Assembly: GCA_964533475.1 (NCBI GenBank)
Contig: CAZHJH010000001.1
Location: forward strand, 1,485 to 29,755
Length of the DNA stretch: 28,271 nucleotides
From: an uncultured Methanosarcinales archaeon
GTDB taxonomy: Archaea; Nanobdellota; Nanobdellia; Woesearchaeales; JAGVYU01
Direction: 5' to 3'
Position numbers and translations under genes: made by a program. Below are positions 1-28,271 of the stretch, piece by piece (position 1 is the stretch's first letter; every line of letters starts with the position of its first letter). The notes beneath the pieces are model-generated. The model made no database searches. It saw only the letters and a program-made list of their open reading frames with translations, and was not told the origin of the DNA.

Positions 1-473
1 ACCCATGCAATCACAAGTCCGAAGACAAGCAGGATAATAATGAGCGAGATCGCGTCAGATCCAAAGTAGCTCGTGAGGTCGTTCCATCCAGACCACCAGT
101 CAGCTGCGGCTCCGAACAGGTAAATCACGGCGATGAGCGCGAAGACAAAGACAACCACTGCCAACTGCCCCATGGGAGCTCTGCTTTCCCATCCAAAAAG
201 CCCGAGTAAGATCAGCAGCATGATGATCGCGATAGCTAGTGCGCTGACGCTGGGCAGGAACTTATTAATCGTTTCCAAGGGTCCGAAGTAAACAAAGATG
301 AACGCGAGCACAAGCGAAACCACGATGCTGATGTTCTTGCGGTCCTGTCCGAAGATCTTTGTCTTCTCCAGAATCGCGAACATAATCGCAAACACTAAGA
401 TGAAGGGTAACGCAATTTCAATAATCCCATAGTCTTGAAGCGTGCTGAAAAACTCGTATAAGCTGTAGGCCAT
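1..473 (-). CDS. Multi-pass membrane protein, 'LPF(L/I)LVF..FAILEKTK.FG' family; partial (runs off the left edge); paralog of 702..1271
   Basis: Not in the ORF track. Hand translation from ATG 473: MAYSLYEFFSTLQDYGIIEIALPFILVFAIMFAILEKTKIFGQDRKNISIVVSLVLAFIFVYFG..., open to position 1, with several hydrophobic helices. SD AGGAGG (481-486) lies 7 nt upstream. Confidence 0.9.
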   Translation of the reverse strand, partial: MAYSLYEFFSTLQDYGIIEIALPFILVFAIMFAILEKTKIFGQDRKNISIVVSLVLAFIFVYFGPLETINKFLPSVSALAIAIIMLLILLGLFGWESRAPMGQLAVVVFVFALIAVIYLFGAAADWWSGWNDLTSYFGSDAISLIIILLVFGLVIAW

Positions 474-480
474 ACGCATA

Positions 481-520
481 CCTCCTTTTTAGGTCATTCA
501 TTGAGAATTTCATATATAAA
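481..520 (-). promoter_or_regulatory. TATA box (TTTATATA, 520-513) plus SD (AGGAGG, 486-481) for the 473 gene
   Basis: Motifs read directly. The predicted TSS near 490 gives a short leader containing the SD. Confidence 0.7.
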
Positions 521-545
521 TGTTTCTATTACCGTCGTGTCAGGC

Positions 546-687
546 GAAACAGCACATGTTTCTCTTGTTCTGGCGCCGGTCGGGGTGGGGACGCGCCCTC
601 CGGGCTCCCCGACGAGGAGCGGAGCGACGACGGCCGCCAGAACCGATAGCCTTCATAAATTGGCGTTCAGGAACGGGAAATGCCGCC
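546..687. ncRNA. Candidate structured RNA; GC-rich intergenic element with core at 567-643
   Basis: 9-bp closing stem GTTCTGGCG(567-575)/CGCCAGAAC(635-643). Inner stems GTCGGGG/CCCCGAC or GCTCC/GGAGC. Core is 60/77 GC by hand count. Flanking hairpin GAAACA/TGTTTC (546-562). No family recognised. Confidence 0.35.
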
Positions 688-701
688 GAGTGTAGAATCA
701 A

Positions 702-1271
702 TTACGTCTTCTCTGGCACTTTGCGGTCCCTGACAATAAAATACATGAATCCTATGACGACAAGCATGAGGATAATCGACCCCACAACAGCGCTGTTGAA
801 GTTATAGGCTATATACTGCAGCAGCCATTCCAAAAACGGTTGTCCGGACGGGAGCCGAATAGCATGGAGGAATATACCGATAATGCCCACAAACATAATG
901 ATCATAAACATGATTTTCCATTTTCCCTCAAGAATGACCCCTTCGGGTTTTTCCTGCATGAATGAGCCAACGAGCAGCAGGAAAAAGACCGCAAGCATCA
1001 GGAGTATGACCATATTGGCGGAAGCCTCAGTGATCAGCGCCACGAGATGCGCGCTGGCGATAACCATGAATCCTATAACAAACGCGACCATCGCGTTCAT
1101 GTTCTTTCTCGTATACGTATGATCCCCTATTTTCTCCGTGCCAAACACTTTCGTTTTCTCAAGGATCGCAAACATGATCGAGAAGACGAGCAAAAACGGC
1201 AGAATGACATCATAAATACCCAAACGGTCAAAGAAGATGAGGATCCCTCGAAACGTGGACACGTCTGCCAT
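702..1271 (-). CDS. Multi-pass membrane protein, 'LPFLLVF..FAILEKTK.FG' family
   Basis: 189-aa ORF with about 5 hydrophobic segments. N-terminus clearly similar to the 1..473 protein. TATA (1294-1301) ends 22 nt upstream. Confidence 0.9.
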   Translation of the reverse strand: MADVSTFRGILIFFDRLGIYDVILPFLLVFSIMFAILEKTKVFGTEKIGDHTYTRKNMNAMVAFVIGFMVIASAHLVALITEASANMVILLMLAVFFLLLVGSFMQEKPEGVILEGKWKIMFMIIMFVGIIGIFLHAIRLPSGQPFLEWLLQYIAYNFNSAVVGSIILMLVVIGFMYFIVRDRKVPEKT

Positions 1272-1293
1272 AGTGCCTCTCGAAGAATCTTCC

Positions 1294-1325
1294 TATTTAA
1301 AGCTTTCTGTGCCAACATTTATAAA
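1294..1325. promoter_or_regulatory. Divergent TATA boxes: TTTAAATA (minus, 1301-1294) and TTTATAAA (plus, 1318-1325)
   Basis: Each box ends 21-22 nt from the ATG of the flanking gene (1271 and 1347). Confidence 0.7.
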
Positions 1326-1346
1326 CAAAGTCAAGCCTAGGAGTTC

Positions 1347-1901
1347 ATGATTAATATGAAGTCATTCGACGCGATGCGCAAGGAGCTCAAGGTGTTTGAG
1401 CAGAAGCGTGAGGAGGTCATCTCACGTTCTCGCGAGATGATTCAGCTCTCAAAGAGGATTATCTACTCCGTGCAGCGTCATGATTCCTCTGCCCAATTAG
1501 TCACACAGCTTAAAAAGGCGAAATCAGCACTTCCTAAGGATGCGTTTGACACGGGCATGCAGTCTGTCGCGCTTCAGGAGTATGTGGAAGCGCTCACGCT
1601 CTTTGCTCTTGTGGAAAAGGGCAAGCTTCCAACGGCGAAGGAGCTTAATGTGCCCGTGCATGAGTATCTTATGGGTTTGTGTGATCTCACAGGAGAGCTT
1701 GTGCGCATGGCTGTGAATGCCGCGATTAGAAAGCAGTTTCAGGATGTCGAGCGCTGGCATCATATCACTGCTGAGCTCTATGGTGAGTTCCTTAAGCTTG
1801 ATCTCCGAAACGGAGAGTTGCGGAAAAAGTCAGATCAGATCAAGTGGAATCTGCAGAAGCTCGAAGGGCTTATGTATGATTTGAAATCCAAGTCTTCTTA
1901 A
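1347..1901 (+). CDS. Translin/TRAX-family protein (archaeal C3PO-like RNA-binding protein/RNase)
   Basis: Motifs QEYVEAL, YLMGLCDLTGELVRMAVN and LRKKSD; 184 aa. Confidence 0.9.
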   Translation: MINMKSFDAMRKELKVFEQKREEVISRSREMIQLSKRIIYSVQRHDSSAQLVTQLKKAKSALPKDAFDTGMQSVALQEYVEALTLFALVEKGKLPTAKELNVPVHEYLMGLCDLTGELVRMAVNAAIRKQFQDVERWHHITAELYGEFLKLDLRNGELRKKSDQIKWNLQKLEGLMYDLKSKSS

Positions 1902-3075
1902 GTCGCGCAAATGTGCAGTTACGGATGGATGCTCTGATCTCTTCCATAAGCCGAAGGATGAAATGGAGATTGTGCAGCGTTGCAAGTCGGTAATAAGAGA
2001 GTTCTTGAGCGACGAATAAATGCCTGAGATATGCCCGTGAGTAACTCCTGCACGTAGGGCATGTACACTGGTCATCAATCGGATTCTTATCAGCTTTGTA
2101 TTTTGCATTTTCGATATTGATGACAAATTTATTCTTCATCGTTCCCGCAGGAGGATGCACATATAAATTACCACGGCGGGCGATGCGCGCGGGAGCCACA
2201 CAGTCGAAACTGTCTATGCCGCGCTCAACGCATTCGAATAAGTCATCAACGCCTCCAATGCCAAGGAGATGCCGCGGTTTCTCTGTGTTTTTTTGGTTTA
2301 AAACAGGAATCACCCATTCAAGGATCTTGTGCATGTCTTTCTTTGACTTCCCCAGAGAGCCGCCAACGGCAAAACCGTCAAACGACAGGGATGCGATAAA
2401 CGAGGCGCTCTTGAGTCGAAGGTCTTTATACTCTCCGCCCTGAATGATTCCAAAGAGCTGCTGCCTCGTATTCTTGTACGCAGCCAGAGATTCTTTTGCC
2501 CAGCGGTGTGTTCTCACGAGCGCTTTTTTTGTATACGCATAATCAGAAAGGGGTGATGTGCATTCGTCAAAGGCGAGGATAATATCCGCTCCGAGATCAC
2601 GCTGGATCTTCATGGAGATTTTAGGCGTGAGCACGATCTTTTCTCCCGTCAGGTGTGATTTGAACTCAACTCCCTGCTCCGTTACAACGGCAAGTTTTTT
2701 CCTGCCCGGCATGCCAATGGAGTGCGGCACGGGAAACATGCTCGCGATCTTGCCTATGTTGTGCTCCATCCCGAATCCAAGGCTGAATGCTTGAAATCCT
2801 CCTGAATCCGTGAATATGGGCTTGTTCCAGTGCATAAATCCATGAAGACCGCCCATGCTCTTGACAAGCTTTTCTCCAGGGCGCAGATGTAAGTGATACG
2901 TATTCGCAAGGAGCACAGAAGCCCCGAGCAGCTCAAGATCTTTCGAGTCCAGAGCCTTCACTGTTGCCTGCGTGGCAACGGGAATGAATATGGGAGTCTC
3001 AATATTTCCATGCGGAGTTTTCAAGATTCCCGTGCGTGCAAGGCTTTTCTTGTCCTTGTGAGTAATAGTAAACAT
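1870..3075 (-). CDS. tgt: tRNA-guanine(34) transglycosylase, bacterial type (queuine tRNA-ribosyltransferase)
   Basis: TPIFIPVATQATVK, NTYHLHLRPG, TDSGGFQ, AFDEC, GIIQGG, RHLLGIG, DSFDC and the zinc site CTCPTC...HN. No PUA domain. Start moved to ATG 3075 (MFTITH), about 22 nt from a TATA-like box at 3098-3105. Confidence 0.95.
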   Translation of the reverse strand: MFTITHKDKKSLARTGILKTPHGNIETPIFIPVATQATVKALDSKDLELLGASVLLANTYHLHLRPGEKLVKSMGGLHGFMHWNKPIFTDSGGFQAFSLGFGMEHNIGKIASMFPVPHSIGMPGRKKLAVVTEQGVEFKSHLTGEKIVLTPKISMKIQRDLGADIILAFDECTSPLSDYAYTKKALVRTHRWAKESLAAYKNTRQQLFGIIQGGEYKDLRLKSASFIASLSFDGFAVGGSLGKSKKDMHKILEWVIPVLNQKNTEKPRHLLGIGGVDDLFECVERGIDSFDCVAPARIARRGNLYVHPPAGTMKNKFVINIENAKYKADKNPIDDQCTCPTCRSYSRAYLRHLFVAQELSYYRLATLHNLHFILRLMEEIRASIRNCTFARLKKTWISNHT

Positions 3076-3106
3076 ACAGCAGAAAAAACGTATTTCCTTT
3101 ATTAAT

Positions 3107-3925
3107 TTACCAGTCAGGCTCCATGCCGCCAAGCGTTAGCTGCTCAATGTCCTCGCCAGAGGCATTCATAGAATATATTCCTGAGCCTTCCCTCGAATAG
3201 CGCATGAATGCGATGCGAGACGCATCAGGAGATAAGACCGGAGCGGCGTTAATCCCTTGAAGCTCAGTTAATTGCGTTTCTTGCATCGTGCGCAAGTCAA
3301 GGAGGAACACTTGAGCGTCTCCACCAACATAGCGGTTGAAAAACAGGCAGCGCCCATCTTCGGAAAGCACAGGGCCCGATCCTTGAATGCCAAGGGATTC
3401 AGGTTCTTGACCTAGGCGCATGCGGAATATTGCTTGAGTATCCATGCTGGAGAAATACAGGATATTGTCAGGTCCCCACGAAGGCGTGTTACTAGATCCA
3501 TTCGTCGTAACTTGCTCGAGTATTGAAGTTTCCCTATCCAGCACGTAAACATTAATCGCGTCCCCTTGCTGCACAGAAAGTGCAATGTATCTCCCATCCA
3601 GAGAGCATGAAGGATGCATAGGTCTTCCCTCTGGGAGTGTGTGGACAAGCCATTGGTGACTGCCATCGCTATCCATCATCCATAAGTCCCGATGGGGATT
3701 GCTTGAGACATAGAGAATGTGATTGTCTGGTGTCCAGCAGGGAAATCCATCAAATCCATCGTGCTGGGAGAGATTCACGGGCTCCTGATTAGGCGTAACA
3801 CTCATGATCTCCCAGTCACCAGATACGCATCCAGAGTAAACGATTGGACGCTGTGCATACGTGTGTGCTGCCGTAAAAATCGATGCTGTGATTCCAAGTG
3901 TGCGGACAAGATCGGAAATGCTCAT
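3107..3925 (-). CDS. Secreted TolB-like/PD40 beta-propeller protein
   Basis: N-terminal signal-like segment and repeated blades (PCWTPD, PSCSLDG, PSWGPD, PVLSEDG, PVLSPDASRIAF). SD GAGGGG precedes ATG 3925. Confidence 0.8.
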   Translation of the reverse strand: MSISDLVRTLGITASIFTAAHTYAQRPIVYSGCVSGDWEIMSVTPNQEPVNLSQHDGFDGFPCWTPDNHILYVSSNPHRDLWMMDSDGSHQWLVHTLPEGRPMHPSCSLDGRYIALSVQQGDAINVYVLDRETSILEQVTTNGSSNTPSWGPDNILYFSSMDTQAIFRMRLGQEPESLGIQGSGPVLSEDGRCLFFNRYVGGDAQVFLLDLRTMQETQLTELQGINAAPVLSPDASRIAFMRYSREGSGIYSMNASGEDIEQLTLGGMEPDW

Positions 3926-4010
3926 GATATCCCCTCTATGCAAGTCCCATTCGCTTTATAAACCTTCGGAAAAAGAAACATTTAAATATTTAATACAGTA
4001 AGAAACGATT

Positions 4011-4352
4011 ATGCATAAAAAAGTGGTGCTCTATGGTTCACTGTTTACGATCATAATTCTACTGTTGGCGTGTAACGCGAGCAAGCAAGGTAAAGGGGCA
4101 ACAACACGCCAAACAGGAGCGAGCTGGCCGGATCCATGGCCAGATGGCGTATGCCCCGTAGGACAGTGTTATGATTTTGCTACGAGGGGATGTGTTACCC
4201 CCGGGGGCGCGGGAGCTGAGTGCTGTCGCTCTGATCTGGGCGAAGGTGGACTGCCGTGCTATACCCGCGGCTCTCGGATGAATGAGGGGTCTTGTAAAGA
4301 TATTGAGGGAGTTGCTACAAACTGCGTCTGGGTTTGCGGCAATCAGTGCTAA
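4011..4352 (+). CDS. Small Cys-rich exported protein, putative lipoprotein
   Basis: Hydrophobic N-terminus ending LLAC (lipobox-like), then 10 further Cys in about 66 aa. TATA TTTAAATA (3981-3988) ends 22 nt upstream. Confidence 0.8.
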   Translation: MHKKVVLYGSLFTIIILLLACNASKQGKGATTRQTGASWPDPWPDGVCPVGQCYDFATRGCVTPGGAGAECCRSDLGEGGLPCYTRGSRMNEGSCKDIEGVATNCVWVCGNQC

Positions 4353-4415
4353 CGAGTTTTTTCTTCACAATCGTTTTAAGCAATCTTTATAAACCATCTT
4401 CCACTTCTCAGGCGT

Positions 4416-6167
4416 ATGCAAACCGCGTATAGAACCCACACATGCGGAGTCCTGAAGAGGACGGATATTGGAAAAACCGTGAAGCTCTGCGGCTGGAATC
4501 AGGCACGGAGGGATCATGGCGGCATTATCTTCATAGACCTCAGGGATAAGTATGGGCTTACGCAGATTGTTTTTGATCCAAAGCATACTCCAGACCTCTA
4601 TAAGGAGGCGGAAAAGCTGAGGCGGGAAGATGTGTTGCAAGTTTCTGGCAAAGTCCGGGCGCGTCCTACAGGATTGGAAAATCCGAAGCTCATAACGGGC
4701 GAGATTGAAGTGCTCGTTGATACGTTAAGCATCATGAGCCGCTCACAGACGCCCCCTCTTGAGATCGAGGATCGCGTCGAGCCAAATGAGGACATCCGAT
4801 TAAAGTATCGCTACCTCGACTTGAGAAGGCCAAAGATGCAGCGCAACCTCCTCATGCGCCATAATATCATTGCTGCCGCTCGAGATCATTTTTTCAAAAA
4901 CGGTTTTATGGAGATTGAAACTCCGTTGCTCGTTAAGCCAACTCCAGAGGGAGCGCGTGACTATCTCGTTCCGAGCAGAGTCAATCCGGGAACATTCTAT
5001 GCTCTGCCGCAATCGCCTCAGCTCTACAAGCAGATTCTTATGGTAGCCGGATGCGACCGTTATTTCCAAGTCGCTCGGTGCTTAAGGGATGAGGATTTGC
5101 GGGAGGACAGACAGCCCGAGCACACCCAGTTTGATCTCGAAATGAGTTTTGTCTCGTCTGAGGATGTCATGGCATTTGTCGAGAGCCTCTATCATCACAT
5201 TTTCAAGGAAGTCATGGGCATCACGCTCGAGAAATTCCCCGTGCTCACGTATAAAGAATCCGTGGCCCGCTTTGGTTCAGACAAGCCGGATATGCGTTTT
5301 GGTCTTGAGTTAATTGACGTCACCGATATTGCAAAGAGCTCAGAATTCAGCGTGTTTAAGGATGCGGAATCCATTAAGTGCATTAATCCGGAGACAGAGC
5401 TCTCGCGCAAGGACTTTGACAAGTATATTGAGTTTGTGCAGACGTTTGGCGCGAAGGGCATGGCCTGGGCGCGCGTTACAAAGGATGGTCTCGACTCAAG
5501 TATTGTCAAGTATCTCTCACTGGAGATTCAGAAAAAACTGCTTGAGAGAACGAAAGCGAAGCCGGGCAGCGCGCTCATGTTCGTTGCGGACAAACCTAAG
5601 ATTGTTGCAGATGCCCTGGGAAGATTGAGGCTGCAGGTTGCTCAGGATCTTAATCTTATTCCGGAAGGAATATTCAAGTTTGCCTGGGTTAAGGACTTCC
5701 CGCTTTTTGCGTATAACGAGGAGGAAGCGAGATGGGAGCCCGAGCATCACATGTTTACGATGCCGAAGCAGGAGTTCGTTAAGGACTTCGAAAAAAGGCC
5801 TAGTGAGGTTATTGGTGATCTTTATGATGTCACATTGAATGGCACAGAGCTTGGTTCAGGGAGCATTCGCGTCACAAATCCCGAGCTTCAGGAGAGAATC
5901 ATGAACTTCATAGGCTTATCAAAAGACGAAGCTGAGCGTAAGTTCGGTTTTCTCTTGCATGCATACGAATATGGTGCTCCTGTGCATGGTGGCATGGGTC
6001 TTGGCGTTGATCGCCTTGTCGCGTTAATGCTTGGTACGAAGGATATTCGAGAGGTCATCGCATTCCCAAAAAACAAGAATGCGCAATGCCCCATGGATGG
6101 CTGCCCGAGTGCTGCTGATGACAAGCAGTTGAAAGAGCTTCATCTGAAGCTTGATGTTAAGAAATAA
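4416..6167 (+). CDS. aspS: Aspartyl-tRNA synthetase, bacterial type with GAD insertion, probably non-discriminating
   Basis: RTHTCG, RRDHGGIIFIDLRD, YRYLDLRR, LPQSPQLYKQ, CLRDEDLREDRQPEHTQ, GSDKPDMRFG and HGGMGLGVDR; 583 aa. TATA at 4386-4393. Confidence 0.97.
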   Translation: MQTAYRTHTCGVLKRTDIGKTVKLCGWNQARRDHGGIIFIDLRDKYGLTQIVFDPKHTPDLYKEAEKLRREDVLQVSGKVRARPTGLENPKLITGEIEVLVDTLSIMSRSQTPPLEIEDRVEPNEDIRLKYRYLDLRRPKMQRNLLMRHNIIAAARDHFFKNGFMEIETPLLVKPTPEGARDYLVPSRVNPGTFYALPQSPQLYKQILMVAGCDRYFQVARCLRDEDLREDRQPEHTQFDLEMSFVSSEDVMAFVESLYHHIFKEVMGITLEKFPVLTYKESVARFGSDKPDMRFGLELIDVTDIAKSSEFSVFKDAESIKCINPETELSRKDFDKYIEFVQTFGAKGMAWARVTKDGLDSSIVKYLSLEIQKKLLERTKAKPGSALMFVADKPKIVADALGRLRLQVAQDLNLIPEGIFKFAWVKDFPLFAYNEEEARWEPEHHMFTMPKQEFVKDFEKRPSEVIGDLYDVTLNGTELGSGSIRVTNPELQERIMNFIGLSKDEAERKFGFLLHAYEYGAPVHGGMGLGVDRLVALMLGTKDIREVIAFPKNKNAQCPMDGCPSAADDKQLKELHLKLDVKK

Positions 6168-6177
6168 TTAATAATAA

Positions 6178-6576
6178 CTAAGAGTATCTCATAAACGCTT
6201 CTTGAAGTTTTCTCAAAGCTTCCTGCTGCTCTGGTCCAACCGCGAAAATCCTGAGCTCGAGCGGAATCATCTGACCTTCAAAAAGGAGGGCAAGTCCTAA
6301 TGAGCTCTGCGCGGGATTTCCAAAGTGATGCCCATTCGAAATGCGGGTGTGCGTCGGAGGCTCCTGAGAGTATGCATGCTCATATACGCGAGCGATGCCA
6401 TGCAAGGTTGAAAGCAGCGCTGCCACATTCTCAACATTCGGAGTATACAGCAAAGTTGCCGATGCTGCCCGTGTCCAAGGTTCTTCATCCCAGGGATGGT
6501 GGGCATCCTGCACGGCATGTGTGTCTTGGCATTTCCACGCTGGGGTTCTGCTTGCTTTGTCGTGTACCGGTGTCAT
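6178..6576 (-). CDS. Hypothetical protein (132 aa)
   Basis: ORF fills the gap after aspS. Strong SD GGAGG lies 9 nt upstream of the ATG. No recognisable domain. Confidence 0.65.
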   Translation of the reverse strand: MTPVHDKASRTPAWKCQDTHAVQDAHHPWDEEPWTRAASATLLYTPNVENVAALLSTLHGIARVYEHAYSQEPPTHTRISNGHHFGNPAQSSLGLALLFEGQMIPLELRIFAVGPEQQEALRKLQEAFMRYS

Positions 6577-6676
6577 GATAAGTTACCTCCGAGAATACGT
6601 TTTGGGAGCCTGACGTCCTTTATAAGCCTATGGTTTAAGAGAAAGCTATAAATATCGGGCTGATTTAAGTGATTTT

Positions 6677-6772
6677 ATGCAAGATGAAGACGAAAACACG
6701 AATGGAGATGAGTCTGATCATCCGATCCATGAGAAATTTGTGAAGCAAAAAAAGGTGAAGGTAATCAAATGA
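6677..6772 (+). CDS. Small 31-aa ORF MQDEDENTNGDESDHPIHEKFVKQKKVKVIK, unannotated
   Basis: Hand translation. ATG lies 22 nt after TATAAATA (6647-6654). The stop overlaps the Macro start (ATGA). Confidence 0.55.
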   Translation: MQDEDENTNGDESDHPIHEKFVKQKKVKVIK

Positions 6773-7305
6773 ACAGGAAAATGCTTGAGATCCGGATGAC
6801 GGATATAGCTGGTGTTGAGGCGGATGCCATAGTCAATCCGGCGAACAGCTTGGCGACAATGGGTGGTGGAGTAGCAGGCGTGCTCAAGCGCGCTGGTGGA
6901 GTCTCGATTGAGCAGGAAGCAAAGAAAAAAGCACCCATTCCTTTAGGCTCAGCGGTCATCACAAAGGCGGGAACGCTGAAAGCAAAGCACATTATCCATG
7001 CTCCTACAATGGAAAAACCGACAGGAGAAACGAGTTACGAGATTGTCGCGAGTGCCATGCACGCTGCTCTCGACCGTGCGGATGCTCACAAAGTCAAAAC
7101 CCTCGCAGTGCCCGGCATGGGAACGGGCGTTGGCAAATTGAACAAGGATAAGGCCGCGGCGGTGATGGTGAAGGTGATTCAGCAATTTCAGCCGCTCTAC
7201 CTTCAGAAAATAATCCTCGTGGCCACAGACAAGGAGCTGTTTCATTCGTTATATCGCGCGATGGATACGGTATACGGTAAAGAACCGCTGCCCAAGAGTA
7301 GATAA
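6769..7305 (+). CDS. Macro domain protein (ADP-ribose-binding/hydrolase, Af1521/YmdB-like)
   Basis: DAIVNPAN, MGGGVAGVL, AVITKAG, HIIHAPTM and LAVPGMGTGVG motifs. GGTGA SD upstream. Confidence 0.93.
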   Translation: MNRKMLEIRMTDIAGVEADAIVNPANSLATMGGGVAGVLKRAGGVSIEQEAKKKAPIPLGSAVITKAGTLKAKHIIHAPTMEKPTGETSYEIVASAMHAALDRADAHKVKTLAVPGMGTGVGKLNKDKAAAVMVKVIQQFQPLYLQKIILVATDKELFHSLYRAMDTVYGKEPLPKSR

Positions 7306-7335
7306 TTTTTTATAGCACGTTCCGATTATTGGAGT

Positions 7336-7620
7336 ATGGAAATCAATGAGGAGTTAGTCAGGAAAGTTGCTTCCCTCGCGCGGCTGAATTTGACAGATGA
7401 GGAGGTAGAAAGATTCACGCCGCAGCTGAAGGATATTCTCAACGCGTTTTCCCACCTGGACAGCGTGAACACCGACAATACGGAGCCAAGCCTTCAGCCA
7501 ATCCCGATCCGCAACAACACACGGCATGATGAGCCACATGCATGCCTTTCTCAGGAGACTGCGCTTAAAAATGCTCACCACAAGAAAGATGGATATATTA
7601 AGGGGCCTCGAGCAGTATGA
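7336..7620 (+). CDS. gatC: Asp/Glu-tRNA amidotransferase subunit C
   Basis: VASLARLNL...R.D and GYIKGPRAV; first gene of gatCAB. Own TATA at 7307-7314. Confidence 0.95.
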   Translation: MEINEELVRKVASLARLNLTDEEVERFTPQLKDILNAFSHLDSVNTDNTEPSLQPIPIRNNTRHDEPHACLSQETALKNAHHKKDGYIKGPRAV

Positions 7621-8990
7621 TCACTGATTTTGTCAGGTCTGTGCAGCAGGGAAAAATCGATCCTGTACATCATATACGCTCAGCCCTTGACGAAGTTAAA
7701 AAAATCAACCAACAGTTCCACTATTGCACGACGATTCCGGAGAAAACCGCGCTTGCAGAATCTAAGGAAGTAAAAACCGGGAGACTCGCGGGTGTTGCTG
7801 TAAGCATAAAAGATTGTATTTGTGTGAAGGATATTGAGTCCACTGCAGGCAGCGCGATCCTCAAAGGATATCATCCCGTCATGGACGCCACGGCAGTGCG
7901 AAGGCTCAGGGAAGAAGGTGCGATTATCATCGCGAAGACAGCCCAGGATGAGTTCGGCTTTGGCAGTTTCGCCGTGAATGTGGGTATTGGTATGGCAATC
8001 CCCAAAAATCCCTTTGATCCTGAGAGGGCATGTGGGGGAAGCTCCGGAGGTTCTGCCGGATTAACGCGCAAAGTTTCATTTCCGCACGTCAGCCTCGCTG
8101 AGAGTACAGGAGGCAGTATTGTGTGTCCTGCATCATTTTGCGGCGTGTACGGTCTCTGTCCGACATATGGGGTTGTGTCAAGATATGGCTTAATGGATTA
8201 TGCGAATAGTTTGGACAAGATTGGACCCATGGCGACATCCGTTGACGATCTGAAATTAGTCATGGACATCATCGGTCACGCGGATCCGAGGGATTCGACG
8301 TGCACAGGTCCTCAGCATGTCAAGGTCATTCAGAAGCCGAGAATCGGGCTCCTCAAAAGCAGTTTTGCTCAGGGTGTTGACCCAAAGGTGCAGTCTGCTG
8401 TGGGGGAGTTTGTTGAAAAATTAAAGCGCTCGGGATTTTCTGTGTCCGAGGTTGAGCTTCCATTGACGGAGAAGTATGGCATTTCCTGTTATTACCTCAT
8501 TTCCATGTGCGAAGCTTCGACAAATCTTGCAAAGTTCTGTGGCATGCGCTACGGGGCGCATGAGCCGTTGGATGGGAATTTTAATGAGTATTTTTCAAAA
8601 GTACGGTCAAAATATTTTAATGAGGAGAGCAAGCGGCGCATTATCATCGGAACGTTCGCGCGCATGGCAGGGTACCGTGATGCGTATTATCTCAAGGCAA
8701 TGCGCGTTCGCACGAAAATTATTGAGGAGTACAAAAAAATATTCACGAGCGTTGATATCCTGCTCAGCCCGACGATGCCGATTCTTCCTCCGCGGTTTGC
8801 AGACATTGGAAAGCTCTCGCCGCTTCAGCATTATATGATGGATATCATGACCGTTGGCCCAAATCTTGCGGGGCTCCCGCATCTCAATATCCCCGCGGCG
8901 AGTGTGGATGGTCTTCCCGTTGGCATGTTGTTAATTGCAGATCATTATCAGGAGCAAACCCTTTTGGCGTGCGCAAAGGTGCTCGAATGA
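7617..8990 (+). CDS. gatA: Asp/Glu-tRNA amidotransferase subunit A (amidase signature family)
   Basis: IKD, GGSSGGS, STGGSI..PASFCG, KRRIIIGTF and NLAGLPHL. ATGA overlap with gatC. Confidence 0.95.
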   Translation: MITDFVRSVQQGKIDPVHHIRSALDEVKKINQQFHYCTTIPEKTALAESKEVKTGRLAGVAVSIKDCICVKDIESTAGSAILKGYHPVMDATAVRRLREEGAIIIAKTAQDEFGFGSFAVNVGIGMAIPKNPFDPERACGGSSGGSAGLTRKVSFPHVSLAESTGGSIVCPASFCGVYGLCPTYGVVSRYGLMDYANSLDKIGPMATSVDDLKLVMDIIGHADPRDSTCTGPQHVKVIQKPRIGLLKSSFAQGVDPKVQSAVGEFVEKLKRSGFSVSEVELPLTEKYGISCYYLISMCEASTNLAKFCGMRYGAHEPLDGNFNEYFSKVRSKYFNEESKRRIIIGTFARMAGYRDAYYLKAMRVRTKIIEEYKKIFTSVDILLSPTMPILPPRFADIGKLSPLQHYMMDIMTVGPNLAGLPHLNIPAASVDGLPVGMLLIADHYQEQTLLACAKVLE

Positions 8991-10393
8991 TGCACACTGA
9001 CGTGGTTATTGGTCTTGAAGTGCACGTTGAATTAGATACCATGACAAAGCTTTTCTGTTCGTGCCCAACGAAGGGAAGCGAGTCTCCCAATACGCGATGC
9101 TGTGATGTGTGCCTCGGTATGCCGGGAAGCAAGCCTGTGCTCAACAGCAAAGCATTGGAGTATGCTTTGCGGTTGTGCCTTGCGCTCAAGTGCAATGTCA
9201 GCAAAGAGCTTGTGTTTTCGAGGAAGAGCTATTTCTATCCGGATATGGCGAAGAATTATCAGATCTCTCAATATGAGCTTCCATTAGGTGCAAAGGGATC
9301 ATTAACTCTGGGTGCAAAGGCCGTCAATATCAAGCGCGTGCATATGGAGGAAGATCCTGCGGCGCTCACGCATCCCTCAGGCATGCATACGTCCTCATTT
9401 GTTCTCGTGGATTATAATCGTTCTGGAAACCCACTTGTCGAGGTCGTGACGGAGCCCGATCTGGCGAGCCCTGACGAGGCCCGGGAGTTCATGAAGAAGC
9501 TGATTACGATTCTCAGTTACTTAGGAATATTCGATGTGAAGCAGGGCATTATTAAGGCGGATGCGAACATTTCAATTAGGGCGGGAAATTATCAGCGCGT
9601 CGAGGTCAAGAACATCACGGGATTTAAGGATATTGAGCGCGCGTTGCTGCATGAGGTTGAGCGCCAAAAGCGGGAAGTGCAGGAGGGAAGGAAAATCACG
9701 CCAGAGACACGCTCCTGGGATAGCGACGTAGGCATCACTCGATCTTTGCGATTAAAAGAAACGGAGGAGGAGTATGGCTATATCTTTGACCCGGATCTCG
9801 TGCTGATTGACATTACTCCGGAGATGATAGCAAAGATCCAATCATCCATGCCGGAGCTTGCTGAGCAGCGTGTTGTGCGATACATAAACGAATGGAAGCT
9901 TGCGACGATTGACGCCGAGGTTATTGCGTCCGATAAGCTGCTCTCAGACATTTTTGAGCACGTTGCTGCGCATGTCGATAAACCCTATGCCGCAAAGTGG
10001 ATCCGCCGCGAGTTAATCCGTGTGCTCAACTATCAAGGAAAAGAGATGCCTCAAAATCCCATTCACGCTGCGGAACTCATAACGCTCATTACATTACTTC
10101 AGCAGAAGAAGATCACAGAGACTACAGGCCAAAAAATTATGGAGCTGCTCATGGAAGGCCCATTCAACATTGTCGAGTATGTGCGTAAGAATAACCTTGA
10201 GGCCGTCTCGGACACGGGCGTGCTGGAGCGCCTATGCAAGGAAGCGATTGCGGAAAACCCTGCCGCGGTAGAGGATCTCCGCTCGGGAAGTGATAAATCA
10301 CTCAATTTCCTCGTGGGAAAAGTGATGGCGAAGTCAACGGGGAAAGCTTCGCCGAAGGAAGTGAACGAGATTATCAAAAGGTTAGTTCGCTAA
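8987..10393 (+). CDS. gatB: Asp/Glu-tRNA amidotransferase subunit B
   Basis: IGLEVHVEL, RKSYFYPD, HMEED, DYNRSGNPLVEVVTEPD, EVKNI, TRSW and LVGKVM. Start set at the ATGA overlap with gatA (8987). Confidence 0.97.
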   Translation: MMHTDVVIGLEVHVELDTMTKLFCSCPTKGSESPNTRCCDVCLGMPGSKPVLNSKALEYALRLCLALKCNVSKELVFSRKSYFYPDMAKNYQISQYELPLGAKGSLTLGAKAVNIKRVHMEEDPAALTHPSGMHTSSFVLVDYNRSGNPLVEVVTEPDLASPDEAREFMKKLITILSYLGIFDVKQGIIKADANISIRAGNYQRVEVKNITGFKDIERALLHEVERQKREVQEGRKITPETRSWDSDVGITRSLRLKETEEEYGYIFDPDLVLIDITPEMIAKIQSSMPELAEQRVVRYINEWKLATIDAEVIASDKLLSDIFEHVAAHVDKPYAAKWIRRELIRVLNYQGKEMPQNPIHAAELITLITLLQQKKITETTGQKIMELLMEGPFNIVEYVRKNNLEAVSDTGVLERLCKEAIAENPAAVEDLRSGSDKSLNFLVGKVMAKSTGKASPKEVNEIIKRLVR

Positions 10394-11613
10394 ATGAGTC
10401 TCTCTTGTTCTAGGATATGAATCGTGTCTTTTTTCACGCGCTGCTCGAACGTTGTCTGATTCTCCCCTTCTCCCTTTTCAATAGAGAGTCTCCGCATGAA
10501 AGCATGCACAAGAGCTTCAATGCGTTCAGCAGCTACAGTTTTTAATTGCAGCTGGTCTGCATGTTCCGCAATAATGCGTTCTTCAACATCTTCTGCTCCC
10601 TCCCGGGAGACTGCAACTTCTTTGAACTCTGCTGAGCTCAGCTGGAGCGTGTTGCGCATGACGAAGTATGCGCCTTTCTCATAGAACTCCTTGATAATGT
10701 TTTGAAACGGAATATCCCCCGGAGATCCCGATCCAAGACAGCCCGTAACTCGTATGGTCACGATTGTCTTGAAGAATTCCTTCCCCTGAAGTTGCTCGCG
10801 CAGCGCTGCGGCAACCCACTCGGGGCTTTTATGCTGCGCATCAATCATGATGCTATGCACCGGATGAAGGAGTATGCGTTCATACGTGACATCACCGTCG
10901 AGATAGAGAAAAAATCCTCCCCCTCCTAATTCTTCAAGCTCACTGAAATTTGCCGGGAAAACGGGGCCGGGGTATACAATTCTGCCGTAGGGTGCGTACT
11001 CTCTGTTGCGGATGATGTGCACATGGCCGCCCGCGTAGTAGTCAAATCCTTTGGGAAAAACGGAGAGGGGCAGCGTTGTTGAGAACTGCAGGCCATGTTC
11101 CATGAGCTCGGCTATTGCGCTGTGAAACATGAAGATTTTGAATCCGGGCTCCTGTTCGAGTGCTTCAAGGTTGAGGTGTTCATAATACGTTTTCTCAAGC
11201 GCTGCGCGTTTGCCAAGGAGTCCTGCGATCTTCACTCCCGTTTCTGTGTCAATGGTAAATGTCAGGTTGAGCGTTCCCTCTGCAACAGTTCCTTTCACAA
11301 CGTTTATGAGCAATCCTGCGTGCTCTAGGACGTCAATAAGTGTTTTTCCCGAAGGAGAATAATCGTGTGATCCAGGTATAGCATACGTTCGGATTCCCTT
11401 TTCTTGTATCTGCTTGAGCTTTTGGACAACGCGGGACAGGCGGTCAATTGACGGGAGCGGTGTATTGAATAAATCCCCTGAGATTAAGATGAAGTCTACA
11501 GGGATCAGCATGCAGCGGTCCATCGCTAGTTCGAAGGCCTGTGTTGAGAGATCGCTGAGCTTCGCGTCCCTCCAGCTGCCGATATGAACATCTGCAAGAT
11601 GCGCGAATTTCAT
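10390..11613 (-). CDS. mre11: Mre11 DNA double-strand break repair nuclease
   Basis: Phosphoesterase motifs DVHIG, ISGDLF, GSHD, MFH and GGHVH, then YPG. Coupled to herA by an ATGA overlap. Confidence 0.9.
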
Positions 11614-13124
11614 ATGCGCACTTCCCGAAACGCAAGCTGCCCTGCTTGTCGTGAATTCTGTTTGATCCGCTCGTCAAATAACGGTATTTTTATTGGGATC
11701 GCAAACTTTGTGAATGTGCTTGTGATGATCGCCTCTCCTTTGTCGAGCGACGCGATCGTCCGGTGGTCCTGGCTGAGATCCTGCGGGCTGCTGTCGATAA
11801 TCGCTTGGCGCTCAGCGCTCATTTCAATGCCGAGAATGATTTTCGTGTTCATGTTCGCGAGGATGCTTCTCGGGATAAGGCTGGGCATTTGCGTAATCGC
11901 CATGAGTCCAATCTTGAATTTCCTTCCCTCGCGGGCAAGTGTCGCGTAAATATTGCTTCCGCGCTCGAGAACGTCAGCGCCAAGCACTCGCGGAGCTTCC
12001 TCGAGCACTATGGAGACCACGGGTTTTTGTTGCAGTATTCCCTGTTTCTTATACTGTTTATAGCGGTCGAAAAGCTCCGTGCTGATCATGCTCCCGATGA
12101 GCAGTTCGACCTGGCCAGAAAAACCACTCGTGTCCACAATGACGCTTTTTCCCTCTTCAAGGGCTTTGCTAATATCGTGTATCGTGTGCTCCCCCGCATG
12201 AGTGCTAAACACGCCGCCGCAGAAAAGCTGCTGCCCATCCGTATCGACGTCAAGGAGGAGTTTGAGTTTTCTGCGCACGACGGCAAGGCTCATCTCATGG
12301 AACTCATCCTGGAAGCTTTCTTTCATGTCGCGCACAAACACTTCCTTGATCCATTGCTTCCCAAAATATTTGTAGTATGCGAAGAGGAGCTGGCGCTGAG
12401 GGGGTGAGAAATCCATGAACGAAAAATGGTGGGGGGTGAGGCTTCCTAGGTTGATGATGAGCGTGCGCTGTCCTTGCGGCACCGCGTGCGGCGTAAAATA
12501 GAGCACTCCACGGGCGTGCTGCTGCAATCCTACTGTCGTTCTTCCGTAATATTCATCATGCGGATCGAGGACGAGGAATGAGCAGTATTCCTCGGAAAGG
12601 GCATCCCATATGATATTTTTGACAAGGACGCTTTTTCCCCTTCCGGTTGTTCCTATGATGAGGACGTGGTGGGCGAGCGCTTCATCGCCCTGAACAGCGA
12701 CCGGTACCGGGATTTCAGATGATCCGGAGCGCAGCATCCCGAGCCGTAAGGGCTTTTTTGGCTGGCTGAGGAATGTGACATCTTCAGGAGTGACTTCACG
12801 AACCATCGTAAAGAGTTCAGGAAGGCTTTTATGCACTGCAGTGGAGGAAAGATCGAGGATATTTTTTGCTTTGGCAAGCGTATAGTTGCGCAATTCTGCG
12901 TCAAAAAACTCAAGCGCATGCTGTTCCTCGAGCTGCATGCCCGCGATGAGTGCGCGCATCTGCTCCGCAAGCTGGGATCCGTACAATAAATCATACACTT
13001 GAAGCAATATTTTGGAATCTCCCTGTTCTGCGACAAGCAATTCACCGAGCTGCAGCTGAACGTCTGCTTTTTTCCTTATGAGGAGCTCTCCGTATCCGCC
13101 AGAAAAAATCTGCCCCTTTATCAT
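11610..13124 (-). CDS. herA: HerA DNA translocase/helicase (FtsK-HerA family)
   Basis: N-terminal HAS-barrel-like region, Walker [16 protein letters not shown], Walker B VLEEA and REGRKF.IGL.AITQ. Start set at ATG 13124, 22 nt from TATA 13147-13154. Confidence 0.9.
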
Positions 13125-13273
13125 GCGTTGCAACAACGGTCATAACTTTATAAAGACTGTGGAAGTGAAGAATGAGATGAAAAGACCCCCTCAATATCCT
13201 TGGCTCACGCTTTTTTTTTAACAATAAATTATTCTCAGACTATCGCGCACGCTAGAAGATATAAGAATGAAGT

Positions 13274-13295
13274 AAAGAGAAAAGAAAAAAAAGAA
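13274..13295 (-). terminator. U-rich archaeal terminator after the small basic protein gene
   Basis: The minus strand reads TTCTTTTTTTTCTTTTCTCTTT immediately after the stop codon. Confidence 0.6.
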
Positions 13296-13296
13296 T

Positions 13297-13542
13297 TTAC
13301 CTTCTTTTCTTCTTCTTTCCGCCGCGTGCCATTTTAGCGGCTGAGATATCTCCTGACTTATCGATGAAATAGAGATAGCCTGACTTCTTCTTGACGCCTG
13401 CTTTCGCAACTACTTCTGGCTTTCCTCCCTTCATCTTCTTGCCGCGTGCCATCTTTGCTCGCGCGACGTTTCCATTCTTGTCAACGAAGTAGAGATAGCC
13501 GGACTGTTTCCGTACACCAACTTTCGCAACTTTTTCAGCCAT
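13297..13542 (-). CDS. Small, highly basic protein with two ~40-aa repeats; putative nucleic-acid-binding protein
   Basis: 25 of 81 residues are K/R. The repeat VAK.GV.K.SGYLYF.DK.G....AKMARG occurs twice. Strong SD GGGGTGA (13550-13556), TATA at 13607-13614, U-rich terminator. Confidence 0.85.
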   Translation of the reverse strand: MAEKVAKVGVRKQSGYLYFVDKNGNVARAKMARGKKMKGGKPEVVAKAGVKKKSGYLYFIDKSGDISAAKMARGGKKKKRR

Positions 13543-13564
13543 TGTTTATTCACCCCAATTTTTT

Positions 13565-13579
13565 AGACGATAATCGTCT
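13565..13579. promoter_or_regulatory. Perfect 7-bp inverted repeat AGACGAT-A-ATCGTCT; operator or 5'-leader hairpin
   Basis: Read directly. It lies between the predicted TSS (~13584) and the SD of the 13542 gene. Confidence 0.45.
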
Positions 13580-13646
13580 TTGGTTATCTGTTTGGAAACG
13601 TTGAAGTTTATAAATCTTTCGTGCCTGGAATTGACGATAAAATCCG

Positions 13647-14336
13647 TTATGCGAGGAGGGAGAGCAGCTCTTCGATCTCTTTTTCCGAAATGGCGCATCC
13701 GCTGAGTTTAACTCCCCACAGCAAGCCTTCTAAGAGGAGTGCTCTGCCGTTCGGAAGCTTCGGAATGTAGTCATCAAGGAAGCCAAGGTGATATGCCACG
13801 AGCACGATTTCAGCTGATCGTAGCACTTTTACCTTATGAGTTTCGCGCACGAGGTCATTAAGCTGGCCTTTATTCACCGCGACGGCAATATTCATCTTCC
13901 GCTGGAGGAGCTTTCGCACGTCCAGCGGGTTTTCAATGAGCAGCCGGGTCGTGCGCTCATCAATGGCGACGGCGTCGCATTGGAGGTGCGCCGCCGCAGC
14001 GAGGCTTTCAATCTCACCACGCTGCGCAATGACTAAGGGACGCCCTTGGCCTATGAATGACGAGTTTGCGAGCTCGAGATAATCATCGGCAATATTCTCA
14101 ATTTCCGGGTCATTGATGACTGAGAGTGTACCCTCATTGAGCATTTTGAGGAGTTGCAGGGCTTCAAATTTGAAGCGCTTCGTCTGGAGCGCGTTATCGA
14201 TGAGCTCGCGGTGCGCTGAGCTGACAATGTAAAACTCTCCTTTGTAGTATTGCTTGAGCGGTGTGAGTATCCAAAGCAGATTGTTCATCGCCAGGGAAAT
14301 AATTGGCCCCGAGTCAAACACGATTCCTTTTACCAT
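13647..14336 (-). CDS. PIN-domain protein (VapC/DUF3368-like)
   Basis: IVFDSGPIISL, RELID, GEIES and IDERTTRLL give four conserved acidic positions. Start set at MVKG. Confidence 0.8.
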   Translation of the reverse strand: MVKGIVFDSGPIISLAMNNLLWILTPLKQYYKGEFYIVSSAHRELIDNALQTKRFKFEALQLLKMLNEGTLSVINDPEIENIADDYLELANSSFIGQGRPLVIAQRGEIESLAAAAHLQCDAVAIDERTTRLLIENPLDVRKLLQRKMNIAVAVNKGQLNDLVRETHKVKVLRSAEIVLVAYHLGFLDDYIPKLPNGRALLLEGLLWGVKLSGCAISEKEIEELLSLLA

Positions 14337-14898
14337 CGCGAACTCCAAAAATATTCATCGCCGTGCGCAGCCTGTCTTTCGCCCGGATCGTTGCGGGCGT
14401 TGTTTGGTCGATGATCTGCGTGTGTCCGACGTAGCTCATAAGCTCCCACGTAGAAATGCCAAGCAGCTCAGCCGCTCTTCGGAGCGAAATCCCCTGCTCG
14501 AACAGCTTTGATCCTTTTTTGATGCGTGCTTGGCGTATGACTTCAACCACATGGGATGCAAGATGGTCATCGAGCTGGTCGATCTGAGCAAGAATGTCCC
14601 TCATTTTTTGCTTATAGCGATCATGATCCTCCATACCGAGATACCGCTGGGCGCGTTCCATAAGCTCGCTGATCTGGTCATAGCGTTTATTGCTTCGCTC
14701 ATCAACCTGCCGCTCTATGTTTTTTGAGAGCGCGAAGATGATCACGGCAAGCGAGACTACGTCTTCCTCCTGATGCGCGCCCGAGTACTGTATTGCGTAA
14801 TCGCTGAGTCTTCTGAGCTCAAGTACGTCACGGTTGCGCACTGCAATCGCACTCTTCCCCAGGAGTTCAGAGAGGACATCAATAATTTCTTGGTCCAT
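14314..14898 (-). CDS. Helical protein with C-terminal UPF0175-like HTH; partner of the PIN gene
   Basis: C-terminal GISLRRAAELLGISTWELM. Overlaps the PIN start by 23 nt. ATG 14898 is 22 nt from TATA 14921-14928. Confidence 0.75.
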   Translation of the reverse strand: MDQEIIDVLSELLGKSAIAVRNRDVLELRRLSDYAIQYSGAHQEEDVVSLAVIIFALSKNIERQVDERSNKRYDQISELMERAQRYLGMEDHDRYKQKMRDILAQIDQLDDHLASHVVEVIRQARIKKGSKLFEQGISLRRAAELLGISTWELMSYVGHTQIIDQTTPATIRAKDRLRTAMNIFGVRDGKRNRV

Positions 14899-15000
14899 AC
14901 ACGTTTCCGAGCATTGCTGCATTATAAAGGTTTCGCGTTGGAATGCCAAATGGAAAACTATTTAAATGCTCATCCCACGCCCAAAAACCACTGGTGACGC

Positions 15001-15633
15001 ATGCTAAGGTACATGAAATCATTAATCAACAAGATTGTGCATAAGCTCTTTAAGCGCAAACAGCATGTCAAGCTTGGCCTGTATGGTCCTCCGAACGGCG
15101 GTAAAACAACGCTGGCGAACAAAATATGCCAGGATTGGCTTGGCGAGGATTTAGGAATCACGAGTAATATTCCTCACGAGACAAGAGAGATTCAAATTAA
15201 GGAGCAAATTACGATTAAGAAGGATCGCAAGGAGCTCACATTTAATTTGGTGGACACGCCCGGAATCGCCACGAAGATCGATTATGAGGATTTTATGAAA
15301 GCCGGGTTGTCTGAGAGCGAGTCCAAGAAGCGCGCAAAGGAAGCGACGAAGGGCGTTATAGACGCGATCAAATGGCTGGATGAAATAGACGCGGTCGTTG
15401 TAGTGCTCGACGGCACAAAAGACCCGTACACACAAGTGAACATTACGATTGTGGGAAATCTTCAGGCGCGCAATACTCCTGTTTTGATCGTAGCGAATAA
15501 GACGGATCTGCGCAGGGCGAATGTCAAGCGCATTCAAAACGCTTTCCCGCAGTATGATGTGATCGGCATCTCGGCGAAGACGGGAAAGAACATCGAGAAG
15601 CTCTACTCTTCACTGTTTGAGATCGCAGGGTAA
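15001..15633 (+). CDS. oapA: Small GTPase, OapA-like (Era-like archaeal GTP-binding protein)
   Basis: G1 GPPNGGKT, G2 HET, G3 DTPG, G4 NKTD and G5 SAK. Followed by DUF2073 and Zn-ribbon genes. Confidence 0.85.
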   Translation: MLRYMKSLINKIVHKLFKRKQHVKLGLYGPPNGGKTTLANKICQDWLGEDLGITSNIPHETREIQIKEQITIKKDRKELTFNLVDTPGIATKIDYEDFMKAGLSESESKKRAKEATKGVIDAIKWLDEIDAVVVVLDGTKDPYTQVNITIVGNLQARNTPVLIVANKTDLRRANVKRIQNAFPQYDVIGISAKTGKNIEKLYSSLFEIAG

Positions 15634-15634
15634 C

Positions 15635-16036
15635 ATGTTAACGCTCCAATTTATTCCGTACAGCGAAATCGAGCAGTTGAGCTCGCTCGGGAGAATTAGA
15701 AAACTGCTGAACATGGCGAAGGAAAACAAAATCGTTTTACTCCAGGGCCGTCTGACAAAGGAGGAGGAGGCTGAGATTATTAAGGCCACGATGGAGGAGA
15801 TCAACGCGGATTTCAAGGGGATTGAGCTTAGCGTCATCACTCCTACAAATGAGAGGGAGGGCCTTGGTCGTTTGAAGGAAGGGATGATTAGCTTGTTGCT
15901 GGGCGACAGGCAGGGCATGACTATTATTGGGCCTGCGACGATTGTGAAGGAAATTAAGCGGGATCCGGACAAAATACAGTTGTATATGACCGAGCCGAAA
16001 TCGAAAAGGAAGAAATCAAGCAAAAAGTATAAATAG
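15635..16036 (+). CDS. oapB: DUF2073 (COG3365) protein, OapB-like
   Basis: RIRKLL..AKENKIVLLQGRL..EEE, F.GIE and GMTIIGPA. Start set at ATG 15635, 1 nt after the oapA stop. Confidence 0.85.
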   Translation: MLTLQFIPYSEIEQLSSLGRIRKLLNMAKENKIVLLQGRLTKEEEAEIIKATMEEINADFKGIELSVITPTNEREGLGRLKEGMISLLLGDRQGMTIIGPATIVKEIKRDPDKIQLYMTEPKSKRKKSSKKYK

Positions 16037-16057
16037 GGAGTTCTCTTCATTCTCGCT

Positions 16058-16435
16058 ATGCCCCACCAATGCGTCAGATGCAATAAATTCTATGATGACG
16101 GATCTACGGCTTTGCTGCAGGGCTGCGACTGTGGAGCAAAGTTGTTCTTCTATATTAAAAAAGAAAAGCTTGAGGCTAAGCAACCTGTTGTCAAGCTTGA
16201 GAAGGAGCAGCGCGAGCAGATTGAAAACGACGTTATGGACTTGATAGGAGAGGATTTAGATCATCACGATCCTGTCGTCTTGGACCTTGAGTCCATAAGG
16301 GTCACGAAACCTGGCACGTATGAGATTGATGTTGTTCATTTGTTTAGAGGAGATCCCGTCATCTTTAAGCTGGAGGAGGGGAAATATATGATTGATCTCC
16401 TGCAGAGCCTGAAGTCTTCGAAGAAGGCTAAGTGA
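16058..16435 (+). CDS. oapC: Zn-ribbon protein (DUF2072/COG3364), OapC-like
   Basis: MPHQCVRC...GCDCG..LF, ESIRV..PGTYEID and G.Y.IDL. Confidence 0.88.
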   Translation: MPHQCVRCNKFYDDGSTALLQGCDCGAKLFFYIKKEKLEAKQPVVKLEKEQREQIENDVMDLIGEDLDHHDPVVLDLESIRVTKPGTYEIDVVHLFRGDPVIFKLEEGKYMIDLLQSLKSSKKAK

Positions 16436-17371
16436 ATGGATGCAGAACAGTGTGCCCGGCTGCTTGAGAAGATCGCGGCAATGCTCGAAATTCAGGGGAA
16501 ACGCTGGGAGCCTGTGGCGTATAGGAGGGCAGCTGCGTCATTAAGAGAAGTTTCTGAACCTATTGAAGGCATCGCTAAGAAACGCAAGCTTGAGGAAATT
16601 CCAGGGATAGGCGAGGGTATTGCGAAGAAGCTTTATGAATTCATTCAGACAGGAAAGCTGAACTATGTCGAGCAGCTCAAGAAGGAGTTGCCCATGAATG
16701 TTGAGGAGCTTATGGCTATTCCGGGGCTCGGCCCGAAAAAAATCAAGAGGTTGTATGATGATTTGCATATTACGGATAAGGAGTCTCTGAAGCGCGCATT
16801 GGAGCAGCGTAAAATCCGAGGTCTTCCTGGATTTGGCGAGAAAAGTGAAGCCCGGTTGTTGCGGGGAATTCAAGACACGAAAGGAAAGAGATACACTCTT
16901 GACGAGATTCTCCCGCTCGCGTCAAAGTTTGAGCAGGATGTGAGAAAACTGAGTTATGTGCGAAGGGTAATTGTTGCGGGAAGCATCCGCCGCCGTGAGA
17001 AAACTGTTGGAGATATTGACGTTCTTGTGGATAGTCCTGAGCCTCAAGGGGTTATGAAGTATTTCACCACGTATCCTCTTGCGATGAGGGTGATCAGCAG
17101 GGGGAGCAAAAAAGCGTCTGTGGTCTGGAAGAATGGCATACAAGTGGATATTCGCGTTGTTCCGGATGAAAGTTTTGGATCAGCGCTCCAGTATTTTACA
17201 GGGAATAAAGCGCATAACGTCCGGCTTCGCACGCTTGCGATAAAAAAAGGTTTGAAGCTTAATGAATACGGGTTGTTTAAGGGAAAGAAGCGAATCGCAG
17301 GAGAGTCTGAAGAAGGGATTTACAAGGTGCTTGGTTTGAAATGCCCGCCTCCTGAAAAACGATTAGCGTGA
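16436..17371 (+). CDS. polX: Family X DNA polymerase lacking the C-terminal PHP domain
   Basis: AYRRAA, HhH motifs IPGIGEGIA and IPGLGPKK, GSIRR, GDIDVL, QVDIR, YFTGN and LNEYGLF. Ends at PPPEKRLA (311 aa). Confidence 0.92.
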   Translation: MDAEQCARLLEKIAAMLEIQGKRWEPVAYRRAAASLREVSEPIEGIAKKRKLEEIPGIGEGIAKKLYEFIQTGKLNYVEQLKKELPMNVEELMAIPGLGPKKIKRLYDDLHITDKESLKRALEQRKIRGLPGFGEKSEARLLRGIQDTKGKRYTLDEILPLASKFEQDVRKLSYVRRVIVAGSIRRREKTVGDIDVLVDSPEPQGVMKYFTTYPLAMRVISRGSKKASVVWKNGIQVDIRVVPDESFGSALQYFTGNKAHNVRLRTLAIKKGLKLNEYGLFKGKKRIAGESEEGIYKVLGLKCPPPEKRLA

Positions 17372-18166
17372 GGGCTGCGGTATAGGAAAAATATCGTCGT
17401 CACAATACGGCACGCCATTCGGTTGCCAATGGCAGGTTCCCGTTGGACAGCAAATGTTAATCACATTTTCAAAATCTCCTTGCCCCAGGCAGAGTTGCTG
17501 TGTCGAGTCATCACAAGAATCTGGATTGTCTCTGCAGAATTTCGTTCCAGCCGGTCCACTCGTGCATGTTTGACCGGTAGCGCAACAGAAAAAATCATCC
17601 CATCGCGGATCAGGCCCATAATTCTCATCATTTTGGAAGCAATAGACTGGCTTATCCACCGGGCAGCGTCCTTCTCCGGGACAAAATGGCTGGTTTTGAC
17701 CTCCCCACGTATCAATGACTCCGCAATCAACCGTAGTTGAGGGGCAACAAATTGAAATGTCATCAGCTGTGCATTTCACAGTATATGTTGAAGGCTGTCC
17801 CGGCATCGGACAGCTAAACCCGAGTCCATCGATGCAAATATTCGCTGCAACTCCTTCATCAGTTCCAGGAATTCCATAAAAGAGAGACCCGCAGCTCTGA
17901 ACATTTCTTCCCGCGGCGTCCTTTGCTCCCGAGCAGCACGCTGCAGGAGCTCTCGAGTCGAGTGTGCAGCATGTTGCTCCAGGAGGACAGCAATTCAACC
18001 CTTCTCCTGCCGTTCCCGAGTTGCATCGGGGCCACCCTAGATCGGTGCACATATTCCTGCTCGGTTGTGCAGCCGTAAAGCCGGACTTTGTAAATTCCGG
18101 GGTTTTGGCAATGATGATAAGCACGAGAACGAGTAGCCCAACGAAAACAAGCATACGTTTATCCAT
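17363..18166 (-). CDS. Secreted or membrane-anchored Cys-rich repeat protein
   Basis: N-terminal hydrophobic helix. 28 Cys in 267 aa, with repeated C-xn-C-xn-CC-x4-6-C-xn-C modules. TATA-like (TA)n run at about 18187-18197. Confidence 0.85.
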   Translation of the reverse strand: MDKRMLVFVGLLVLVLIIIAKTPEFTKSGFTAAQPSRNMCTDLGWPRCNSGTAGEGLNCCPPGATCCTLDSRAPAACCSGAKDAAGRNVQSCGSLFYGIPGTDEGVAANICIDGLGFSCPMPGQPSTYTVKCTADDISICCPSTTVDCGVIDTWGGQNQPFCPGEGRCPVDKPVYCFQNDENYGPDPRWDDFFCCATGQTCTSGPAGTKFCRDNPDSCDDSTQQLCLGQGDFENVINICCPTGTCHWQPNGVPYCDDDIFPIPQPSR

Positions 18167-18282
18167 CTAGTGCAATCAATGGTGATTATATATATAGCTT
18201 TCCTTAATATCTGATAATTGTAACCACTAACTGATGATAAAAATAATAAACTTTATATATAAGCTCCGTTTAGGGAGAAAAA

Positions 18283-18648
18283 ATGAGAGCCTTAAACGCA
18301 ATTCTCGCGGGAACCGCAATCGGTTTACTTACGGCGTGTTATCATCCGAGGATAAATGATAATGGTGAGGTAGTTCATCGTGCTGAATATCGCAGAGATC
18401 GTGATTTTGTGCATGATGCAGTGGAACGTGAATTGAGGACGTTGCGAACTCAACCCTTCTCTGCCTTGGAATCAAGAGTGGTTAACCAAATCTCAATAGA
18501 CGCATTTAGACGAGATCTTCCGTATTTTACCGAGCAGTTTCTGCAGGCATATCCCACATACGATCAGACGCGCGAGGAAGATCGCCTCTTGCTGCTCAGA
18601 ACGATGGAATCTGTCATGAGCCCTTCCGGCCTCGGCGCCATTCACTAA
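18283..18648 (+). CDS. Putative lipoprotein, hypothetical
   Basis: MRALNAILAGTAIGLLTAC is lipobox-like. TATA TTTATATA (18252-18259) ends 23 nt upstream. Confidence 0.75.
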   Translation: MRALNAILAGTAIGLLTACYHPRINDNGEVVHRAEYRRDRDFVHDAVERELRTLRTQPFSALESRVVNQISIDAFRRDLPYFTEQFLQAYPTYDQTREEDRLLLLRTMESVMSPSGLGAIH

Positions 18649-18677
18649 TTTGTAACTACTCTAGAATACTATCAAAA

Positions 18678-18696
18678 CGTAAAGTTTATATATAAG
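18678..18696 (+). promoter_or_regulatory. Orphan BRE/TATA promoter (cgtaaag-TTTATATATAAG)
   Basis: The 12-mer is identical to the promoter of the 18283 gene. No start codon occurs at the leaderless position (~18715). Confidence 0.6.
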
Positions 18697-18714
18697 TGCT
18701 ACTACTAGAGAGTA

Positions 18715-18950
18715 TATACAGAAACTGGTTATCTGGGGGTAATCGGTGAGTTGGGGGGTGGATTTTCTTTTTTCATGAAAAATCCGCCATTAATTAACGC
18801 CCGTTAAGGAAAAGCAGGCAAAATAACGATCTATCACCTCTTTTCCCTGGTGAATCCGAGCAATCGGGTTTGCCAGGGTTTTCATGATCACCTCTTTTTC
18901 CTGGGCTGGGTTTCCTTCGGGAAATTCAGTCCAGGTTTGTAATCACTATC
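18715..18950 (+). ncRNA. Candidate ncRNA with tandem anti-SD + hairpin units
   Basis: ATCACCTC at 18833 and 18887, ATCAC at 18942. 15-bp hairpin 18845-18878 with GCAA loop; 16-bp hairpin 18900-18935 with C-UUCG-G loop. All non-Watson-Crick pairs are G.U on the plus strand. Confidence 0.55.
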
Positions 18951-18959
18951 AGAAAGAAC

Positions 18960-20741
18960 TTATTTCTTGCGCCTCCGTCTCTTTGCTGCTGGCTTTGCCT
19001 TTCTTTTCCTTCGCCACGTATACACTCCAAACGCAATCACTATTGAAATGCCCGCCCCAATACCCATTCCAATAAGCAAATCTCGAGAAATCTTAGGAAT
19101 CATAGAAGGCTGCGTTCCATTATTCTCAAAATAAATATCTAGGTTGCTTAATTCAAGCGCGTATTCCGCATAGAGCAGAGCAGAGTAAATGTCGCTATCC
19201 TTCAAGCTTACTGAATATTCGTAATAGCTATAGCCGAGGAGCGGGAACACGCCTTTGGCGTATTGTTTCGAGATCAGCGTTCGAATGAGCGTATGTTTGC
19301 GATCAAGAAGTTTCACCATATCCTTTTCCTGAACGCCAAGGATACTGAGCACAAGGTCGACCTCTGCTTTTGTCTTTGCCGCCTTAAACAGGCACAGCGC
19401 GTATTGTTTTTGAGCGAGATCTGCGTACGCTTCATCGAGCGCTCCCTTCTCAACCGCGAGTGATTTTGGAAAAAACAAAGTCACGTATTGATGCCGCTCT
19501 TCGACTTCTGCAATCTTGTTCAGGCAGCTGCTTTTGAGCTCTTCTTCTTCGAGATTGAACTGCTTTCCAGGCATTCCGAAGAAGTGCGACCATGACTCCG
19601 CACTATAGACACGCTCAAGCGTGTACGCGAGATCTCCGAAGCTGTGATCGCCTTGTTGCGCGAGGCTGTACGTTTTATTCAGGCTCTCTGTACTCTCGAG
19701 CACGCGCTCCTTCACGATCATGTACGTTTCAAGATCCGTGATCGTCGTTTTTTCCCTCAATTCAAGCGCGTCATCGATTTCCGTAATCTGCTGGCCAAGG
19801 TCATTTATCTTTGCATACATCTTTTTCTTGTCAAAACGCTCGCTTTTCAACAGTGCCTGCTGCGCCTGCACATTCGCCCCAAAGCAGAATGACGCGGCGC
19901 TGTAATAGCTATATTCCGCATACGCCGCGGCGCTCTTATTTGTAAAATTGAGGATTTTCGACTTCTCATCTGAATAATTTCCAACGCGGGGGATTTTGGA
20001 TGTCAACAGGGTTGAGCGATTACACAGCATGTCCGCGAGCCCATGCATGATCTTCTCATATTCAGGATTGACGATCAGCTCAGGATACGCATCGCTTTTT
20101 CGTTTCCCCGTAAATACATGATACACATCATCTATGGAGCCTACTTCGATGACGTTAACCCCGAGTTCCTCTCCAAATGCGATGAGGTCAATCGTGCTGC
20201 AGTTGCCCGAGCAGTCGCTGTCATTCTCTGGAGTATAATAGCGCTCCCCTTCAGGGATGAGCACCGTCGTTATGTCACCATCAGCCGCCGCTTTGATTTT
20301 GTGGTTAATCCCTCCAACAGGTCCGATAAGGCCGCCTGCATTGATTGAGCCTGTGAGACTTATGGAATTGTCAAGAGAAATATCCTCAAGAACTGCAATG
20401 GTAAGCATCGTTGCGGCGGCTCCTGCGCTCGGGCCGCCAACAAGGTTCGTGTCTGCCCTAATAGTATAGATGAAATCATACGCGCTGCAGTCAGCATCAA
20501 TGTAATCACACGCTATTTCTTTGGCGAACCTCGTTGAAATCTGTGTATCGAACTTCGTGAGCGGAAATGTGTCCAGAAACACCCGCCCTGAGCCGTCGCG
20601 AATCTCCAAGGACATGTCCGCGAGGTTGCCTTTCATTCCCTCTTCTGAGACGCTGACTGCAAGGAGCGGGATATGCTGCTCTGCGGCAAGTGTGCTAGGT
20701 AAAACTAAGAGGGCAACGACCAAAATCCATAACTTCTTCAT
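18960..20741 (-). CDS. Archaeal Lon-like (S16) serine protease, COG1750 type; secreted with C-terminal membrane anchor
   Basis: Signal peptide MKKLWILVVALL..., GGPSAG (Ser), TGSINAGGLIGPVGGINHK (Lys), and a C-terminal TM helix with a basic tail. Start set at ATG 20741, 21 nt from TATA 20763-20770. Confidence 0.88.
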   Translation of the reverse strand: MKKLWILVVALLVLPSTLAAEQHIPLLAVSVSEEGMKGNLADMSLEIRDGSGRVFLDTFPLTKFDTQISTRFAKEIACDYIDADCSAYDFIYTIRADTNLVGGPSAGAAATMLTIAVLEDISLDNSISLTGSINAGGLIGPVGGINHKIKAAADGDITTVLIPEGERYYTPENDSDCSGNCSTIDLIAFGEELGVNVIEVGSIDDVYHVFTGKRKSDAYPELIVNPEYEKIMHGLADMLCNRSTLLTSKIPRVGNYSDEKSKILNFTNKSAAAYAEYSYYSAASFCFGANVQAQQALLKSERFDKKKMYAKINDLGQQITEIDDALELREKTTITDLETYMIVKERVLESTESLNKTYSLAQQGDHSFGDLAYTLERVYSAESWSHFFGMPGKQFNLEEEELKSSCLNKIAEVEERHQYVTLFFPKSLAVEKGALDEAYADLAQKQYALCLFKAAKTKAEVDLVLSILGVQEKDMVKLLDRKHTLIRTLISKQYAKGVFPLLGYSYYEYSVSLKDSDIYSALLYAEYALELSNLDIYFENNGTQPSMIPKISRDLLIGMGIGAGISIVIAFGVYTWRRKRKAKPAAKRRRRKK

Positions 20742-20904
20742 AAAAAAGCGAACTCCGAGAACTTTATAAGACTTATGATTGAAAATTGCATAATCGAAAA
20801 GCTTTTGCTCTAACTGACAATTTTCAATCCTATAAACTCGACACACATGTGAAGAGCGGAAAAGCAACGGCTTTATTCAAGAGATAGCTCGCTTGGAGAG
20901 ATTT

Positions 20905-23088
20905 TTATGCACTCCTCTGCGTATATCTGCATTTCGGATACCTTGAGCATCCTATGAACTCTCCATAGATGCTTTTGCGTAGTGTCAGTTTCCCTTCGCC
21001 GCACTTCGGGCACGCTTTTGTGTCAAGATCTGATGCCTGTTTCTTTGTCATCTCCATCTTTTTTGACGGGCACGCCTGGTTAATGCAGAGTTCCTGTGGC
21101 CGTTTTCCTTTTCGGATCACGAGAATCATGGGATGCTGGCATTGTTCGCATGCTTTCTCGCTTACCTTCGTCAACGCGTTGCTGGGAAGTGCGAATGTGG
21201 TCTTGCAATCAGGGTATTGATCGCACGCGACAAATCTTCCAAAGCGACCACGCTTGATAACCAATGTTCCCTTATCGCAATTTGGGCATTTGCCAACAGT
21301 GCTTTCCTTTATCCATGTATCTGCGAGCGCTGTCCCGAGTTCCTCTCCTATGGCTTGTTCGTGGTGTTTGAACTCCGCGAGCACCGTCGTCAGCACTTGC
21401 CTGGCTTCCTCAAGCACTTCTTTTGGCTGCTTTTTATCCTCCCGGATCTCATCCATCTCTGCTTCAAAATGGCTTGTGAGCTGGTCATCAACGATCTTAG
21501 GCATATGCCTCTCGAGGAGCTCTTCGGTTTTCATTCCTATTTCGGTAACTTCTATCGATCCTCCGCCCGTAACATAATTACGCTGAAACAGCGTGTCCAC
21601 GATCTGCGCCCGCGTGGATTTTGTTCCCAGTCCTCGCTTCTCAAGCTCTTTGATGATCGATGCGGGAGTATACCTTTTGGGAGGGCTTGTTTCCTTTGCC
21701 TGCAATTCAATTTTTTTAATCGAGAGAGAATCACCCTCTGCAACTTTGGGGAGTGTAATCTCTTCAAGGCGCACATACGGCGCGTAATACGTGTGCCATC
21801 CCGGCTCCAGGGTTCTCGTCCCTTTTGCTATGAACCCTTCCTCCTCGACGAGGATGCGGATGTTCTGCGTCTCGCGCAGTGCAGGTTGTGCAAACGTAGC
21901 GAAAAACCGTTTTACAATGAGGTCATAGACTTTCAACTTTCTCTCTTTAATCCCTTTCGGCTCGACTCCTGTTGGATATATGGCCGGATGTGCGGGGTCT
22001 GTTTTCTTTCCGTTGTTAGGCTCAAGCTTCGTCTTTTGAATAGCTTTCGATAGTTCTGCATATGATTCCCGTTTCTGCAATGCCTTGAGAATTTTTGTAA
22101 AGCCAATCTCCGCAGGCAACATTTGAGAGCTTGTTCTTGGATAGCTGATCCATCCCGCCGTATAGAGCTCCTGCGCGATTTCTAGCGTTTCCTTGGGCTG
22201 GATGCCTAAAGCGCGATACGCTTCCGTTTGCAGGGTTGTCAGATCGAATGGTGTGGGAGGGCTCTGCTTCGTCTCGGTTCTGTTTACTGCGTTTATCGTT
22301 CCCTGTTTTTTCCCGGACACATTCTTCATCACGGCATCCGCTTCATCCTTCTTCCAGAACTTGTCTTTTTCATGCCACGCCTCAATGGCTTCAGATTTGA
22401 TAGATCCCTGAAGCAAAATTTGCCAATAGGGCTCTGGCTTGAATGCGCGAATTTCTTTTTCCCGGTCCACAAGAATTTTGAGTGCGGGCCCTTGCACTCT
22501 TCCCGTGCTCATGATTCGGAATCGTCCGCTTTTCTTGATGCTGCTCGTGAGCGCCCTGCTGACATTGATGCCATACATCCAGTCCAGGAAGTGCCGTGTT
22601 TCTCCGGCATTCGCCTGTCCCCAGTCAAGGCTTTTTGACTTGTGCTCATACGCTTTTATGAGATCTTCCTTCGTTAGGGTAGAGAACTTCATGCGCTGGG
22701 CATCTTTTTGTTTGCAAATATACCGAATGACATTCAGTCCGATAACTTCTCCTTCAATGTCATAATCGCATGCTACCGTGAACGTTTTTGCCTGCTTCGC
22801 GATCTTTCTTAAAACCGAAATATATTTTTTTGTATGCTCCGATCCTTTTTTGTCTCCGGCTTCCACCCACATGAGGTCAAATACAGGATATTTCCATCCG
22901 TTTTTCTCGGTTTCCGCCACCGTGAACAAATGACCCACTGCGCAGCCCACAATAATGTCCTGTTTGCCGCGCGTGATTTCATAATAGGGCACGCCTTTTT
23001 CCGACTTTTTGATCGGTTTCCCGTCGGCAAGCGCTTCCGCTATCTTCTTGCTTGCCTGCGGCTTTTCCGTGATGATGAGTTCTACCAT
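20905..23088 (-). CDS. topA: DNA topoisomerase IA with C-terminal Zn-ribbons
   Basis: LIITEKP, ACDYDIEGE, GRVQGP, ISYPRT (catalytic Tyr), AHPAIYPT and GLGTKSTR, plus three CxxC Zn-ribbon repeats. Confidence 0.97.
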   Translation of the reverse strand: MVELIITEKPQASKKIAEALADGKPIKKSEKGVPYYEITRGKQDIIVGCAVGHLFTVAETEKNGWKYPVFDLMWVEAGDKKGSEHTKKYISVLRKIAKQAKTFTVACDYDIEGEVIGLNVIRYICKQKDAQRMKFSTLTKEDLIKAYEHKSKSLDWGQANAGETRHFLDWMYGINVSRALTSSIKKSGRFRIMSTGRVQGPALKILVDREKEIRAFKPEPYWQILLQGSIKSEAIEAWHEKDKFWKKDEADAVMKNVSGKKQGTINAVNRTETKQSPPTPFDLTTLQTEAYRALGIQPKETLEIAQELYTAGWISYPRTSSQMLPAEIGFTKILKALQKRESYAELSKAIQKTKLEPNNGKKTDPAHPAIYPTGVEPKGIKERKLKVYDLIVKRFFATFAQPALRETQNIRILVEEEGFIAKGTRTLEPGWHTYYAPYVRLEEITLPKVAEGDSLSIKKIELQAKETSPPKRYTPASIIKELEKRGLGTKSTRAQIVDTLFQRNYVTGGGSIEVTEIGMKTEELLERHMPKIVDDQLTSHFEAEMDEIREDKKQPKEVLEEARQVLTTVLAEFKHHEQAIGEELGTALADTWIKESTVGKCPNCDKGTLVIKRGRFGRFVACDQYPDCKTTFALPSNALTKVSEKACEQCQHPMILVIRKGKRPQELCINQACPSKKMEMTKKQASDLDTKACPKCGEGKLTLRKSIYGEFIGCSRYPKCRYTQRSA

Positions 23089-23186
23089 CAGAATGAAAAA
23101 ATGGACTGCCTTTAAAAAGGTAACGAACAGACCCCCGAAATGCGTTCAGCGTCATGTATTTATACTAGTGCGTATATCGACGATAC

Positions 23187-23549
23187 ATGAGCGAATCTGT
23201 CTTGCTTCTCCTCATCCTTTTTTTGTGCGCGGTACTGGTCCTGCTCATCATGTATGTTGCGCATTTGAGGCGAAACATCCAGCTTAAGCAGTTCAAGATC
23301 CAAAGCGCGAACGTCAAGCACGGCAAATCATGGGAGCAGTTTGTTCCCTTCATGCCAGAGTTCGAAAGGATAGCCAGCAAGGACAACTTCATGTTCCTTG
23401 GTAATCCCATCGATGGCATTGCGTTCGATGAGGACGCGATCAAATTCATTGAGTTCAAGACAGGAACTTCTCGATTAAGCCCGAAGCAGCAGAGAATAAA
23501 GAAACAAATTGAAGAGAAGAATGTGGAATGGCATGAGCTCAGGTACTAA
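23187..23549 (+). CDS. Holliday-junction-resolvase-like PD-(D/E)xK endonuclease (Endonuc_Holl type) with N-terminal TM helix
   Basis: GKSWEQFVP, FLGNPIDGIAF, FIEFKTG and LSPKQ; hydrophobic N-terminus. Confidence 0.85.
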   Translation: MSESVLLLLILFLCAVLVLLIMYVAHLRRNIQLKQFKIQSANVKHGKSWEQFVPFMPEFERIASKDNFMFLGNPIDGIAFDEDAIKFIEFKTGTSRLSPKQQRIKKQIEEKNVEWHELRY

Positions 23550-23627
23550 GCGTAATGATCATAACGATTTGATTCCTCATATTGTTTTCTAATAATCCTT
23601 AAGAATTCCGTGCATGGTGCATGCAGC

Positions 23628-24194
23628 ATGATCGGCAAGAAGATAGCTATTGTGGGCGTTCATGGCACGGGAAAAACGGCGTTAGTGTATGACGTCGCGG
23701 CGACTTTGAAAATGCATCATCATGTTAATGTGGGAATAACAAGTGAAGGAGCTCGTTCCTGCCCGTATCTGCTCGCCCATGACTTTGTACCGGAGGCTGA
23801 AACGAATATTTTTGCGCGGCAACTAGTGGCAGAGACAGACGCCATCCGGTTGCATGATCTTGTCATATGCGATAAGAGCCCGGCCGAGGTTGTGATGTAC
23901 GCTAATCTCTTCTTTCCAGCTCCTTCACCCATCCACGAAGCCCAATTTGCTGCTATGGAGGCATTTGCCCGCATTCACATGCGCTCATATGATGTCATAT
24001 TTCGGACGACTACGCTTTTCGACCTCACGCTAACGGACGATCCTATGCGCCCAACGGATCCAGCTATGCAGCTCCGCGCCCATAACTCTTTAAGAGAGCT
24101 TCTTGACGATTTTAAGCTCACATATGTTGATCTCCCTCCCCATAATCAAACAGAATTCATTGTGCAATTCCTTATTGACCGTCATCTCTTTTAG
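23628..24194 (+). CDS. P-loop NTPase/kinase (AAA_28/NadR-like)
   Basis: KIAIVGVHGTGKT, E.AR, ICDKS and YDVIF. Start uncertain (ATG 23628 vs GTG 23610). Confidence 0.75.
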   Translation: MIGKKIAIVGVHGTGKTALVYDVAATLKMHHHVNVGITSEGARSCPYLLAHDFVPEAETNIFARQLVAETDAIRLHDLVICDKSPAEVVMYANLFFPAPSPIHEAQFAAMEAFARIHMRSYDVIFRTTTLFDLTLTDDPMRPTDPAMQLRAHNSLRELLDDFKLTYVDLPPHNQTEFIVQFLIDRHLF

Positions 24195-24244
24195 CAGGAC
24201 GCACTTTCATAACCCTTATAAATGATTGCCCACTCCAACATTTC

Positions 24245-24562
24245 ATGGATTTGCGTCATGCCCTTGCCGAATGGCTGTTGAATGCTGCTAATCTTCAGTA
24301 TCGTGCGGGTCTTCATGCTGATGCCATTAATGCTGTGGCGTTTGCGTACGGGCTTGTGCATCATGATCTCACAGAAGAGCGTACAAAACGCGCAGTCCTA
24401 TTGTCACATGTCCTTCATGAGGCAGCGGGTTTGCCACAAACGCACGTTCATCTGGCGCTTGCTGAGGGGTGTGTGAGGGCCGAGCATCTCTGGCAAAATC
24501 CTGGTTTGATTGCTCAAATTCCTCTTCCAGCGAAAACCTACTTGAGTTACCCCCTCCAGTAA
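24245..24562 (+). CDS. Hypothetical helical protein (105 aa)
   Basis: ORF with TATA CTTATAAA (24215-24222) ending 22 nt upstream. Confidence 0.65.
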   Translation: MDLRHALAEWLLNAANLQYRAGLHADAINAVAFAYGLVHHDLTEERTKRAVLLSHVLHEAAGLPQTHVHLALAEGCVRAEHLWQNPGLIAQIPLPAKTYLSYPLQ

Positions 24563-24597
24563 CGTTTATATAACCTTCGAGATTATCACTTTGGACC

Positions 24598-25641
24598 ATG
24601 ATAGCTACACAAAAACTCGTTTCCAAAGAGGACATTTTTCCTGATATTATTGGCCAGGATCCCACAAAGAATCAACTTCGTACTGCACTGTTAACGCAAC
24701 GCCACATCGTTCTCATCGGCGCTCCGGGTATTGGGAAAACCACCCTAGCGAAGAGCATAGCAAGGCTCCTGCCTGATGAGGAGGTAATGGATTGCGAGTT
24801 TCATTGCTCAATTAATGCGCCCGCATGCCCGTTATGCCGCGCAGGAAAAACGAAGCGGAAGAAAATACTAAAGGGAGAAGATCGTTTTGTAAGGGTGCAG
24901 GGAAGCCCCGATCTCACTGCAGAGGATCTTTTAGGGGATATTGATCCTATTAAAGCGCTGCAATTCGGCCCTCTGAGCCTTGAAGCGTTCACTCCCGGAA
25001 AAATATTCCGGGCAAATCAAGGCATCTTGTTCTTTGACGAGGTCAATAGATGCCCTGAGCGGCTTCAGAACGCGTTGCTGCAAGTGTTGGAAGAGGGCAA
25101 GGCGACGATTGGAAGTTACGTGCTTGAGTTTCCCGCGTCGTTTTTATTCATTGGAACGATGAATCCTGAGGATTCTTCTACTGAAAAATTGAGCGACGTC
25201 TTTCTGGACCGTTTTGACATGATCTATTTAGGATACCCGGAGTCCTTGGATATTGAGAAAGCCATCGTATTGAAGAAAGGAAAGAAGCTCGATGTCATCT
25301 GTTCTGACCATATGCTCGAGGTCATGATCTATTTTGTGCGAATGCTCCGCCAGGATGAGAATATCCAGAGGAAACCCTCCGTACGGGCAACATTGGGGTT
25401 GTATGAACGCTCGCAGGCGAATGCGCTCCTTAATGGCAGGGAGGTCACGCTTGAAGACATCCGTGAAGCGGTGATCTCTGTGCTCGCTCACCGAATTGAG
25501 CTCAAGCCATCTGTTAAGTATTTGCGTTCTTCGCTTGAATATTTACGCGACGAGTTCAAGAAGTACTCTGAGGAGATCAGGCAGAATAAGCTCAGAAGTT
25601 TTAAACAAACGGATGAGCATGAAAGGGGGGATTTTCGGTAG
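24598..25641 (+). CDS. AAA+ ATPase, Mg-chelatase subunit I/MoxR-like
   Basis: DIIGQD, Walker A GAPGIGKT, GILFFDEVNR, QNALLQVLEEG, GTMNPE and FLDRF. Cys-rich insert CEFHC...CPLC. Confidence 0.9.
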   Translation: MIATQKLVSKEDIFPDIIGQDPTKNQLRTALLTQRHIVLIGAPGIGKTTLAKSIARLLPDEEVMDCEFHCSINAPACPLCRAGKTKRKKILKGEDRFVRVQGSPDLTAEDLLGDIDPIKALQFGPLSLEAFTPGKIFRANQGILFFDEVNRCPERLQNALLQVLEEGKATIGSYVLEFPASFLFIGTMNPEDSSTEKLSDVFLDRFDMIYLGYPESLDIEKAIVLKKGKKLDVICSDHMLEVMIYFVRMLRQDENIQRKPSVRATLGLYERSQANALLNGREVTLEDIREAVISVLAHRIELKPSVKYLRSSLEYLRDEFKKYSEEIRQNKLRSFKQTDEHERGDFR

Positions 25642-26815
25642 CAGCCCTGTCCCCGTAGAGCGAACATCTAATGTCGAGGAAAAGACAGGAAAGCTTGATC
25701 ATCAGACCCATGAGCCAAAGCTCATGAGCACCGTGCTCCCCAATGATAAAAAAGCCGTTGACCAGGGTAGGTTAATCCGGGATTCAATCAATCAGGGGAT
25801 TTCTTCATTTACTCCGGACTTATTTATGGAGCAGCTCGTGAAGAGCTATAGCCTGGCGAAGAAGATATACGGAGAAAGTCTTATCAGGCTCATCTCGGGC
25901 TATGATCCGAATTATCTTAAGCGCAACATTCATATTCCTGAATTCCAAAGGGAGCTGCAGAAGCAGATTATGAAGCATGTTGATGTCTTAAAGGAAGACC
26001 GCATTATTGATAACGATAACACGTTCACGGAACACGCGTATGATCTTGCTGCACTCGCTTTGTACACGGATGAGCTCGATAAGCTCACTCCGCAGGGAGT
26101 TACGGGAGAGAAAATCCATAAGAAGGCGTCTTTGTATGGGGAGAGGCAGGATACAAAGCCGTATCAGAAACATGACCGATACCGGGACATTGCCCTCAAG
26201 CGTTCTTTGAAAACCGCGATTCGCAGGGGACATACCGAGTTGAATGCAGGGGATTTGAAGTCATTCGAGCGTGAGTCCAAGGGCGCCGTGCATCTTTTGT
26301 ACGCGCTTGACGCTTCCGGCTCCATGAAAGGAAAAAAGATTGAGATGTGCAAGCGCGCCGGTGTTGCCCTGGCGTATCGTGCCATTCAGCGGAAGGACAA
26401 AGTGGGCTTAATCGTTTTTGGGACAGAAGTGAGGGATATGATTCCCCCGACGAGTGATTTTGTCATGCTCCTACGCCATATCACGAAAGTCCGGGCTTCG
26501 CGCGAGACAAATATCGCGGAGACGCTTCACAAAAGCATTGAGCTCTTTCCCGATGCGCACGTGACGAGGCACGTCATGATCATTACGGACGCGTTGCCCA
26601 CGATTGGAAAAGACCCGGAGCGTGATGTGCTCGATGCGGTTGCGATGGCGAGGAGCAGCAACATATCGGTTTCCGTCATTGGTATTCAGCTTGATGCCCG
26701 GGGAGAGGAGCTCGCGAAGAAGATCGTCGAAATCGGTGATGGCAATCTGTTCATCTGCAAGAATATCGAGCATTTAGACGCGATCATTTTGGATGATTAT
26801 TACGGATATCTCTAA
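25619..26815 (+). CDS. VWA-domain protein (chelatase D/MoxR partner-like)
   Basis: MIDAS DASGS, TNIAE.L and IITDA. Overlaps the ATPase 3' end. Start uncertain (25613/25619). Confidence 0.88.
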   Translation: MKGGIFGSSPVPVERTSNVEEKTGKLDHQTHEPKLMSTVLPNDKKAVDQGRLIRDSINQGISSFTPDLFMEQLVKSYSLAKKIYGESLIRLISGYDPNYLKRNIHIPEFQRELQKQIMKHVDVLKEDRIIDNDNTFTEHAYDLAALALYTDELDKLTPQGVTGEKIHKKASLYGERQDTKPYQKHDRYRDIALKRSLKTAIRRGHTELNAGDLKSFERESKGAVHLLYALDASGSMKGKKIEMCKRAGVALAYRAIQRKDKVGLIVFGTEVRDMIPPTSDFVMLLRHITKVRASRETNIAETLHKSIELFPDAHVTRHVMIITDALPTIGKDPERDVLDAVAMARSSNISVSVIGIQLDARGEELAKKIVEIGDGNLFICKNIEHLDAIILDDYYGYL

Positions 26816-26853
26816 GGGAAATTCTTATAAACCGCGCCATGACTCCCTGGCGT

Positions 26854-27447
26854 ATGAGAATACTTGCGTTTGTTGATGTGCATGGTTCAAAGGCTGCCCT
26901 GAAAAAGCTGAGGGAGAAAGCGCAAAAAGCGGATCTGCTCATATGCGCCGGGGATGTCTCCATCTTTGAGCATGGGATGTCCGCGATTGTTGAGGAGTTG
27001 GATCGATTTGGCAAGCCCTTGCTGATTGTTCATGGCAATCATGAGTCTGAGTCTTCCCTGAGGAAGGCGTGCAAGGGCTCGAAGAATATTCTCTGGCTTC
27101 ATGATCAATTGGTTCTTGTTGAAAATTTCGCTTTTTTTGGGCATGGCGGCGGAGGATTTTCTCTGGAGGATAAGGAGTTTGAGGCGTCTGCAAAAGTGTG
27201 GCTCGGAAAGATTCCGTCAGGAAAAAAGTTTGTCTTCGTGACCCATGCCCCCGCCTATAAAACTGCTCTGGATGCTTTGGCTGATGATCATGTGGGGAAT
27301 AAGAGCTACCGCGAGTTTATTCTCGCAACAAAGCCCCTGGTCCACATCTGCGGTCATCTTCATGAGAACGCGGGCAAGCATGACCAGATTGGAAAGACGC
27401 TGAGCATTAATCCCGGCCCCGTGGGAAAATTTATACGGGTCAACTAG
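26854..27447 (+). CDS. Calcineurin-like metallophosphoesterase (Icc-like)
   Basis: DVHG, AGDVS, GNHE, THAP, CGHLHE and INPG. ATG 26854 is 22 nt after TATA 26824-26831. Confidence 0.9.
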   Translation: MRILAFVDVHGSKAALKKLREKAQKADLLICAGDVSIFEHGMSAIVEELDRFGKPLLIVHGNHESESSLRKACKGSKNILWLHDQLVLVENFAFFGHGGGGFSLEDKEFEASAKVWLGKIPSGKKFVFVTHAPAYKTALDALADDHVGNKSYREFILATKPLVHICGHLHENAGKHDQIGKTLSINPGPVGKFIRVN

Positions 27448-27499
27448 CGCGTTGTCTAGGCATTTAAGACTATAAATGTTTTTAAAGTGAGTTCTGACA

Positions 27500-28271
27500 A
27501 TGTTACATATGGACAAATCGCAGCTTATTAAGGGATTGGATTCCTTTCTGGCGTATGTAGGGCTTGTGAGGTCTGCCAAAGCTCGTGACGATGCTCATGC
27601 ATTGCAGCAGGATCTGGATAATGCGCAGGCGGTCATACGCGAGCAGTCTGCCAGAATCTTAAAGTTTGAGTCAGATCTTGAGCACATGATCGGCGAACAT
27701 GAGGAGGAGATGGAGCGTTTTCACACTTCAGATGAGCAATATACGCAGCTGGCTAAGCATGCTGAGTCATTACAGGAACAGCTATTGACCGCGTTTTCAG
27801 CGATAAATCAATTGACCAGCCAAAATGAGCGTCGAATACGGACAATAAGGAAAATGGCCCTGAAATACAAAAATCTAAATGATCAGGATAGGAGGCACCA
27901 GTTTCTGATTGAGCAGCTGTCTGCAGGGAGGAAGCACCTTATGCATGCGAATTACGAGCTGCGAAGTCAAGTTGCCTTTATTGCAGCGGAGTATGCGAGA
28001 ACTGCGCTCGAGTCCCCCCATCTTCCTTTTTTTGCGTTGAATCCTGAAGGGGTCGTTGCATTTTGTTCGAAGCAGGCAGCTTCCTATCTTCGAATTCCGA
28101 AAGAGATGATTTACAACCACCCGCTTTCCGACTTTATTGAGGACCCTGCACAAAAAGACGTTTTTGAACGAGGATTGGATCGGCTTGCAAGAAGGGTGGC
28201 TCCGTTGTTCAAAATGTACGCGGATGTGACCGTTCGTTCGTCTCCTTATCCTTCGGTTGTTACGGCGAAGG
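27500..28271 (+). CDS. Coiled-coil + PAS-like domain protein; partial (runs off the right edge)
   Basis: Not in the ORF track. Hand translation MLHMDKSQLIKG... is open to the end, with a heptad-rich region followed by ALESPHLPFFALNPEGVVAFCSKQAASYLRIPKEMIYNHPLSDFIE (PAS-like pattern). TATA 27470-27477 ends 22 nt upstream. Confidence 0.75.
   Translation, partial: MLHMDKSQLIKGLDSFLAYVGLVRSAKARDDAHALQQDLDNAQAVIREQSARILKFESDLEHMIGEHEEEMERFHTSDEQYTQLAKHAESLQEQLLTAFSAINQLTSQNERRIRTIRKMALKYKNLNDQDRRHQFLIEQLSAGRKHLMHANYELRSQVAFIAAEYARTALESPHLPFFALNPEGVVAFCSKQAASYLRIPKEMIYNHPLSDFIEDPAQKDVFERGLDRLARRVAPLFKMYADVTVRSSPYPSVVTAK

Follow-up and report, generated by a model that had tools for sequence, protein, structure and literature searches.

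A candidate small RNA family of Woesearchaeota and Nanoarchaeota with a near-invariant copy of the 16S anti-Shine-Dalgarno tail

We know of essentially no regulatory RNAs from DPANN archaea, organisms that are mostly uncultured. Type III toxin-antitoxin (ToxI-like) RNAs consist of tandem direct repeats of about 36-55 nt behind one promoter. In Methanosarcina mazei, the intergenic archaeal sRNAs sRNA154 and sRNA41 mask ribosome-binding sites (RBS) and carry anti-Shine-Dalgarno (anti-SD) sequences in unpaired regions; the M. mazei sRNAs are restricted to the genus, their anti-RBS sequences are located in hairpin loops, and both their targets and their regulation have been validated (PMC5867862). 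The cia-dependent csRNAs of streptococci are 51-202 nt long and combine a promoter and a terminator hairpin with unpaired anti-SD and anti-AUG sequences. Their expression depends on CiaR, the seed is located between two stem-loops, they were detected by Northern blot, and one csRNA resides on plasmid pST0 (PMC3091779).

Layout of the locus

The locus described here lies in the window, i.e. the whole stretch of 28,271 nt of DNA that was analyzed. Judged by its archaeal promoter and its fold, the plus strand from 18716 to 18941 is a true gene for a promoter-led small non-coding RNA with two tandem units (Table 1). Both units share the layout AUCACCUCUUUU(U)CC, followed by a tetraloop hairpin of 15-16 bp and a U-run. 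ATCACCTC is found at 18833-18840 and GATCACCTC at 18886-18894, and the stem sequences of the two units are wholly different. The preliminary description had listed the units with their stems, loops and six G.U pairs as well as a third ATCAC (18942-18946) at spacings of 54 and 55 nt, and all of these elements are present as it had placed them. The third ATCAC does not mark a further unit; it is the conserved 3' flank UUUAUAAUCA. This flank aligns to positions 52-62 of the covariance model, UUUUAUAaUCA, and its U-run is probably the 3' end of the RNA or a terminator. No tRNAs were found in the window.

Table 1. Features of the small RNA locus and its convergent neighbour.
Feature	Position	Strand	Description
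Upstream promoter element	18652..18660	+	GTAACTACT; set distance 5' of BRE in homologous loci; putative
Archaeal promoter	18677..18692	+	BRE-like ACGTAAAG, then TATA box TTTATATA
5' leader	18716..18832	+	~117 nt; two local hairpins, two G-runs, one purine tract
Seed A	18833..18846	+	AUCACCUC (= 16S anti-SD) + UUUU + CC
Hairpin A	18845..18878	+	15 bp, GCAA loop, 3 G.U pairs, then TTTT; aligns to covarying R1 helix
U-run and linker	18879..18886	+	UUUUCAUG; joins units; conserved consensus GGGUUUUAU(A/G)
Seed B	18887..18901	+	AUCACCUC + UUUUU + CC; exact family 15-mer
Hairpin B	18900..18935	+	16 bp, UUCG loop, 3 G.U pairs, then TTT; aligns to R1 helix
3' flank	18936..18946	+	UUUGUAAUCAC; U-run + conserved AUAAUCA tail
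S16 (Lon_C) peptidase-like protein	18960..20867	-	635 aa, membrane-anchored, without AAA domain; Pfam Lon_C 1.4e-9; outside RNA

The TATA box had been reported to be the same as that of the neighbouring gene and to lack a start codon at the leaderless position. Both observations hold, as TTTATATATAAG (18685-18696) is the same as the 12-mer preceding the neighbouring 121-aa ORF and no start codon is present at the leaderless position behind it. We infer a transcription start at about 18714-18718. The nearest same-strand ORF in the window ends at 18648, and the promoter intervenes before the RNA. In 85 of 121 homologous loci, the promoter motif [AC]GAAA-N1-3-TTWAWAW occurs within 160 nt upstream and points towards the seed motif (mode -36 to -45). 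Most loci have a promoter of their own 0-10 nt or more upstream of the unit; a same-strand ORF ends within 30 nt in only five of the 121. In most homologs, the further element GT(A/T)AC(T/C)ACT precedes the BRE by about 10-25 nt, and about ten promoter contexts with this upstream element exist in the genome that contains the window.

The leader contains SD-like tracts that are complementary to the seeds, namely G-runs at 18735-18739 and 18753-18758 and the purine tract GGAAAAGCAGG at 18808-18818. The partition-function fold pairs 18808-18818 with CCUCUUUUCC of unit A (P ~0.76) and 18753-18756 with CCUC of unit B (P ~0.55); by this prediction, the leader masks both seeds of the locus in part. 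Across 58 homologs with long leaders, the leader-seed duplex was stronger than with shuffled leaders (mean z -1.85), the z value being below -1 in 43 and above +1 in none. The occurrence of seed complements in long leaders points to base-pairing as a selected property of the seed. The window contains the rarer form of the family, in which two units follow a long leader with SD-like tracts that are able to mask the seeds.

Structure, conservation and spread of the family

Folding gave -91.6 kcal/mol for the plus strand (z -4.6) versus -65.9 kcal/mol for the minus strand (z -2.2). Among 47 distinct units, the hairpin was more stable on the motif strand in 42; these units contain 94 G.U among 719 pairs, and UUCG (24 times) and GCAA (seven times) are found as loops. 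The G.U pairs and the UUCG and GCAA loops assign the RNA to the plus strand. An unfitted MAFFT alignment revealed compensatory changes in 12 of 14 pairs, and with 111 aligned units the number rose to 13 of 14. In the latter alignment, 93.3% of the pairing cells were able to pair versus 65.1% after shuffling and at most 55% in slid controls, and double-change cells numbered 457 versus 117. By this measure, the hairpins are under selection for pairing while the stem sequence is free to vary, which agrees with the selection on RNA structure put forward in the preliminary description. The same description had proposed a structured, promoter-led non-coding RNA on the plus strand, and this part of the proposal is supported; the RNA matches no Rfam family.

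Rfam 15 had no match at gathering score, either in the window or in 20 homologous loci, and at E<=10 there were chance-level matches only (20.6 bits versus a gathering score of 50). The covariance model R1, built from homologous units and searched against the window and the 1.43-Mb genome, recovered unit B with 57.7 bits and unit A with 32.4 bits; the corresponding E values in the window were 1e-15 and 4e-8. All other matches in the genome scored at most 21 bits, and the weak ones were reverse complements of real SD + ATG sites. With scores so far above the rest of the genome, the two units are not chance matches. As in the family at large, the hairpins of both window units belong to a covarying helix closed by CCC/GGG, have a stable tetraloop and are followed by a U-run, and the window RNA has its own BRE/TATA promoter, lacks an ORF and is found at a single locus of its genome.

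Sequence and structure comparison places the RNA in a hitherto undescribed family of sRNAs from Woesearchaeota/Nanoarchaeota (DPANN archaea); no description of it was found in the literature searched. The family seed is the near-invariant, single-stranded (A/C)UCACCUCUUUU(U)CC, of which the first 8 nt equal the 16S anti-SD tail. The exact 14-15-mer was present in 242 of the 401 genomes of the order, versus about 10 for the reversed control, and a variant seed was detected in five out of five "negative" genomes. The arm is thus conserved in homologs, a point on which the preliminary description had made its proposal depend. The motif also occurs in 119 of 301 genomes of the class, other orders included, and the more than 120 contigs that contain it are all titled Woesearchaeota/Nanoarchaeota or are evident mislabels. 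The number of loci per genome is one to three, and the genome studied here has just one. The periodicity of about 54 nt noted in the preliminary description is real with respect to the spacings but is not the essence of the family, since 107 of 121 loci have a single unit and 14 have two. In most members, the RNA is about 60 nt long and has one unit, the seed being at its 5' end. Processing into unit-length RNAs, also suggested initially, found no supporting observation. Tailed-virus contigs hold promoter-led copies between the TerL (terminase) and portal genes, which is consistent with an RNA acting on host translation. As far as these matches tell, the family is kept in hundreds of very small archaea from groundwater, namely Woesearchaeota and their relatives, and in some of the viruses of these archaea.

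In six out of six relatives examined, the 16S genes end with GGAUCACCUCCU followed at once by a U-rich run, which bears out the earlier assignment of the arm to the anti-SD tail. No SSU gene was found in the assembly studied here. The idea that the locus is part of an rRNA operon was discarded, as the window has no SSU match and the 16S genes of relatives are located elsewhere and are normal.

Proposed function and alternative explanations

The RNA probably acts on the start of protein synthesis, because it displays a near-unchanging copy of the sequence with which the ribosome docks onto mRNAs. Our leading, still tentative, reading is that of a trans-acting sRNA the seed of which pairs with ribosome-binding sites, with seeds masked by the leader in the case of the window and with a possible Sm-like site. 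The hairpin and U-run would form the 3' end of the RNA and stabilize it. The exposed seed would pair with SD or ribosome-binding regions of the GAGGUGAU type used in this genome, and would block or compete with 30S binding, by analogy to the archaeal and bacterial RBS-masking sRNAs. The invariant U-tract adjoining the hairpin may be a site for an Sm-like (SmAP) protein, and a SmAP (LSM-domain) gene is present in the genome. In the long form, SD-like leader tracts may fold back onto both seeds, so that activity would hinge on opening or removal of the leader.

SDs of the GAGGUGAT type are in use in this genome and GAGGTGAT is a genuine SD there. GGTGAT-N2-8-ATG occurred 126 times versus eight times in the reversed control, and the earlier view of SD-led genes as a small minority had to be given up. 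The seed is complementary to SD regions, as expected for RBS masking, though the leader is predicted to mask the window seeds partly. No A-run precedes the real SDs of this genome, and pairing with SDs therefore leaves the invariant UUUU(U)CC unexplained. Across families, the presence of the RNA showed no clean relation to a crude index of SD usage, as two families with the RNA (f156, f170) are near 1 and two without it (f145, f138) at 4-8; hence no support comes from there for sequestration of SD-led mRNAs. Such sequestration and mimicry of the 16S tail, the two roles suggested in the preliminary description, are both plausible. No recurrent mRNA start regions perfectly complementary to the seed were detected, and 15 of 20 second-site matches to the seed complement were further copies of the sRNA. 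No RNA run containing the stretch was found, and coverage was zero in four tiny metatranscriptome contig sets.

The invariant U-tract is accounted for by a reading to which we give a minor share of our confidence, namely that the RNA copies the junction between 16S tail and U-rich spacer (GAUCACCUCCU|UUUUU) and serves as decoy, competitor or regulator without pairing to mRNAs. Given the U-run directly behind the 16S end in all six relatives, the invariant 15-mer AUCACCUC-UUUUU-CC resembles anti-SD plus spacer and not the anti-SD alone. Archaeal Dim2 and Nob1 bind or cleave this segment of 16S rRNA, and the factor that recognises the copied site could, for instance, be Nob1 (the D-site endonuclease), Dim2/Pno1 (a KH protein) or something else that binds the tail of 16S. 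In its wider form, which we likewise regard as doubtful, DPANN archaea and the viruses infecting them would use the mimic of the (pre-)16S 3' end to titrate a factor or site that otherwise engages the tail with which the ribosome docks onto mRNAs, be it a nuclease or chaperone of maturation, an initiation factor or, all at once, the SDs of all SD-led mRNAs. If so, the cell would be switched between SD-led and leaderless translation, or 30S maturation would be gated. Several details do not fit such mimicry, however. No member has the second C and the U of CCUCCU, the first bases of the seed drift (CUCACCUC, AAUACCUC, ACACCUC) whereas 16S retains GAUCACCUCC, and the hairpin follows the tail in single-unit members while h45 precedes it in 16S. 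Moreover, the Nob1 gene was unconfirmed here, as the Pfam Zn-ribbon model scored 21.9 bits, below its cut-off, though that model is insensitive and matched none of the control archaea. The missing correlation with SD usage is neutral for a mimic model. A role as a protein-bound structural or regulatory RNA, in which U-tract and hairpin form an Sm-site-like platform for SmAP or another protein and the likeness to the anti-SD is secondary, appears unlikely to us. The classic Sm site has a U-rich single strand beside a terminal hairpin. The strictest core of the family, CCUCUUUU(U)CC flanked by the CCC/GGG helix end and a second U-run, would suit such a platform, as would the LSM-domain gene mentioned above, but neither chance nor a U-tract binder easily accounts for the 8-nt identity with the 16S tail, which is kept in the majority of several hundred genomes, and the SD-like seed complements in long leaders also speak against it.

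The position of the locus bears on the remaining alternatives. The Lon-like gene is the immediate downstream convergent neighbour in 31 of 38 and in 48 of 121 homologous loci; the UCA of the 3' flank is the reverse complement of the Lon-like stop codon in many relatives, or the Lon-like frame extends to a TGA within the reverse complement of AUCACCU. This tight synteny would suit a cis-antisense partner that regulates the 3' end of the Lon-like mRNA via full complementarity, a reading we consider highly improbable since 73 of the 121 loci do not adjoin a Lon-like gene and the viral copies have no such neighbour. Outside the order there was no co-occurrence of protein and RNA; sRNA-positive families are mostly without the full-length protein and many families without the sRNA possess it, and dependence on the neighbour is ruled out by this distribution across the class. 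That the units are only terminators or insulators between convergent genes, with the upstream arm incidental, is very unlikely. The hairpin-then-U-run shape, the usual position between convergent genes beside the Lon-like stop codon and the few copies directly after a same-strand ORF (L006, L043; a viral copy after TerL) would agree with it. Yet most loci have their own promoter, hardly any lie near a same-strand ORF end, a genome has no more than one to three loci, the polarity is the opposite of what termination of the Lon-like gene would need (the minus-strand hairpin is followed by A-runs) and termination needs no invariant 15-mer. In addition, the gene ends of this genome show no excess of terminator-like hairpins (20 observed versus 22.4 expected in 20 kb), and the two window stems are by far the longest of them. 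Tandem terminators were judged insufficient in the preliminary description, and these data lead to the same view. On the minus strand, GAGGUGAUC-AUG could be taken for the SD and start codon of a mini-ORF of 31 codons (18885-18790). We find this scarcely credible: the mini-ORF is present in the sequence and its SD is of a genuine type, but homologs have ATA, TTT or GTA in place of the ATG, the second GAGGTGAT lacks a start codon, the spacing of 1 nt is shorter than in all real SDs of the genome, the selection on structure (G.U pairs, UUCG/GCAA loops) is on the plus strand, and there is no Pfam match.

Other identities were rejected. A CRISPR array would have just two 'repeats' here and one in most genomes, and the intervening sequence is a perfect hairpin. 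A box C/D or H/ACA guide sRNA does not agree with the lack of conserved boxes in the alignment, the fully paired stems without a pocket and the missing Rfam match. For a type III antitoxin RNA, the stems of the units are wholly different and the downstream gene is a convergent S16 peptidase. A likeness of ACAGAAAC at the start of the RNA to RNase P CR-V was dropped without Rfam support, and against an ORB-like origin-of-replication DNA element near OapC the G.U asymmetry and the tetraloops argue for RNA.

Significance and comparison with known systems

The family has strong comparative support as a small RNA across a very deep radiation, with hundreds of genomes in more than one order and uptake by tailed viruses, and its sole invariant part is a copy of the sequence that ribosomes use to recognise mRNAs. 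Should the RNA act on translation initiation, it would be a global regulator throughout the lineage, or a tool of viral take-over, that bears on the choice between SD-led and leaderless translation; should it mimic the end of the 16S precursor, it would represent a ribosome-biogenesis decoy of a new kind. It also yields a testable object of about 60 nt for in vitro work and a covariance model for the annotation of these genomes.

With intrinsic terminators, the units share a G+C-rich stem that is capped by a stable tetraloop and followed by a U-run, and the hairpin probably sets the 3' end of the RNA. They differ by their own promoter, the invariant 5' arm, the single locus per genome and the absence of a tie to same-strand gene ends. 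ToxI-like RNAs resemble the locus in having tandem repeats of about 36-55 nt after one promoter, whereas the present family is mostly single-unit, has differing stems and is not followed by a same-strand endoribonuclease toxin gene. As in the archaeal 16S 3' end and its precursor junction, the 8-nt AUCACCUC is identical and a U-run follows; unlike there, no rRNA gene is involved, the terminal CU is missing and the motif is on the 5' side of a hairpin, the RNA being about 60-230 nt long.

Like M. mazei sRNA154 and sRNA41, the RNA is archaeal, intergenic and promoter-led, and its anti-RBS sequence would pair with SD regions, those of polycistronic mRNAs included, and thereby repress translation. 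There is no sequence or structural homology, however, and the M. mazei sRNAs have validated targets while the present family is predicted from sequence. It is class-level in range, its invariant linear seed equals the 16S tail plus a U-tract, and it has viral copies. With the streptococcal csRNAs it shares the short length, the promoter and terminator hairpin, the unpaired anti-SD and, in some species, sibling copies or types within one genome. Unlike in these bacterial RNAs, the seed is 5' of a single hairpin and the promoter is an archaeal BRE/TATA, in an RNA that is so far a sequence-based prediction. One csRNA lies on a mobile element, plasmid pST0, and the present family has copies in contigs of tailed viruses.

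The intergenic locus and its predicted transcript

We examined the region between the two convergent ORFs for the sequence features listed in the preliminary description, and all of them were found at the coordinates claimed. The claim that the G.U pairs are specific to the plus strand was likewise upheld: each stem has three, which on the minus strand would read as A.C mismatches. The fold energy was -91.6 kcal/mol for the plus strand (z -4.6) vs -65.9 for the minus strand (z -2.2). An Rfam scan of the window gave zero matches at gathering thresholds and only chance-level matches at E<=10, and a tRNA search of the window found none.

Features of the sRNA locus and its surroundings in the window
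Feature	Position	Strand	Remarks
OapC (origin-associated protein) gene, PolX-type gene directly after	16058-17371	+	
Cys-rich 267-aa protein	17363-18166		
GT(A/T)AC(T/C)ACT sites	18218-18262, 18650-18700		
121-aa ORF	18283-18648	+	upstream of sRNA; genus-specific
Intergenic region	18649-18959		between two convergent ORFs
Promoter-like TTTATATATAAG	18685-18696	+	BRE-like ACGTAAAG precedes
ATCACCTC, unit A	18833-18840	+	
Hairpin A	18845-18878	+	15 bp, GCAA loop, then TTTT
GATCACCTC, unit B	18886-18894	+	
Hairpin B	18900-18935	+	16 bp, UUCG loop, then TTT
ATCAC	18942-18946	+	
Lon_C/S16-peptidase-like gene, 635 aa	18960-20867 (stop 18960-18962)	-	downstream of sRNA

Tandem intrinsic terminators had been considered an insufficient account of the locus, and this judgement held. 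Terminator-like hairpins were not enriched in 20 kb of the window (20 vs 22.4 +/- 5.8 expected), and units A and B had by far the longest stems among them, which excludes generic tandem terminators as the whole explanation. A covariance model built from homologous units (R1) found only the sRNA locus in the source genome, with the units at 57.7 and 32.4 bits; the next-best matches (<=21 bits) were genuine SD + ATG sites read in reverse complement.

Promoters were analyzed in 121 loci from 120 contigs using the BRE/TATA pattern [AC]GAAA-N1-3-TTWAWAW, placed at most 160 nt upstream. Such an element pointed at the motif in 85 of the 121 loci, with a mode at -36 to -45, and a same-strand ORF ended within 30 nt upstream in only five. 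In typical archaeal promoter geometry, a BRE at -36 to -45 places the start 0-10 nt before the seed, the single-stranded anti-SD-like arm with U-tract and CC that lies 5' of each hairpin. We infer this start for the common form, which would therefore be an RNA of ~60 nt consisting of a 5'-seed, a hairpin and a U-run; one unit was present at 107 of the 121 loci and two at the other 14. The sRNA is thus predicted to be a transcription unit of its own, and hairpin and U-run very likely form its own 3' end. The element GT(A/T)AC(T/C)ACT lies at a fixed distance of about 10-25 nt upstream of the BRE and also precedes the BRE/TATA of the 121-aa ORF and of a few further genes, and could serve as an operator for a transcription factor, defining a small regulon to which the sRNA belongs. 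About ten such sites occur in the source genome, homologs are found at L058-L177, and a partly palindromic partner, AGTAGTAAC, is often located near the transcription start.

A selected hairpin in a widespread family that viruses carry

When relatives were searched by BLAST with the intergenic region, the short matches, which lay in other families of the order, coincided exactly with the seed-hairpin units. Homologous loci share the design (A/G/U)ATCACCTCTTTT(T)CC, followed by a hairpin unrelated in sequence and then by GGGTTT(T)AT(A/G)ATCA. Exact ATCACCTCTTTT[N]CC was present in 242 of 401 genomes of the order (reversed control ~10), and all five complete genomes without the exact pattern had a variant-seed unit (CUCACCUCUUUUUCC or AAUACCUCUUUUUCC). 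Of 301 genomes in a class-wide sample, 119 had the exact pattern, among them members of families in other orders; ten genomes drawn from further families of the class gave no signal above background. The family is therefore wide in the class and not universal there. In other genomes, 20 second-site matches comprised 15 extra sRNA units at separate loci, often arranged in tandem and with the first seed degenerate (ACACCUCUUUU), and five sites that had no hairpin; (C)ACCUCUUUU(U)CC is thus the strict core. Element-bearing contigs of other genomes are titled Woesearchaeota, Nanoarchaeota, Nanoarchaeia or Nanobdellota. Many element-bearing TPA metagenome bins are titled 'uncultured Methanosarcinales archaeon', which on bins with this Woesearchaeota-type element is probably a mislabel arising as a submission artefact.

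The unit hairpin is a selected RNA hairpin of the plus strand. In 42 of 47 distinct units the motif-strand hairpin was the stabler one (mean -23.5 vs -17.4 kcal/mol), 94 of their 719 pairs were G.U, and their loops, UUCG in 24 and GCAA in seven, are special on the motif strand only. RNAalifold, run on an unfitted MAFFT alignment of 37 units, predicted a 14-pair helix in which 12 pairs had compensatory changes. In 111 units aligned by the model, a fit that biases the alignment towards structure, 93.3% of cells were paired (shuffled 65.1 +/- 0.9%; slid <=55%), 13 of 14 pairs had double changes (control not applicable), and double-change cells numbered 457 (shuffled 117 +/- 14). The same result emerges from the unfitted alignment and from folding the units one by one.

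Viruses also carry the sRNA. A scan of IMG/VR yielded 14 contigs with the pattern, ~7 of them with a canonical promoter-led unit. On four tailed-virus contigs (L193, L197, L198, L203) the promoter-led unit lies between the terminase large subunit and portal genes on the same strand, as shown by PHROG matches of the flanking genes (1e-43 to 1e-47 and 1e-26 to 1e-84, respectively); L200, L201 and L202 have canonical units too.

Genomic context, SD usage and the long leader

At 31 of 38 loci of the order, and at 48 of 121 in the wider set, the next gene downstream is the convergent Lon_C-like one, and the UCA of the conserved 3' flank frequently corresponds to its stop codon. The product of this gene has the Lon_C (S16 peptidase) catalytic core only, without an AAA+ module, together with a long helical stretch, a TM helix at its C terminus and a Lys-rich tail; full-length versions are conserved throughout the order and in several further families of the class. 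Many sRNA-less families possess the full-length protein (f145, f138, f153 and others), sRNA-positive families outside the order mostly do not (f151, f156, f159, f139), and the gene was absent beside the viral copies examined. This failure of co-occurrence and the viral copies make the synteny look historical rather than functional. Upstream, 21-22 relatives (L007-L053, -100 to -1500) have a divergent CxxC protein of ~190 aa and a phospholipase-D-like HKD-motif protein of ~300 aa; the source genome instead has the 121-aa ORF and the Cys-rich protein. The OapC and PolX-type (DNA polymerase beta-like) pair lies ~2.3 kb upstream of the sRNA, and a replication origin may lie nearby.

The source is an archaeal MAG of 1.43 Mb (190 contigs, 95.7% complete) in which no 16S gene is assembled; the DNA runs containing the locus are groundwater metagenomes. 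The 16S of relatives has the canonical GGAUCACCUCCU end with a U-rich run directly after it. At L054-L057 and L207 a tRNA-like sequence (GGGCCCGTAGCTCA...), apparently containing an insertion or intron, occurs within ~100-150 nt past the 16S, whose 3' end is always followed by the U-rich run. In the source genome GAGGTGAT has 54 sites, ~20 of them with an ATG 2-7 nt downstream, and GGTGAT-N2-8-ATG occurs 126 times vs eight for the reversed control. SD-led initiation is therefore common in the organism, and SD-led mRNAs, earlier taken for a minority, are not a small one. The only other perfect 12-nt seed complement in this genome (C97:1672-1683, L003) is the SD region, AAAAGAGGTGAT-TCC-ATG, of a ~75-aa membrane protein; one such site is about the chance expectation.

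The window sRNA is a minority form with two units behind a ~117-nt leader, in which G-runs occur twice, as UGGGGGUAAUC and as UGGGGGGUGGAU, alongside the purine tract GGAAAAGCAGG. A partition-function calculation on 18716-18941 predicts that this tract is paired to CCUCUUUUCC in unit A (P ~0.76) and GGGG at 18753-18756 to CCUC in unit B (P ~0.55). We compared 58 distinct leaders of at least 35 nt from other genomes with shuffled leaders. The best leader-seed duplex beat the shuffled ones, with a mean z of -1.85 (below -1 in 43 of 58, below -2 in 24, above +1 in none), typical complements being UGGGGGUGA, GAAAAAGAUGGUG and AAUGAGGUGA. Thus, the long forms hold built-in SD-like 'anti-seeds'.

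Possible modes of action and relation to known sRNAs

The conserved anti-SD-like seed, the selected hairpin, the own promoter, the leader complements, the SD usage and a SmAP gene in the source genome make a trans-acting RNA the most economical inference, to which we give somewhat less than an even chance. Its seed would pair with SD/RBS regions and thereby block or compete with 30S binding. A crude SD-usage index across families did not track the presence of the sRNA, and SD pairing leaves the invariant U-tract unexplained because genuine SDs of the source genome lack preceding A-runs. The U-tract would fit pre-16S mimicry, in which the whole 15-mer would copy the junction of tail and U-rich spacer seen in relatives and the RNA would act as a decoy for a factor binding the 16S 3' end; we regard this as unlikely. 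It would also fit an Sm-type protein site on an RNA serving as a protein platform, a role that we consider somewhat less likely still, and all remaining explanations taken together appear just as improbable as the platform.

Full-text searches of the literature found no description of the family, and no Rfam family matches. Its sequence, range, invariance and viral carriage mark it as a new family, to which the window adds a well-resolved two-unit, self-masked long form; the negative co-occurrence tests of the sRNA against SD usage and the Lon-like neighbour are a further addition. By kind, the sRNA resembles RBS-masking sRNAs, for which M. mazei sRNA154 and sRNA41 (PMC5867862) and the streptococcal csRNAs (PMC3091779) are validated precedents.
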